The translations under genes and the position numbers were made by a program. From IMG/VR virus record IMGVR_UViG_3300006169_000036, positions 1 through 59,633 of that record: DNA of 59,633 nt, one strand, 5' to 3'. This document shows, one piece after another, positions 1 to 59,633 of this stretch (position 1 is the stretch's first letter; each line of letters starts with the position of its first letter). This DNA is from a virus. Its lineage: Duplodnaviria; Caudoviricetes. Under the pieces are notes generated by a model. It saw only the letters and a list, made by a program, of their open reading frames with translations. It did no database searches and had not been told where the DNA came from.

Positions 1-87
1 CTGCCCTGCCTGCCCTGCCTGCCCTGCCTGCCCTGCCTGCCCTGCCTGCCCTGCCTGCCCTGCCTGCCCTGCCTGCCCTGCCTGCCC
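1..87. repeat. Tandem repeat (CTGCCCTGC)n, 9 full units plus 6 bp
   Basis: Read directly from the sequence. Confidence 0.98.
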
Positions 88-131
88 CTCACCCCTCGCA
101 TGCGAGGCACGCCCCTCACCCCTCGCATGCG
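84..131. repeat. 21-bp direct repeat GCCCCTCACCCCTCGCATGCG (84-104, 111-131)
   Basis: Exact copies; the first overlaps the palindrome CCTCGCATGCGAGG (94-107). Confidence 0.9.
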
Positions 132-198
132 CTGCCCGCACCGCTAAAGCTTGCACCATGCAACCGCCGGCGGCCCGAAAGCTGTAAGGCGCAGCTTT

Positions 199-223
199 CC
201 TCGCCTCGCCTCGCCTCGCCTCG
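199..223. repeat. (CCTCG)5 tandem repeat
   Basis: Read directly; preceded by hairpin GAAAGCTG-N7-CAGCTTTC (177-199). Confidence 0.9.
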
Positions 224-493
224 CCTGCCCCGGGGAGGGGCACCCCTTGCCTCGCGCGGAGCGCGACCGGGGGGCATAGCACCAGAACGTCGTTACGGGA
301 TCCTGCATCCGGGGACTCGAGGCGTAACACGCCCCGCGGAGCCCCCCAGAGGCCGTGGTGAGGGGCCCCGCGGGTGGGGCCAACCACAGGGCTAGAGCGA
401 TCAGGACCGCAGGGGATTTCGGGCCCGCGAGGAGTAGTGAGGAGTCACTAGGCACTCCTCGGGCGTCCCGCTTAGCTCGGGATAGCGGGGCGC

Positions 494-686
494 GCTAGAG
501 GGAGAGCGATCAGCGATGCAAACTCGCTCTCCACCCGTATACGTGGCAAACCCTGCTTCGATCTGTCCGATACGTACGCGTATACGCGTGTATCACGCGG
601 GCCGCGAGGCCCAAAAAAGAAGCCCTGGTGTGTCTGTTGAACCGGGTGGAGAGCAAGTTTGCTACGCTGATCGCTCTCGCTCTAGC
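494..686. repeat. 44-bp inverted repeat (494-537 / 643-686, 40/44 identical) with 105-bp spacer
   Basis: Manual reverse-complement comparison. Confidence 0.92.
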
Positions 687-697
687 AAGGAGGCTCC

Positions 698-1237
698 ATG
701 CCCAACACAGCGACCGGTCGCATCCTTCGATGCCACAACTGCGGCAACCGCGTAACCGCTGCCGGCAGGGACGGTCCCGGCGGGCTCCGGTACTGCAGGA
801 AGCGCGAGTGCCAGAGGGCTCGCCAGCAGGCGAAGCGGGCTCCCGTCGAGATGGAGACCCGCCCCTGCTCGTCCTGCGGGCGCGCGATGCCCAGCAGGCC
901 GAAGCGGGTCAGCGACCTGCCCGATGGCCGCTGGTGTCGCGACACCCGATGCCAGGCCGCTCGAGCGGAGTACCTCGAGCGACTCGAGGCTCGCCGCGCC
1001 GCCGAGCTCCGGTTCGAGAATGGCCTGAAGGTCGAAGCGTTCCAGCGGGCCGCCGCGGCACCCAGGGTGACCTGCACGCGCTGTGGCCGAACGGACGTCG
1101 TGCGCTCCTACATGCACCCGACCCCCGACATGACCAGCGCCTGCTCCGGCGAAAAGGACCACCTCGGTGTCGGCGAGCACTGGCTCATCCCGCCTATCCA
1201 GGACGAGGAGATCCCGGCCTACTGGCCGCCCCAGTGA
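698..1237 (+). CDS. Cys-rich putative zinc-binding protein
   Basis: AAGGAGG RBS; several CxxC and CxxxxC motifs. Confidence 0.75.
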   Translation: MPNTATGRILRCHNCGNRVTAAGRDGPGGLRYCRKRECQRARQQAKRAPVEMETRPCSSCGRAMPSRPKRVSDLPDGRWCRDTRCQAARAEYLERLEARRAAELRFENGLKVEAFQRAAAAPRVTCTRCGRTDVVRSYMHPTPDMTSACSGEKDHLGVGEHWLIPPIQDEEIPAYWPPQ

Positions 1238-1243
1238 TACGCT

Positions 1244-1274
1244 GGGGGGACCCGGCCCGTAGGTGGGCCCCCCG
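1244..1274 (+). terminator. GC-rich hairpin after gene 1
   Basis: GGGGG...CCCCC stem in the intergenic gap; no U-tract. Confidence 0.4.
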
Positions 1275-1291
1275 GCGCCGCAGGAGGCATC

Positions 1292-1735
1292 GTGACGGTC
1301 GTGATCCTGGCCAGCAACTACACCGACGCCATGCGGTATGCCGCCGAGCAGGGATGGAGGCCGGGCGACGTCCGGGCCTCGGTCTCCGCGAAGTCGCTGG
1401 AGGGTGTGCTTCCCACCCGGATCATCGAGCTCCCCTCGTACGCCGGGCGGCCCGACCGCCATGCCATCGAGGCCGTCCTGCGCTGGGCCGTCGACAAGGT
1501 CGAGCGCTGGGGACACACCGTCGAGCGTGAGCGGGTCGACTGGGCCTACACCCCGCCCGCCCTGCCGGAGGACATCCCCGTCGACCAACTCCCGCTGGTC
1601 ACCCTCAACGAGGACATCTGGGAGATCCACGACGCCCCCGAGCCGAAGCCGCAGCCGCGGAAGCGCCCGGAGCCGAAGCCGAACCGCGCCCACAAGGCGC
1701 CGAAGCCGTCCTCGTTCTTCCAGGGGGTGAACTGA
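1292..1735 (+). CDS. Hypothetical protein
   Basis: AGGAGG RBS; stop overlaps the next start. Confidence 0.75.
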   Translation: MTVVILASNYTDAMRYAAEQGWRPGDVRASVSAKSLEGVLPTRIIELPSYAGRPDRHAIEAVLRWAVDKVERWGHTVERERVDWAYTPPALPEDIPVDQLPLVTLNEDIWEIHDAPEPKPQPRKRPEPKPNRAHKAPKPSSFFQGVN

Positions 1736-2217
1736 TGCCCGGCCCGCCCCGCAAGCGCGACGCTGAGAGGCGCCGCAAGAACGAGTACAACACCATCACG
1801 GTGGACTTCGGCCAGGTGGCTGGGACCGTCGTGGAGGTCCCGGCACCCGACGAGGGCTGGCACCAGGTCGCCTATGACTGGTACCTGAGCCTCACGAAGT
1901 CCCTGCAGTCCCGGTTCTTCGAGCCCTCCGACTGGGCCCTGGCCGCGGTGCTCGCCGACCAGTTGAGCCTCGAGCTCAAGCCCCGCAAGGTCCAGATCGG
2001 CACCGACGGGAACGGGGACCCGGTCTTCGCGACCCAGCGTGTCCCGATGCCGGGGTCGAAGATGGCCGCCATCCTGAAGGGCATGACCTCCCTGCTGGTG
2101 TCCGAGGGCGACCGGCGTCGCCTGTCCATCGAGACTCAGCGCAACGAACCGGCCGAGGACGGCGAGGATGCCTCGGTCACCAACATCACGAAGAACCGGA
2201 GGGACCTGCTCCGATGA
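1735..2217 (+). CDS. Terminase small subunit
   Basis: PGP start, W..WY.SL..S.Q...FEPSDW and DRRRL motifs typical of actinophage TerS; upstream of TerL. Confidence 0.8.
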   Translation: MPGPPRKRDAERRRKNEYNTITVDFGQVAGTVVEVPAPDEGWHQVAYDWYLSLTKSLQSRFFEPSDWALAAVLADQLSLELKPRKVQIGTDGNGDPVFATQRVPMPGSKMAAILKGMTSLLVSEGDRRRLSIETQRNEPAEDGEDASVTNITKNRRDLLR

Positions 2218-2411
2218 GCACCCACTTCGACAGCGCCCGCAGTGGCGAGGACGAACGCGAGATCGACACGGCCTGCGGGTACCCTGCCGGCAGCTTTGCC
2301 TGCAAGATCCGGCATCTGCAGATCAACACCGGCGACGCGAAGGCCGCCGCCGACCTGAACGACCCGGCAGCGCTACCCTCGCGTACGGCGAGGGGGATCG
2401 AGAGGCTCTGA
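2214..2411 (+). CDS. Small hypothetical protein (C-x-P-x-G-x-FACK motif)
   Basis: ATGA overlap with the upstream gene; codon usage fits. Confidence 0.65.
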   Translation: MSTHFDSARSGEDEREIDTACGYPAGSFACKIRHLQINTGDAKAAADLNDPAALPSRTARGIERL

Positions 2412-2611
2412 TGCCCGAAGAGCCGGAGGGCCAGCAGACCGAGACGGTCACGGTCATCGAGAAGGTCGAGATCCTGCTGATCCTCGATACCGACGGCGAC
2501 CAGGCGATCACGGTGGACAACACCGGCACGAACGTCGTCACCGCCCTGGGGATGTGCGAGTTCGCGAAGACGCTCCTGCTCGAGCGGATGACGAGGAACG
2601 CGGAGGAGTAG
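2411..2611 (+). CDS. Small hypothetical protein
   Basis: TGATG coupling; 3' part of track ORF 2168..2611. Confidence 0.65.
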   Translation: MPEEPEGQQTETVTVIEKVEILLILDTDGDQAITVDNTGTNVVTALGMCEFAKTLLLERMTRNAEE

Positions 2612-2612
2612 C

Positions 2613-4511
2613 ATGACGGCCCTGCTTGACCTGCAGGCCGAGCCGGGCGTCTATCGCACCGAGACCGGATGGCGGGTCGTCCCCGTCTACATCGGCCCCA
2701 CCTGGAAGCGCAACCCGGACTGGGACGGTGAGGACCCGCTCGAGGAGTTCATCCTCCCCCAGTACACCCTGGGCTGGCAGATTCTGGACTGGGTCCGCAG
2801 CAACCTTCTCGACGACGAGGGCAACCCGTTCCGCCCGACGCGCGAGCAGGCGCGGCTCATCCTCTGGTGGTATGCGCTCGATGAGCGCGGCCGGTTCGCC
2901 TACCGCGAGGGTGTCATCCAGCGCCTCAAGGGCTGGGGCAAGGACCCCATCGCCGCTGTCCTGTGTGCCGTCGAGTTCGTCGGCCCCTGCCGGTTCGCCG
3001 GATGGACGACCGTCGACCGGCCCGACCTCGGCCTCACCCGCGGCGACCCCGTCGGCACCTCCAACCCGCGCGCCTGGATCCAGATCGCCGCCGTGTCCAA
3101 GGACCAGACCGTCAACACGATGGCGATCTTCCCGTCCCTCTTCAGCGACCAGTGCAAGACCGAGCATGGCATCGACCTCGGCAAGGAGATCATCTACGCC
3201 TACCACGGTGCCCGGCGCATCCAGGCCGTCACCTCCAGCCCCCGCGCACTCGAGGGCGGGCGCCCCACCTTCGTCATCAAGAACGAGACCCATCACTGGC
3301 TGCAGAACAACGAGGGCCACGCGATGGCCGCAGTCATCGAGCGCAACGCGACGAAGTCGAAGGGCGGCGCCGCGCGGGTGCTGTCCATCACCAACGCCTA
3401 CGAGCCGTCCGAGGACTCGGTCGCCCAGATGGAGCGCGAGGCCTACGAGGACGAGGCCGCCGGGCTGTCCATCGACACCGGGGTGTTCTATGACTCCGTC
3501 GAGGCCCCCTCCGATGCCAAGCTCCGGCCACCGAAGGAACGCAAGGAGGACCCCGACCCCACCGACGACGAGATCAAGGCCTACCTGGCCGCCATCGTCG
3601 CCGCCGTCCGCGGGGACTCCGAATGGCTCGACGTCGAACGCATCGTCCTGTCGATCCTGGACCGCAAGAACCCACCCAGCCGGTCCCGCCGGTTCTACTT
3701 CAACCAAGTGGTGGCCGCCGAGGATGCCTGGGTCGACCCGGCCGCTGTCGATGCCGCCGTCGACATCCTGGCCCGCGACTACCGGCAGCAGATCGGCGCC
3801 GACCCGCTGCGCGCCGGATGGGAGGTCGTCCACCCCAACGAGGAGGTCGTGGCGTTCTTCGACGGCTCCAAGAGCGACGACGCCACCGCCATCGTCGGCT
3901 GCCGCGTCTCCGACGGGTACCTGTTCACCATCGGCGTGTGGCAGAAGCCCAAGGGCAAGCGCGGCGAGAACTGGCTCGTCGACCGCTGGGACGTCGACCG
4001 CCGCGTCGTCGAGATGTTCGAGCGGTTCAACGTCGTCGGCTTCTGGGCCGACCCCTCCCATGCCCTCGACGACATCGACTCCAGCCGCTACTGGGATGGC
4101 CTGGTCGACGAGTGGATGCGCCGCTACAAGGACCGCCTCCAGGTGTGGCCGATCAAGTCCGGCCTCCGGTCCCATGCCGTCATGTTCGACATGACCAGCG
4201 CCGAGCGCCAGAAGCTCTTCGTGGGAGCCGCGGAGACGTTCGTCGAGGAGATGGAAACCCGCGACGATGTAGAGGAATATGCCCCCCAGTTCACCCATGA
4301 CGGCCACCCGGCCCTCATGCAGCACCTGAAGAACGCCCGCCGGTACCCGATGCAGTTCGGGGTGTCCCTGATGAAGGACAACCGGGAGTCCGACCACAAG
4401 ATCGACCTGGCGGTCGCCGCCGTCGGGGCCCGCCTGGTCCGCCGGATGCTGCTGAACCAGGGCATAGAGGAGCCCGAGAAGAAGGGCGGACGCGTGTGGG
4501 GCGCCTGGTAG
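2613..4511 (+). CDS. terL: Terminase large subunit
   Basis: Walker A-like RLKGWGKD, Walker B region FVIKNETHHW, nuclease motifs FDGSKSDD and KIDLAVA. Confidence 0.95.
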   Translation: MTALLDLQAEPGVYRTETGWRVVPVYIGPTWKRNPDWDGEDPLEEFILPQYTLGWQILDWVRSNLLDDEGNPFRPTREQARLILWWYALDERGRFAYREGVIQRLKGWGKDPIAAVLCAVEFVGPCRFAGWTTVDRPDLGLTRGDPVGTSNPRAWIQIAAVSKDQTVNTMAIFPSLFSDQCKTEHGIDLGKEIIYAYHGARRIQAVTSSPRALEGGRPTFVIKNETHHWLQNNEGHAMAAVIERNATKSKGGAARVLSITNAYEPSEDSVAQMEREAYEDEAAGLSIDTGVFYDSVEAPSDAKLRPPKERKEDPDPTDDEIKAYLAAIVAAVRGDSEWLDVERIVLSILDRKNPPSRSRRFYFNQVVAAEDAWVDPAAVDAAVDILARDYRQQIGADPLRAGWEVVHPNEEVVAFFDGSKSDDATAIVGCRVSDGYLFTIGVWQKPKGKRGENWLVDRWDVDRRVVEMFERFNVVGFWADPSHALDDIDSSRYWDGLVDEWMRRYKDRLQVWPIKSGLRSHAVMFDMTSAERQKLFVGAAETFVEEMETRDDVEEYAPQFTHDGHPALMQHLKNARRYPMQFGVSLMKDNRESDHKIDLAVAAVGARLVRRMLLNQGIEEPEKKGGRVWGAW

Positions 4512-4557
4512 GTGCTAACCTGGGCGCAACCTGTATCTGCCCACGGGAGGCTCGAGC

Positions 4558-6045
4558 ATGCCTAGAGTGACCAAGCCGGGCGTGGTCCTGTCCCAGGCGC
4601 GCTCGAACTTCAGGGAGTTCCTCGCCTCCCGCAACAAGGCGATCCTCCTGGACCGCTGGGTCACCGGCAGGCAGCAGTCCATCGAGCCCCAGGGCCTCCC
4701 CCTCGGCGAGCGGGAGTTCTCCGGCCGCCCCTACTCGCCGCGCGAGACCACCGCTGAGTACGACGACCTCGGTGGCCGCTCCGAGACCCCCTGGGCCGGG
4801 CTGGTGGTCAAGTCCGTCGCCCAGACGGCCTATGTCGACGGCTTCAGCATCCCCGGACTCCCCGTCGGCGAGCAGCCGAAGGTGTGGGACCTGTGGCAGC
4901 GCAACGGGATGGACGCCAAGCAGATCGCCCGGAACCGGGCCGCCATCGGCCATGGCGCCGCCTTCACCTTCGCTCTGCCGGCGAAGGACCCCGTCACCGG
5001 CGAGAAGACCGTCCTGTTCCGCATCGCCTCCCTCAAGCGGATGGCCGCCTTCTACGACGACGATGACCTCGGCGACGAGTGGCCAGCCTTCGCGATCCTC
5101 GCCGACTCGGTTCAGGGCCCCCTGGGCAACCACGACCACTGGCAGGTCAAGTTCTTCGACCCCACCGCGGTCCACTACCTGTCCTGCAAGAACATGGGGG
5201 ACGAGCCTAACGACTGGACCTACATCTCCTACGACGAGCATCCCGCCGGGGTCACCCCCGTCGTGCAGTACGCCAACAGCCTGGACGCCGATGGCAAGAC
5301 CCTCGGCGAGATCGAGCCCCTCATCCCGCTGCTGCGGCGCGTCGACCAGACGACGTTCGACCGCCTCATCGTGCAGCGCTTCGGGGCCTGGAAGATCCGC
5401 TACATCGCGGGCATGGCCAAGCCCGACACCGACACCGAGGCCCGCGCGGCGGCCCTGAAGCTCCGCATCGAAGACCTGCTGATCTCCGAGGACCCGTCCA
5501 CGAAGTTCGGCACCCTCGATGCCACTGAGCTCAAGCAGTTCATCGAGTCCGGCGACGTCGACCTGCGGTACCTGTCCGCGGTCGCGCAGATCCCCCCGCA
5601 TCACCTCCTGGGCCTGTCGGCGAACCTGCAGGCCGAGGCACTGGCCGCCGCGGAGGCCGGGCTGCAGCGGAAGTCCTATGACTTCAAGATCCTCACCGGC
5701 GAGTCCGACGAGAAGCTCATGCGCCTCGGCGCGGCCATGATGGGCTGGGCAGAGGAGGCCCGCGCCTGGGGCATGAAGACCCGCTGGAAGGACACCGAGA
5801 GCCGGTCCCTGGTGCAGACCGCGAATGCGCTGGGCATCATCTCCACCGCCCTCAAGGTGCCCGTCGAGATGCTGTGGGAGAAGATCCCCGGATGGTCCGA
5901 CGAGGACACAAACCGGGCGAAGTCCCTCATCGAGTCCGGCCAGGGCATCGACGCCCTCATGGCAGAGCTCGAGCGGATGATGGATGCCCCGCCGCCGGGG
6001 ACCCCGCAGGGCGCGAACGGCCGGGGCGGGTCGGAGGGCCAGTAA
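4558..6045 (+). CDS. Portal protein (SPP1 gp6-like)
   Basis: Position after TerL, size, W.LWQRNGMDA and GEIEPLIP motifs. Confidence 0.9.
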   Translation: MPRVTKPGVVLSQARSNFREFLASRNKAILLDRWVTGRQQSIEPQGLPLGEREFSGRPYSPRETTAEYDDLGGRSETPWAGLVVKSVAQTAYVDGFSIPGLPVGEQPKVWDLWQRNGMDAKQIARNRAAIGHGAAFTFALPAKDPVTGEKTVLFRIASLKRMAAFYDDDDLGDEWPAFAILADSVQGPLGNHDHWQVKFFDPTAVHYLSCKNMGDEPNDWTYISYDEHPAGVTPVVQYANSLDADGKTLGEIEPLIPLLRRVDQTTFDRLIVQRFGAWKIRYIAGMAKPDTDTEARAAALKLRIEDLLISEDPSTKFGTLDATELKQFIESGDVDLRYLSAVAQIPPHHLLGLSANLQAEALAAAEAGLQRKSYDFKILTGESDEKLMRLGAAMMGWAEEARAWGMKTRWKDTESRSLVQTANALGIISTALKVPVEMLWEKIPGWSDEDTNRAKSLIESGQGIDALMAELERMMDAPPPGTPQGANGRGGSEGQ

Positions 6046-6869
6046 TGGCCGTCACCGTCCAGGGGGCCGCGCTGACCGAGCAGCACCGGCAACTGCAGGC
6101 CGCGCGGGCCGCTGCCCTGTACATGCTGGTGTACCAGCACTGGCAGCGGATCTTCGACCCAGGCAACCCGGTCCAGACCGCCGAGCAGTGGGTCGCCCGC
6201 GTCCTGCCCCTCATCGTCGCCGCGAACGGCCGGTCAGCCGCCCTCTCCAGGGCATACCTGTCGACCTTCCGCACCCTGGAACTGGGCCGCCTGGAGCCGT
6301 TCACCCCGGCCCCGATCAAGCTCATCCCCGAGGAGCAGGTACGCACCAGCCTGTGGGTGACAGGGCCGGTCGCGCTGAACAAGAAGCTCGAGAAGATCTC
6401 CGGCCTCGACATCTCCCCGGCGCTCGAGAAGTCCCTGCTGGCCGACGCGGTCGACGAGGCCGGGCAGCAGGCCGCGGGCGCCGCCCTCAAGCACGCAGTG
6501 GCCGGGAGCCGCGACCAGATCAAGGAGGCCGCGCGCGAGGACCGCACCGCCCTGGGCTGGATGCGCGTCGCGAAGCCCGATGCCTGCTACTTCTGCCAGA
6601 TGCTGGTGTCCCGGGGGCCGGTGTACGACAAGGAGTCGTTCGCGGACAGCAACTCGTTCTTCACCGGCGAGGGCGTGTCGAAGGCCCACGACAACTGCGC
6701 CTGCACCCTGCAGCCGGTGTACTCCCGCAAGGACAAGGGCAACGACCAGACCCAGGCCATGTCCGATTTGTGGGCGACCTCGACGGCTGGGAAGTCCGGC
6801 AAGGAGGCCATCTTGGCCTTCCGCAGGGCATACGAGGGCCGCGCTGCTACCCTTGAGGCCAGCGAGTAG
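6045..6869 (+). CDS. MuF-like minor head / capsid maturation protein
   Basis: After portal; CYFC..L.SRG.VY and HDNCAC motifs; start placed at ATG 6045. Confidence 0.8.
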   Translation: MAVTVQGAALTEQHRQLQAARAAALYMLVYQHWQRIFDPGNPVQTAEQWVARVLPLIVAANGRSAALSRAYLSTFRTLELGRLEPFTPAPIKLIPEEQVRTSLWVTGPVALNKKLEKISGLDISPALEKSLLADAVDEAGQQAAGAALKHAVAGSRDQIKEAAREDRTALGWMRVAKPDACYFCQMLVSRGPVYDKESFADSNSFFTGEGVSKAHDNCACTLQPVYSRKDKGNDQTQAMSDLWATSTAGKSGKEAILAFRRAYEGRAATLEASE

Positions 6870-6890
6870 CCCCGATCCCCTGGAGCCGTC

Positions 6891-7295
6891 ATGGCGAACG
6901 CCCTCTACGCGAAGTTCAAGCAGGCCCTCCTGAGCGGCGCCGTCAACCTGACGACCGCGGACATCCGGGTCGCCGTGGTCGACGCGGCCGACTACGTCGT
7001 GGACACCGTGAACCACGAGTTCATGTCCAGCGTGCCCGTGGCTGCCCGGGTGGCCACCTCCGCGGCCGGGCTGGCCTCGAAGACCGTGACCAACGGGACC
7101 TTCGATGCCGCGGACCTCACCATCTCCGGTGTCACCGGTGACCCGTCGGAGGCGCTGGTCCTGTTCGTCAACACCGGCTCCGACGCGACCGCGCGGCTCA
7201 TCGCCTACATCGACACCGGTTCCGGCCTGCCGTTCACGCCCAACGGGGGCGACGCGACGATCACTTGGAACGCATCCGGCATTTTCTCCCTTTAG
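6891..7295 (+). CDS. Small virion structural protein (putative fibre base or decoration)
   Basis: Beta-rich, ends LPFTPNGGDATITW..SGIFSL; precedes the repeat protein. Confidence 0.65.
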   Translation: MANALYAKFKQALLSGAVNLTTADIRVAVVDAADYVVDTVNHEFMSSVPVAARVATSAAGLASKTVTNGTFDAADLTISGVTGDPSEALVLFVNTGSDATARLIAYIDTGSGLPFTPNGGDATITWNASGIFSL

Positions 7296-7339
7296 TCCGT
7301 TTTGGCCTATAGGGGCGCGCTGACGGGAGGTGATGCCTG

Positions 7340-9217
7340 ATGGCCCTCTCGCATGTCGGCAGCACCACCTGGGTCGCCGGCACGGGCGCAGTCCAGCCGA
7401 CCTTGCCCGCGGGCACCACCGTCGGCGACCTCGTTGTCATCACGGTCCACTCGAAGTACGAGGACGCCATCGTCGTCACGGACCCGGCGAACGCGGGCTG
7501 GACCGACCTTGCCTCGATCTCGAACGCGGCCCGTGCGACTGGCAACGACAACGGTGCCACCAGGTCACGGTCCTGGTACAAGGTCTGGCAGGCCGGGGAC
7601 ACCTTGCCAACGCTCGACCCAACTCCGAACAACGTCTCGGCCGCGAAGGCCACCACCTGGCGCTCCGCGACGGGCGCCTACTCGGTGGCCGGGGTCGGCA
7701 AGGCTGACGACGCCACTGGCTCGCCGCTGCTGTTCGTGAGCAACCCCGCCGAGCTTGGCACCCCCACCGCCGGCGACATCGTCGCTATCGACCTCGTCGT
7801 CAACGGCGACGTCGTGACCTTCGGCACGCTGACCTGGGCCGCTCCCGCGGGAACCACCATGGGTGCCGCGACCAACGCGGTCGCCGACGGATCAACGATC
7901 TCTGGCACCGACCTCCGGTACCGGTCCCAGTACCGGACGGTGACCACCGGCCCCCAGACCGGCAACATGACCTACTCGCTGGCCCTGGCTGGCACCACCA
8001 CCAACGCTGTCGGCACGGGCATCCTCTACCGGGTCCGCGAGGCCACCGCCGCGACCAACATCGCCCCCGCCGCCATCGCGAGCACGGCCAGCGTACCGTC
8101 GCCAACAGTCGCGGCCGGGCCGGTCACCTTGGCCCCGGCTGCTATCACGAGCACGGCGAGCGTGCCCGCGCCGACCGTCGCCCCCGGCCCGGTGACCATC
8201 GTCCCGGCGGCCATCGCCAGCGCCTCGAATGTCCCGCAGCCGACGGTCACCCTGTCGGCCCCGGGCACCGTCATCGCCCCGGCCGCCATCGCGAGCACGG
8301 CGAGCGTGCCGAACCCGGCCGTCACCCCCGGCGCCGCGACCATCGCCCCGGCGGCCATCGCCTCGACGGCCAGCGTGCCGTCGCCGGGCATCGCGAGCGT
8401 CGTCACCATCACCCCGGCAGGCATCGCCTCGACCGCCAGCGTGCCGTCGCCTACGGTCGTGCCCGGTCCCGTCACCGTGGCCCCGGTGGCCATCGCCTCG
8501 ACGGCGACCGTACGCCAGCCGACCGTCGCGCCCGGTCCCGTCACCGTGGCCCCGGCGGCCATCGCCTCGACGGCGACCGTACGCCAGCCGACCGTCACGC
8601 CCGGCCCGGCCACCCTCGCCCCCGCGGCCATCGCATCCACCGCTAGCATTCCCGGCCCCACCGTCACCGCGGCCGGTGGCATCGCTCCGCAGACCGTCCC
8701 GTCGACATCGACCGTCCATGCCCCCACGGTCACCGGGGGGCCAGTCATCATCGCCCCCGCCGCGGTCGCCTCGACGGCTACCGTACGACAGCCGACCGTC
8801 GCGCCCGGTCCCGTCACCGTCGCCCCGGTGGCCATCGCCTCGACGGCGACCGTACGACAGCCGACCCTCGCGCCCGGTCCTGTCGTCGTCGCACCGGTGG
8901 CCATCTCGAGCACCGCCAGCGTCGCCGCCCCGACAGTCGTCCCGGGCGAGGCCATCGTCGCACCCACCGCGATCCCGTCCGGCTCGAGCGTCGCGGCCCC
9001 GACGGTCATCCCCGGCGCGGCCACCATCGCTCCCGCCGCGGTCGCCTCGGCCACCGTCGTCTATGACCCCGCCATCGCCGACTGGGTGCTCGTGATCGAC
9101 GCCAACCGGTACGAGGGCCGCGCCGAGACACGTATCATCGAGGGAGCCGCCGAGGCATCGGCTGTCGTCGGGCGCGCTGAGTCGTCCAACGTCCTTGCTC
9201 GAGCGGAGGTCCCATGA
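7340..9217 (+). CDS. Repeat-rich putative head fibre/filament protein
   Basis: Beta-rich N-terminal domain plus about 15 repeats of ~23 aa (TIAPAAIASTASVPxPTVxPGPV). Confidence 0.75.
   Translation: MALSHVGSTTWVAGTGAVQPTLPAGTTVGDLVVITVHSKYEDAIVVTDPANAGWTDLASISNAARATGNDNGATRSRSWYKVWQAGDTLPTLDPTPNNVSAAKATTWRSATGAYSVAGVGKADDATGSPLLFVSNPAELGTPTAGDIVAIDLVVNGDVVTFGTLTWAAPAGTTMGAATNAVADGSTISGTDLRYRSQYRTVTTGPQTGNMTYSLALAGTTTNAVGTGILYRVREATAATNIAPAAIASTASVPSPTVAAGPVTLAPAAITSTASVPAPTVAPGPVTIVPAAIASASNVPQPTVTLSAPGTVIAPAAIASTASVPNPAVTPGAATIAPAAIASTASVPSPGIASVVTITPAGIASTASVPSPTVVPGPVTVAPVAIASTATVRQPTVAPGPVTVAPAAIASTATVRQPTVTPGPATLAPAAIASTASIPGPTVTAAGGIAPQTVPSTSTVHAPTVTGGPVIIAPAAVASTATVRQPTVAPGPVTVAPVAIASTATVRQPTLAPGPVVVAPVAISSTASVAAPTVVPGEAIVAPTAIPSGSSVAAPTVIPGAATIAPAAVASATVVYDPAIADWVLVIDANRYEGRAETRIIEGAAEASAVVGRAESSNVLARAEVP
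8056..9075 (+). repeat. About 15 degenerate in-frame tandem repeats of ~69 bp
   Basis: Visible in both protein and DNA. Confidence 0.9.
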
Positions 9218-9507
9218 CAGACGCCTTCAAGTTCCCCCGGAACTCCAACCGGTTCATCGCCGCCATCGTCATCCGCGACGAGGCCGAGACCGACCCGGAC
9301 CTGGTGGCCGTCACGAAGGAAGCCTGGCCGCCGCCGTCCGGTGACCCGCTGTGGGTCGCCCCGCAGGCCGGAACCATCCGTGGCGTCGCGCGCGTCGGCG
9401 TCACCACCGGTGGCAGGGATGCCGAGACGAAGTACCATGTCTGGGCTGTCGCCACGGACCCCGACGAGTTCGCACCCGTCTTGGCGGCCACCTTCTTCCT
9501 TGAGTAG
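9214..9507 (+). CDS. Small hypothetical protein in the fibre cassette
   Basis: ATGA overlap; GGAGG RBS. Confidence 0.7.
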   Translation: MTDAFKFPRNSNRFIAAIVIRDEAETDPDLVAVTKEAWPPPSGDPLWVAPQAGTIRGVARVGVTTGGRDAETKYHVWAVATDPDEFAPVLAATFFLE

Positions 9508-9530
9508 CCTGGAACGAGGAGGTGGTTCCA

Positions 9531-9662
9531 GTGCCCGGCAAGAAGTACGCCTCGATCAAGCGGCCCCGCGTGTACCGCGCGCTGAAGCGCAAGGGCTACA
9601 GCAAGACGAAGGCCGCGAAGATCTCCAACGCGCAGTCCCGGAAGGCCCGTCGGCGTCGCTGA
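9531..9662 (+). CDS. 43-aa very basic protein, absent from the ORF track
   Basis: GAGGAGG RBS, GTG start; MPGKKYASIKRPRVYRALKRKGYSKTKAAKISNAQSRKARRR. Confidence 0.75.
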   Translation: MPGKKYASIKRPRVYRALKRKGYSKTKAAKISNAQSRKARRRR

Positions 9663-9717
9663 CGGGCCCGTCCGCGTTGTGTTCCGCGGACTGAGTAGCG
9701 CCTGAGTGCCCACATCT

Positions 9718-9726
9718 TGCTATTCT
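9718..9726 (+). promoter_or_regulatory. Extended -10 element (TGC-TATTCT) upstream of scaffold
   Basis: TGn-TAnnnT in an intergenic gap. Confidence 0.5.
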
Positions 9727-9776
9727 GGGCACACCGTGGCCACTAGGTGGGTCACCTAGCACCCGTAGGAGGGTTC

Positions 9777-10352
9777 ATGCCGAAGCTGAAGTTCGAGGAC
9801 TACCGCGCTCCCTGGGAGACCGAGGCGGGCGGTGAGACCGAGATCGACAAGCCGAAGCTCAAGCGGTACCTCTTCAACCTGATCCAGGACAAGGAGAAGG
9901 CTCAGGAGCGAGAGGCCGAGGTCACCACCGAGCGTGACGCGCTGAAGAAGGCGGCCGACGAGAAGGCCCGAGAGGGCGAGTCCGAGGTCGACCGGCTGAA
10001 GCGAGAGAACCAGGAACTGAAGGCCGCCGCCGAGAAGCCCAAGGGGCCCACGGTGGAGGAACTGAAGTACCGGGTGGCCCTCGAGAAGGGGCTGACGGCC
10101 AAGCAGGCCAAGCGCCTTCAGGGGACCACCGAGGAGGAGTTGTCGGCCGACGCCGATGACCTCCTCGAGTCCTGGGGTGGCAAGAGCACTCCCCCGGACG
10201 GCGATGGCGACGATGACGGGGATGACCAAGGCGTCACCCCGGCCCGGCAGCCCCGCCAACTGCGGAACCCCGCCTCGGGTGATGGCGACTCCGGCAAGGA
10301 GATCGACATCGACAAGGCACTGGCGCAGATCCCCCGCGTCAACTCGTTCTGA
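9777..10352 (+). CDS. Head scaffolding protein
   Basis: Charged coiled coil, RLQGTTEEELSADAD motif, directly upstream of capsid; AGGAGG RBS. Confidence 0.88.
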   Translation: MPKLKFEDYRAPWETEAGGETEIDKPKLKRYLFNLIQDKEKAQEREAEVTTERDALKKAADEKAREGESEVDRLKRENQELKAAAEKPKGPTVEELKYRVALEKGLTAKQAKRLQGTTEEELSADADDLLESWGGKSTPPDGDGDDDGDDQGVTPARQPRQLRNPASGDGDSGKEIDIDKALAQIPRVNSF

Positions 10353-10414
10353 CATCCGCCCGGTCCCGCCACGGGGACCGCCAGCGGCCATCCTGACCCA
10401 CCGAGGAGGTCCCC

Positions 10415-11446
10415 GTGGCTGTTCGCAAGATCAAGGCGAAGAAGCAGGTCGACTTCTTCCTGCCCATGCTCGAGCGCGAGCTCATCGGGCCCTACGTCGT
10501 GACCAGGGTCTCCGGTGACGCCTTCAAGGGCGCCAAGAACGACACCGTCAACATGCGCGTGCCCGGCCTCAAGGCCACCGCCCGCGACTACGACTTCCGT
10601 GGCCGCACCGCGCCCATCGTGATGGACGACATCAGCGGTGGCGCGTCGATGCCGATCAAGCTGAACAAGCACGTCTACAGCGCCACGTCGCTGGAGGACG
10701 AGCACTTCACGCTCGACGACATCGAGTTCGCCCGCGAGGTGCTGCAGCCGCAGGTCGAGGCCGTCGTCACGGACTTCGAGAACAAGACCGTCGCCGGTCT
10801 GCGTGCGGCGACGTTCAAGAACACCGTGGCCGTGAACCTCGACACCGCGGACCCGCACAAGATCGCGGTCGAGTCGAAGCGTCTCCTGGACGCCGACAAG
10901 GTCGCCCCGCAGGGCGGCCGGTTCTTCCTCGTCGGCGCCGACGTCGCCGCGGCCTTCCTGGTCTCCGACCGGCTCAGCCGGTACGACTGGGTCGGCGAGG
11001 CGGGCACGCCGGCGGTGCGGGAGGCCACCATCGGCCGCCTGTCGAACGCCCCGGTGATCCTGCACCCGGAGCTCGCGCCGAACGAGGGGTACTACCTCCA
11101 CAAGTCGGCCCTGATCCTGGCGAACGTCGCCCCGGCCGTGCCCATCGGCGCGGTCACCGGTCGGTCCCTGTCCCGCAACGGCTACGCCGTACGCTGGATC
11201 CAGGACTACGACCCGAACTACCTGCGCGACCGGTCGGTCGTCTCGTCCTTCCTGGGTGTCAACGACGTGCGCGACGAGCGCAACGCCGACGGCTCCTGGA
11301 TCTACGAGGTCGGCGACCTGGACACCGACGAGTTCGCGGCCCTCGGCCTGAACCCGGCGGACACCACCCAGGTCAAGGCCACCGGGACGCGCAAGAACGT
11401 TCGGGGCCTGAAGTTCACGGTCACCGGCACCGGCACCGTCCTCTGA
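10415..11446 (+). CDS. Major capsid protein (HK97 fold)
   Basis: Position, size, GAKNDTVNMRVP and VP..GR motifs, strong RBS. Confidence 0.9.
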   Translation: MAVRKIKAKKQVDFFLPMLERELIGPYVVTRVSGDAFKGAKNDTVNMRVPGLKATARDYDFRGRTAPIVMDDISGGASMPIKLNKHVYSATSLEDEHFTLDDIEFAREVLQPQVEAVVTDFENKTVAGLRAATFKNTVAVNLDTADPHKIAVESKRLLDADKVAPQGGRFFLVGADVAAAFLVSDRLSRYDWVGEAGTPAVREATIGRLSNAPVILHPELAPNEGYYLHKSALILANVAPAVPIGAVTGRSLSRNGYAVRWIQDYDPNYLRDRSVVSSFLGVNDVRDERNADGSWIYEVGDLDTDEFAALGLNPADTTQVKATGTRKNVRGLKFTVTGTGTVL

Positions 11447-11457
11447 TCCACCCCGTA

Positions 11458-11489
11458 ACGGCCCCGTTCCCCCGTGGAGCGGGGCCGTT
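11458..11489 (+). terminator. Intrinsic terminator after capsid
   Basis: CGGCCCCGTTCC...GGAGCGGGGCCG stem. Confidence 0.7.
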
Positions 11490-11508
11490 CGGCTACCATG
11501 GAGGCACT

Positions 11509-12000
11509 ATGCCGCTCATCCTTGCCTCAGAGGTCGCGACCTGGGCCCGCCTGGACGCGAGCGCCTTCGGTGCGTTCGAGAACATGGTCATCGACAAGGC
11601 CCAGAACCTCGTGGCCGACGAGGCGGGCCACCCGGAGTGGGTGGCGGCCGACCTGGCCACGGTGCCCTTCCGGGCCCGCATGATCGCGCTCAACCTGGCC
11701 AAGCGCACCATCCTCAACCCCGACCGGGTCATCCAGGAGGGCGGCGTCGGCCCCATCGGCGGGGACCGCCTCGCCGACGACGCGGCCCTGGCGATGGAAC
11801 TGTCCGAGGCCGAGACCCGCGAACTGCGCAAGTTCCGCGGCACCGGCACCGCCCCGTCCGGGCTGTTCCTGCTGCCCATCAGCGACCCGACACCCTCGGA
11901 GACCACCATCTTCGTGGCCGACGAGTCCGGCTCCGACTGGCTCATCCCCTATGCCACCGTCGGCGACATCGGCGAGCCTGACGCGTACGGGACATACTGA
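11509..12000 (+). CDS. Head-to-tail adaptor
   Basis: Synteny; AKRTILNPD...EG.VGP motif. Confidence 0.75.
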   Translation: MPLILASEVATWARLDASAFGAFENMVIDKAQNLVADEAGHPEWVAADLATVPFRARMIALNLAKRTILNPDRVIQEGGVGPIGGDRLADDAALAMELSEAETRELRKFRGTGTAPSGLFLLPISDPTPSETTIFVADESGSDWLIPYATVGDIGEPDAYGTY

Positions 12001-12335
12001 TGCCCCGGGGTGCTCAGACCATCACCGTGAAGCGCCCCCAGGAGCGGGACTGGCAGGGCGATCCCACCGGCACCGCCCCCGAGCCAGTGGTGGTCAGGGG
12101 CGTCATCGTCTGGCCGCAGTCGACGCGCGAGACCGCGGACCAGGGCATCGTCGTGCTCGAGGACATGGCCGTGTACCTGCCGCCCCGCCCGGCCCTCGTG
12201 CCCACCGCGGCCGACGTCATCGAGTTCGAGGGCCGCGACTACCGCGTCCAGGGCGCCGTCGGGCACTATGTCGGGAAGCGCGGCCAGGACAAGGGCTACA
12301 TGTTCACCATGCGCAGGCTGGGGGTCCGCCGATGA
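12000..12335 (+). CDS. Head-to-tail stopper
   Basis: Synteny; D.I.F.GRDY.V.G motif. Confidence 0.75.
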   Translation: MPRGAQTITVKRPQERDWQGDPTGTAPEPVVVRGVIVWPQSTRETADQGIVVLEDMAVYLPPRPALVPTAADVIEFEGRDYRVQGAVGHYVGKRGQDKGYMFTMRRLGVRR

Positions 12336-12712
12336 CCCTGTACCGCCTGCGCTACAAGCCCCACCATGGCGCGGGGCCGACGAAGGACAACCCGCATCCG
12401 GGGATGGCCGCGTTCCTGGTGTCCGACCAGGCCCGCGAGCCCGTGGTCGCCGCCGCCAAGGACATCGCCGACCTGGCGAAGCAACTCGCTCCCCGCGGCA
12501 AGGGCACCGGCGTTCACATGGCGGACCAGTTCAGGGTGAACGAACACACCCCCCCGGTGAACATCGGCGGAAACCCACGCGTCGGCGCCGAGGTGTACAA
12601 CGGCGACCCGGCCGCCGCCCCCAACGAGTTCGGCGGGCGCCGCAACCCCCGGCATCGTATGCTGGGCCGCGCGGGGGCCCGCATCGGCGAATGGAAGGGA
12701 GAGGTCGGATGA
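12332..12712 (+). CDS. Neck / tail completion protein
   Basis: Synteny; NEFG...HRMLGRA motif; ATGA overlap. Confidence 0.7.
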   Translation: MTLYRLRYKPHHGAGPTKDNPHPGMAAFLVSDQAREPVVAAAKDIADLAKQLAPRGKGTGVHMADQFRVNEHTPPVNIGGNPRVGAEVYNGDPAAAPNEFGGRRNPRHRMLGRAGARIGEWKGEVG

Positions 12713-13128
12713 CCTACGACCTGCCCGCCTTCCCCGACATCGAGGAAGTGCTGCGCAACGCCCTCCTGACCCGCTTCGGCGGCGGCGACGAGCCCCCCGG
12801 CTCCCACATCGACAACGTCGTCGGCTCCCTGCCCGGCGACATCGGCGGCGAGACCATCGTGTACGTGGAGCGCATCGGTGGCACGAGGACCCGCCTGAAC
12901 GACTACCCGATGGTCGATGTCGAGGTGTTTGCCCCGAGCCGCGGCCTGGCAAAGGACGTGATCGAGTCGATAGACGCCTTCCTCCTCGGCTATCCACATG
13001 CCGTGGATGTCGGGGTCGACCGCGTCATCATCGACTTCGTGCTCAACACGAGGACGCCGGTGAGGTTGTTCTGGGACGACTCGAACAGTCGCTTCGGCGC
13101 GACCTATAGCATGTCAGTTCGACGCTAG
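12709..13128 (+). CDS. Tail terminator
   Basis: Synteny; FPDIE start, VERIGG, VDVEVFA. Confidence 0.75.
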   Translation: MTYDLPAFPDIEEVLRNALLTRFGGGDEPPGSHIDNVVGSLPGDIGGETIVYVERIGGTRTRLNDYPMVDVEVFAPSRGLAKDVIESIDAFLLGYPHAVDVGVDRVIIDFVLNTRTPVRLFWDDSNSRFGATYSMSVRR

Positions 13129-13142
13129 GCTACCCTCTATGC

Positions 13143-13598
13143 GTGAAGTGCTCACGTTGTAGCAAGACCGCCGAGGATCCCCAGTTTCGTACGTGCGAAG
13201 CATGCCGCGAGTTTCGTCGCGAGCAGGCACGGCGACGGCGCAACAGCGACCGCGCCGCAGACCGCGAGTACAGGCGCCGCTGGAGGGCGCGCAATCGCGA
13301 CAAGGCCAACGCGTACCAGCGCCGCTGGTACGCATCTCATCGCGAACAGGCACGAGAGAACAGCAACCGACGCAGGGCTCTGCAGCGCGAGTCGGCGGTT
13401 GGAAGTTTCTCGCTTGAGTCGCTTCGGGCCAGGCTGTCCATGTACCGTGGGTGCTGGATCTGCGGTACGCCGAACTGGAGCACCGTCGACCATGTGAAGC
13501 CACTCAGCAAGGGTGGCCCACACATCCTGGCGAACCTGCGCCCAGCGTGCAGCAGGTGCAACAAGAGCAAGGGCGCCAAGTGGCCCTTCCCGGCATAG
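13143..13598 (+). CDS. HNH endonuclease, probably homing
   Basis: CWIC...TVDHVKPLSKGG.H...NL.PAC..CN..KG; codon usage differs from neighbours. Confidence 0.9.
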   Translation: MKCSRCSKTAEDPQFRTCEACREFRREQARRRRNSDRAADREYRRRWRARNRDKANAYQRRWYASHREQARENSNRRRALQRESAVGSFSLESLRARLSMYRGCWICGTPNWSTVDHVKPLSKGGPHILANLRPACSRCNKSKGAKWPFPA

Positions 13599-13604
13599 CG
13601 AAAG

Positions 13605-14585
13605 GTGGCCCAAGTGCCTTCCTACGAGAACCTGCGCAACAAGCAGACGGAGCTCATCCGCAAGGCGCTGGACGGATCTGTCTTCCTGGCGCCCATCACC
13701 GCTGCGGCCATCGGGTCCCTGACGGCCGACAACGCGACCGCCGACTCCGCGGTCCTGTCCGGTTCCGGCACCGCCGTGAACATCGTGACCGCCGGCGACC
13801 TGGTCCTGTCCATCGACGGCGGCGCCAACCAGACCGTCGCCCTGGCCGCGAACGACACCCCGGCCGGTGTGGTCACGAAGGTCAACGCGGTCCTCGGTTC
13901 GGCGGCGACCGCAGCCGTGACCGGCGGCGTCTTCACGGTCACCTCGACCAGCACCGGCGACAACGCCTCCGTGCGGGTCGTGTCCGGTACCGGCAGCGTG
14001 CTGGCCAACCTGTTCCTGACCGCTGGCCAGACGGCCCGCGGCGCGGACGCCGGTGTCTCCCTGGCCGCGCTCCCGGCGTCGTGGGACGACCTGGGCTGGC
14101 TCACCAGCGACGGTGCGGCCTTCTCGCGCGAGGTCGCGCAGTCCGAGGTCACCTCGTGGGGTTCGGTCACGCCGACCCGCACGGACGTGACGTCCGACAC
14201 CAGCACCCTGACGGTGACCTGCCAGGAGACCAAGCTCCTGACCATCGGCCTCGCCACCGGTGCCGACCTGTCGGCGGTCACCCCGGACGCGACGACCGGT
14301 GAGGTCAGCATCGAGAAGCCGTCGAAGGCGGCCTCGAAGCACTACCGGGCGCTGTCCCTGGCCGTCGACCTGGGCGACGCGGGCGAGATCTACATCGCCC
14401 GGTTCCTGCCGCGGGCGAAGGTCACCAACTACGCCGAGCAGTCCTTCGGCGGCGGCGACGACCCCATCACCTGGGGCGTGACGCTGACCGGCGAGGAGGA
14501 CAGCGACCTCGGGTACTCCGAGCGCTGGATCTTCGGCGGCCCGGGCTGGTCCGCGCTGCTGGACGACATGGGCTTCGCTGCCTGA
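13605..14585 (+). CDS. Major tail (tube) protein with an internal insertion domain
   Basis: LIRKALDGSVFLAP, DLGWLTSDG, VTSWGS..PTRTD motifs. Confidence 0.9.
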   Translation: MAQVPSYENLRNKQTELIRKALDGSVFLAPITAAAIGSLTADNATADSAVLSGSGTAVNIVTAGDLVLSIDGGANQTVALAANDTPAGVVTKVNAVLGSAATAAVTGGVFTVTSTSTGDNASVRVVSGTGSVLANLFLTAGQTARGADAGVSLAALPASWDDLGWLTSDGAAFSREVAQSEVTSWGSVTPTRTDVTSDTSTLTVTCQETKLLTIGLATGADLSAVTPDATTGEVSIEKPSKAASKHYRALSLAVDLGDAGEIYIARFLPRAKVTNYAEQSFGGGDDPITWGVTLTGEEDSDLGYSERWIFGGPGWSALLDDMGFAA

Positions 14586-14596
14586 GCCCCCTGAGC

Positions 14597-14638
14597 AAGG
14601 CCCCCGACGCGCCAGCGATCCTGGTGGTCGGGGGCCTT
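14597..14638 (+). terminator. Intrinsic terminator after major tail gene
   Basis: AAGGCCCCCGAC...GTCGGGGGCCTT stem. Confidence 0.7.
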
Positions 14639-14664
14639 AGCCATTCGTGGTGTACGATTCACTC

Positions 14665-14952
14665 ATGGCTACCTACTGGCAGAAGGACGGCGGGCCCGTC
14701 AAGACGGCCCGCAGCAACCGGCAGGCCGTCGCCCTCAAGTGGGCCGGGTACCGCGAGGTCAAGGTCGAGGAGGCCCCTCCCGCGGCTGAGATCGTCGAGG
14801 CGGCGAAGGTCACGGATGGGACCATCGACAGCGGGGAGCCACGGCCCGACGTGATCCACGAGCACAACGGAGACGACGAGGACGACCTCGACGAGACGTC
14901 CCATGTCTACGAGCCGGGCCTGACCATCAACGACCAGGACGAGGACCGATGA
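14665..14952 (+). CDS. Acidic hypothetical protein
   Basis: ORF fills the gap and overlaps the next start. Confidence 0.6.
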   Translation: MATYWQKDGGPVKTARSNRQAVALKWAGYREVKVEEAPPAAEIVEAAKVTDGTIDSGEPRPDVIHEHNGDDEDDLDETSHVYEPGLTINDQDEDR

Positions 14953-15269
14953 CCGACAACGTCACCCCCCTCCCGCAGAAGGTTCACCTCAACCTCGACA
15001 CGCTCGAGCGTGAGAAGACCTACGAGACCTTCACGCCCGTCGTGAACGGCCGGGCGATCCGCATGACCGACCCGTCCGAGCTCGACTGGAAGGTGCTCCT
15101 CACCATCGAGGACCCCTCCCAGTTCCTCCGGCACGCCATCGCCGAGGAGGACAAGGAGTACCTGCGCAACCAGGACATCCCGGGCTGGAAGTTCGCGAAG
15201 CTCATCGAGGGCTACGTCAAGCACTACGGCCTGGACCAGCAGCAGGGGAAACCCAACGGGGTGCTCTGA
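14949..15269 (+). CDS. Tail assembly chaperone (short form)
   Basis: Between major tail and tape measure; ends near GGGGAAA. Confidence 0.85.
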   Translation: MTDNVTPLPQKVHLNLDTLEREKTYETFTPVVNGRAIRMTDPSELDWKVLLTIEDPSQFLRHAIAEEDKEYLRNQDIPGWKFAKLIEGYVKHYGLDQQQGKPNGVL

Positions 15270-15775
15270 GCACCCCGATCTACCCCGGCCGCCAGCGGCT
15301 GATCTACCTCCTCGGCAAGTTCGCCCGCGAACTCGAGGTCGACTTCGCGCGCCTCTACCCCCAGCACGCCCTGGGGGACCTGTGGCGTGCCCGCCGCTGG
15401 CGCCTCCTGCTGCTCCTGATCGACCACCTCCCGCAGGACACGTACTACCAGCAGGCCGCCTCCCTGGACCTCGAGCACGCCGAGATGATGCTGCGCGCCA
15501 GGTCCAAGGCGAAGGAGCAGGGCGAGAAGTGGGCCCCGCCGATGCACACCTGGACCCCCGAGGTCGATGCCCTGCACAAGGTGCTCGACGAACTGTCCAT
15601 GCTCCGCTACACCCTGGTGGCCGTCAACTCCGAGAAGGGGAAGGCCGGTCAGCCGCCCAAGCCGCACCCGCGGCCACGCACCGCCATCGAGCGCGCCCGC
15701 ATGCGGGCCAAGATGGCCGCCCACGAGGCGCTGGTCGCCCGGGTCCTCCCTCACAAGGCAAAGCGCTCCTCCTGA
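14949..15775 (+). CDS. Tail assembly chaperone, -1 frameshifted long form (slip at G GGG AAA, 15245-15251)
   Basis: -1 frame is open from 15248 to 15775 and is in frame with track ORF 15485..15775. Confidence 0.8.
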
Positions 15776-15821
15776 TACCATGGTGACGCCGCGCATCGCT
15801 TGACAGCCGAGGGAGGATCGC

Positions 15822-18800
15822 ATGCCTGAAGGCGTGTACTCGGCTGGGACGATCTTCTTGCAGGTCGTGCCGTCCTACCGGGGCCTGCAGGAGTCCATCC
15901 GGCAGAAGGTCGGCGAGGTCGACAAGGCCCTGTCCGCCGACATGGAGGACAACGCCCAGAAGACCGGCCGGGCCGTCGGCCGGGTGCTGGGCGAGGAGAT
16001 CGCCAAGGGCGCCGAGCAGGGCGCGAAGAAGGCCTCCGACAAGTACGCCGGGGCTTTCCGCACCGGCATCCGCAACGCGGCCCGCGAGGCCCAGCGCGAA
16101 CTGGATGCCCTGAACTTCGACAACGCGTCGGAGAACACCCTCAACGAGGTCGAGCGGATCAAGCGCGCCGTCCGCAGCATCTCCAAGGAGTCCATGTCGC
16201 CGGAGTTCGACGGCGGCCGGGCCCTGCGCGACATCGACCAGATCCGGCAGCGCGTCCGCGACATCGGCAAGGAACGCCCCATCGACGAGGCGTTCAACCT
16301 GTCCCGCGTCGAGCGCACCCTGTCCGGCTTCTCCAAGGCCGTCGACCGCGAGATCTCCAAGGCCTTCGACTCGGTCGATGAGGGGGTCAAGCGCTCCGAG
16401 AAGGCCATGTCGAAGTTCGCGCGCGACTCCCGCAGCAAGGTCCGCGGGGCCATCAAGGATCTCGCCGGGGATGACGTCTTCCGCGACGTCACCGAACGGC
16501 TCGAGGGCCTGAAGGACATCAACCTCGACGTCGAGGTCGACTCCCAGGGCGCCCTGCGCGAGCTCGCCGCCATCGCCGCCGCTGCTCGAGCCATCGGGGC
16601 CTCCTCCCCCAGCATCCGCGTCCAGACCAATGCTGCCTCCGCGGCCAGCCAACTCGCCGCCGCGGGGGCCGCGGGGGCCGCCGCGTCCCGTGCCGGCAGC
16701 CAGGCCGACAGCGCCGCGAACTCGTTCCGCGCGTTCAACGGGGTCCTGCTGACCGCCACTTCCCTCGGCCCCGCCCTCGTCCCCGTCCTCGGGGCGGTCG
16801 CCGGTGGCATCGCCGCCGTCGGTGTCGCCTCCTCCGGCGCCGCCATGGGCCTCGGTGTCATGCTGCTGGGGTTCTCCGGCATCAGCGATGCCGTCACCGG
16901 CCTGATGGATGTCGAGAAGAACGCCGCCAAGGACGCCCTGCAGACCGCCAGCACCATGCGAACCGCGTTCCAGGCCGTCGCCGACGCGGAGCGGTCCCTC
17001 TCGCGGGCCCGGGTCGACGCGGCGCAGGCGAACGAGGATGCCGCCCGCAACACCCGCCGGGTGGTCAGGGACGCCGCTGAGGCCCAGCGCGACGCAGCCC
17101 AGGAGACCCGCGAGGCCGTCCAGGATGCCGCCCAGGCGAACCGCGAGGCTGCCCAGCAGATCCAGGACGCGCAGCGCCAGGCCGCGCAGGCCAACGAGGA
17201 CGCGGCCCGCCGTACGGCAGCCGCGCAGCGCGCCGCCTCCGAGGCCGTACGCGCCGCCCTGCAGCGCCAGGAGGACGCCGAGGACTCCCTGGCCGACGCC
17301 CAGCGCGACGCCCGGCAGGCCCAGGAAGACCTCCGCGAGGCCCGCCGCCTCGCGCAGCAGGATCTCGACGACATCCGCGACCGACAGCGCCAGAACGCGC
17401 TCGACGAGCGGCAGGCCGTCATCGACCTGTTCAACGCCACCGTCGCCGAGACTGCTATCCGGCAGGACCCCGGCTCCACGAACCTCGAGAAGGAACAGGC
17501 CGCGATCAACCTGGGCAACGCCCGGGAGCGGCTGCACGAGATCCGCGAGGAGGAGCGGGAGCTCGCCAGGCAGCGCCGTGAGGGCATCGAGGGCACCGAC
17601 CGGGTGCAGACCGCGCAGGACGCCCTCACGCAGGCCCTGGAGCGTCAGCGTGACGCGCAGGAGGCTCTGGGGGAGGCGGCCCGGGAGGTCGACCAGGCCC
17701 GACTGGAGGGCGCGCGAGCGGTCAGCGAGGCCATCCGCGACCAGAACCGCATCGCCCGCGAGGGTGCCCGGCAGATCGCGCAGGCAGAGCAGGACGCCGC
17801 ACGCACCCGGGCCGAGGGGATCGAGTCCGTCAGCGATGCCCGCCGCAACGAGGTGCAGGTCGCCCGCGACGGCGCTGAGGCCATCGCCGACGCCCGCCGC
17901 GCGCAGGCGCGCACCGAGGTCGACGGCGTCCAGTCCGTCCAGGACGCCCAGCGGGCCCTGCGCCGGGCTCAGCAGGACTACCAGGATGCGCTGAAGCAGA
18001 CCGGCGAGATCGGCAGCACATCCATGGCGAACCTCGAGAACGCCATGTCGAAGCTCTCCCCGGCCGGGCGCCGCTTCGCGCGGTACCTGTTCCACCTCCG
18101 GGGGCTGTTCTACCAGATCCGGGCCGCAGCGCAGGAGGGGATGCTGCCCGGCGTCCAGAACGCCATGCAACTGATCATCGGCCGCTATGGCAGGCCGTTC
18201 ACCCGCTTCGTCGGGCGCATGGCCGAGGTGGTCGGGGGCCTCTTCGAGAAGCTTGGCCGCCGGATGCTGCGGGGCTCGTTCGTCGACTTCTTCGGCATGC
18301 TCGAGCGGCTGGGTCCCCGCTTCCTGCGGCAGTTCGGCTGGGCGTTCATCAATTGGCTGGAGGCCTTCGCGGAGTGGGCCGTCATCATCGCGCCCTACTC
18401 CAAGCGCATGTCGGACAACCTGCTGGACCTGTCCCGCAACGCGCTCGCCTGGATCCAGTCCGCCCAGGGCACCGACTCCTGGCGTGGCTTCATGGACTAC
18501 GTCTACCGCATCGGGCCCGCGGTCGCCGACTTCTTCTGGGCCCTGTGGGAAGCCGTCAAGAACCTCGCGAAGGCTCTCGCCCCTCTGGGAGAACTGGTTC
18601 TCGTCGGGGTGACGAAGTTCCTGCGCTTCCTCGGCCGCATGGACCCCGACCACCTCCGGCTGATCGTCATCTCCATCCTGGGCCTCGTGTTCGCCCTGCA
18701 GGCCACATTCGCCATCACCAGCGGCGTCGTCAGCGTCATGACCGCGATCAGCCTCATCGGTGCCGTCGCGTTCGGCTGGGTCGCGGCGGCCATCTTCGTC

Positions 18801-21014
18801 ATCCTCGGCCTCGGTGTCGCCCTGGTCGCCCTGTACACGAAGAGCCGTACCGCGCGGAAGGTCATCGACCGCGTCTTCGACGGCATCGGGCGTGCCCTGC
18901 GTTTCCTGTGGGACCGGGTCATCAAGCCCTTCGCGCGCTACACCGCTTGGGTGTGGGGCCACATCTTCGGCGCCGCGGAGTGGGCCTGGAAGCACATCCT
19001 CAAGCCGACGTTCGAGGCCATCGCCAGGGTCATCCGCTGGATGTGGGAGAACTACTGGAAGCCCATCCTCAGCTTCATCATCGGACGCTGGCGTGCCGTC
19101 TCGAGCGCGTTCGTGTGGGTGTGGCGCAACATCCTGTGGCCCATCATCAAGGTCATCGGCAAGATCGTCTGGGAACTCTGGAAGCTCTACTTCCGGGTCG
19201 TGTTCGCCGCCATCCAGAACGGCTTCAAGGCCCTGGGCTGGGGACTGCGCTGGGTGTGGCGCAACGTCCTGAAGCCCCTGTTCGACGCGTTCATGGATGT
19301 CATCGGCGATGACCTGGTGCGCGCGTTCAAGGCCGGTGTCGACAAGGTCAAGGAGATCTGGAACGCGCTGAAGGAAGCCCTGAAGACGCCGGTACGGATC
19401 CTCATCGAGACCGTCATGAACAAGGGCATCATCGGCGGCTTCAACTGGCTCGCCAGCAAGGTCGGCATGGACAAGATCAAGCCGATCCCGCTGCCCAAGG
19501 GCTTCGCGACCGGCGGCATCTACCCTGGCTACACCCCGGGCCGAGACATCGGCATGATCCGCGTGTCCGGCGGCGAGGCCATCCTGCGTCCCGAGGCGAC
19601 CCGCGTGCTGGGCAAGCGCTGGGTCGACCGCGTCAACTCCGCGGCCATCCATGGCGGGCAGGCCGGTGTCGAGCGTGTCCTGCACTTCCTCGGCGGCTTC
19701 GCCCGCGGCGGCGTCATCGGCAACTTCGGCCGCCGCGTCTGGCCCGTCCCCGGCCGCGACACCAGCACCTACCGCGGCCACGACGGCGTCGACATCAACC
19801 GCGGCTCCGGGTGGGACGACTTCGGCGACCCCATCCGCGCCGCCGCCGGGGGCCGGGTCTCCTACGTCGGCTCCGCTCGAGGCTACGGCAACGCCATCTT
19901 CATCCGCGGCCCCTACGGCGAGGTCGTCTACGGCCACACCTCCGCGCAGCGCGTCCGCGCCGGGCAGAGCGTCTGGGCCGGGGACCTCATCGGCCGCGTC
20001 GGCAACAGCGGCAACAGCAGCGCACCCCACCTCCACTTCGGGTTCCCCGGCGGCACGTTCGCGCAGGCCCTCGCGTTCCTCCGCGGGGCCCTCTTCCTCA
20101 AGGAAGGCGACGGGCGCAACTGGACGAACACCGTGGGGGACTTCCTCGCCGGGCTGGGTGCCAAGGTCAGGGACGCCCTCATGGCGCCGTTCGGCTGGCT
20201 GAAGGACCGCATCTCCGACGGCCTCGAGAACGTCACCGACAAGCTCGGCGACTCCTGGTTCAGCAAGGTGCTGGTCAAGTTCCCGCACAAGCTCATCGAG
20301 GGCGTCGCGGACTGGATCACCAACCAGACCGGCGACCTCGCGGAGCAGTCGACCGGCAACTTCAAGGGCCCCCTGCGCGCCCGCCGCGTCATCGCCCAGG
20401 CCCTCGACATCATGAACCTGCCGCTGTCACTGATGGGCACCGTGCTGGCCCGCATGAAGCAGGAGTCCGGCTTCAACCCGAACATCGTGAACCGCTGGGA
20501 CTCCAACTGGGACGCCGGGCACCCCTCGGTCGGCCTCATGCAGGTCATCGGCCCCACCTATGACGCGTACAAGCACCCGAAGTACGACGTGGGGCCCTAC
20601 AAGTACGGCACCTCGGTCAACCCGCTGGCCAACGTGTTGGCGTCGATGCGATACGCGCTGCGCACATACGGTTCACTGCCGGCGGCATACAACCGCGCCG
20701 GTGGGTACGCCGAGGGCGGTGTCGTCGAGGGCGGCGACGCGGTGCCCGAGAACGGCACGATGATGATGTACGACAACGGTGGCTACCTGCCGCCCGGCTT
20801 CACCACCGTCCTGAACCTCACCGGCGGCCCCGAGCCCGTCTTCACCGGTGACCAGTGGCAGGCGATGCGCAACGGCGCCATGGCCGGTGCCGGGGTACAC
20901 TACGAGCCGCACTTCAACGGGTCCGACCTGACCGCGGGCGATGTCGCCGAAGACCTCCTGTTCGCGATCACCCGGATGCAGCGAGGCGGCGTCTACACGG
21001 GAACGAGAGGCTGA
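15822..21014 (+). CDS. Tape measure protein with M23 peptidase and lytic transglycosylase domains
   Basis: 1730 aa helical protein; HDGVD/YGH/HLHF (M23); QESGFNP...SVGLMQ (SLT). Confidence 0.95.
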   Translation: MPEGVYSAGTIFLQVVPSYRGLQESIRQKVGEVDKALSADMEDNAQKTGRAVGRVLGEEIAKGAEQGAKKASDKYAGAFRTGIRNAAREAQRELDALNFDNASENTLNEVERIKRAVRSISKESMSPEFDGGRALRDIDQIRQRVRDIGKERPIDEAFNLSRVERTLSGFSKAVDREISKAFDSVDEGVKRSEKAMSKFARDSRSKVRGAIKDLAGDDVFRDVTERLEGLKDINLDVEVDSQGALRELAAIAAAARAIGASSPSIRVQTNAASAASQLAAAGAAGAAASRAGSQADSAANSFRAFNGVLLTATSLGPALVPVLGAVAGGIAAVGVASSGAAMGLGVMLLGFSGISDAVTGLMDVEKNAAKDALQTASTMRTAFQAVADAERSLSRARVDAAQANEDAARNTRRVVRDAAEAQRDAAQETREAVQDAAQANREAAQQIQDAQRQAAQANEDAARRTAAAQRAASEAVRAALQRQEDAEDSLADAQRDARQAQEDLREARRLAQQDLDDIRDRQRQNALDERQAVIDLFNATVAETAIRQDPGSTNLEKEQAAINLGNARERLHEIREEERELARQRREGIEGTDRVQTAQDALTQALERQRDAQEALGEAAREVDQARLEGARAVSEAIRDQNRIAREGARQIAQAEQDAARTRAEGIESVSDARRNEVQVARDGAEAIADARRAQARTEVDGVQSVQDAQRALRRAQQDYQDALKQTGEIGSTSMANLENAMSKLSPAGRRFARYLFHLRGLFYQIRAAAQEGMLPGVQNAMQLIIGRYGRPFTRFVGRMAEVVGGLFEKLGRRMLRGSFVDFFGMLERLGPRFLRQFGWAFINWLEAFAEWAVIIAPYSKRMSDNLLDLSRNALAWIQSAQGTDSWRGFMDYVYRIGPAVADFFWALWEAVKNLAKALAPLGELVLVGVTKFLRFLGRMDPDHLRLIVISILGLVFALQATFAITSGVVSVMTAISLIGAVAFGWVAAAIFVILGLGVALVALYTKSRTARKVIDRVFDGIGRALRFLWDRVIKPFARYTAWVWGHIFGAAEWAWKHILKPTFEAIARVIRWMWENYWKPILSFIIGRWRAVSSAFVWVWRNILWPIIKVIGKIVWELWKLYFRVVFAAIQNGFKALGWGLRWVWRNVLKPLFDAFMDVIGDDLVRAFKAGVDKVKEIWNALKEALKTPVRILIETVMNKGIIGGFNWLASKVGMDKIKPIPLPKGFATGGIYPGYTPGRDIGMIRVSGGEAILRPEATRVLGKRWVDRVNSAAIHGGQAGVERVLHFLGGFARGGVIGNFGRRVWPVPGRDTSTYRGHDGVDINRGSGWDDFGDPIRAAAGGRVSYVGSARGYGNAIFIRGPYGEVVYGHTSAQRVRAGQSVWAGDLIGRVGNSGNSSAPHLHFGFPGGTFAQALAFLRGALFLKEGDGRNWTNTVGDFLAGLGAKVRDALMAPFGWLKDRISDGLENVTDKLGDSWFSKVLVKFPHKLIEGVADWITNQTGDLAEQSTGNFKGPLRARRVIAQALDIMNLPLSLMGTVLARMKQESGFNPNIVNRWDSNWDAGHPSVGLMQVIGPTYDAYKHPKYDVGPYKYGTSVNPLANVLASMRYALRTYGSLPAAYNRAGGYAEGGVVEGGDAVPENGTMMMYDNGGYLPPGFTTVLNLTGGPEPVFTGDQWQAMRNGAMAGAGVHYEPHFNGSDLTAGDVAEDLLFAITRMQRGGVYTGTRG

Positions 21015-21015
21015 C

Positions 21016-21894
21016 ATGGCTACGGTCAACGACTATGGCTTCGAGCTCTCCGATGTCCCCTTCGGCATCGGGCAGGACGTCACCGTCGAGAACGAGGGCT
21101 TCGACCCGGGCGCCGCGGAATGGATCGTCCAGGACACCGAGGACTCCCGCGACGGCCACACCCGCTTCGGCCGCGACAAGCTCGGCGGGCCGACCTGGAC
21201 CTGGGTCCTGTCGACCGACAAGGAGACCCCGGAGGAGGCGCTGGCCGCCGCCGGGCGCCTCGCCGCGGCCTGGCGGGCCGAGGAGATCCGCGACGACCCC
21301 GGCGCCACCCTGCGCCTGCGGTACCGCGTCGGCGGACGCACCCGCTGCGTCTTCGGCCGCCCCCGCCGGTGGGCGGCACCCCCGTCGAACCGGATCCTCA
21401 CCGGGTACATCCCCATCACCGCCGACTTCAAGTGCGTCGACCACCTCCACTACGACGACGCGCAGGACGAGGTGCTGATCTCGGTGTCCCCGACCAGCGC
21501 CGGTGGCTTCGTGCTGCCCCAGGCGCCGCCGCTGACGTCGCTGCCGTCGGGTGACCGCGAGGGCATGATCAACGTCGGCGGGGACCAACTCACCGCCCCC
21601 ATCATCCGCATCGACGGGCCCATCGTGAACCCCTGGGTCCAGGGCCTGGACTGGCGGATCGACCTGGACCTGTCGCTGACCGCCGGTCAGTGGGTCGAGG
21701 TCGACGCGCGGCCCTGGCGGGCCACCGTCCTGCGGAATGGTGCTACCAACGCCTCGGAGGCTCTGGGGCGACGGCAGTGGCTGCACCAGGTGCGCCTCAC
21801 ACCCGGCAACCAGGAGATCCGATTCGGCGGGTCGGGTTCGGCCGGAACGTCCACCTGTCGTGTAACCTGGAGGAACGCATGGTCGTACCTGTGA
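21016..21894 (+). CDS. Minor tail protein (distal tail-like)
   Basis: First gene after the tape measure; P.I.I.GP..NP motif. Confidence 0.8.
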   Translation: MATVNDYGFELSDVPFGIGQDVTVENEGFDPGAAEWIVQDTEDSRDGHTRFGRDKLGGPTWTWVLSTDKETPEEALAAAGRLAAAWRAEEIRDDPGATLRLRYRVGGRTRCVFGRPRRWAAPPSNRILTGYIPITADFKCVDHLHYDDAQDEVLISVSPTSAGGFVLPQAPPLTSLPSGDREGMINVGGDQLTAPIIRIDGPIVNPWVQGLDWRIDLDLSLTAGQWVEVDARPWRATVLRNGATNASEALGRRQWLHQVRLTPGNQEIRFGGSGSAGTSTCRVTWRNAWSYL

Positions 21895-21904
21895 CGGAGG
21901 AATC

Positions 21905-22873
21905 GTGACCTGGCTGAACCCCTACGCGGTCGACGGCGCCACGCTGTCCTCCCAACTCCTGCGCATCGTCGCCTTCCATGCGGTCGGCGGCGACGAAGGC
22001 ATCGCCGAGAAGGGCGACCTGAAGGTCACCGCCAGCGGAACCCCCGACGGCAACGTGCATGTCGCGGCCGGTGGCGCCCTTATCCGCAACCGCTACAACG
22101 GCGGCAGCGGACAGTCCTACGCCGCCTACAACCAGGGCGAGGACGTCGCCGCGGTCCCCGCCACCACAGCGGGCGGCGGGCGCACCGACCTCGTCGTCGC
22201 GCGCATCGTCGACCCGCAGTACGACGCGGAACAGCCCGCACCCGGAGCCGAGGACACCTTCTCCTACGTGCGGACCCATGTCATCACCGGCGTGCCCGCC
22301 GGGACCACCAGCGCCGCTGCCCTCAACCTCGGTTACCCGGCCATCGCGCTGGCCCGCATCACCCGCGGCGCCTCCACCGGCATCGTCACCAGCGCCCAGA
22401 TCACCGACCTGCGCAAGCTCGCCCGGCCCCGCGACCAGGAGTTCATCACCCACCTCCCGACGAACCAGGCCGGGGACAACCTGAACGCCGCCCTCGACAC
22501 CTACGAGAGGTTCCCCGACCAGGCCCTGTACACCGTCGCCGTCCCCGACTGGGCCGTCACCGCCCAGGTCACCGGTTTCGTCGAGGGCCTGCGGAAGACC
22601 GCCGCCGGGACCGCGAAGTTCCGCATCACCCTGCAGGAGACCGGCGACTCGAGCGAGATCACCGAGGTCAACGAGCCCGCCCCCGGCGGCGCCTCTGACC
22701 GCCTCACCGTCAACCTCGGCGGCAAGATCAACATCCCCGCCAGCGTGCGCGGCACCAACGCCACGTTCGTCGTCCAGGCCGCCCGCACCGGCTCCACCGG
22801 CCCCGGCGTCTTCGCCGTCGACAACTACACGAGCACCCAGATCAGGCTGCTGTTCCAGGAACTGCCCACCTGA
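21905..22873 (+). CDS. Minor tail protein
   Basis: R.DLVVARI.DPQY and ITDLRKLARP motifs of actinophage minor tail proteins. Confidence 0.8.
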   Translation: MTWLNPYAVDGATLSSQLLRIVAFHAVGGDEGIAEKGDLKVTASGTPDGNVHVAAGGALIRNRYNGGSGQSYAAYNQGEDVAAVPATTAGGGRTDLVVARIVDPQYDAEQPAPGAEDTFSYVRTHVITGVPAGTTSAAALNLGYPAIALARITRGASTGIVTSAQITDLRKLARPRDQEFITHLPTNQAGDNLNAALDTYERFPDQALYTVAVPDWAVTAQVTGFVEGLRKTAAGTAKFRITLQETGDSSEITEVNEPAPGGASDRLTVNLGGKINIPASVRGTNATFVVQAARTGSTGPGVFAVDNYTSTQIRLLFQELPT

Positions 22874-24051
22874 TGGCCACCACGTCACCGTACACGGCGG
22901 TCCATCCCGTCTATCGGCGACGGGACCAGGGCTGGCGGTACATCGCGAAGCGCCTGCATGGCGACGGCACAGACACGACGCTCTCGTGGGACGTGCCGCT
23001 GCGCGGCGTCGCCATCACCGACACCCTGTCGGGGCCGCTGGGGCTCACCGGAACCCTGGAGCCTGAAATCCGCCGGATGAAGGACTCCGCCGGCAATCCC
23101 CTCTTCAAGCCATGGTCGACCGCCATCTTCGCGGAGAACGAGGGCACCATCCGTGGTGGGGGGATCCTCGTGCCGTCGACCTACTCGGGTCCCACCTGGA
23201 ACATCGAGTGCGTCGGCTTCACCAGCATCCTCGCCGACCAGCCCTACACCGACTCCTGGTTCGGCGTGGAGATCGACCCCCTCGACGTTGTACGCCAGAT
23301 CTGGAACCACTGGCAGTCCAAGCCCAACGGCAACCTCGGGCTCCAGGTGTCCGGCCTGAAGACCGGCCTCAAGATCGGCGTCGAACTGGAGCAGGGCGAG
23401 TTTGACACGGAGAACGGGCCGCTGGTGTTCGAGTCCGGCCCCGTCAAGCTCAACTGGTACGAGACCCATGACCTCGGCGGCGTCATCGACAGCCTTGCCG
23501 CGGACACCCCGTTCGACTACCACGAGTACCACCAGTGGTCCGGTGACGAGATCACCCATCACCTCGAGTTCGGCTACCCGCGCCTCGGCAAGCGCCGCCG
23601 GGACCTGCGGTTCGTGATCGGCGAGAACATCAACGTGCTCCCCGAGGTCGCCGAGGACGTCGACCAGTGGGCCGACACCGTGCTCGCCCTCGGTGCCGGT
23701 GAGGGCGCGGCGATGAAGCATGCCCTCGTCGCCGACCCGAAGTCCGACCAACTGCGTCGGGTCGCCGTCGTCGAGGACAAGCGCGCCAACAGCGAGGCGA
23801 AGGTGATGCGCCTCGCGCACCGGCACCTGTCCCGCTACAAGGGCCTCGACGACATCACCGAGGTCGTCGTCAGCGACCACCCGCATGCGCGGCTGGGGTC
23901 CTGGGAGATCGGCGACGAGATCCTGGTGCAGGGCGAGACCGGCTGGAAGGACATCGAGATCTGGTGTCGCGTGGTGGCGTCTACAATGTCACCTGATGAC
24001 TCGGACAGCGCGGTGCTCACTCTGCTGCGCCAGGGCAAGGAGGCTGCGTGA
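22873..24051 (+). CDS. Minor tail protein (baseplate hub-like)
   Basis: Synteny; LGAGEG, GDEILV motifs. Confidence 0.8.
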   Translation: MATTSPYTAVHPVYRRRDQGWRYIAKRLHGDGTDTTLSWDVPLRGVAITDTLSGPLGLTGTLEPEIRRMKDSAGNPLFKPWSTAIFAENEGTIRGGGILVPSTYSGPTWNIECVGFTSILADQPYTDSWFGVEIDPLDVVRQIWNHWQSKPNGNLGLQVSGLKTGLKIGVELEQGEFDTENGPLVFESGPVKLNWYETHDLGGVIDSLAADTPFDYHEYHQWSGDEITHHLEFGYPRLGKRRRDLRFVIGENINVLPEVAEDVDQWADTVLALGAGEGAAMKHALVADPKSDQLRRVAVVEDKRANSEAKVMRLAHRHLSRYKGLDDITEVVVSDHPHARLGSWEIGDEILVQGETGWKDIEIWCRVVASTMSPDDSDSAVLTLLRQGKEAA

Positions 24052-27038
24052 ACGCCATCGCCGACCGGCGCCTCCGCGAGCTCGCGCGCCGCGTGGCGAA
24101 CCTCGAGAAGACCCAGCGCATCCGCACTCCGCAACTCACCCACTCCTCGCTCGAGGATGGGGCGCTGCTGGAGAACGACCGCGACGGCAACCTCGTCCAG
24201 GTCATCGGCAAGCAGTTCGACGGAACCCACCTGGCGGCCTCCGTCGGTGGCCCCAACCCGCCGCAGGTCACCGCGCCCACCGTCACCCCGAAGCCCGGCG
24301 GTGTCGTCGTCAAGTGGGACGGCCTGTGGGAGAACGACAGTGCCGGCAACCCCGTCGTCGCCCCCATGGACTGGCTGCGCACCGATGTGTCCCTGTCGAC
24401 CGATGTCGCGTTCGACCCCATCGCCACGCCGCCCACCGCCAGCATCGTCGCGGCCCGCGGCGGCGAGGTGTTCCTGGCCCTTCCCGCCGTCGAGCACCAC
24501 TTCGCCCTCGTCGCGCGCTCCCTGTCCGGCAAGGCAGGCACCCCCTCGACGAAGGTGGCCGCCACCCCGCAGGCCCCGACGACCGGCGCCGGGGGCGTCA
24601 AGACGTACTACAGCGACACCGCGCCCATCGGCCTGACGACCGCCGATGAGGGGTCGATCTGGTACGACACCGCCAGCGGAAACCGGGAGAACCGCTGGAA
24701 CGGCGACGACTGGCAGCCCATCATCATCGGCGGTCAGGCGCTGTCCGCCAGCGCCATCGACGGGTTCGTCATCACCGGCGCCACTATCCGCACCGCCGCC
24801 GGTGGTCGGCGCATCGAGCAGGACTCCCTCAACGGCTTCCGCGTCATCGCCGCCACCGGAGAGCTCCTCGTCCACTTCCCCACCGCGGAGGGCTCCGAGA
24901 ACCGCTTCGAGGGCGACATCATCGCCCGCGGCATCACCGCCTACGGCAACGTGCAGATCCGCGGCACCACCAACGAGATCTCGGCCTCGTCCTCCATCAC
25001 CATGCAGGCCGGTGTCACCCCGCCATCCTCGCCGCCCCTGGTGACCTCCGGCGTCTATGGTCTGCAGCGCTCGAGCGGCCTCGCCGGTCTCGACCCGCAG
25101 GCCCTCGCCGCGCCCGGGGTGCAGAACGCGGAGTTCGTCGGCCTGTGCTACATGGGCGGCGGGTACTACTTCGCCATCGTCGGCAACAAGCTTGGCACCC
25201 GCACCCCCACCACACAGCCGTACCGGTTCTACCGGATCAACAAGAACACCGGTGCCTACAACCTGCTCTGGACTACCGGTTCCGACATGGTCCTGTCGTA
25301 CGGTATCACCAGCGTTTGCCAGATCGGCGTCGCCGCTGGGACCCCGCGCTTCGTCATCGGGTCCCGCGAGGGCTTCAACGCGCAGGGCACCCAGGTCGGC
25401 ACCACCTTCCGCGTCTACTCGTACGACCCGGCGACCATGGCCATCAGCTTCCTCACCCTGTGGGAACTGGGCCAGTCCGGCTGCGTCGCGTTCGCCGACC
25501 CCAACGGCACGACCCCCGACTGGTCGGTGCTGGTCGCGAACCGCAACACCGACACCGGCATGGTGCAACTCACCCCTCGCGACGGGCGCGACGGGTCCAG
25601 CCAGGGCGCCACCTTCCAGACCGTCGTGCCCTACCAGATCGCCGAACCGGATGGCGGCGCATCGGCGGGCAAGCAGACTGTGCAGTGCGGCATCTCCGGG
25701 AACTTCGACTACGGCGCCCCGCGGATCATCCTATGCCGTCAGGACGACGACGGGCAGGAGAGCAAGAACTCCGTCCTCAACCGCGACGGCACCGCCGCCC
25801 TCGCGCCCGACGGTGTCAGCGCGGAGTACTTCTACTCGTGGCGTCCCCGCACCGTCCACTGGGCCTCCGATGACCCTGACGGGGCCCGGTTCTGGACCAT
25901 CGAGCGGGACCCCGGCACCGACCCCGCCCAGTGGCGCCAGCATGGCATCAACCGGTACTTCGAGTACGTGCGCGCCAAGTACTCGTGGGCCGACCACGAC
26001 GCGGGCGGCACCGGGCAGCACGAGTCGGGGCTGTCGGCGGCCTCGACGACGTCCTACCACTCGCTGTACCCGCGCGGCGCCGTGCTGGTCGACGTGCCCA
26101 AGCCGAACGACCTGGGCGGGGTCGATGACCCGAACGGCGTCATCCTGTACCTGCAGCGCGCCACGAAGGCCGAGGTGGATGCCGGGGGCGGCAACATCTC
26201 CACCGTGCTGAACGGCAAGTCGTACCTCAAGGCGGGCGCCGTCGACCTGACGGGCATGACCGCCTCCACCGCCACCCTGTGGTGGCAGGGGGCCGCGCCG
26301 TCCGGCGCCTACCCGACGTACGCCCCGTTCCCCAACTCGGTCGCCGCGGAGTTCAAGTCCGCTACCGGCGGGTTCATCGTACGCGGCGACGGCAGTGGCG
26401 CCTGGCCTGCCCTGACTGACGCGCAGCGGGCCATTTCCGACGCGCGCTACCTGCGTGTCGACGACAACGCGGCCACGAAGCTCCTGAAGGCCGAGGGGCC
26501 CGCCACCGGCCGCTCGAGCGTCAACATCACCCAGGACGACGTCGCCGCCCGGCACTACGTCACCGGCACCGGCACCCCCGGTGACAACAGCAGTTCCTGG
26601 CTGCAGATGAACGACCTGCAGGCCGAGATCGCCGGGGTCAACGCGGCGAACAACTACGTGTCCCGGTTCCGTGCCCAGGTCGATGGCGGTGTCCAGGTGT
26701 TCGGCAACTGGGTCGACCGCACCGACCAGTCCTGGGCCGGTGTGTTCTCCGGCACCGTCACGTTCCTGAAGATCGGCAACCTGGTGTTCGTCTTCGGCGC
26801 CATCGACAGGGCCACCAACTTCAACGCGACCTATGTTGACACCGGCATCGTCGCCCCCGTCGGATACCGGCCACCCGCGCAGGTCCAGTTCACCCCCGGC
26901 GCGTTCGTGAACACCTCCGGGTCCGGCTCCACCGGCCAGTACCAGTTCCGCGTCATCTCCACCGGGGAACTGCAGTGCCGCCAGGCGGCGGCGAGCACCC
27001 AGACGATGGGTGTCTACGGGATGTACATCGTCGCCTAG
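24048..27038 (+). CDS. Large tail fibre / receptor-binding protein
   Basis: 996 aa beta-rich protein, last tail gene. Confidence 0.8.
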   Translation: MNAIADRRLRELARRVANLEKTQRIRTPQLTHSSLEDGALLENDRDGNLVQVIGKQFDGTHLAASVGGPNPPQVTAPTVTPKPGGVVVKWDGLWENDSAGNPVVAPMDWLRTDVSLSTDVAFDPIATPPTASIVAARGGEVFLALPAVEHHFALVARSLSGKAGTPSTKVAATPQAPTTGAGGVKTYYSDTAPIGLTTADEGSIWYDTASGNRENRWNGDDWQPIIIGGQALSASAIDGFVITGATIRTAAGGRRIEQDSLNGFRVIAATGELLVHFPTAEGSENRFEGDIIARGITAYGNVQIRGTTNEISASSSITMQAGVTPPSSPPLVTSGVYGLQRSSGLAGLDPQALAAPGVQNAEFVGLCYMGGGYYFAIVGNKLGTRTPTTQPYRFYRINKNTGAYNLLWTTGSDMVLSYGITSVCQIGVAAGTPRFVIGSREGFNAQGTQVGTTFRVYSYDPATMAISFLTLWELGQSGCVAFADPNGTTPDWSVLVANRNTDTGMVQLTPRDGRDGSSQGATFQTVVPYQIAEPDGGASAGKQTVQCGISGNFDYGAPRIILCRQDDDGQESKNSVLNRDGTAALAPDGVSAEYFYSWRPRTVHWASDDPDGARFWTIERDPGTDPAQWRQHGINRYFEYVRAKYSWADHDAGGTGQHESGLSAASTTSYHSLYPRGAVLVDVPKPNDLGGVDDPNGVILYLQRATKAEVDAGGGNISTVLNGKSYLKAGAVDLTGMTASTATLWWQGAAPSGAYPTYAPFPNSVAAEFKSATGGFIVRGDGSGAWPALTDAQRAISDARYLRVDDNAATKLLKAEGPATGRSSVNITQDDVAARHYVTGTGTPGDNSSSWLQMNDLQAEIAGVNAANNYVSRFRAQVDGGVQVFGNWVDRTDQSWAGVFSGTVTFLKIGNLVFVFGAIDRATNFNATYVDTGIVAPVGYRPPAQVQFTPGAFVNTSGSGSTGQYQFRVISTGELQCRQAAASTQTMGVYGMYIVA

Positions 27039-27274
27039 AGCACGCTTAGGACGGTGTTCAGGTCGGCGGTGACTGCCGCGGTCTCCGCGTCCCGGGCGGT
27101 GGCATGCTTCACCTGGACGGCCTGGATCTCCTGGGTCAGCACGAAGAGCTTGATCTGCTGCCGCAGCCAGGCCCGGTAGTTCTCCTGGGCGGTTCCCGGC
27201 CCGTAGTTGGCGTACGCGGCCTGGATACGCTGAGCGACCGTCGGGTCGACGTCGAAGGTGGGCAGCATGACCAT
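27035..27274 (-). CDS. Small reverse-strand hypothetical protein
   Basis: Fills the gap with phage-like codon usage; start uncertain (27274 or 27268). Confidence 0.6.
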   Translation of the reverse strand: MVMLPTFDVDPTVAQRIQAAYANYGPGTAQENYRAWLRQQIKLFVLTQEIQAVQVKHATARDAETAAVTADLNTVLSVL

Positions 27275-27399
27275 GGGTAGTATCCTACCCGGATCCTTGG
27301 CCCGCCGCGGGTCACCCGGCGTGATGGTCACAGCGGACATCTTACTCGCCCGTGTCGTGTAGGGTTGGTGACGACACACTGCCGACCAAAGGGACCGCC

Positions 27400-27819
27400 A
27401 TGATGCCAGCCGTCAGACATCCCATGGACCCCCGGGCCGTCTTCGTCCTCGGTCTGTGCCTCGTCACCGGTGTGCCCCTGCTGTTCGGCGCCTCCCCGGA
27501 GGACATGGACCGCCTGCTGCCGACCTGGGCCGTGCTGGTCTGGGCCCTCAGCCTGTCCGTCGGCGCCGGGGTCACCCTGTGGGGGATGACCCTGCGATCC
27601 CTCAACGGGGTGGTGCTCGAGCAGATCGGGTCGGTCGCCGTCGGGGCGGCCACCATCTTCTGGTCCGTCGTCGTGATCATGACCGTCGGCTTCGCCGGCA
27701 TACCATCAGCGGCCATCGTCCTCGGCTGGGGCGCGGCGAACTTCCTGCGCTGGGGACAACTCCAGGCCATCATCGCGAAGGCCAAGCGCGAAGGCGACAA
27801 GTTGGGAGATGCCCAGTGA
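27400..27819 (+). CDS. Multi-pass membrane protein (lysis region)
   Basis: About four hydrophobic segments; start approximate. Confidence 0.75.
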   Translation: MMPAVRHPMDPRAVFVLGLCLVTGVPLLFGASPEDMDRLLPTWAVLVWALSLSVGAGVTLWGMTLRSLNGVVLEQIGSVAVGAATIFWSVVVIMTVGFAGIPSAAIVLGWGAANFLRWGQLQAIIAKAKREGDKLGDAQ

Positions 27820-28295
27820 CCACAGACACCATCCTGGCCGTGCTGGGCGTCGGCGGCCTGTCGACCATCGCCGCAGCGATCATCTCCGCGCTCATGAGCA
27901 AGCGCAAGCTCGGGGCCGAGGCGACAAACCTGATCACCCAGGCCGCCTCCGGCGTAGTGGACCGCATCGAGAAGGAACTGGAGCGCAGCATCAAGCAGCG
28001 CGAGGGCATCGAGAAGGAACTGAAGCGCAGCATCGAGCAGCGCGAGGCGCTGCAGGCTCAGGTGATCGACCTGGAGACCACCATCGAGCGCAAGGCCGAG
28101 GAGTGGGACGCCGAACTGCGCGCCAAGGAGATCGTCTGGCAGCGCGTGGAGGCCGACTGGCGCGAGGTTCTGCAGGTCCACGCGGCCTGGGACTACGCCG
28201 CCCTCGTCGCCCTGGAGCGCCACGACATCGACCACGGGCTCGAGACACCGCCCCCGCTGTATCCGCCGCCTGGCCACCAGCACAGGGACCAGTGA
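27816..28295 (+). CDS. Membrane-anchored coiled-coil protein (lysis accessory)
   Basis: GTGA overlap; N-terminal TM helix then coiled coil. Confidence 0.75.
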   Translation: MTTDTILAVLGVGGLSTIAAAIISALMSKRKLGAEATNLITQAASGVVDRIEKELERSIKQREGIEKELKRSIEQREALQAQVIDLETTIERKAEEWDAELRAKEIVWQRVEADWREVLQVHAAWDYAALVALERHDIDHGLETPPPLYPPPGHQHRDQ

Positions 28296-28311
28296 CGCTA
28301 TCCTGGTCTCC

Positions 28312-29160
28312 ATGAGTACCGAAGACCGCGTGATCAGGACCCTGCGCAACGCCGGGTTCACTGTGCTGACCAGAAAGCAGTGGGGCTCCAAGTTCCTCGC
28401 TGGCTACCAGACGCGCCGCGTGACCAGGCGCTTCGTCGGACCCGCCGACTACGCTTTCGCCCACATCTCCGTCACCGTCGCCGGAAACGACCCGAAGGCC
28501 GCGGCCCGCACCATCGAGCAGATCGGCCTGGAGCGCTTCGGCACCGGCTGGTCCTACAACTGGGGCCTGCATCTGCCCAGCAAGACGATCCTCGTCGGGC
28601 AGCCGATGGACGCCGCCGGGGCCCACACCCTGAACGACAAGAACGTCGCCGGGTTCCCCGAGAACCTGAACTACTGGGGCCACGCCATCGCCTGGATCGG
28701 CAACGTCGGCGACCAGTGGACCCAGTGGGCCGAGAACGCCGCCGCCGCCATCCTGGCCGCGGAGAGGAGGCACGGCGCCATGAAGCGCCCCCAGCAGATG
28801 TTCCCGCACAGCAAGTTCGCCTGGAAGGACTGCCCCACCGACCCCTACCGGAACGCCATCCCGCGGATCGTGGAGAAGTCCCGCAGCATCCACCTGGGGC
28901 TCACCCAGGACGAGCAGGCGCAGCGCGAGCAGGAGCGCGCGGAGCGCCGCCGGGAGCGGAAGCGTGTGCGGCGCCAGGAGCGCCGGGAGGCCGAGCTCTT
29001 CCGGCTGCGCCAGGCCGCCAAGGGCGGCGAGGGGGTCACCCGCGTGGAGGAGGCGAGGGCCGACCTCGAGCTCGCCCGCCGCACGGCGAAGCGCAAGGAC
29101 AAGGTCGACCTTGCCCAGCGGATCCAGCGAGCGCTGGATGCTCTCAAACCATCGAAGTGA
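28312..29160 (+). CDS. Endolysin, N-acetylmuramoyl-L-alanine amidase (amidase_2/PGRP-like)
   Basis: TRKQWG, HISVT, SYNW, GAHT, HS...KDCP zinc-amidase motifs. Confidence 0.85.
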   Translation: MSTEDRVIRTLRNAGFTVLTRKQWGSKFLAGYQTRRVTRRFVGPADYAFAHISVTVAGNDPKAAARTIEQIGLERFGTGWSYNWGLHLPSKTILVGQPMDAAGAHTLNDKNVAGFPENLNYWGHAIAWIGNVGDQWTQWAENAAAAILAAERRHGAMKRPQQMFPHSKFAWKDCPTDPYRNAIPRIVEKSRSIHLGLTQDEQAQREQERAERRRERKRVRRQERREAELFRLRQAAKGGEGVTRVEEARADLELARRTAKRKDKVDLAQRIQRALDALKPSK

Positions 29161-29167
29161 GGTACGC

Positions 29168-29374
29168 ATGAACAACCTGAAGGCCTACCTGGCCGCCCTC
29201 GCGGCCGGTCTGTCGGTCATGCTGGGCGACCTGCGCGGCGCCGACGACGCGCTGACCCTGAAGGACTGGGTCATCGTCGTCCTGGCGGCGGCGGTCGCGG
29301 GGGTCGGGGCCTACCTGATCCCGCCGACCAGCAACCCGCGCCTGCGGACCCCGAAGGTCCGGCGACGCGCCTGA
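29168..29374 (+). CDS. Holin-like small membrane protein
   Basis: Two TM segments and a basic tail; GAGG RBS; follows the endolysin. Confidence 0.75.
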   Translation: MNNLKAYLAALAAGLSVMLGDLRGADDALTLKDWVIVVLAAAVAGVGAYLIPPTSNPRLRTPKVRRRA

Positions 29375-29543
29375 AGTTCCTCCCGACAAGGAACGGCGAG
29401 AGCCCCCGGCAGCGTGGCCGGGGGCTCCGTCGTGTGCGGTACCCTTGCCTGGTACGTCGTGCCGGTGCGAGGAGGTGTCCGTATCTCCCTGGAGCCCCGC
29501 CCGGCTGCGCGTCCGGCGGGGCTCCAGCGGCTCCAGGAGCCTC

Positions 29544-30242
29544 TCAGAACTGCCAGGCCGGGTCCTGCGTCCAGTCAGCCTCTGCTGGCTCGTCCTGTGG
29601 CGATTCTGGGGCGCGTGGGAGGGCTCTGATCTGGATGCCGCGGCGCTGAACCTCGGGTAGCCCGGCCGGACGCGGCTCACCGGCCCTCATGCGCCGCAGG
29701 GGCGGCTTCTCCAGGTACTCCACGATCCGCCTGGCCATGTCCAGGCTCGTGATGTTGCCCAGGATCGCGTGGTTGCAGCCGCGGTCGTTGTCGGCGCACA
29801 GCAGCCCGCGCACCTCGCCGGTGTCGTGGTCGTGGTCGACGGCCAGCCGACGCGTCCTCGGCACTCGGCGGCAGATGTAACACCGACCACCCTGCCACTG
29901 CAGCAGGCTGTCATAGACGTCGGGCTCGATGCCGTACTCGCGCCGGATGTGGGCCGCATGCGCGGCGCGGCTCGAGCAGGCCTTGCACCGGCTCCCGGAG
30001 CAGTAGAACAGCGGGACGAAGCTCTGGCACCCCGCGCACCAGCGCTCCCCGGGCGGCCACTCCTCCTGCCGTACCCGGGCCAGGTGGACCGTCCCGGCCT
30101 CGGCCAGCCGGGCATCGGCCTTGGCGATCTGCCATGCGATGGGCTGGGACAGCGCGAAGTGCCAGAAGCAGCGCTGCTTGCCGCCCCACTTCGGGTAGTC
30201 GCAGCCAGGCTCCCGGCAGGGCTTAGGCGTCTTCGCGGTCAC
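29544..30242 (-). CDS. Endonuclease VII-like resolvase
   Basis: YGI...Y..L...QGG.C.IC...LAVDHDH.TG.VRGLLC...CN..LG; GTG start at 30242. Confidence 0.9.
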   Translation of the reverse strand: MTAKTPKPCREPGCDYPKWGGKQRCFWHFALSQPIAWQIAKADARLAEAGTVHLARVRQEEWPPGERWCAGCQSFVPLFYCSGSRCKACSSRAAHAAHIRREYGIEPDVYDSLLQWQGGRCYICRRVPRTRRLAVDHDHDTGEVRGLLCADNDRGCNHAILGNITSLDMARRIVEYLEKPPLRRMRAGEPRPAGLPEVQRRGIQIRALPRAPESPQDEPAEADWTQDPAWQF

Positions 30243-30651
30243 GAGTGTCGATGTCCTCGATCCAGGCCACCGCGACGGCGATGGACTCGACGAGTTCCTT
30301 GCGGAGGTCGGCCGTCGACCCGGCCGCGGCGGCCTCGAAGACCTCCTCCAGCCAGATGTCGATCCACACGCCGTCGGCGCCGCGCGCCGCGCGGGCGTCG
30401 TTGATCCGCTTGTAGATCTTCTCCTGGTTGGCGAAGTTCTGTCGCCGTCGCCGGTTCGTCGTGGGCAGCGAGTCCGGGGCGTCGATGTCGGGGTGCCGCT
30501 GCGGGCCCCACTTCGCGTCCTGCCGGGCGCGCTCGCGGACGACGTCGGCGAGGATGGCGTCGCGGCTGGCACGGCGACGGGCCTTGTCGAGGGCGACGTC
30601 GAAGTCGTCGGTGACGGCGATGGCATGGTACTGGGCTGGGCTCTGGGTCAT
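30223..30651 (-). CDS. MazG-like nucleotide pyrophosphohydrolase
   Basis: ER.RQD.KWG.Q, W..I..EEV.EA, ELV...AVAVAW. Confidence 0.75.
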   Translation of the reverse strand: MTQSPAQYHAIAVTDDFDVALDKARRRASRDAILADVVRERARQDAKWGPQRHPDIDAPDSLPTTNRRRRQNFANQEKIYKRINDARAARGADGVWIDIWLEEVFEAAAAGSTADLRKELVESIAVAVAWIEDIDTRDREDA

Positions 30652-30676
30652 GGTTGCCTCATCTCTGTCTGCGGGA

Positions 30677-30728
30677 TGACGAAAGCCCCGCCGCCTTGGT
30701 CCTCCCCAGGACAGTGGCGACGGGGCCC
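30677..30728 (-). terminator. Intrinsic terminator after SSB
   Basis: Long GC stem followed by TTTCGTC on the - strand. Confidence 0.65.
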
Positions 30729-30745
30729 TCGCGTTCAGGGAGCCG

Positions 30746-31357
30746 TCAGAACGGCGGCTCGTCGTTGGCCGCGGGCTGGCTGGCAGGGGCCGACTGAGGC
30801 GCCGCCCCCGTGCTCGAGCCACCGACGGCCCACGGGTCCTGGCCACCCTGGTCGCCCTGGAAGAAGTCCTCCTCCGGGGTCGGCGGGGTGTACCTGGCCT
30901 CGTAGATGGGCAGAGGGTTCGCCTTGCCCTGGTCCTGCTCGCCGGTCTGCTTCACCGCGAGGGTGCCGCCGGTCTCGAGCTTCTTCACGCCGGCAGCCTG
31001 CAGGGCCGCGCCGACGGCGTTGCGCATCTGGTACTTCACGTAGATCCGACGCTTCCCGTCGTCCTCGGACGGGGCCAGCGGCTGCTGGGTGTCCTTGTCC
31101 TTCGGGATGCTCTTCGGGGCCACGCCCTGCCAGTTGCGCAGGTCCGTCTGCAGGGTGACGTTGAGTTGCGGGATCGGCGAGCCGTCCGCGTACGTCTTCG
31201 GCTCGCGGGAGCCGGGCTCCGTCACGAACGTGGCGTACTGGTCGACGACCGTGCCCTTGACTCCGGTGTTCACCCCGTTGAACTTGAACGACGGGGCGCC
31301 CTTCTGGCCGACTCCGTCGAAGAAGTCGTCCACCGAGGGGGTGTTGGTCTGGGTCAT
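30746..31357 (-). CDS. ssDNA-binding protein (actinophage type)
   Basis: VTLQTD...DDG.RRIYVK motif; acidic flexible tail ending DEPPF. Confidence 0.75.
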   Translation of the reverse strand: MTQTNTPSVDDFFDGVGQKGAPSFKFNGVNTGVKGTVVDQYATFVTEPGSREPKTYADGSPIPQLNVTLQTDLRNWQGVAPKSIPKDKDTQQPLAPSEDDGKRRIYVKYQMRNAVGAALQAAGVKKLETGGTLAVKQTGEQDQGKANPLPIYEARYTPPTPEEDFFQGDQGGQDPWAVGGSSTGAAPQSAPASQPAANDEPPF

Positions 31358-31410
31358 GCAGGCCTCCTATGCCTGTTGTCCCGGCCCTCCGTTGGCCGGG
31401 TACAGAGAGA

Positions 31411-31439
31411 ACGTTACTCGGTCGTTAGCGACGACGCAA
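31411..31439 (-). promoter_or_regulatory. SigA-like promoter TTGCGT-N17-TAACGT
   Basis: Correct spacing in the gap upstream of SSB. Confidence 0.6.
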
Positions 31440-31440
31440 G

Positions 31441-32394
31441 TCAGACGCGCCGACCGTCGGTCAGCAGGTTCTGCTCGACGCCAGCGAGCAGAAGGCGCAC
31501 CTTGTCGTCGTCCCAGGTCGCCGCGTACTGGTAGAAGTCTTCGCCGTCGAACTTGATCTCCCAGCGGTCGGGGACGAGGTCGCGGCGCAGCACAGCCCGG
31601 CGCCCGGTGATCGCCCCGAAGGCCTCGACCCGGTCGCCCTGGCGGAACTCGTCGTCCTTGCGGAAGTCGCTGGGCCGCGGCAGATCGCCGCCGTTGTCGC
31701 AGGGCGTCTCGCTGTCCTTGCGGTCCAGGGACTCCTGCAGCGCCTCGCGGAACTTGGTGTTGATCGAGCGCAGCGCCTCGCGCAGCCTGTTCGTGGTCTC
31801 CTCGCTGACCACCGGCTGGGGCGGGTTGACGACGAAGTGCGCCAGGGGGCCGAGGGTCGCACCCTCCCCGAGAGCGGCGGCGACGTCGGTGTCGTACCAG
31901 TAGGCCAGCGGGGTGCCTTCGCCGTCGTCCGACTCCTGCTCCTGGTCCTGGCGGATCCGGTCCCGGCGCAGCAGGCGAGCCTCCCGGGCAGCGGTCGCGG
32001 GCTCGAGGCCCTGCTCCAGGTTGTCCAGGGACGCGATGTAGCCGAGGTCGTCCAGCGTGAGGGGAAGCTCACCGGCCTGGATGCGTTCGACGGTGGTCAG
32101 GAACGCCATGATGTTCCATGCCGCGGCGGCCGGGTGGTCCTCGTCGACCTCGAGCCGCAGGATGCGGTTGATGTGGCGCTTCGCGGAGTCGAGGTACCGC
32201 GACAGCGGCTGGCCCAACTCCCAGTTCCGGTCGCCGTACTTGACTGCGCCGTTCTGCAGATGGACCGCGAGGCGGTCCTCGAACTCCGGGGAGATCAGGT
32301 CGAAGCGACCCTTCCCCACGTTCGTGTCGCGGCGGCTGCCGGTGTCCCAGGTCTGCCGCTGCCCGGAGTCCTTCACGCTGTCGAACTTGGTCAT
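31441..32394 (-). CDS. dATP/dGTP diphosphohydrolase (DUF5664-like) with C-terminal extension
   Basis: TG..RD...GKGRFDLI, GA.KYG.RNWE.G, DSA.RH, EDH.AAA.WN. Confidence 0.85.
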   Translation of the reverse strand: MTKFDSVKDSGQRQTWDTGSRRDTNVGKGRFDLISPEFEDRLAVHLQNGAVKYGDRNWELGQPLSRYLDSAKRHINRILRLEVDEDHPAAAAWNIMAFLTTVERIQAGELPLTLDDLGYIASLDNLEQGLEPATAAREARLLRRDRIRQDQEQESDDGEGTPLAYWYDTDVAAALGEGATLGPLAHFVVNPPQPVVSEETTNRLREALRSINTKFREALQESLDRKDSETPCDNGGDLPRPSDFRKDDEFRQGDRVEAFGAITGRRAVLRRDLVPDRWEIKFDGEDFYQYAATWDDDKVRLLLAGVEQNLLTDGRRV

Positions 32395-32627
32395 GCTCCT
32401 CCTCCTACTTCGGCCAGGAAATGCTCCAGGCCCTTGTCGACGACGACGGGCAGGAGGTTGAAGAACTCCGCGGCCTCGTCGTGCAGGTTGTGTGCGTCGG
32501 TGACGGTCAGGTCCGCGGCGATCCGGCCGCGCTCGACGTGGATCTTCACCGTACCCTGTCCGTCGCTGTCGACCGTCACGGCGAACGGCGAGCCGTGGTC
32601 GACGCCGCCCTCGATCTCGCCGCTCAT
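32391..32627 (-). CDS. Hypothetical protein
   Basis: ATGA overlaps on both sides. Confidence 0.6.
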   Translation of the reverse strand: MSGEIEGGVDHGSPFAVTVDSDGQGTVKIHVERGRIAADLTVTDAHNLHDEAAEFFNLLPVVVDKGLEHFLAEVGGGA

Positions 32628-33238
32628 CGGACAGCCCCCGCCCGCAGCACGCGCCTCGCGAACTCGTCGAGACCGGACACCCTGCGGCGGTGGTCGGGGG
32701 GCTGGTTCCAGGGCCGGTCGACGAGGTAGGCGTTGACGCCTGCCTCCTCGACCTTGTCGTAGTTGCGGATGTGGTCGTCGATGAACACATCGAGCGCCAG
32801 GTCGACCGCGGCCTCGCCCTTGTCCTGGGTGAAGGTCAGCGAGTCGTAGGCGATGCCCAGGATGTCGAGCCAGATCTTCGTGTGCTCGCGGATCAGGTCG
32901 CCCTGCTGGAAGAAGCCCCGGGCGGTGACGAAGTGGATGCCGTGGCCACCCAGCCACAGCGCCCGGAGGGCGTCGAGCGCGCCGGGGCAGGCGCCCATCT
33001 CGAGCAGGTAGCCGTCGAGGAGGGCCTGGTTCAGGACGTCGTACCACTCCTGGTCGGTGCAGCCGTACTCCTCGTACGGGCGCCATGTCTTCGGGGTGAC
33101 GCCGTTGGTGATGCCAGCCTGCACGCAGCGCGCGTGGCTGTCGTCGTACCACTGGGCGACGACGTCGTCGATGTCGATGCCGACCTCGAACTTCCGCACC
33201 TGGCGGGGCGGGTCGGCCAGTACCTCGGTCACGGTCAT
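32624..33238 (-). CDS. HAD-family 5'(3')-deoxyribonucleotidase
   Basis: IDIDDV, VTAR, K, FIDD, RPWN motifs. Confidence 0.85.
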   Translation of the reverse strand: MTVTEVLADPPRQVRKFEVGIDIDDVVAQWYDDSHARCVQAGITNGVTPKTWRPYEEYGCTDQEWYDVLNQALLDGYLLEMGACPGALDALRALWLGGHGIHFVTARGFFQQGDLIREHTKIWLDILGIAYDSLTFTQDKGEAAVDLALDVFIDDHIRNYDKVEEAGVNAYLVDRPWNQPPDHRRRVSGLDEFARRVLRAGAVR

Positions 33239-33239
33239 G

Positions 33240-34286
33240 CTACCTCTTCTCGGTCAGGTAGGCCTTGCGGGCCTTCGCGATCTGGGTGTGCTCGTCAGTC
33301 CAGAGTGCCCTGTGATCCTGCCACAGTTGCTCAAGGCGCTCCGGGGTGGTCGCGCGTGCCAGGTGGTCGGCGATGATGCCGCGCACCTCGCGCGCGTCCT
33401 TCAGCATGCGCTGCGTCGCGTCCGCGGACAGGTCCCGGTCCTCGACGTAGTCGCGGGCGGCGGCGGCGACCTTGGCGCCCTGCCAGCCCTTCTCGATGTC
33501 GATCTCGACGAACCGGGTCCGGCCGCCCTTGATCATCGCGGCGATGGCGACGTCTTGCCGGACCCCTCCGACGCCTGGACCTAGTTGCGGGTCGAGGTCG
33601 TCGAGAGGCATGCGCTCGTGGGTCCTCGGGTTGTACACGTCGGCGTGGGCGTACACGGAGAACTGCACCCCGAACTCGTGCGGCTGCTCGTTGCCCGTCT
33701 TCTTGTCGAGGATGACGACACCGAGGCGGGGGAAGCGCACCAGGTGGTCGAAGGTGCCGGCAGACTGCACCTCGTCACAGGCGGTGAACACCTCGGTCTG
33801 CAGGATCTCGCCCCCCGCATCGACGATGGCCTGCTTGAACCCGACGACGTCGGGGCGCAGGCTTTCGGGGACGGGCTCGCGGTTCCCGGGCTCCGTGGCC
33901 GCATGGATGGCGGTGCCGCGGTCGGCTTTCTGGCTGATCTTGGCCCGGTCCAGGGCCCGCGCGATGATCGCATCCAGGCGCCTCCCGGAGGCCGACTTGT
34001 CGGAGCGCACGGGCTCATCGGAGCCGGTGTAGTACGTCTCGACGGCGGCGAGCTCTGCGAGGTCGGGGTTCTGGCCCATCGCCTTGCACAGGTAGCGCAT
34101 CTCCCAGCGATGCACGTACCGGTGGTCGCTGATGTAGTCCGCCAGCGAGGAGGCCCGGGTGTACGGCACCAGCGGGGCGCCCTCGGGAGCCCCGGCTGGG
34201 CGTATCTTCGGCAGGCCTCCGACGCGCTCGACCTCGTCATCGGGGTCGAGGTTGGCGAAGAACTCAGCGGCGGTGGGGACGGTCAC
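33240..34286 (-). CDS. PD-(D/E)XK exonuclease (Cas4/RecE-like)
   Basis: RGTAIH, AGTFD, ILDKKTG, Q...Y. Confidence 0.85.
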   Translation of the reverse strand: MTVPTAAEFFANLDPDDEVERVGGLPKIRPAGAPEGAPLVPYTRASSLADYISDHRYVHRWEMRYLCKAMGQNPDLAELAAVETYYTGSDEPVRSDKSASGRRLDAIIARALDRAKISQKADRGTAIHAATEPGNREPVPESLRPDVVGFKQAIVDAGGEILQTEVFTACDEVQSAGTFDHLVRFPRLGVVILDKKTGNEQPHEFGVQFSVYAHADVYNPRTHERMPLDDLDPQLGPGVGGVRQDVAIAAMIKGGRTRFVEIDIEKGWQGAKVAAAARDYVEDRDLSADATQRMLKDAREVRGIIADHLARATTPERLEQLWQDHRALWTDEHTQIAKARKAYLTEKR

Positions 34287-34560
34287 GAAGCGCCTCCTCG
34301 GCGATGGTCAACGGCACGTTGAACAGATCGTATGCCAGAGCACCGACGGCCCGTATGACGAAGATGCCGTCGGCGAGTCGCCGCCTCAGCATGGTGCGCC
34401 CAGCCACTGCGCCACCTGGAGAACGATACCCACCGTCGTGGCGCCGAGAAGGAAGGCGAAGGGGGCGCTCATCAGCCGCACCTGACGCCGAGGACCCACA
34501 GCAGCACGATGATGGCCAGGCCGACCCAGAGGGGCGCCGTGTCGGGGATGCGGGGGCCCA

Positions 34561-35262
34561 TCAGAACGGCACCGACTCGCCGGGCTCGTGCTTCTTGACC
34601 CAGGGCAGCCGGAGGTGGGTGGCGCGGCGGCGGATCGACGCACCCGCGTAGCCCGGTTCGAGCAGGCCGGACCAGGCGAACGCCTGCAGCAGCGCCTCGT
34701 ACTCGTCCCACCAGAGGATGGTGTCGATGTACAGGTGGCCGTGGCCGGGCGTGGAGGACGGGACCCAGGTGGCGTAGTCGGGCGTCTCGAACACCAGACC
34801 GCGCGGGGTCAGGGAGAACTGGCTGCCGACGCCCAGCACGTAGAGAGCATGAATCAGCGGGTGGAGGTCGATGCCGTCCCAGACGCCGCCCTGGACGAAG
34901 TCGAGACCGATGACGGTCGTGCCGCCGCCGCTGACCACCTGGCATGAGAAGTCCAGGTCCAAGGCGATGGTGTGCTGCCCGGTGCGCTGGACCGGCGGGT
35001 AGTCGTCGTCGATGACGACCAGGGCGCTGGAGAACGTGTTCGCGCCGCCGTCGAGGCCGACATGCACGTTGCGGGCGTTGGCCGCGCCGTCCTTCAGATC
35101 CTCGGTCTCTTCGTCGTCAAGCTCGTACGGGTCGTTCCCGAAGTTGACGACATGCAGCGCATGGTCGTACTGCGACAGGCTGTCCAGGATGGCCTGGCGC
35201 TCGCGCTCCTCGGGGGTGGGCTCGAAGATGCTCAACGGGTCGAAGATGCTCATCAGGGTCAT
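34561..35262 (-). CDS. Hypothetical protein (H...LDLD, PSSTPGHGHLYID)
   Basis: Coding-like ORF with overlapping neighbours. Confidence 0.7.
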   Translation of the reverse strand: MTLMSIFDPLSIFEPTPEERERQAILDSLSQYDHALHVVNFGNDPYELDDEETEDLKDGAANARNVHVGLDGGANTFSSALVVIDDDYPPVQRTGQHTIALDLDFSCQVVSGGGTTVIGLDFVQGGVWDGIDLHPLIHALYVLGVGSQFSLTPRGLVFETPDYATWVPSSTPGHGHLYIDTILWWDEYEALLQAFAWSGLLEPGYAGASIRRRATHLRLPWVKKHEPGESVPF

Positions 35263-36024
35263 CCCTTCAGTAGGCGGTCGATGCGGTCGCGCACGTCGCT
35301 TGCGTGCTCGCGTACGCGGATGTGGTTGGTCACGCCGTCGAGGTAGACGGCGCACTCGCCTTCGTGGTTGCCCTCACGCACGATGGCGACGATCTTGTCG
35401 GCCCGCAGGGTGATGCTGCCACCACCGGGGCGCTTCACGATGATCCAGGGGGTGCTCATCGGAACTTCGCCTCCCCGGCGCCCTTGATGCGGATGTCGTA
35501 GCCGTCGGCCTCGGACAACGAGAAGGGGTTCTCGTCCTCCTCGCGGTGGGGCTGGATCTCCACCTCGATGCGGGCGGCGTCGTCGCGCGGCGTGAAGTGG
35601 ACGGCATGCACATCGCCGTCGTCGTACGTCGCCAGCAGGGTCAGGCCGGTCATGCGGGGCTGCTCGCCCTCGGTGAACTCGACGACCTGCGGCTCACGCT
35701 TGCGCGAGCCGTGGCGCTTGTCGGTGATGCGGACCTGGTCGGCGCTCATGCTGGTACCTCGTATCTCATGACGACGGTGTCGGGTTCGAGGTGCGGGTCA
35801 CCGACGAGGGGCAACCCGAAGATGCTGGCCCGGCCGTCGTAGCCCGCGCCGGACTCGCGCAGGAGGTTGGCCCAGATGTCCATGGAGACATGGACGGTGA
35901 ACTCGGCCGGGTCAACGGCGATGCGCATCAGTTCTGTGCGCTGCTTGAACACCCGGTCGCAGACCGCGCGGGTGGCGGTGCCCTCCACCGAGGCGAGCCA
36001 GTGCGGCGGGAGGTGCATGGTCAC
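35259..36024 (-). CDS. Three small coupled hypothetical genes (35259-35459, 35456-35749, 35746-36024)
   Basis: 4-bp overlaps. Confidence 0.6.
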
Positions 36025-37205
36025 TGGACGACCTCCCCGTCCTCGATGCGGACCCCGACGCCGTCGCCGTCAGAGACGCGCTCGACCCAGACCTGGAAGT
36101 CCTGGTCGGTCGCCATCCGCTCGATGAGGGCCAGGTTGTCGCTGTCCAGCAGCGACCCGTCGGTGATGCGGATGACCCGGATGTTCGGGTTCAGGGCCAT
36201 CGCCATGGCGACGCTGACGCGCAGCCTCTCGGCCGCGGAGGCCTGCTTGAAGGGGATGCCGTTGTACAGCACGCCCTCCTCGTCGAACGACAGGCCCTCG
36301 ACCGGCAAGTGCAGGTTGGCCAGGGTGTCGTCGCGAGCCTTGTCGAGGTCGCTGATCTTCGCAGTGAGGGCGGCCGACTGGCGCTGCGCGGCCAGCAACT
36401 CGTCTTCGAGCTCCAGCCAGGTGCGCTTCGCGCGGACGGCCTTGTTGACCTCGTCGGCGCTGCGCATCCGGGCGGTCAGGTCATCGAGGTCGACAGCCGG
36501 GGGCAGGGCCTTGCCCTCCTGCACGATGGCGGCGTTCCGGTTCTGCAGGCGCTGGATCTCGGCCTGGTTCCGGTTGTACTCGTCCAGTAGCGAGTTGCGG
36601 CGCTGCGCGACGGCGTTGGCCTGGGTGATCTGCTGCGCCAGGTCGGCGACGTCGATCTCCTCGTCGGGCGTGCCATCGGGGACCGCGGTGATGCTGTCGA
36701 GTGCGCCCTTGGCGCGCTTGGCTTCCCGGTTCAGGTCGGTGCGCGCGTCGTAGGTCGCCTTGCGCTCCTCGGCGATGCGCTGCAGTTCCGCGGCGTCCTC
36801 GGGCACGAGGTCGATCAGCGTCTGGCGCTGCTTGCGCGGATCCATGGTGGCGAACGCCAGCGGGTCGAACGAGAGGGACCCGATAAGGTCGTCCAGCATG
36901 CGCTGCGGGGAGGGGAACTTGGCTCCCCCGGCCGCGGTGACCTCGAGACTGGTGCGCTCCCCCGACCACTTGCGCGTGACGACGACGTCACCGAGGTCCA
37001 GTCGGACCCGGGCCTTGCGCTCGCCTTCGCGGATAGGCCGGTCGACGGCGCCATCCTTGCCGGCGAGGGCTGCCCAGATCGCATCGAGCACGCTGCTCTT
37101 GCCCTGGGCGTTCTTGCCGGACACGATGACGGTGTTGCCGTCGGGGGTGATCTCGACAGCCTTGAGGCGCTTGAAGTTTTCGGCTTGCAGCGACACGATC
37201 CTCAT
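36021..37205 (-). CDS. SMC/Rad50-like ABC ATPase
   Basis: ENFK, Walker A GKNAQGKS, coiled coil, signature ASAAE, Walker B-like RITDGSLLD. Confidence 0.88.
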   Translation of the reverse strand: MRIVSLQAENFKRLKAVEITPDGNTVIVSGKNAQGKSSVLDAIWAALAGKDGAVDRPIREGERKARVRLDLGDVVVTRKWSGERTSLEVTAAGGAKFPSPQRMLDDLIGSLSFDPLAFATMDPRKQRQTLIDLVPEDAAELQRIAEERKATYDARTDLNREAKRAKGALDSITAVPDGTPDEEIDVADLAQQITQANAVAQRRNSLLDEYNRNQAEIQRLQNRNAAIVQEGKALPPAVDLDDLTARMRSADEVNKAVRAKRTWLELEDELLAAQRQSAALTAKISDLDKARDDTLANLHLPVEGLSFDEEGVLYNGIPFKQASAAERLRVSVAMAMALNPNIRVIRITDGSLLDSDNLALIERMATDQDFQVWVERVSDGDGVGVRIEDGEVVQ

Positions 37206-37931
37206 ACGGGTCCTCCCTGTGGCTTGTCGAAGGCCAGGTTCACGAGCCAGACTCCCCCGGCCCCCTGCCAGATCCGGGGCTTCGTCGCGATGCGCGGCAG
37301 GTCCGCGATGGCCCAGGCCGCGAACTCCAGGGCCTGGGCCCAGGTGTCGAAGTGGTAGGTGTACTTGGCGATGGTCATCGGTCGTACCTCACAACGAAGG
37401 CTCGGAAGGCTCTGGGCAGGTTGGCCTCGGCGTTGAGGCGTTCGAGGCGGCGCCGCGCAGCGGCGCGGGTCCAGTACCAACGCCATGCGACGAACTTGTG
37501 GCTGGAGCGCGGGCCGACGCCGATGGCCCAGCGCTGCCCCGGCAGGCGGCGGCGGCTCACTGGACCTCGTCGCCGTACTTGCGGTGCAGGGCCACGAGGA
37601 CGTTGTCGGCCATGACCGGGTTGTACCAGGGGCTGTCCGGTTCGGCCCGTAGCACGTTGATCTGCGCCTCGATGGTCCGCACGCGGACCCGCTCCGCGCG
37701 CTGGGCCCGGTTGTAGGCGCGCTGGCCCTTGCGCTGCCGGGCCTTGGCGTGGCGGCGCTCGAGCCGCTGCCAGCGGCGCACGTCGCGCAGGGCGACGGTC
37801 TTGCCCTCGGGCAGGTCGGTCACGAACTCGGGGTGTTCTCCGCGGGGGGCGGCCTCCGGCTGGGGGCCAAACGCCGCCGCGCTCGCGAACCGGCCAAGCG
37901 GGTTGCGGAACGGGATTCCGGTTCTGGTCAA
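37202..37931 (-). CDS. Three small hypothetical genes (37202-37378, 37375-37560, 37557-37931)
   Basis: 4-bp overlaps. Confidence 0.55.
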
Positions 37932-38022
37932 CAGTTCTCCTCGGTCGAAGGGCTGGTCAATGAGTCACTAACGATACAGGACGGGACCCCCAGGGCCAGC
38001 ACCGCGGCCCGCGTGTCGCCCC

Positions 38023-38493
38023 TCAGTGGTGGTGGGGGACGTAGCCGCGCCCGATGTCGGGGTCCTCGGTGCAGGCCTCGTGGGCGGCGCGGGCCTCGGA
38101 CATCGCCTTGATGTCGTTGGCCCAGATCCCGTGCATGAGGTACAGGTGGGCCTTCGCGTCGAGCAGGGCACCGGGCCCGGAGGTGCGGAACTCGCCCGCG
38201 TTCCAGACCTTCGCCCCGCGCTCCAGGGCGGCGACCTCGCGCGCCCCGAGCTTGTCGCGCAGGGTGGCCTCGGCCTCCTCCTGTGTCGGCACCACCAGGG
38301 TGACCGGGGTGTCGGGGGCACGCGGGGTCAGCAGATGCGCGTTGCCCTCTCGGTCCTCGATCTTGAAGTGGAAGTCCTTCTCGCGGGTGATCTTCCAGGT
38401 CTTGCCGTTCTTGTCCTTCAGGTAGGTGCCCACCCGAAGGTCGGCCCATCTTCCCTGCTGTGGGATCAACGTGTCCTCCTGGTCATCGGTCAC
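38023..38493 (-). CDS. Hypothetical protein
   Basis: Phage-like codon usage. Confidence 0.65.
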   Translation of the reverse strand: MTDDQEDTLIPQQGRWADLRVGTYLKDKNGKTWKITREKDFHFKIEDREGNAHLLTPRAPDTPVTLVVPTQEEAEATLRDKLGAREVAALERGAKVWNAGEFRTSGPGALLDAKAHLYLMHGIWANDIKAMSEARAAHEACTEDPDIGRGYVPHHH

Positions 38494-38548
38494 CTCTACG
38501 GTACAGTGTCACTAACGCACGAGCAACCACCGACCCGAGGAGGTCGCC

Positions 38549-38734
38549 ATGGCCGTGACGGCCAAGTACACCCAGCCACTGCAGGTCGTGGAGACGCCCG
38601 AGACCCGCGACCGCATCAAGGCCATCGCCGACCGTGAGGGCATCAGCCAGGCCCAGGTCATCCGCGAGGTGCTGGCGTACGGCCTCCCCGCCCGGGAGCG
38701 CCGCAGCGAGCAGGTCTGGGGGACGGACGACTGA
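38549..38734 (+). CDS. Ribbon-helix-helix (CopG-like) DNA-binding protein
   Basis: LQVVETPETRDRIKAIADREGISQAQVIREVL; GGAGG RBS; TACAGT -10 at 38502. Confidence 0.8.
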   Translation: MAVTAKYTQPLQVVETPETRDRIKAIADREGISQAQVIREVLAYGLPARERRSEQVWGTDD

Positions 38735-38901
38735 TGACCTACTACTTCGAGGACCCCGAACCGCAGCGCGACTGGCGCCCCACGTACCCCGAGAGGGTCG
38801 AGGGCGCGTTCTTCAGCCCGCTCGAGCGGTATGGCCTGCTCAGCCTCGGGTGGGGCGTCGTGATCGTGTTCACCGCCATCGTCCTGGCCCTGGCGACATG
38901 A
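38734..38901 (+). CDS. 55-aa membrane protein, absent from the ORF track
   Basis: TGATG coupling; C-terminal TM segment. Confidence 0.6.
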   Translation: MTYYFEDPEPQRDWRPTYPERVEGAFFSPLERYGLLSLGWGVVIVFTAIVLALAT

Positions 38902-38932
38902 CGAAGCCCCCCGGCCAACAGGCGCGGGGGGC
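38899..38932 (-). terminator. Terminator between convergent genes
   Basis: GCCCCCCG...GGGGGGC stem then TTCGTCA on the - strand. Confidence 0.6.
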
Positions 38933-38952
38933 CACTGCGTAGGCGCAGATCG

Positions 38953-39252
38953 TCAGGCGTTCGGGTCCGGCTCCTCGGGGCCGGGACCGGCCGCCTCGTC
39001 GGAGGAGGCGCTGCCCTCGGTGGCGTTCGCCTGCTCCTGCTGGCGAGCGACCTCGAACGGGCTGGCACCCTCGGCGTGGACGCCGAAGTCCTGCGGGACG
39101 GGGGCCTCCTCTTCGGTGCCGCCCGAGGCGTTCTGCTCCTCGATGCTGGGCACCTCGCCGCGCGCGGCGACACGGTCGCCCTCGGTGGCGAAGACGTTCG
39201 GGTCGCCCTTCGGGGCGTCCTCCGCGGTGTATGCGCCGTTCTCGTCCGGCAT
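38953..39252 (-). CDS. Acidic low-complexity protein
   Basis: GGAGG RBS. Confidence 0.7.
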   Translation of the reverse strand: MPDENGAYTAEDAPKGDPNVFATEGDRVAARGEVPSIEEQNASGGTEEEAPVPQDFGVHAEGASPFEVARQQEQANATEGSASSDEAAGPGPEEPDPNA

Positions 39253-39302
39253 GATGAACCTCCAGGCTCGGGTGGTAGGGATCCCTGAGCTTCAGGGTAG
39301 CA

Positions 39303-39812
39303 TCACTGGGCCGTGAAGCCCGCCGCCACCGTGGTGTTGCCGGCAGGGTCGTTGACGACGACGGCCTTGGCGCCGCCGGTCGTCATGTTCGGCGTGGTGA
39401 CCCGGATCTCGTCGTCGGTGACGAGGGTGAAGGCCGTCCCGGCCACGCCGCCGAAGGTCACGCCGGTCGCGCCGGTGAAGTTGTCGCCCTTCAGGGTGAC
39501 CACCGTGCCGCCCGCGATGGGGCCGACGTTCGGGGAGATCGAGTAGACGCGCGGGGGCAGCGCGGCGGCGTCACCGGCGCCGTACTGGTATGCCGGGACC
39601 GACGTGTAGCCGGTCTTGCTCGCCGGGTCCTCGCGGTTCGCGGCCAGGGTGGGGTCCTGGGCCGGGGTGTAGGTCGCCGTAGGGCCGACGGCCACCTTCG
39701 GCTCGACGTGGGCGTAGCCGTTGTCGACCAGCCACTTCTCCTCGGCCGCGGACAGCGTCACGGTGCCGCCGGGGGCGACGCCGTACGCCGCGGATGTGAG
39801 CCTGACGGTCAC
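39303..39812 (-). CDS. IPT/TIG (Ig-like) domain protein
   Basis: P.V.SISP..GP.AGGT.VTL.G.NFTGAT.VTFGG...FT.V.D..I.V.TP; AGGAGG RBS before GTG 39812. Confidence 0.85.
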   Translation of the reverse strand: MTVRLTSAAYGVAPGGTVTLSAAEEKWLVDNGYAHVEPKVAVGPTATYTPAQDPTLAANREDPASKTGYTSVPAYQYGAGDAAALPPRVYSISPNVGPIAGGTVVTLKGDNFTGATGVTFGGVAGTAFTLVTDDEIRVTTPNMTTGGAKAVVVNDPAGNTTVAAGFTAQ

Positions 39813-39855
39813 GGGAAACCTCCTGGATCGGGTGGGTACTCCAGCCCAGGGTATC

Positions 39856-40158
39856 TCAGCGGGCGCCCGGATGCGCCTCGGGTGGGCGGTTACGCCCTCC
39901 CCTGCGCCTGGCCTTGCCCAGCGCGGCCTCCCGCGCCGTCTTCTGCTTGTGGTGGTGGGGGCACAGCAGCCACAGGTTGCCGAGGTCGTGGCTGTCGGGG
40001 TCCCAGCGGTGGTCGACGTCGGTTCCGCGGCGCGGGCAGCGCTTCCCGGAGCGCAGGATCCAGCGGCACCGGTTCCCGTCACGGCGCTTGACCTCGCGGA
40101 CCAGGGCCGACCAGTTGTCAGGGAGCCTGGCCCGGCGGTCAGAGGAGTCCCAGGGCAT
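39856..40158 (-). CDS. HNH endonuclease (packaging-associated type)
   Basis: V..RDG.RC...C....TDVDH...NL..LC..HH..KT..E. Confidence 0.88.
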   Translation of the reverse strand: MPWDSSDRRARLPDNWSALVREVKRRDGNRCRWILRSGKRCPRRGTDVDHRWDPDSHDLGNLWLLCPHHHKQKTAREAALGKARRRGGRNRPPEAHPGAR

Positions 40159-40661
40159 CAGCGCATGACCCGCCCACCATGGGCGAAGCCATACGCAGCG
40201 GAGTGCCGCCTCAGCGTTACGGGCGCCTGCGAGGCGGGCAGTTGGGCGTCACAGTCGAGGCAGAGGGCGGCGACGATGTCGCCGGTCAGGGCTTCCTCGA
40301 CTCCTACGCGGCGCTCATGGGAGCAGGCTGGGTCCCCGCCGCAACCGTGACGGCGCTTGTGCCAGGGGGTGAGCAGCCAGCCGAGGTAGCCGAGGCTGGC
40401 CAGCATGCCCAGGAGGGGGAACAGCAGGTCGCCCATCGTGATCCTTCGCTTGCGTAGTAGGTGCCACTCCTCGGCGAGGCTGCTCCAGATCATCAGCGGC
40501 CACCAAAGCGCGGTGACGAGGTTCAGCAGCATGAACCAGTCGGACCAGTCATCGACCGCCGACCCGTCCTTCCGGTTCTCGCGGCGCATCCAGCGCACGA
40601 AGAGGAAGTTGTTCAGCAGGCCGACCGCGAGGTACCCCACCCAGAGGGTGTCTTCGCTCAT
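40158..40661 (-). CDS. Membrane protein with C-terminal Cys/His motif
   Basis: Hydrophobic segments then C.HE...CLDC. Confidence 0.6.
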   Translation of the reverse strand: MSEDTLWVGYLAVGLLNNFLFVRWMRRENRKDGSAVDDWSDWFMLLNLVTALWWPLMIWSSLAEEWHLLRKRRITMGDLLFPLLGMLASLGYLGWLLTPWHKRRHGCGGDPACSHERRVGVEEALTGDIVAALCLDCDAQLPASQAPVTLRRHSAAYGFAHGGRVMR

Positions 40662-40686
40662 CGTGGTCCCTTCCTCGGTCGAAGTG

Positions 40687-40764
40687 TGGAGCCGGGGGGA
40701 GTCGAACCCCCGTCCGCCGTCGTTCCGCATGCGGTCCTACGACGTCGAATCACCGTGCAGCCCC
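40687..40764 (-). ncRNA. ssrA: Mini-tmRNA: tRNA-like domain only (78 nt)
   Basis: 5' GGGGCTG...TTCGAC, G3:U acceptor stem, helix 2a, GAC linker, T-arm GGGGG-TTCGACT-CCCCC, discriminator A. Confidence 0.88.
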
Positions 40765-40793
40765 TAGAGGAACCGGAGTGGACTGATGCTAGG

Positions 40794-40923
40794 TCAGACT
40801 TCGCGGCCCTGGGAGCAGCGTAGCGCAGCCTGGTGACAACACCAGTGCAACGCGCCGAGATGCATGCCACGCGTCCAGCCGCACCACTGGCAGACCGGCC
40901 CTGACGCGCGGCGCCACAGCATG
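40794..40923 (-). CDS. Possible ~42-aa Cys/His-rich peptide
   Basis: CQWC...H...HWCCH; coding status and coordinates uncertain. Confidence 0.3.
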
Positions 40924-40950
40924 TGCCAGTCGGCCCAGCCCGTCAGGGAC

Positions 40951-42120
40951 TTACCGCGGAACCAGGATCTCGAGGTCGCCATGACCGTACGGGTGCCCGT
41001 CATCCAGCCGCAGCGTCAGCGCACCCGGGCTCGAGTGCTCCCCGGTGCGGTCGGTGTAGTGCTTGCTGCCCGGGTCCATCGCCGGGGCCTGGTACAGGAA
41101 CCGCTGCCCCGCCTGGGTGGCGAGGAAGTGATGGAAGTGCCCGCTGATCAGGATCTTGCAGCCGCGGACCTCGCGGTACCCGAAGTCCTGGCCCTTGAAC
41201 CACTCCAGGGCCTTCGCCTGCACGGTCGGGCCCTTGCCGAACTTGTGCCCATGGGTGATGCCGACATCGACACCACCTAGCGTCAGGGCGACGGAAAGCT
41301 CGTCGTAGGGGATGACCCAGTCCAGGTCCCAGCCGCCGCGGTCGTAGGCCTCGCGAAGGGCCTCGAACACGGCGACATCGTCGTTGTCGGAGTCATCGGT
41401 GACCTGCTTGCCGTCGTTGCGGTGCTCCCCGTGGTTCCCCGCCACGGTGGCGACGGTGAACCGGTCGAACAGGGGCGCCAGGCTGTCGATGCCGTAGGAC
41501 AGAAGTTCGCGGGCCAGTTTGCACTGGTCGCGGCGGGTGCGGTCAGCGGTGAACGTCTGGGTGTTGTAGTTGCCGTGGCAACCCTCGATGATGTCCCCGA
41601 GGCCGAGGATCGCACCATGGGGCATCGACCGGCCGAGGCGCCGCAGAGACCTGACGCGATGCACGGCCTGGTCGAACGTGTCGGCCACTCGCTCCGCGGT
41701 CTGGTCGGTGCCGACGCTGCCTTCGCGCTTGCCCAGTTGCCAGTCCGCGGCCACGAACGCCCAGGCATCCTTGGCGGTGGCCTGGGCCAGGTTGCGGGGG
41801 CGGCGCTTGCGGATGCGGGCGATGAGCTCGTCGACATGCTCTGCTCGAGCGGCCGGGCCCTCGCCGGCAACGACGTTGAACTTGTAGTAGTACAGCCACT
41901 GGCCGTCGTAGCGCATCCACTTCCGGGTGTTCACCGGGCCCTGGATCTGCCACTCGTCCGGGTTGAACCCGGCGCCGATGAGCAGGTCATGCTCGGTGGC
42001 GTTCGGGCGGGGGAGGCGGACGATGGCCTCCCCGATCTGCTCGGTGTGCTCGGTGTAGGGCTCCCAGCCCTTCGGGACCGACGCGGCGGCGACCCTGTTG
42101 ACGTCGTCTTCGATGGTCAT
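40951..42120 (-). CDS. Calcineurin-like metallophosphoesterase
   Basis: ADWQ, GDIIE, GNHGE, THGH, GHFHH. Confidence 0.9.
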   Translation of the reverse strand: MTIEDDVNRVAAASVPKGWEPYTEHTEQIGEAIVRLPRPNATEHDLLIGAGFNPDEWQIQGPVNTRKWMRYDGQWLYYYKFNVVAGEGPAARAEHVDELIARIRKRRPRNLAQATAKDAWAFVAADWQLGKREGSVGTDQTAERVADTFDQAVHRVRSLRRLGRSMPHGAILGLGDIIEGCHGNYNTQTFTADRTRRDQCKLARELLSYGIDSLAPLFDRFTVATVAGNHGEHRNDGKQVTDDSDNDDVAVFEALREAYDRGGWDLDWVIPYDELSVALTLGGVDVGITHGHKFGKGPTVQAKALEWFKGQDFGYREVRGCKILISGHFHHFLATQAGQRFLYQAPAMDPGSKHYTDRTGEHSSPGALTLRLDDGHPYGHGDLEILVPR

Positions 42121-42332
42121 GCGTGGCCCTCTTTCCGATGGGTCGACACCGAGGGAAGACCGATGTCGTAGCCGTTGCGCTGGAGTATCTGCGAGATGAG
42201 CTTGTTGCCCAGTCTACTCGACAGCGCGGCACGCAGCGCGTTGGCGTCGGAAGTGCTCATCCCCTCCAGCGCCTCACACACCTTGCAGGGGGCGGGGGTC
42301 AGTGCGCGCTGCAGGTCTTCGGAAAGGCTCAT
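42117..42332 (-). CDS. Small CxxC / HTH-like protein
   Basis: CKVC...SV..HR; coupled to the phosphoesterase gene. Confidence 0.65.
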   Translation of the reverse strand: MSLSEDLQRALTPAPCKVCEALEGMSTSDANALRAALSSRLGNKLISQILQRNGYDIGLPSVSTHRKEGHA

Positions 42333-42643
42333 GGCTGCTGTACCTCGTTCTTGTAGTACGCGGTGGCTGTCAGGTGGTAGCCCTGGCAGGTCTGGTGGAA
42401 GTAGAAGCGCTTCTCGGCGCGGGACTGGCCCTTGTGGGCGCGGTTTTGCTGGGCCTGCTTGAGCGCCGCCGCGGCCTGCTGCTCGGTGGCGAAGCGGACC
42501 TTCCGGCCGCAGCGCCCCACAGGCAGCACCATCTTCTCCAGCGGCACCGGTGGCGGGACACGGCGGGGCTTGGTCCGGGGTTCGCCCGCCTTGAGCTTGC
42601 GTACCTGCGGGCGGCGCTTGGCCGCACGGTTCTTGCGTCCCAT
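42329..42643 (-). CDS. Basic zinc-finger-like hypothetical protein
   Basis: C.RKVRF...A...R.Y....C.GYHLT. Confidence 0.7.
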   Translation of the reverse strand: MGRKNRAAKRRPQVRKLKAGEPRTKPRRVPPPVPLEKMVLPVGRCGRKVRFATEQQAAAALKQAQQNRAHKGQSRAEKRFYFHQTCQGYHLTATAYYKNEVQQP

Positions 42644-42644
42644 C

Positions 42645-44975
42645 TCAGTTGGCTCCCGTGAAGAACGACGATGGCGTGGGCACCACCGGTTGCGATGTGT
42701 CGAGTGGCCGCAGGCCGACGTGCCCCCGCGAGGGCTGGTCGACATGCGTGTAGCCGAGGGCCTCGAGCCGGTGGCAGAACTCCTGCCTCTTGAGCTTGCC
42801 GAGGTTCTGCTGGTCGGCCCAGGCGGTGTAGGACCGGTACAGCGAGTGGCAGGTCTCGTGGTGCTCGGGCGCAGGCTGGACGCCATGCTTGACCCACTGG
42901 CGGGACTGGTCGATAGTCTCGGCGAACATGTCCCGGGCCCTGGCCGCGGCGCCCCGCGGGTCAAACTTGCCTCTCGTCATGAGGACGCGAAGTGCCTCGA
43001 CTCCCTTGCGCGCGATGCCGGGCAGTTCGTCAGACAGGCTGTCGGACAGGGAGCGGACGGGGTTGGCGAAGGTGCGGGTGAACTCCAGGATGACCCAGCG
43101 ACGCAGGTAGCCCTCGGACACGTCGGCCGATCCGGGGATCTTGTTCGCGCTGAACACGGGCACGGCCCAAGACTTGAAGGTGAACCTGTCACCGAACTTC
43201 TTCTCCGCGGCGTAGACATCCTCGCCGGTGAGCTTCTTGAAGTTCGCCGTGGACTCCTGGTAGGTGCCGTCGATGTCCCCGGCGATGTTGGCGATGCGTC
43301 CGAACAGGTTGACCGCGGAGAAGCGATGGGTGTTCAGGTCTTCGAGGGACTCCGAGGCGTAGTTCCCTTCGCCCAGCAGGTCACAAATGACGCGGATGAG
43401 GGTGCCCTTGCCGTTGCCGCCGGTGCCGTACAGCATGAACGCGACCTGCAGCGGGTTGCCGGAGTACATGAGGTAGCCGATCATCTCCCAGGCCAGGGGG
43501 ATGAAGTCCGGCTCGAGCACCTCGGCCAGCCAGGAGTCGAAGTGTTTGCACTCGGCGCCCGGGTCCCAGACCGTGCCCAGTTGCACGGTGGACTCGAAGT
43601 CCTCGGAGTGCTCGAGCAGTTCGCCGGTCTCCCATTCCAGCATGCCGTTGGCGAAGTTGATGTACCGGCCATCGGGGTCGTCATGGAGGTGGCGCACGTT
43701 GTGCTTCACCCAGACCTTCGCGTGGTCGCGGTGGGTGTTGCGGTACCGGTTGCCCATCAGGCTCAGGACGCGCTTCTCGACGACATCGGGGTCGGACTTC
43801 CAGACGCCGTTCTCGTAGCGCCAGAAGTCCCGGTTCACCCCGAAGGCCAGCGGCCCCTCGTCGACAACGGCCTGGCCGAGGACACCGACGAGGAAATCCT
43901 TGCCGTGGAAGAACCGCTCAGGTCCCGCAGCCGCAGTGCCGGCAGCGGGGGTGGCCGGGGCCCCGCTGCCCAACGTAGGGTCCGAGAGGCGCGGATCCTT
44001 CCGCACGGTGTCGGCCGTCATGAAGTCATCCGGCGGCCTGCCCTCGGGCATCGCCCGGGCCTTGTCGCCGACCTTCGTGACCGCGGACTGGAAGATCTTG
44101 TTGACCGTCTCGTCGTCGAACTCCGGGTCACGCGGGGCGTGGTCGAACAGATGCTGGTAGGCCCGCTGCTGCGTGTACCCGTTCCAGGGGCTGTTCGCCA
44201 ACTCCAGCAGCGCGCAGGCCACCTCGAACGTCGTGTTGTTCCAGGGCTCCCCGTTCCAGCCCAGCCGCGCGAGCTCCTGCAGGCGCTCCACGTTCGCGGT
44301 GATGGCCTTGCGGGCGTACTGGTCGAGGCGCTTGCGTTCGGACTCGGGGAGGTTGGACCGGTCGGGCACATCGGAGGACATCACGACGGGCCCGGCCGGG
44401 GCCTGCGGGCGCACCATCTCCAGCAGCCAGTCGGGCGCATGGTTCAGCGCCCGGTCGAAGGCCACATAGTCGCCCTTGTCGGTGCGTGAGGGCGGGGCGA
44501 CGACCTGACCACCGGTGCCGCGGATGTCGATGCCGGTGCCCTTGAACGCGGCCGGACTGTTCGTGACCTCGAAGCCGGTAGGCATCTCGAAGTAGAAGTG
44601 CCAGCCCCCGGACCCGGTGCGGACGGCATATGTCTCGGGCATCGGTCGCCCGGCCTTGATGCGCTGCCAGGACTCCAGGCCGCCCTTCTCCGGGTCGATG
44701 TCGAGGACCCAGAACCCCGACGGTGCGCCGGTGGCGATGCCGATGTTCGGTGGCCGGTCGGTACCGAACAGGGCCTCGATGTCGGCGCCGGACAGTTCGG
44801 GGGTGTTCTGCCACGCGGTGTCGAGGGGGTGCTTCCCCTTCGAGGCGCAGTTGCGGCCCTTCCGGCATGAGCAGGTCAGGCCATCGGGCCCGACCCGATG
44901 CAAGGGAATGACCCGCCATCCGCGGTTCCGGTAGAGATGTGCCGCCTGGTCTGCGCTAAGATCTGTGTTGCTCAA
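42645..44975 (-). CDS. Bifunctional primase-polymerase / SF3 (D5-like) helicase
   Basis: NIGIATG, VLDID, TGSGGWH, DIRG.GG.VVAPPS; Walker A GTGGNGKG. Confidence 0.95.
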   Translation of the reverse strand: MSNTDLSADQAAHLYRNRGWRVIPLHRVGPDGLTCSCRKGRNCASKGKHPLDTAWQNTPELSGADIEALFGTDRPPNIGIATGAPSGFWVLDIDPEKGGLESWQRIKAGRPMPETYAVRTGSGGWHFYFEMPTGFEVTNSPAAFKGTGIDIRGTGGQVVAPPSRTDKGDYVAFDRALNHAPDWLLEMVRPQAPAGPVVMSSDVPDRSNLPESERKRLDQYARKAITANVERLQELARLGWNGEPWNNTTFEVACALLELANSPWNGYTQQRAYQHLFDHAPRDPEFDDETVNKIFQSAVTKVGDKARAMPEGRPPDDFMTADTVRKDPRLSDPTLGSGAPATPAAGTAAAGPERFFHGKDFLVGVLGQAVVDEGPLAFGVNRDFWRYENGVWKSDPDVVEKRVLSLMGNRYRNTHRDHAKVWVKHNVRHLHDDPDGRYINFANGMLEWETGELLEHSEDFESTVQLGTVWDPGAECKHFDSWLAEVLEPDFIPLAWEMIGYLMYSGNPLQVAFMLYGTGGNGKGTLIRVICDLLGEGNYASESLEDLNTHRFSAVNLFGRIANIAGDIDGTYQESTANFKKLTGEDVYAAEKKFGDRFTFKSWAVPVFSANKIPGSADVSEGYLRRWVILEFTRTFANPVRSLSDSLSDELPGIARKGVEALRVLMTRGKFDPRGAAARARDMFAETIDQSRQWVKHGVQPAPEHHETCHSLYRSYTAWADQQNLGKLKRQEFCHRLEALGYTHVDQPSRGHVGLRPLDTSQPVVPTPSSFFTGAN

Positions 44976-45063
44976 GGGATGTCCTTCCTTCCCTGGGTCT
45001 GCCCCGCGCTCCCCGGCTGGTCACCGTGGTTGCAGCGCGGGGCTTCTCTTTGCGGGGGAGGGC

Positions 45064-45468
45064 CTAGTCTACCCTGCCCCGCCGACGTTCCTGGATCAGT
45101 GTGTGCATCTCCTGGCGCTGCTTCTCGGTGTAGCCTCCCCAGATCCCGTGCGCCAGGTTCTCGGGCTGCATGCCGAGGTTCAGGCACTCTAGCCGCATCT
45201 TCATCGGGCAGTCCACGAAGCAGGCATCCCGGGCGCGTCGCCGGGCCCGGCCCTCCGGGGTGTCCTTGCCGGACCCGGGGTCCTCGAACCAGTCATCGGC
45301 ATGGTGGCGGTGCTCGGTGCAGCGGCGCTCAACCTGGACCTCCCCCTCCCCCCGGAGGATGCGATGGTTCGAGGGGAGCGCTTCGAGGTCGAGCATGTCC
45401 ACCTCGTCCGGCGACAGGCGCCGCCAGGCGGGGTGGTCGTTGTGCTCGGAGCAGGGGGTGACGATCAT
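45064..45468 (-). CDS. whiB: WhiB-like transcription factor with N-terminal extension
   Basis: C...AC..DCP...R.EC...HGIWGGYTEKQR. Confidence 0.8.
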   Translation of the reverse strand: MIVTPCSEHNDHPAWRRLSPDEVDMLDLEALPSNHRILRGEGEVQVERRCTEHRHHADDWFEDPGSGKDTPEGRARRRARDACFVDCPMKMRLECLNLGMQPENLAHGIWGGYTEKQRQEMHTLIQERRRGRVD

Positions 45469-45700
45469 CGCGCGGACTGCCTCGCCCAGCGGATGGCGAT
45501 GCGATGCCGCAGGCGGGCTGGTCCGACGACGAACAGGAGATCCTCGAGAAGTCTCATGGTTGCAGTATCACCTACTCTCGGCGCCCTGCCCGGCATTGAC
45601 ACGGTGCTCCCACTCGTCGCAGTCGGGGTCGAACACGACGATGACCTTGACGGCGTAGCCTCGGCCGTCGGACCACCGGTCCTCCAGGATGCATGTGCAG

Positions 45701-46135
45701 TCAGGGGCGTGGTGCATGGTCGCGGAGCCTCGCCTTCAGGTCGCGGGCATTCACCAGCCCAAGCTCTCCCTGCCAGTGGCCGGAGGAGAACGTGTACGCG
45801 TCGGGGTCACCGGTGGGCTTGCGGACCCAGGTGGCCGCCGCTCGCTGCCCGGTGGCGGGGTGCCGGAACCGGGCGACGATGCTGTCGACCACGTAGGCGG
45901 GGGTGCCGTCGGCCTCTAGCCACGTCCCCCGGGCGTAGGACACCTCGCAGTCCCAGCCAGCCTTGCGGGCGGCGTTGACGAGAGTCCTCCCGCCGCGGGG
46001 CACCTCGGAGTCAGCGGCTGGTCGTCCGCGCACCTCGGGTGGCGGGACCACCACGGGCGGGTCACCCTCGTCGGCGTCGGCCCAGCGCTGGCGCCCGACG
46101 CGGCGGACGGCTTCGACGGCTGACAGGTCACTCAT
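45701..46135 (-). CDS. Hypothetical protein
   Basis: Coupled ORF. Confidence 0.6.
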   Translation of the reverse strand: MSDLSAVEAVRRVGRQRWADADEGDPPVVVPPPEVRGRPAADSEVPRGGRTLVNAARKAGWDCEVSYARGTWLEADGTPAYVVDSIVARFRHPATGQRAAATWVRKPTGDPDAYTFSSGHWQGELGLVNARDLKARLRDHAPRP

Positions 46136-46299
46136 AGCACCTGGACCCGGTGATGCCTGTCCATGCAGGCGGTCGAGAGGTGATGCAGGGGTGGCCGGTC
46201 GGGCCCCTGGTCGAGGTCGAAGCGGTCGACGACCTCGGCCGGATATGGGCAGTCGGGCTCGGGGCAGTCGACGATCTCGAGGTCATCCAGCGGATGCAT
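46132..46299 (-). CDS. Small Cys/His protein (MHPLDDLEIVDCP...)
   Basis: GGAGG RBS; C.P..C...H....C...H. Confidence 0.6.
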   Translation of the reverse strand: MHPLDDLEIVDCPEPDCPYPAEVVDRFDLDQGPDRPPLHHLSTACMDRHHRVQVL

Positions 46300-46711
46300 C
46301 GGCACCTCCGGTCGGCGGGGCCTGGTCGGCGTCGAGGGCGGCTTGGAACTCACCCACGGGCAACTCGACCTCGGGGTGCAGCCAGTTGCCGTCCGTGTCC
46401 TGGCACAGCGCCCGCACCGCCGCGACCTGCGCCGCGAGGCGGTCGGCCCGGTGCTCAGCGAGCACAGCACGCCGTGATGCCGCCTCGTGTGCCGCCGTTG
46501 CGGAAAGAAGTCGGTCGTTCTGCGCATCTCGCTCCACGTCCCGCTGAAAGCCGACCTCAGACGCTTGTGCTGCGACCTGCGCAGTGGGCACCACCAGCCC
46601 AGAGGCGAGGACGGCGCGGACAGCCCAGCGAGGAACCGACTCGCCCGGCTCCCGCTTCACCACCGACCCCGGGTCACCGATGCAATGCGCCAGGTCATCC
46701 AGCGGATGCAT
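46283..46711 (-). CDS. Hypothetical protein (MHPLDDLAHC...)
   Basis: TGATG coupling. Confidence 0.6.
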   Translation of the reverse strand: MHPLDDLAHCIGDPGSVVKREPGESVPRWAVRAVLASGLVVPTAQVAAQASEVGFQRDVERDAQNDRLLSATAAHEAASRRAVLAEHRADRLAAQVAAVRALCQDTDGNWLHPEVELPVGEFQAALDADQAPPTGGADASAG

Positions 46712-47013
46712 CACCACACCGCCGTCTTGTCGGTCACCCGCAGCCGCCCGGTTCGGTTGGAGAACACGACGCCGACGCGTCCGCGGGACCGGCAGGCGTC
46801 GTACGAGCGGGCTACGGTGAGGTGCCTGCCGTCGCGGATGGTGGCGACCACGCGCCCGTTCGTGTCGAAGATGCGGGCGACGAACGCGACGGTCATGCCG
46901 CGCTCGATCTCCCGGTACTCGGCGCGGGTGACGCAGCCGGGGGTGTCGGCGTAGGCCGGGGGGGCGCAGAAGCCCAGCCCCACCAGCAGCGCCAGGATGC
47001 TCAAAGCTCTCAC
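46711..47013 (-). CDS. Secreted small protein, possibly BLIP/OmlA-like
   Basis: Signal peptide ending AYA-D; VT..EY..I..GMT...V..IF...G pattern; GAGGAGG RBS. Confidence 0.65.
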   Translation of the reverse strand: MRALSILALLVGLGFCAPPAYADTPGCVTRAEYREIERGMTVAFVARIFDTNGRVVATIRDGRHLTVARSYDACRSRGRVGVVFSNRTGRLRVTDKTAVW

Positions 47014-47504
47014 GGGTACAGCCTCCTCAGAGTGGTGCGGTCAAGATGGTCGAAGCCGCCGCAGCGGCGCTGCCAGCCAGCGTAGGCCATCACGGAGCCG
47101 GGACGGTGCAGATGGTGCCGCATGCCGACGGCGTGTCCCAGTTCGTGGGCGACGGTGAAGCGGCGGACGCAGCCGGTCCAGGACCCGAACAGGGCCGTCC
47201 GGCCGCGGTCCAGCAGGATGTTGACATGGGCCAGGTGACCGTCGATGGTCCAGGCCCGGGTTGTGCCGGTGGCCCTGCCCCCGGCGTCACCGATGCGGAC
47301 ATGGATAGAGCCATGCCAGCCGCAGTCCTTGCGAAGGCGCAGTCTCAGATCCTGCCCGTTCTCGTTGTAGCGGCGCGCGACCTCTCTGAGGGGCCAAACT
47401 CCGCTGACGCCATGGGCCTCGACGCACACGGTGTCCTTCGGCCAGGTCGCCCCCATCGCCAGCAGGGCGACAGGGACGACCAGGAGGACGGCGAGGCGGC
47501 GCAT
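47010..47504 (-). CDS. Secreted matrixin-type zinc metalloprotease
   Basis: Signal peptide; HELGHAVGMRH; Met-turn SVMAY. Confidence 0.8.
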   Translation of the reverse strand: MRRLAVLLVVPVALLAMGATWPKDTVCVEAHGVSGVWPLREVARRYNENGQDLRLRLRKDCGWHGSIHVRIGDAGGRATGTTRAWTIDGHLAHVNILLDRGRTALFGSWTGCVRRFTVAHELGHAVGMRHHLHRPGSVMAYAGWQRRCGGFDHLDRTTLRRLYP

Positions 47505-47631
47505 CAGGACGCCGCCGCATCGTGGCAGGGGCACATGCAGGTCTCCGGGTCCGCCTCGTCCTCGGTGTACCCGGAGCAGCGCGGCGCGTGCTGGCCCACG
47601 TCGCAGTACGACTGGTCCCGTGTCGGGGCCC

Positions 47632-48439
47632 TCACAGCCAGTCCCGGAACGTGCGCTGCACGCGGCGCCGCTGGCGGCGGTTGCCCTCCCGCGCCAGGTG
47701 CTGCGCGAAGTGCGGGTGGTCCCGGATGACGCGCCGGGCCGTCGAGGCCCGCTCGTACACCAGCAGCGGCACCACGACGGCCACCGCGATCACGGCGAAC
47801 AGGGCCAGCAGCGGGAACGCGACAAACAGCAGGGCCAGGAACGGCAGGGAGGCCCACAGCGCGGGGCCCCGGTTGATCTGGGTCTTCATCGTCCCTCCCA
47901 GGGGTCGTAGTGGTCGTCGTCCTCGTCGAGCCGGAAGTTCAGGTACCCGAGACCCACCACCGCGGCGAAGACAGCCCCCGCGATCAGGTTACCCGTCAGG
48001 CCCGCCAGTGCCAACCCCAGAATCACGATGATCACGGACGCCCGCAGGGTGCGCCGCCAGCCCTCGTCCCAGGGCGTCACCGGACACCCGCCGGCGCAGT
48101 GGCCTCCTGGACACGCAGGGGCACCCCGGTGACGCACTCCACCTCGAACGCGGCGTAGCGCAGGATCCGGTCCCCCGTGTCGTCCTTCGACACCAGCCGG
48201 GCCTGCGCCTCGCGGCCGATCCCGGTGAGCTCCTGCGCGGCTGTCCGCGACGACGGCTCGAGCAGCACGTAGTGGTGGCTGTACTCCTCGACATGCCAGC
48301 CGTCCTCGTCGGTGTGGGTGCCCCACACCTCGCCGAACGTGCCCGGGCGCTGCCGGTTCGCCTCCGTGATGACCATCAGCCACAGCGGCGACTTGCCCGG
48401 CTTGAGGGGGCGCTTCGGGGTCTCCAGGTAGACGCTCAT
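47632..48439 (-). CDS. Three small genes (47632-47889 and 47886-48080 membrane proteins; 48077-48439 hypothetical)
   Basis: 4-bp overlaps; hydrophobic segments. Confidence 0.55.
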
Positions 48440-48696
48440 GATGCCAGCCTACGCGCCCGCAGGTTGCGGCGCTCCAGCAGCGTCATGCCGCCCCACACGC
48501 CCGCGGGGAGATCCCCGTAGCCGGTGGGCGTCATGCCCCACTCGAGGCACTGCGCCAGGATCGGGCAGGGCTCCGCGTCGGGGGCGATGGTGCCCTTGCA
48601 CAGGGCCTTCGGGGCGCGCGGGTCGCCGCCGACGACGGGGAAGAAGATGTCGGGGTCGACCTGGCGGCAGGGCAGGTAGTCCATGCTGTCGGACAT
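48436..48696 (-). CDS. whiB: WhiB-family transcription factor
   Basis: C...DPDIFFP...KALC...CPI..QCLEW...GVWGG.T..ER. Confidence 0.92.
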   Translation of the reverse strand: MSDSMDYLPCRQVDPDIFFPVVGGDPRAPKALCKGTIAPDAEPCPILAQCLEWGMTPTGYGDLPAGVWGGMTLLERRNLRARRLAS

Positions 48697-48698
48697 GG

Positions 48699-49143
48699 TC
48701 AGGCTCCCTTCAGGGGCTGGAAGTCGCGGTGGGCGGCGGGGGACACGAACACCGTGCCCGGAGCGGACAGCGCCACCTCGTTCTCCAGGGCGTTTCGGGT
48801 GGGCGACGCATATGTACGGAAGAAGTTCAGGGTGACGTGAGGCAGGCCCTGCTCGTTGATGAGGCGGACAGCCTCGCGCTGGCTGCTGGCGGCGACGATG
48901 ACCCGCTTGACCGATCCGGCCCCGGTGACTGTGACTAGACCGTAGACCTTCATGTCAGGCTCCCTTCCTCTGGTGGTACCGGGCCAGTTCGGCCTCGGCG
49001 TGACATTCGGTGCAGCGGCGCTGGTAGCGGATGCTGCCATCCGCGCGGGTGCCGCGCTTGTGGAGCCGGAACTCGACGACACCGTGCTCCGGGCAGTGGC
49101 CGCGCTCGGTCGGCACCTGGGACTCGCGTGGGCGGCCCATCAT
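48699..49143 (-). CDS. Two small genes (48699-48953; 48955-49143 zinc-finger-like)
   Basis: C..HG...C.EC in the second. Confidence 0.55.
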
Positions 49144-49288
49144 CGGTGCTCCCTCCGGTCATGGCGCCGGATGAGGCGCTTGATGATGGGCCAGCCCAGC
49201 GCGGCCCCCAGGCCCTCGATAAGGAGGGTCGTGGTGACCTCGAACGCGAGATGGGCCGGGTCGGACAACAGGTGCAGGAACTCGCGGA

Positions 49289-50566
49289 TCACTGCGCCAC
49301 CTCCCGGGCGTAGTTGGTACGGTCATGCCAGGTCAGCGCCAGCAGCGGCCTGGTGACCGCTGCGGCCATGTCCGGCGGGACGGCGTTCCCAGCCTGCTGG
49401 TGCTGGGCCGACACGGGCCCCTGCCACGGGTAGTCGGCGGGGAACGACTGCAGGATCCCGGCCTCCTGGACGGTCACGCGGACGGAGCCGGGGGTCTTCT
49501 GCCGGGGCGGGTCGCCGGGCTTGCGGTAGCCCGGGGCCGCGACGACATCGGGCCGGAACGACCCGACGATGGTCGGGCTGGGCCGCTCATGCGCCCAGGA
49601 CGTGTCGCCCTCGACCTCGGCGACCGGCGACCACTGCGCCGACCGGGCCCCGGTGATCGTGTGCGCGGGCTCGGTGGCCGCGTCACGCGGGCGCTGCCGG
49701 ATCCGGTCCTGCGAGGTCTGACCGGCCCCGGAGAACAGCCAGCGACCCTCGTCCATCTCGCGGTACATCGCCTGCCGGGCACCGTTGCCGAACGGCTCCG
49801 CGCCGCCTGTCGCCGTCCCGCCACCGCACACGGTGTGGGAGGGGCGCGCGGTCATGCCGCGGTTGATGCCCTCGGCCATCGTCACCCAGCGCTTCACGCC
49901 GGGGTCCAGGCGGGACGGGTTGTGCGGGTAGTACCGGGAGTGCGTCGCGTGCGGCGAAAGCTCCTCCTCCTGCACGCGGGCGGACTCGACCTCGCCCGCG
50001 ACGTTGAGGACGGCGACCAGGCCGACACGGTGCCGTGCCTGCGGGACCCCGTACTGCTCGGAGTGCAGGTCATGCACGACGACGGTGTAGCCCCAGCGCC
50101 GCATGACGGTCGCGTAGGCCTCCCACACGGGGCGGACGGCCTTGACCTGCTCCAGCGCCACGAACAGCGGGCGCTCGTCGCGGATCACGGTCAGCGGGTG
50201 CAGGGCGAGCACCGTACGCTCGTCGAGGGCGTCGTCCTCGGCCCACTCGACGGCCACGGCGGGGTTGTCGCCGTTGGCGACGCGGCCGACGGCGGTGACC
50301 AGGCTGTCGACATGCGGCAGGCCCTTGCGGGCCCCGCCCTGGGAGAACGTCTGGCACGGGGGCCCGGCGGTGTAGCCCAGCAGGTTGCCCGTGTGGGCCC
50401 AGCCTACGCGGCGCACGTCGCCCTCGATGACCTCGAAGCCAGCGGCGCGGGCGGTGGCGGCGGCATGCTTGTTCTGCTCGACGCAGACGATGCGGCCGGT
50501 GTACCCGGCACGGCGCAGGCCCAGGGCCATGCCACCGGCCCCGGCGAAGTCACAGCGGATGGTCAT
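49289..50566 (-). CDS. C5 cytosine DNA methyltransferase
   Basis: FAGAGG (I), GPPCQTFS (IV), EQV (VI), Q.R.R (VIII), LQSFP (IX), GNAVPP (X). Confidence 0.93.
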   Translation of the reverse strand: MTIRCDFAGAGGMALGLRRAGYTGRIVCVEQNKHAAATARAAGFEVIEGDVRRVGWAHTGNLLGYTAGPPCQTFSQGGARKGLPHVDSLVTAVGRVANGDNPAVAVEWAEDDALDERTVLALHPLTVIRDERPLFVALEQVKAVRPVWEAYATVMRRWGYTVVVHDLHSEQYGVPQARHRVGLVAVLNVAGEVESARVQEEELSPHATHSRYYPHNPSRLDPGVKRWVTMAEGINRGMTARPSHTVCGGGTATGGAEPFGNGARQAMYREMDEGRWLFSGAGQTSQDRIRQRPRDAATEPAHTITGARSAQWSPVAEVEGDTSWAHERPSPTIVGSFRPDVVAAPGYRKPGDPPRQKTPGSVRVTVQEAGILQSFPADYPWQGPVSAQHQQAGNAVPPDMAAAVTRPLLALTWHDRTNYAREVAQ

Positions 50567-50568
50567 GG

Positions 50569-51129
50569 TCAGATCACCCCGTGCTCGCGGGCGAGGAAGT
50601 CCCGGATGGCCTGGGCGTCCTCCTCGACCTGATCGTCGGTGTAGATCGGGTAGCCGTCTTCGCCCTCCGGGACGCCCTCGTCGATGTCGTCGGCCTCGGA
50701 CAGGTCGACCTCGTGGGCGACGGTGCCGTCGCCATAGACGGTGATGGTCACCGGCAGGCCGATGCAGTAGGAGCGGGGCTCGCGGGCCTTGCGGGCGGCG
50801 TCGGACAGGAAGTCAGCCAGCGCCAGCAGACTGGTGCTGGTGATCGACCCGGATGCCAGGGGGGCCTCGCCGTTGAGGCGCTCCTCCTCGTTGCGGTACA
50901 CCTCGACCGTGAAGCCCTCCGGGGCGACGACCCACTGGCCATCGCTGCGAGGGAAGCGGTAGGGGTTGAACGGCCCGCCCAGGTCACCGACGGTGACACT
51001 GCGGCCATCGTCGAGGAGGGCGACGAACAGCAGCGTGCCGCCCGCGATGGCGCGCTGGGGGAAGGGGACGCCGAGGGTTCGCTGGATGGCGTCCTCGACA
51101 TGGGCGAGGGGGAGACGGGTGGATGACAT
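50569..51129 (-). CDS. Hypothetical protein
   Basis: ATG 51129 with AAGGGA RBS. Confidence 0.65.
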   Translation of the reverse strand: MSSTRLPLAHVEDAIQRTLGVPFPQRAIAGGTLLFVALLDDGRSVTVGDLGGPFNPYRFPRSDGQWVVAPEGFTVEVYRNEEERLNGEAPLASGSITSTSLLALADFLSDAARKAREPRSYCIGLPVTITVYGDGTVAHEVDLSEADDIDEGVPEGEDGYPIYTDDQVEEDAQAIRDFLAREHGVI

Positions 51130-51209
51130 GGGCGGTCCCTTCAGGAGTTTGGGGTCAGGTGAAAGCGTCGCACGGGAGATGGCTCCCGCGCAAGGGTCAG
51201 TCCGAGGAG

Positions 51210-51242
51210 TGAGATTGGTTGCCGGCAGCAAGCTTCTCGAGG
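51210..51242. repeat. 33-bp repeat, copy 1 (putative promoter/operator)
   Basis: 31/33 identical to 54261-54293. Confidence 0.85.
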
Positions 51243-51373
51243 AGGCCCACCACCTGGAACAGCCGGTAGTCGATGGACTGCAGCAGCATGCTCCAGCCGC
51301 TCCTCGGCATGCTCGAGCCGCGCGGCGACCTCCTCCACGTTGGTCGCCAGCGGCTTGCGAGGCAGCATCCGGC

Positions 51374-54185
51374 TCATGGCTGCGATGGTACACCGGCGTC
51401 GTCGCCGGTGTCCCTGTCGACGGTCGCGGCGAAGAACCGCTCGGCCTCCTCGGCGAAGGCCTCCGGGTCCTGCCTGAAGAAGCCCGGCACGGAGTCGACG
51501 ACGTCGTCGAACGCGCCGCAGGCCACCAGGGCCGCGAACCGCAGGTAGGCGGTGGCCTCGTCCGGGTACCACTCGGCCCAGTCGTTGGCGACCCAGTCGG
51601 TCCACCACAGGGTGGCCCCGCTGAGCCGTTCCTCGCGCAGCGGGTCCGGGTGACCCGGGTAGATCGCGACGGTGCAGTATTGCCCGTCACGGCGCTGCAG
51701 CGGCCGGATCCCGGCATCGTCGAACGCCTCGTTGGTGGTGCGTCCGCCGGTCGCCTTGTAGAAGGTGCTGTCGTTGATCGAGTGCGGGCGGGCCATCAGA
51801 AGTCCGCCTGACGCACCGCGAGGTCCGACGTGAGGAGCGCGGACGCCGCCAGGGCCTTCGCGCGCACGACACGTTGCACGTCGGCGGGCAGGTCCCGCAG
51901 GTCGATGGACGTCAGCGTCCGGCGGGCCTTGCCCACGGTGCCGTCGGCGCGGAACGCGAAGCCCCGGGCCTCGGAGCGGCCGAAGAACAGGACGCGGTCA
52001 ACCCACAGCCGGGCCGACACCTCGGTGGCGGCGATGCTCTCCCCGTCCCATCCGCGCATGATCTCGACCGGCTTGGTGAAGTGGACAGTCACCTGGACCA
52101 GGGCATCGGTGCCGACGCGGAAGGTCGAGGGGGAGGTGTTGTGCAGGGTCATGGTCATGCTCCGTTCCCGGCCCGGGGGCCGATGGTGATGGTGTCGTCG
52201 TTGTCGATCCACTCGCCGTAGCGGCCCTTGTAGAACCGCACCCCGGACTTGAACCGCACGACCTTCCAGATGGTGTGCTCGCCGCCGAAGACGTCGAACA
52301 CGGTGTCGCCGATCTGCAGGTCGCGGCCACGGATGCGTGTGGCACCCACGACGACATCGGTGATGTCGACGAGAGGTGCGACATGCGTGCGCGCCGCGAA
52401 GCTTTCGCCGGTCATGCCGCGTCCAGCCCGGCCTTGAAGCCCGCGACCCAGGACGCCCAGGCGAGCGCGACCCGAAGCGGGCGGGCGGTGCCCTCGCCGA
52501 ACACCGGCTCAGCGGTGACGTGCTCCACCGGCTGCCAGCCGCTGTCCTCGTCGAGGACGGACACGCTGCCGTACTCCCAGCCGTTCAGGCCGGTCGTGAC
52601 CAGGTACAGCGGGTCATCGTGGCGGGCCCGGTCGATGGTGATCGCGGCCATGCCCGGGTACCACCAGGACACGTCCAGGCCGAAGCGCTCCATCAGACGC
52701 AGGGTCTCGTCGACCTCAGCATCGGTGAGGCTGATCGTGATGCCGCTCATGCGATCCTCCCCGTGAGGATGTGGAACGCCACCGCTGCGGCGTGCTCGGC
52801 GTCGTGGACCTCGTCCCCGATGGCCAGGCCCTCGGGGGTGACCGGCGTCCAGCCGACACCGACGGACCAGACCGAGACGAACAGGCGGGTGGCGGGAGCG
52901 TCGAACGCGCCCTTGCCGTCGCCGACGGAGTTGTCCACGACACGGAACCGCCGCGTCTCGGTGCCGCTGCGGACCTCGATGTAGTCGCAGCCACGGGCGG
53001 TCGCGGTGCCGCCCGTCTGCTCCAGGGTGGTGATGCTGCTCATGGTCGCCTCCTCTAGGCGTAGGTGGGGTTGAAGGCCCAGCAGTCGCCGCCGACCAGC
53101 CACACGTAGTCGGCGCTGGTAACCTGCGGGCCGGGGACGGGGACCTCGTCGCCGTAGTCATCGGTGACGGTGTCGACGCGGTAGAAGTGGTCCCGCTTGA
53201 ACGGGTTGTACGTGACCCGCACCCAGCCCATCCGGTGAGCCTGCGGCTCCGGGTGGACCTGGATCAGCAGGGCCGCGAGGACACGGCCACGGGCGAACGC
53301 GTGGACGTTGCGGACGCCCTCGGCGTGGCTGCGGGCCAGCCCGGCAGGGGCGACCGTGAACGCCACGGGGCCCTCCAGGATCAGGGTCCCCAGGTACTCG
53401 ACCCGGGCCCCGGCCACGCTGCGGCGGGTGGAGATGGTCTGGGACTCACCGGCCAGCACACGCGGGCGATGCGGGTGGGCCTCGACGCGGTCGCCGCGTC
53501 GCACGGTGGGGACGGTCACGATGATGCTCCGATCTGGCGGAAGGCCCCATGGCGGATGTCGATGGGGAGGTCGGGGAACGTGGCAGCGACGATGTTGAGG
53601 TCGCTGCGCTGCTCCAGGTCGGCGATGTGGGTGACGTTCTGGTCGCGGTCGACCAGCAGCAGTTCGGTGACCTGCCGGTCACCCTGCCACTGGGCGACCA
53701 CGCGCTCGCGGGCCATCAGGAGGCCTCGACGAACAGTGAGTAGCCACCACACTCCGTGGAACCCAACTCCGTGGCCTCGGCGCGTGCCTCGTCCGACGTG
53801 GTGAACGGGCCGAACCAGACGCCGCCTACTTCGAGCATGACACGGCGGGCCATCAGGCCTCGGTCCAGACCCAGGCGAACGCGCCGAGGGCGTACAGGCC
53901 GTCGGCGTCGGGCGGGTAGACCTCGCCGCTGTACTGCGGGTCGTAGTCGCTCGACTCGGGGTCGGAGTACTGGACGTCATGCACGACCAGGACACCGCTG
54001 TCGGTGAAGCCGTAGGTGACGCCGTACTCGTGGTCGGCGCCGATCCAGTCCAGCACCTGGACGGCGGACAGGGCGTCGATGAAGGGCGCGGCGATGAAGC
54101 CGTTCCAGCGCTGGGCCGGGTCATACTGGGCCAGCACGGTGGCCTCGGGCTCGCCGAGGCTGACGGGGCCGGTGGTGATGGTCAC
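51374..54185 (-). CDS. Run of small early hypothetical genes (51374-51796, 51796-52158, 52155-52415, 52412-52750, 52747-53043, 53055-53519, 53516-~53720, 53853-54185)
   Basis: Tightly coupled - strand ORFs with phage codon usage. Confidence 0.6.
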
Positions 54186-54260
54186 GATGGTTCTCCCTTG
54201 GTCGGTGGTGCTTCCAGTGTGACGGGCCTGGCGCGGGAACACCAGACCCGTCTCAGCGGC

Positions 54261-54293
54261 TGAGATTACTTGCCGGCAGCAAGCTTCTCGAGG
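54261..54293. repeat. 33-bp repeat, copy 2
   Basis: See copy 1. Confidence 0.85.
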
Positions 54294-54876
54294 GGTGGGA
54301 TGATGTCGAAGGCCAGCGCGTCGCCGATGCTGAGGCGCATCGGCTCGGCGCGGTCATCGGTGTCGTCGTCCTCCTGTCCGGGGCAGCGGACGCCACCGTG
54401 CTTGTGTCGCCAGCCGTCGCGGGCACGCAGGTCGGGGGTGACCAGCGCGCCCTCCCCGGCGTAGTCCCAGCAGTTCGCGCAGACCAGGATGCCGGTCTGG
54501 GCCATCAGCGGGCCTTCGCCTTCGCCTCGCGGACCCGGTCGTCGAGCGTGTTGCCCACGACCCGCTTGAGCCACTTGGCCCGCGTCTCGACGGGGAACAC
54601 GTTGGTCTTGAGGCCCACGCGGGCCCGCAGGTCGTCGTACGTCAGCGGGCGGTCGACCGGGCCGTCGTCGGTGAACTCCCGCAGGAACGCGCCGCCGACC
54701 TGCTCGTACAGGCTGATGCGGGCGTAGAACTCGGGCAGGTTCGCCTCGGACAGGTCACCGATGCCGACGGCCATCGTGGCGAAGATGATGGCCTGCGTGA
54801 CCGGCCAGGCCTCGTCGGTGGTGATCGCGTCGAAGTCGGCGGTCTCGCGGAGGTCGTAGTTCAAGGACATGGTCAT
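54266..54876 (-). CDS. Two hypothetical genes (54266-54505 Cys-rich; 54505-54876)
   Basis: TGATG coupling. Confidence 0.6.
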
Positions 54877-55116
54877 GCTCCGATCATGTAGACGATGGCC
54901 AGCAGCGCCAGGACAGCGAGCCAGCCGAGGACAGAGAGGGTCAGTTCGACGAGAAGCCGGGTCACGGGTGGTGCCACCGGCAGTGAGGGTCCTGCTGGTA
55001 GTAGGACAGGCAGGTGCAGTCATCGGGACCGACCATGCGGGTGAAGTCCACCCGGGTGCGCTGCGCCTCAGCCTCCCGGCCACGGCGCTCGTGCTCGGCG
55101 AGCAACCTGCGCTCGT

Positions 55117-55650
55117 TCATGCCAGGGCTCGCAGGGCTCGCTTCGTGGCCTCCTGCGCCATGAGGCGCGACCACTCGCGCCGGTAGGCCTCAGTCGGGAA
55201 CGGCACCTCGCGGCCACGGTGCTTCCAGGTGTACAGGTGGGCGACCTGGAACCGTCGCCCGCAGCATCGCCCGCAGGCGCGGACCCGCTGCGGGGCGCGG
55301 TACATGTGCGTGACGTGACCGGCGGGGCATGTGCCCTCCCAGTCGCCAGCGGGGGCAGGCGTGTCGGCGGTGCGCCGACCCGACCCGCCGAGGGCGATGC
55401 AGGCAACGCGCCACACGTTGTCGTGGCCGTGCTGGCCACCGACCTGGGCGTGTGCGATCTCGTGCAGGATGGTGTCCAGCACGGTCTCCTCGGAGGCGAG
55501 TCGCACGCCAGGCCGCGACAGGCCGATGGTGCGGGTGCTGTACTTGCACACGCCGATGCGGCGCTTCGCGTCGTCCCAGGCGAAACCCCATCCGACCAGG
55601 TGCCGGTCGACGAGGTTGCGGGCAAGAGTCTCGGCTGCCTGCAGGTCCAT
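55117..55650 (-). CDS. SprT-like zinc metalloprotease
   Basis: R.GVC.Y....I.LS, TILHEIAHA, HGH..VW, C..H / C..C. Confidence 0.88.
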   Translation of the reverse strand: MDLQAAETLARNLVDRHLVGWGFAWDDAKRRIGVCKYSTRTIGLSRPGVRLASEETVLDTILHEIAHAQVGGQHGHDNVWRVACIALGGSGRRTADTPAPAGDWEGTCPAGHVTHMYRAPQRVRACGRCCGRRFQVAHLYTWKHRGREVPFPTEAYRREWSRLMAQEATKRALRALA

Positions 55651-57856
55651 CAGAGCACACCCCGCAGGATGACATCGGCGTTCGCGCCATGGCGCGTCAG
55701 GAAAGCTTTCACGGGACGCAGTGCTGCCTTGAACTCCGCGTCCGTCGCGTCGACCCGCTGGAGGTAGTCGAGCATCGCGTTCGTGCCAGCACCACGCGGG
55801 TCGCCGTACTCACCCTCGAGAAGGGCGAACAGGCGCGCGGCGGCGCGGCAGGGCTTCGGCCAGTAGCACCAGCCGTCGCTGTTGGCGTCGGCCCAGGACC
55901 GCAGGATGGCGACGGCCAGCGCGGCACGGTACCGGTTGGGCGTGTCCTCGCCGTCGTAGCGCTGCATCGCGCGGGCGATGTCGTAGTCGTTCATGAAGCG
56001 CACCGTAGTGCTCCCTTCGGGGTGTAGATCCGGTCGGGCGACCGATGGCCCGCACGCTCCCGCCGTGCCCTGAAGGGCTCGCGGGTGGTCCCGCTCGACG
56101 GAGTCGGGGGGCGTGCGGGCGACTGTGGCCCGCGTCGGTCAGTGGGCGGTCAGCCGCGCCAGGGCATCGGTGATGCGCTGCGACAGGGCGCGGCTGTGGC
56201 GGGCCAGCGCGTCGTAACCCTTGTCGCCCTCACGCTGGGCGTCCTCGGCCAGCAGGTTGGCGATCTTCTGGGCGTCGTAGCGGCCCAGTTTCAGCGTGAC
56301 CGGTGCGCCGCCGTCGAAGTCGACGTACCACTCCGCGTCCGGGGAGGTGACGGTCACCTTCCCGTTGCGATGACGGACGACGCGGGACAGGGACGAGAGT
56401 GTGGACATGGTTGTCTCCGATCAGGGGATGAGTCGCGCGAACGTGTCGCGCAGGGCTTCGGTGTGGCGCAGGGCCTCGGTGTACGACCCGCGTCGGCCAT
56501 CGCGGGCCAGGCTGTCCAGGCGTCGCACCTCGGTGCAAAGTGCCTGGAAGATGCGATAGGCGTCGCCAGCGGTGAGGCTGTCGACGGACACCAGGTGGTC
56601 GCGCCAGTCGCCACCAGCAGGGCGGTCGACGTCGACCGGGTCGCCGTGGTTGAACACGACCGGGTGAGCCTGGTCGGCGACATGAGCGTAGATGACACCC
56701 CAGTTCGACGTGACCTCGACCACCTCGGTCAGGCCACGCAAACGGTCACCCTTGCGAAGTTCGCGGGCGTTGATGTGCAGGCGCTTGTAGGTCATCGGTC
56801 AGCCCTCCAGGATGGCGCGGCGGACGACACCCTGACGGGTGCCGGTGCGGCGCGGGCGGGGACGCGGCTGGCGCGTCTGCGTGACCTCGTCGCGACGGGT
56901 GTGGCGGGTACGTGTGGACATGGTGATCCCTTGGAGCTTGGTTGGTGCCGGCAAACAACATCCGGGTGAGCCGGGCGGCTCCCGGTGACCCTCGCAGCGC
57001 GAGAGCCCCGGTGATCAGCCCGGGTCAGGTGATGCGCAGGTCTGCGTCGCGTTCCCAGCGCTGCTGGTCGGCCAGGTGGCGAGCACGCACCGCGTCGCGG
57101 CGCTGCTGCGGGGTGGGCAGGCCAGCGCCGTCGTCGGCGATGTCCTCGGGCCATGACACCCAGGTCGACGGGGACCCGGTGCGACCGATGTGGACATCAT
57201 GCGGGGCGGGCCGGAGTGACTCGCAGGCCACCCATGGCAGGTCGGGATGGTGGCTGGGGCAGGTCATGTCAGGCCCTCCCCTCGGACCAGCGCACCAGGC
57301 GCAGGTAGTCCGTCGGCGTGATGACGCGGTTGCGCAGGTACGCAGCCGCGAGGTCGGTCGCGGACAGGTGCCCGTGGTCGGCATAGTCGCGCTTGATGTG
57401 CTCCCATGCGTCCCGGCGTGCGGATCGACCGGGGCAGTCGACGTGCGCGCCGTCCATGTTCGTCATCGTGCCGAACACCGTGAAGATGTGTTCGGCGTGG
57501 TCGCGGTTGCGCATCGGGCACTCAGGCGACGGGGTGGTGGGCATCATGCCTCCAGATAGCCGGACTCGGTCACGTAGTCGTAGCCGGTCCACTCGGGGTG
57601 TTCGTCGACGTGGGGCGAGAGGTCGTCGGGGTGACTCTCGGGAACGAGGATCATGTCAGCCTCGGTTGGTCAGCCAGTCCCGGAAAAGGGGCGGCGGGGT
57701 GTGCTGTCGGTACTCGGACACCTCGGTGTCATAGAGCGCGGTGGCGTACTCCATCGCAGACCACCATGCGTCGTAGGCGCATCGGTAGTCCGCGACCAGG
57801 TCAGCATGCGCTGGGCTGCAGTGCCTCGCGTGTCGCGGGGAACATGGGCGGCTCAT
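55650..57856 (-). CDS. Small early hypothetical genes (55650-56003, 56139-56408, 56421-56795, 57025-57267, 57269-57547, 57656-57856)
   Basis: Plausible RBSs and coupling; starts uncertain. Confidence 0.55.
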
Positions 57857-58311
57857 GACTGCTGAAGGCAGTAGTCCGTGACCGTGTCGCAGGTCTCGCA
57901 CCACCAGTCGCTGATGTCACGGCGGTACCCGTGCCGGTGCCTTAGCGTCATGTAGACGACATCCGGGCCACCGGGCGTCCAGTTCGGCTCACGGTCGGTT
58001 TCCACGAAACCGTGACGCTCGTAGAGTGCGGGCAGGTACCCGTCGAAGCAGTCCAGGCGCGTCGCGCCGTTGCGGATGGCGTCACGGACCAGGTCATCGC
58101 CGCGACCACGCACGGCGGAGAACACGCCGACCAACTCGCCATCGGCGCGGATGGCATAGCCCGACAGGCGGTCGGCCGACAGGTAGCATGCCGCGTCGCC
58201 GATGTCGTCAGGGTCACGGTAGTCCGTGCATGACGCGGCGATGTTTGGGTTCGTGCGCCAGGCAGCCTCAAGCGCGAGGCTGTACAGGGTCGCCGGGTAT
58301 TGCTTGTACAT
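57853..58311 (-). CDS. GNAT-fold acetyltransferase-like protein
   Basis: VFS...GRG..LV..AI..GAT.LDCFD..L..LYERHGF. Confidence 0.7.
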   Translation of the reverse strand: MYKQYPATLYSLALEAAWRTNPNIAASCTDYRDPDDIGDAACYLSADRLSGYAIRADGELVGVFSAVRGRGDDLVRDAIRNGATRLDCFDGYLPALYERHGFVETDREPNWTPGGPDVVYMTLRHRHGYRRDISDWWCETCDTVTDYCLQQS

Positions 58312-58333
58312 GGAAAGCTTCTCCACCCTCGTG

Positions 58334-58930
58334 TCAGTCGGCGCGGCCGTTGCGGGCCACGATCCAGGTCGTCGCCTGCATGGTCGTCGCGTCCACGCCG
58401 CGACGTCGCGCGGCGAGGCGGTAGGCGTGCTCCAGCGCGTCATACACGCCGACACGCGACAGGTCGCGTTCTGGGTCATCGGACACCGCGCCGATGGCGA
58501 CGCGGGCTGCCCATACATCCACGGTCACCGCGTCCCGGTCGCCCAGGATGTTCAGCGCGAACCGGCGTGTCTTCGGGCCGCGTAGCGTGCCGATAGGGTC
58601 ATCGGACTGCAGCGCTGCCCGGGCACGGTCGACGTTGGCGCCGATGCATCCGGCAGTCGAGCCGTCCGTCAGCAGTGACACAGCACCCGCGATGTTCCGG
58701 GACCATGTCGTACGCGGTGACAGGTGAGCGATGACAGCGGCGGCATGCTCCCGTGAGCCTGCCTTACCGGCCAGCGTGTCGGCGATGCTGCCCGCATCGG
58801 CATACCATGACGCGCCTGCCTCCACGTCGGAAGCGGTGGCGCGGTCGAACGTCGCAACGATCCTGTCGACGGTCGCGCGAGTGGTGGTGCCGATGCGCTG
58901 CAGACTCTCGTTGTGTGAGCGCTTAGCCAT
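58334..58930 (-). CDS. HhH-GPD DNA-glycosylase-like protein
   Basis: WY, LSP...W..N, GPKT..F..NI, VTVDVWA.R, QA..W pattern. Confidence 0.6.
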   Translation of the reverse strand: MAKRSHNESLQRIGTTTRATVDRIVATFDRATASDVEAGASWYADAGSIADTLAGKAGSREHAAAVIAHLSPRTTWSRNIAGAVSLLTDGSTAGCIGANVDRARAALQSDDPIGTLRGPKTRRFALNILGDRDAVTVDVWAARVAIGAVSDDPERDLSRVGVYDALEHAYRLAARRRGVDATTMQATTWIVARNGRAD

Positions 58931-59421
58931 TGTCTGTGCCCTTCACCATGCGAGTCACCCGACACCGTGTCGGATGGCTTGCACGGTGGACGCGGTGCCC
59001 ACAAGCATCCGCGTCGCACCATGCCTAGCCTTCCCCGGGGATCGTTCCCTCGCACGCCTGTCGCTGCAGGTCGCACGGTGTAGGACAGGTCATCGCAATC
59101 TGAGGACCATGCTGTCCACGCTAGGCGTGGCTGTCCCGTATCTTCACCCGTGGAGTGTCTGGAGTTAGCGGGCTACCCGTCGCGGCGGACCCGTGTCTCG
59201 GCTAGGTGACCGCCTGCCGTAGGCGGGTCCCGGACGTGTGACCCTGATCGGACCCGGAGATTCCGGGGAGGCCTTCCGCACGATTGTGCAGCGCGCCTCG
59301 CCTGTCCTGTCTTGCGCGAGGTGAGAGGGGACGGATCTGCCCCCGCGACCCGCGAGCCTTTGCCCGTGGACGGGGCCAACCGCTTGCCCCTCTCGCCTCG
59401 CCGTTGTTCTGTTATGGCTAC

Positions 59422-59451
59422 AGCCTGCATCCCCACTCCGGGCTTAGGCAA
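59422..59451 (-). promoter_or_regulatory. Candidate leftward early promoter TTGCCT-N18-CAGGCT
   Basis: SigA-like hexamers in the non-coding right end. Confidence 0.45.
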
Positions 59452-59557
59452 CCCTAACTTTTTTCGCCTCTCGCATGGTGAGACGCCACCTACCCTGACC
59501 TGCGCTTTTACCCTGCCTTTACTTGTCTCACATGGTGGACACGGCTCGGCATGACCC

Positions 59558-59633
59558 CTGCCCTGCCTGCCCTGCCTGCCCTGCCTGCCCTGCCTGCCCT
59601 GCCTGCCCTGCCTGCCCTGCCTGCCCTGCCTGC
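59558..59633. repeat. Tandem repeat (CTGCCCTGC)n, 8 units plus 4 bp
   Basis: Identical to bases 1-76, same orientation. Confidence 0.98.

What the first reader, a model, noticed from the sequence alone, without database searches (positions are those of the whole stretch)
40687..40764. Phage-encoded mini-tmRNA with no mRNA-like domain: possible decoy of host trans-translation
Seen: the - strand reads GGGGCTG-CACGGTGATTCGA-CGTCGT-AGGACCGCATGCGGAACG-ACGGCG-GAC-GGGGG-TTCGACT-CCCCC-CGGCTCC-A. It has a 7-bp acceptor stem with G3:U and discriminator A, a stemless D-loop ending TTCGAC, a 6-bp helix 2a, a 3-nt GAC linker and a canonical T-arm. CCA is not encoded. Established: G3:U is the AlaRS identity element, and the other features define the SmpB-binding tRNA-like domain of tmRNA. 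The roughly 250+ nt of pseudoknots and tag ORF are replaced here by an 18-nt capped hairpin. No integrase was recognised and both halves are intact and compensatory, so this is not simply an attP remnant. Inference: it either titrates SmpB/EF-Tu to block ssrA tagging and proteolysis of phage proteins, or rescues stalled ribosomes without tagging, for example against RNA-cleaving defences. I recall TLD-only RNAs in jakobid mitochondria and one mycobacteriophage (DS6A), so it may be rare rather than unprecedented; that recollection needs checking.
Basis: partly seen in the sequence, partly recalled or inferred. Interest (0 to 1): 0.92.

Follow-up and report, generated by a model that had tools for sequence, protein, structure and literature searches.

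The report
Phage mini-tmRNA without tag message
This phage carries a tRNA-sized gene that keeps only the alanine-accepting, SmpB-binding end of the bacterial ribosome-rescue RNA (tmRNA), a form known from one mycobacteriophage that turns out to be common but unannotated in phage genomes.

Summary
Window 40687-40764 (- strand) is a 78-nt tmRNA tRNA-like domain (TLD): a 7-bp acceptor stem with G3:U, a stemless D-loop, helix 2a, a GAC linker, a T-arm and discriminator A. An 18-nt capped hairpin replaces the pseudoknots and tag frame. Rfam tmRNA scores it 55.3 bits (cut-off 47), with 306 model positions replaced by 12 nt.

It is not unprecedented. Mycobacteriophage DS6A's "TLD only" tmRNA is in print (Hudson et al. 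2014), and a similar molecule was reported to inhibit tmRNA in E. coli (Mao et al. 2009, as cited).

It is not rare either. Capped scans of viral contigs plus a covariance model gave 166 copies (132 distinct).
- G3:U holds in 131/132 and discriminator A in 132/132.
- About 96-97% of cells pair, with strong covariation.
- Unannotated copies sit in cultured Streptomyces phages (Shaeky, Alone3, BRock and others).
- ARAGORN detects 0/109.

Of 50 carrier contigs, none encodes SmpB or a full-length tmRNA, and 6 have a tyrosine integrase.

Best reading: a charged, host-SmpB-dependent competitor of host tmRNA that uncouples ribosome rescue from proteolytic tagging. Expression, charging and binding are untested.

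Verdict: a real gene and a new member of a known kind. The family's breadth appears undescribed.

The parts
40687..40764 (-). TLD-only (CDS-less) tmRNA gene, 78 nt up to the discriminator A
   Evidence: Sequence. Rfam RF00023 55.3 bits, over its cut-off. Family model R1 66.7 bits.
40758..40764 (-). Acceptor stem, 5' strand (GGGGCUG), with G3 of the G3:U pair
   Evidence: In the family, G1:C, G2:C and G3:U hold in 132/132, 132/132 and 131/132.
40745..40757 (-). Stemless D-loop (CACGGUGAUUCGA) ending in the tmRNA-typical UUCGA(C) motif
   Evidence: NNNCGAC motifs end the D-loop in most of the 132 family members (TTTCGAC 77, GTTCGAC 10, TATCGAC 9, ATTCGAC 7).
40739..40744 (-). Helix 2a, 5' strand (CGUCGU)
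   Evidence: MFE structure. Family helix 2a pairs in 591/654 cells against 285 +/- 13 shuffled. All 8 model pairs show changes on both sides.
40721..40738 (-). 18-nt cap that replaces the pseudoknots and tag frame: A-rich internal loop plus a 3-bp stem CCG/CGG with a CAUG loop
   Evidence: CCGCAYGCGG is shared with DS6A, Shaeky and Alone3. Other members carry compensated stems with GNRA or CUUG-type loops.
40715..40720 (-). Helix 2a, 3' strand (ACGGCG)
40712..40714 (-). GAC linker between helix 2a and the T-arm
   Evidence: The G+GAC linker is GGAC in 105/132 members and GCAC in 7, as in DS6A.
40695..40711 (-). T-arm (GGGGG-UUCGACU-CCCCC)
   Evidence: 4 of 5 T-stem pairs covary in the family.
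40687..40694 (-). Acceptor stem 3' strand (CGGCUCC, with U70) and discriminator A (40687)
   Evidence: Discriminator A in 132/132 members.
40684..40686 (-). 3' trailer CAC: CCA is not encoded and would have to be added after trimming
   Evidence: CCA is encoded in only 23/109 family members, and C follows the discriminator in 106/109.
40951..42120 (-). Upstream neighbour, co-oriented: exonuclease (PHROG 284). A 186-nt spacer separates it from the RNA gene.
   Evidence: phrog_284 E 5.5e-47. The same family lies upstream of 4/99 other copies.
40158..40661 (-). Downstream neighbour, co-oriented: 167-aa ORF of no known family. Its ATG lies 25 nt after the discriminator, behind a GAGGAAGGGA Shine-Dalgarno-like run.
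   Evidence: No Pfam or PHROG match. No promoter or terminator consensus in 40100-41100, so co-transcription and processing are inferred.

Best explanation
The element is a functional gene for a tRNA-sized 'TLD-only' tmRNA.

Proposed mechanism:
1. It is transcribed with its co-oriented neighbours. The host tRNA-processing machinery then cuts it out (RNase P at the 5' end, 3' trimming and CCA addition).
2. Host AlaRS charges it with alanine through the G3:U pair.
3. Host SmpB binds it through the D-loop, T-loop elbow and helix 2a.
4. As Ala-TLD/SmpB/EF-Tu it competes with the host's full-length tmRNA for SmpB and for stalled, non-stop ribosomes.
5. Because it has no resume codon or tag frame, the nascent chains it receives get one alanine and not a degradation tag.

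In infected cells, trans-translation tagging and the proteolysis that follows would therefore be blocked or bypassed.

Shown here: the anatomy, family-wide purifying selection and covariation, the near-invariance of the AlaRS identity set, and the absence of phage SmpB and of any full-length phage tmRNA.
Taken from the literature: a similar TLD-only RNA inhibits tmRNA in E. coli.
Inferred only: transcription and processing, charging, SmpB binding, ribosome entry, and the benefit to the phage.
Left open: whether the ribosome is then released (tag-free rescue) or stays blocked.
For: 1. Identity. Rfam tmRNA matches end to end over its cut-off. There is no tRNA or other Rfam family, and no permuted-tmRNA hit.

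2. Homology with the published DS6A form.
- The DS6A copy, at JN698994 28478-28560, shares the architecture and the CCGCAYGCGG cap.
- It scores 59.3 bits with the family model; the window copy scores 66.7.

3. Selection on the structure.
- The family has 166 members, 132 distinct, in the 200 sources searched.
- 97.3% and 96.0% of cells pair. The covariation score is 0.637 and 0.644, against 0.138 and 0.133 shuffled and at most 0.10 slid; 0/500 shuffles reach it.
- An alignment-free count gives helix 2a paired in 591/654 cells against 285 +/- 13.

4. Selection for charging.
- G1:C72 132/132, G2:C71 132/132, G3:U70 131/132 and discriminator A 132/132, while stem positions 4-6 vary freely with compensation.
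- Neither the scan patterns nor the regex constrained position 3 to G:U.

5. Size is tightly held at tRNA scale: 77-81 nt in 121/132.

6. Dependence on the host. SmpB is absent from this genome and from 0/50 carrier contigs. None of the 50 carries a full-length tmRNA.

7. tRNA-like gene behaviour. 26/109 copies lie within 500 nt of tRNA genes, 25 of them on the same strand. Shaeky's and Alone3's copies sit inside tRNA arrays.

8. Virus enrichment. 113/118 pattern hits in viral contigs have the mini architecture, against 8/120 in bacterial genomes.

9. Literature (passages read).
Against: - No expression, charging or binding data exist for this copy or for any copy examined here.
- No sigma-70-like promoter or intrinsic terminator was found near it.
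- The fold energy is not better than shuffles (z -0.54).
- The cited E. coli result says inhibition did not need charging. A passive SmpB sponge would therefore suffice for inhibition, and the role I give to alanylation rests only on conservation of G3:U.
- Mao et al. 2009 itself could not be read. I rely on two citing papers.
- Flanking genes are heterogeneous and give no functional hint.
One scan required the cap motif, so cap-motif frequencies are biased.
- Many copies are related, so the shuffle controls overstate independence. The slid controls do not share that flaw.
Confidence: 0.55

Rival explanations
1. Passive SmpB sponge. The RNA only sequesters host SmpB, and perhaps AlaRS or EF-Tu, away from tmRNA. 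Charging and ribosome entry are irrelevant to its function.
For: [quoted passage not shown] The SmpB-facing parts (D-loop motif, GGAC linker, helix 2a) are conserved. No phage SmpB is present.
Against: G3:U is kept in 131/132 distinct copies, although G:C or A:U would stabilise the stem and neighbouring pairs change freely. G1:C, G2:C and discriminator A are invariant. This is the AlaRS identity set (established knowledge), and a pure SmpB sponge has no need for it. Size is held at 77-81 nt.
Confidence: 0.2
2. Tag-free ribosome rescue is the selected function, not inhibition. The RNA mainly recycles ribosomes stalled on cleaved or non-stop mRNAs during infection (as proposed for the CDS-less mitochondrial tmRNAs), for example when host RNases or anticodon nucleases act.
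For: The AlaRS identity set is conserved. The RNA lies near phage tRNA arrays in 26/109 copies. [quoted passage not shown]
Against: With no tag frame there is no stop codon, so release would need a further factor (peptidyl-tRNA drop-off and hydrolase, or an Arf-type factor). None was looked for or found here. The only experimental report cited is of inhibition. No RtcB was found in this genome, and no link to a defence system was shown.
Confidence: 0.15
3. A non-functional relic: a decayed full-length phage tmRNA, an attP or imprecise-excision fragment of host ssrA, or an assembly collapse.
For: Phages do pick up ssrA fragments, and many integrate into ssrA (PMC9004378 and PMC10865867 passages). 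Two carrier contigs have a tyrosine integrase within about 1.5 kb of the RNA. No transcript evidence exists.
Against: Both halves are intact. 132 distinct copies keep the same length and pairs, with compensatory change. This genome has no integrase, 44/50 carriers have no tyrosine integrase, and DS6A integrates at tRNA-Lys. The form also occurs in finished genomes of cultured phages from independent projects, so it is not an assembly artefact.
Confidence: 0.04
4. A cis-acting tRNA-like element, or an ordinary tRNA. It would serve as an RNase P/Z processing signal that punctuates the polycistronic transcript ahead of the 167-aa ORF, or as a variant tRNA-Ala.
For: The RNA ends 25 nt before a co-oriented ORF with a Shine-Dalgarno-like run. 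No promoter or terminator of its own was found. About three quarters of neighbours are co-oriented.
Against: There is no anticodon arm, and ARAGORN calls no tRNA. Rfam's clan competition keeps tmRNA over tRNA. The tmRNA-specific D-loop and GGAC motifs and G3:U are conserved irrespective of neighbours, which differ widely. A mere processing signal needs none of them.
Confidence: 0.06

Closest known systems
TLD-only tmRNA of Mycobacterium phage DS6A (tmRNA Website tmID 11587; 'Phage__Mycobacterium.9'). Sources: Hudson, Lau & Williams 2014, PMC4131195; Mao et al. 2009 as cited there; PMC11915505.
   Same: Phage-borne and about 80 nt. It has an acceptor stem with G3:U, a stemless D-loop, helix 2a, a T-arm and discriminator A, and no tag frame or pseudoknots. 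The central CCGCAYGCGG cap is shared. Both copies are hit by the same family model (59.3 and 66.7 bits). CCA is not encoded in either.
   Different: - The host phage is a different, unrelated-looking actinophage. This one has no integrase, and its TerL is at most 45% identical to any named phage. DS6A is temperate.
- Genome position differs: exonuclease / small ORF here, between gp33 and gp34 in DS6A.
- The linker is GGAC here and GCAC in DS6A.
- The D-loop motif is UUCGAC here and GUCGAC in DS6A.
Canonical bacterial tmRNA (SsrA; Rfam RF00023)
   Same: The whole tRNA-like domain: the AlaRS identity set, the D-loop/T-loop elbow, the base of helix 2a and the GGAC linker. It passes the Rfam gathering score.
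   Different: It lacks all of the mRNA-like domain: the resume codon, tag reading frame, stop codon and pseudoknots PK1-PK4 (306 model positions replaced by 12 nt). It therefore cannot tag proteins or supply a stop codon.
CDS-less organellar tmRNAs: jakobid and other mitochondrial tmRNAs (Jacob et al. 2004, title seen in the reference list of PMC11915505; Rfam RF02544) and the ~65-bp plastid forms of Mallomonadaceae (PMC11915505)
   Same: tmRNA reduced to little more than the TLD, with no tag frame. They are presumed to act with SmpB.
   Different: Those are the organelle's only tmRNA, are usually circularly permuted genes, and work with a dedicated imported SmpB. The phage RNA enters a cell that already has a full-length tmRNA and must compete with it. 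RF02544 gave no match in the window at gathering level.
Full-length phage-encoded tmRNAs (for example Streptomyces phage Comrade and relatives, mycobacteriophage Bxz1-type; 402 of 18,146 phages by ARAGORN in PMC9004378)
   Same: Phage-borne, and often beside phage tRNA genes (Comrade).
   Different: They keep a tag frame (tags annotated; Comrade's gene is 278 nt). ARAGORN finds them. None of the 50 mini-carrying contigs has one.
Laboratory TLD constructs used for SmpB co-crystals (Gutmann et al. 2003, title seen in the reference list of PMC8012679)
   Same: The same minimal design: acceptor, T-arm, D-loop and helix 2a closed by a short loop (comparison from my own knowledge of those constructs, not tested here).
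   Different: Those are engineered truncations. This is a natural gene under selection.

Membership tests
tmRNA tRNA-like domain (RF00023 ends) | 7-bp acceptor stem with G3:U70 and discriminator A73 (AlaRS identity) | tested here: met
   Sequence. Family: G3:U 131/132, A73 132/132.
tmRNA tRNA-like domain (RF00023 ends) | Stemless D-loop with the UUCGAC motif, GGAC linker and canonical T-arm | tested here: met
   Rfam alignment. Motif tallies.
tmRNA tRNA-like domain (RF00023 ends) | Helix 2a closing the TLD, supported by covariation | tested here: met
   591/654 cells paired against 285 shuffled. 8/8 pairs change on both sides.
tmRNA tRNA-like domain (RF00023 ends) | Score at or above the Rfam gathering threshold | tested here: met
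   55.3 bits against 47. 47/50 other carriers are also over the cut-off.
Complete, tagging-competent tmRNA | Resume codon, tag reading frame ending in a stop codon | tested here: not met
   Only 18 nt lie between the helix 2a strands. ARAGORN finds no tmRNA or tag.
Complete, tagging-competent tmRNA | Pseudoknots PK1-PK4 and helix 5 | tested here: not met
   306 model positions are absent.
DS6A-type TLD-only phage tmRNA | About 80-nt one-piece TLD with a capped helix 2, encoded by a phage, homologous to the DS6A copy | tested here: met
   Alignment with DS6A, including the shared cap. The common covariance model hits both.
DS6A-type TLD-only phage tmRNA | Inhibits host trans-translation when expressed | not testable with these tools
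   Known only from citing passages about Mao et al. 2009. That paper is not held.
Any functional tmRNA | Alanylation by AlaRS, and binding of SmpB and EF-Tu | not testable with these tools
   Inferred from the conserved identity elements only.
Two-piece (permuted) tmRNA | Acceptor and coding pieces from a circularly permuted gene | tested here: not met
   No permuted-tmRNA Rfam family matches at gathering level. Both acceptor strands and both helix 2a strands lie in one 78-nt piece.
Ordinary tRNA (RF00005) | Cloverleaf with D-stem and anticodon arm | tested here: not met
   ARAGORN finds 0 genes in the window. Rfam keeps tmRNA in the clan competition.
attP / ssrA integration fragment | Adjacent integrase, and only the 3' part of the target gene | tested here: not met
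   No PF00589 or PF07508 match in the genome. The 5' and 3' halves are both present.

The most novel reading that the evidence does not exclude
The window's RNA would be one member of a large, so far unannotated family of tRNA-sized alanyl-accepting 'mini-tmRNAs'. The family is spread through mostly non-temperate phages of many bacterial phyla (locus G+C from 33 to 71%; copies on contigs assigned to actinobacteria, cyanobacteria and Butyrivibrio).

These RNAs would be charged by host AlaRS and loaded by host SmpB. They would enter stalled ribosomes and end nascent chains with a single alanine and no degron. That would be a general phage strategy to switch off proteolytic tagging while keeping, or hijacking, ribosome rescue, possibly as a counter to host defences that cut mRNAs or tRNAs.

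The breadth and conservation are shown here. The mechanism and its role in infection are not.
Probability: 0.35. Interest if true: 0.8.

Novelty: new member of a known kind. Interest (0 to 1): 0.6.

Why it matters
Trans-translation is nearly universal in bacteria and is a drug target. How phages deal with it is little studied.

A single TLD-only tmRNA (DS6A) has stood in the literature since 2009 as a curiosity. This window shows a second, unrelated actinophage with the same gene. Following it up shows that the form is common in viral sequence data, is under strong selection for its structure and its alanine identity, and is missed by the standard annotator (ARAGORN 0/109; no tmRNA feature under any of the named-phage copies examined).

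Copies in cultured, non-pathogen systems (Streptomyces phages Shaeky, Alone3, BRock, LuckySocke, GiJojo, pSt2308) make one question directly testable: do phages block, bypass or exploit ribosome rescue? The result also argues for a dedicated Rfam or annotation model.

Tried and rejected
Thermodynamic support. RNAfold gives the expected structure, but z = -0.54 against shuffles, so it carries no weight.

Promoter and terminator scan of 40100-41100: nothing found on either strand. The scan covers sigma-70-type consensus only.

Expression and assembly check.
- The look-up of sequencing runs listed no RNA holder and one weak DNA holder (share 0.07).
- Laying that run gave only short pieces of relatives, and none spanned the stretch.
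- This says nothing about expression or assembly.

Relatives of this phage. The search for related loci with the neighbouring exonuclease found no locus. Blastn of 2.5 kb around the element hit only an HNH gene of Microbacterium phage Zeta1847. I therefore could not test whether close relatives keep the RNA at the same site.

MAFFT alignment of 105 copies (A2) slid the 5' acceptor strands, so I did not use it for pair counts. I used anchor-indexed counts and model-based alignments. The model-based alignments lean towards the model's structure; the anchor-indexed count does not.

Origin of the cap.
- I considered that CCGCAYGCGG might be what is left after a deletion between the two strands of helix 2 of a full-length tmRNA.
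- Bacterial ssrA 3' regions carry a conserved GCAYG-containing motif.
- Streptomyces phage Comrade's full-length tmRNA has no such motif.
- The idea stays untested.

Breadth among cultured phages. Blastn with a cyanophage-like copy and an AT-rich copy found no full-length match in the named-phage collection. A 78-nt blastn is insensitive, so this is no evidence of absence.

Functional hints from neighbours. PHROG scans of 100 downstream and 99 upstream ORFs (crude longest-ORF calls) gave no common partner.

RtcB and SmpB in the window genome: none.

Rows dropped.
- A2 and the 102 references left out 7 of the 109 strict copies: 6 shorter than 74 nt or longer than 81 nt, plus L001, which duplicates the window.
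- The 50 carrier contigs were chosen from the 107 available. 30 were picked for contig length of about 28 kb or more; the other 20 were of length unknown to me.
- The member counts exclude 7 low-scoring hits (31.4 bits or less).

Literature. Searches for a description of widespread CDS-less phage tmRNAs returned only the DS6A reports. The library is open-access only. The supplementary tables of PMC11915505 (its 9 'Standard, no CDS' and 79 phage sequences) were not seen and may already list some Streptomyces-phage copies. Mao et al. 2009 is not held.

Full report
WHAT IS THERE

The window is a complete virus record of 59,633 bp with direct terminal repeats and about 69% G+C. Structural genes lie on the + strand in the left half. 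Replication and early-type genes lie on the - strand in the right half.

- GGGGCUG (acceptor 5' strand).
- A 13-nt stemless D-loop ending UUCGA.
- Helix 2a, CGUCGU/ACGGCG.
- An 18-nt cap (AGGA-CCG-CAUG-CGG-AACG).
- The GAC linker.
- The T-arm GGGGG-UUCGACU-CCCCC.
- CGGCUCC (acceptor 3' strand).
- Discriminator A.

The next three bases are CAC, so CCA is not encoded.

Rfam's tmRNA model (RF00023) aligns both ends in one global hit. It scores 55.3 bits against a gathering score of 47 (E 4.9e-19), and 306 internal model positions are replaced by 12 nt. It is the only Rfam family that reaches its threshold anywhere in the window and the only tmRNA match in the genome. ARAGORN reports no tRNA and no tmRNA.

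RNAfold's minimum-energy structure is the proposed one. Its energy is ordinary for this base composition (z -0.54), so I give it no weight.

CONTEXT

The RNA is co-oriented with its neighbours.
- Upstream, across a 186-nt spacer, is an exonuclease (PHROG 284, E 5.5e-47). Beyond that is a Prim-Pol/D5 primase.
- Downstream, 25 nt after the discriminator, a 167-aa ORF of no known family starts behind a Shine-Dalgarno-like run.
- No sigma-70-type promoter or intrinsic terminator was found within 40100-41100.

The genome has no tyrosine-integrase domain, serine-recombinase domain, SmpB or RtcB. Its large terminase is at most 44.6% identical to that of any named phage, and all the best hits are actinophages. 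The host is therefore probably an actinobacterium, and the phage has no close cultured relative.

PRECEDENT

Hudson, Lau and Williams 2014 list 'Mycobacterium phage DS6A (TLD only)'. [quoted passage not shown]

The 2025 tmRNA database paper (PMC11915505, passages):
- counts 9 unique 'Standard, no CDS' sequences among 97,179;
- mentions two ~65-bp plastid forms and the CDS-less mitochondrial tmRNAs;

I located the DS6A copy at JN698994 28478-28560, between gp33 and gp34 (43.2 bits). DS6A's attP overlaps tRNA-Lys-CTT, not ssrA (PMC10865867, Table 2 passage).

Aligned with the window copy, DS6A shares the TLD and also the central CCGCAYGCGG cap. That points to common descent and not to independent deletions.

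A FAMILY, NOT A ONE-OFF

Finding copies:
- A pattern for the mini architecture found two IMG/VR contigs.
- Blastn found unannotated full-length copies in Streptomyces phages Shaeky (inside a tRNA array, between tRNA-Phe and tRNA-Leu) and Alone3 (also in a tRNA array).
- Later blastn found copies in LuckySocke, GiJojo (under a 'hypothetical protein' CDS), pSt2308 and BRock.

A strict regular expression (acceptor 7/7 and T-stem 5/5 paired; position 3 free to be G:C, G:U or A:U) extracted 109 distinct copies, most of 78-79 nt. All 109 had G3:U.

Virus enrichment. In viral contigs, 113 of 118 hits to the second pattern have this architecture. In one-genome-per-species bacterial and archaeal contigs, only 8 of 120 do. 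Most of the rest are 3' ends of full-length ssrA, where a UUCGAC happens to lie upstream of the T-arm, and the remainder are tRNAs or other matches. One of the 8 is a Prochlorococcus single-cell contig identical to an IMG/VR record.

Covariance model. Model R1 was built from 16 gap-free 78-nt seeds.
- It found 166 members at 46 bits or more in the 200 sources searched. Unrelated tRNA-like noise scored 31.4 bits or less.
- The window scores 66.7 bits, DS6A 59.3, Shaeky 86.3 and Alone3 68.3.
- The members comprise 132 distinct sequences, and 121 of them are 77-81 nt.

SELECTION

On the two model-based alignments:
- 97.3% and 96.0% of cells form standard pairs (shuffled: 70.9% and 68.4%; slid by 1-3 columns: 35-51%).
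- 17 and 20 of the 23 pairs show changes on both sides.
- The covariation score is 0.637 and 0.644, against 0.138 and 0.133 shuffled and at most 0.10 slid.
- 0 of 500 shuffles reach the observed score.

Such alignments lean towards the model. I therefore also counted helix 2a without any alignment, indexing from the invariant CGAC and GGAC anchors. 591 of 654 cells pair, against 285 +/- 13 with shuffled partners (maximum 327 in 1000 shuffles), and all Watson-Crick types occur at each position.

The cap is a 3-bp stem with a stable tetraloop. It is CAYG in the commonest form. Other members have GNRA or CUUG-type loops with compensated stems. The frequency of the CCGCAYGCGG form (77/132) is inflated, because one scan required it.

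THE MOST INFORMATIVE CONSERVATION

Acceptor positions 4-6 change freely, with compensation. In contrast, G1:C72 and G2:C71 are 132/132, G3:U70 is 131/132 and the discriminator A is 132/132. Nothing in the scans or filters forced the wobble. A wobble kept where a Watson-Crick pair would be more stable is the signature of selection for AlaRS recognition (G3:U as the alanine identity element is established knowledge).

C follows the discriminator in 106/109 copies, and CCA is encoded in 23/109.

CARRIERS

I examined 50 carrier contigs: 30 chosen for length of about 28 kb or more and 20 of unknown length, out of 107 available. By CheckV's estimate, 17 are at least 90% complete.
- 49 have an RF00023 hit, 47 of them over Rfam's cut-off. 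Every hit spans 70-92 nt, and none of the 50 has a full-length tmRNA.
- None encodes SmpB.
- 6 of 50 (2 of the 17 near-complete) have a tyrosine integrase.

Other context figures:
- Locus G+C ranges from 0.33 to 0.71.
- 26 of 109 copies lie within 500 nt of a tRNA gene, 25 of them on the same strand.
- Protein neighbours differ by lineage. Downstream: DnaB-type helicase in 10/100 and major head protein in 9/100. Upstream: head protease in 6/99, replication initiator in 6/99, and the window's exonuclease family in 4/99. About three quarters of neighbours are co-oriented.

The RNA thus behaves as a self-contained module, inserted into expressed operons or tRNA arrays.

ARAGORN in tmRNA mode detects 0 of 109. 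That explains why the copies in GenBank phage records carry no tmRNA feature.

HOW IT PROBABLY WORKS

Shown here: a tRNA-sized RNA gene under purifying selection for the TLD fold, for the SmpB-facing motifs and for the alanine identity set. It occurs in phages that bring neither SmpB nor a tagging-competent tmRNA.

Reported by others: such a molecule inhibits tmRNA in E. coli.

Inferred: it is processed like a tRNA, charged by host AlaRS, bound by host SmpB and delivered by EF-Tu to non-stop ribosomes, in competition with host tmRNA. With no resume codon it can donate only its alanine, so tagging and the proteolysis that follows are prevented.

Whether the ribosome is then freed (tag-free rescue, as suggested for CDS-less mitochondrial tmRNAs in PMC11915505) or left blocked cannot be told from sequence.

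A purely passive SmpB sponge is the main rival. It fits the cited observation that charging was dispensable for inhibition in E. coli. It does not explain why the wobble pair and the rest of the identity set are kept in 131-132 of 132 natural copies, or why length is held at tRNA scale.

The covariation, the finished genomes of cultured phages and the general lack of integrases contradict the relic, attP and assembly-artefact readings. The absence of an anticodon arm contradicts an ordinary tRNA. The conservation of tmRNA-specific and AlaRS-specific features irrespective of neighbours contradicts a mere processing signal.

NOVELTY AND VERDICT

The window's element is a genuine new member of a known but barely documented kind, the DS6A-type TLD-only phage tmRNA.

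What I did not find in print is the breadth of the family, its conserved cap, the near-invariance of the alanine identity set, and its presence in tractable Streptomyces phages. They cover the open-access library only, supplements were closed, and Mao et al. 2009 was not readable.

I score interest at 0.6. The kind is not categorically new. It is nonetheless a clean, testable lead into how phages handle ribosome rescue, and it exposes an annotation gap.

Noticed in passing
L002 5916-6012 (-), IMG/VR contig IMGVR_UViG_3300025131_000728: A Pistol ribozyme match over Rfam's cut-off (50.7 bits against 34.5), about 2.2 kb from that contig's mini-tmRNA.
   Followed up: no
L005 1839-1964 (+), Streptomyces phage Alone3 OR725492 (about 18022-18147): An unannotated 126-nt tRNA-model match (37.5 bits) directly upstream of the mini-tmRNA. 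It may be a tRNA with a long insertion or intron.
   Followed up: no
PP725410 (Streptomyces phage GiJojo) 17025-17102: The mini-tmRNA copy lies under an annotated 'hypothetical protein' CDS (gene 44). That CDS call is probably spurious.
   Followed up: no
L223-L342 (bacterial genome contigs): Full-length bacterial ssrA genes often carry an internal UUCGAC followed by a conserved CUA(C/A)GCAYGUAGA-like stretch 40-60 nt before the T-arm. Simple TLD patterns therefore give false 'mini' hits in bacteria (112 of 120). Any relation of this motif to the mini's CCGCAYGCGG cap is untested.
   Followed up: partly
G034 (locus L116) and G014 (locus L086), IMG/VR contigs: In two carriers a tyrosine integrase lies within about 0.6-1.5 kb of the mini-tmRNA. 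An attP-related role or origin in these lineages was not examined.
   Followed up: no
L154 11908-12002, L160 11235-11329, L215 11594-11684; L201 1914-1980, L205 5575-5641: Size variants of the family: 91-95-nt copies with an extended helix 2, and 67-nt copies in which helix 2 is closed directly by a loop.
   Followed up: no
L045 898-976 (-): The single family member with A3:U70 in place of G3:U70. It also has a CGAT D-loop motif and an AGAA-type linker, so it may be a decaying copy.
   Followed up: no
window 49289-50566 (-), 42645-44975 (-), 39303-40082 (-): Other genes near the element: a C-5 cytosine DNA methyltransferase, a Prim-Pol/D5-type primase-helicase, and a 259-aa protein with a C-terminal IPT/TIG domain lying among early-type genes.
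   Followed up: no
L003 (IMGVR_UViG_3300045744_000007, 97 kb): A very large tRNA array surrounds the mini-tmRNA (24 ARAGORN tRNAs in 6.3 kb). It includes sub-threshold tRNA-Sec-like and YrlA-like matches.
   Followed up: no
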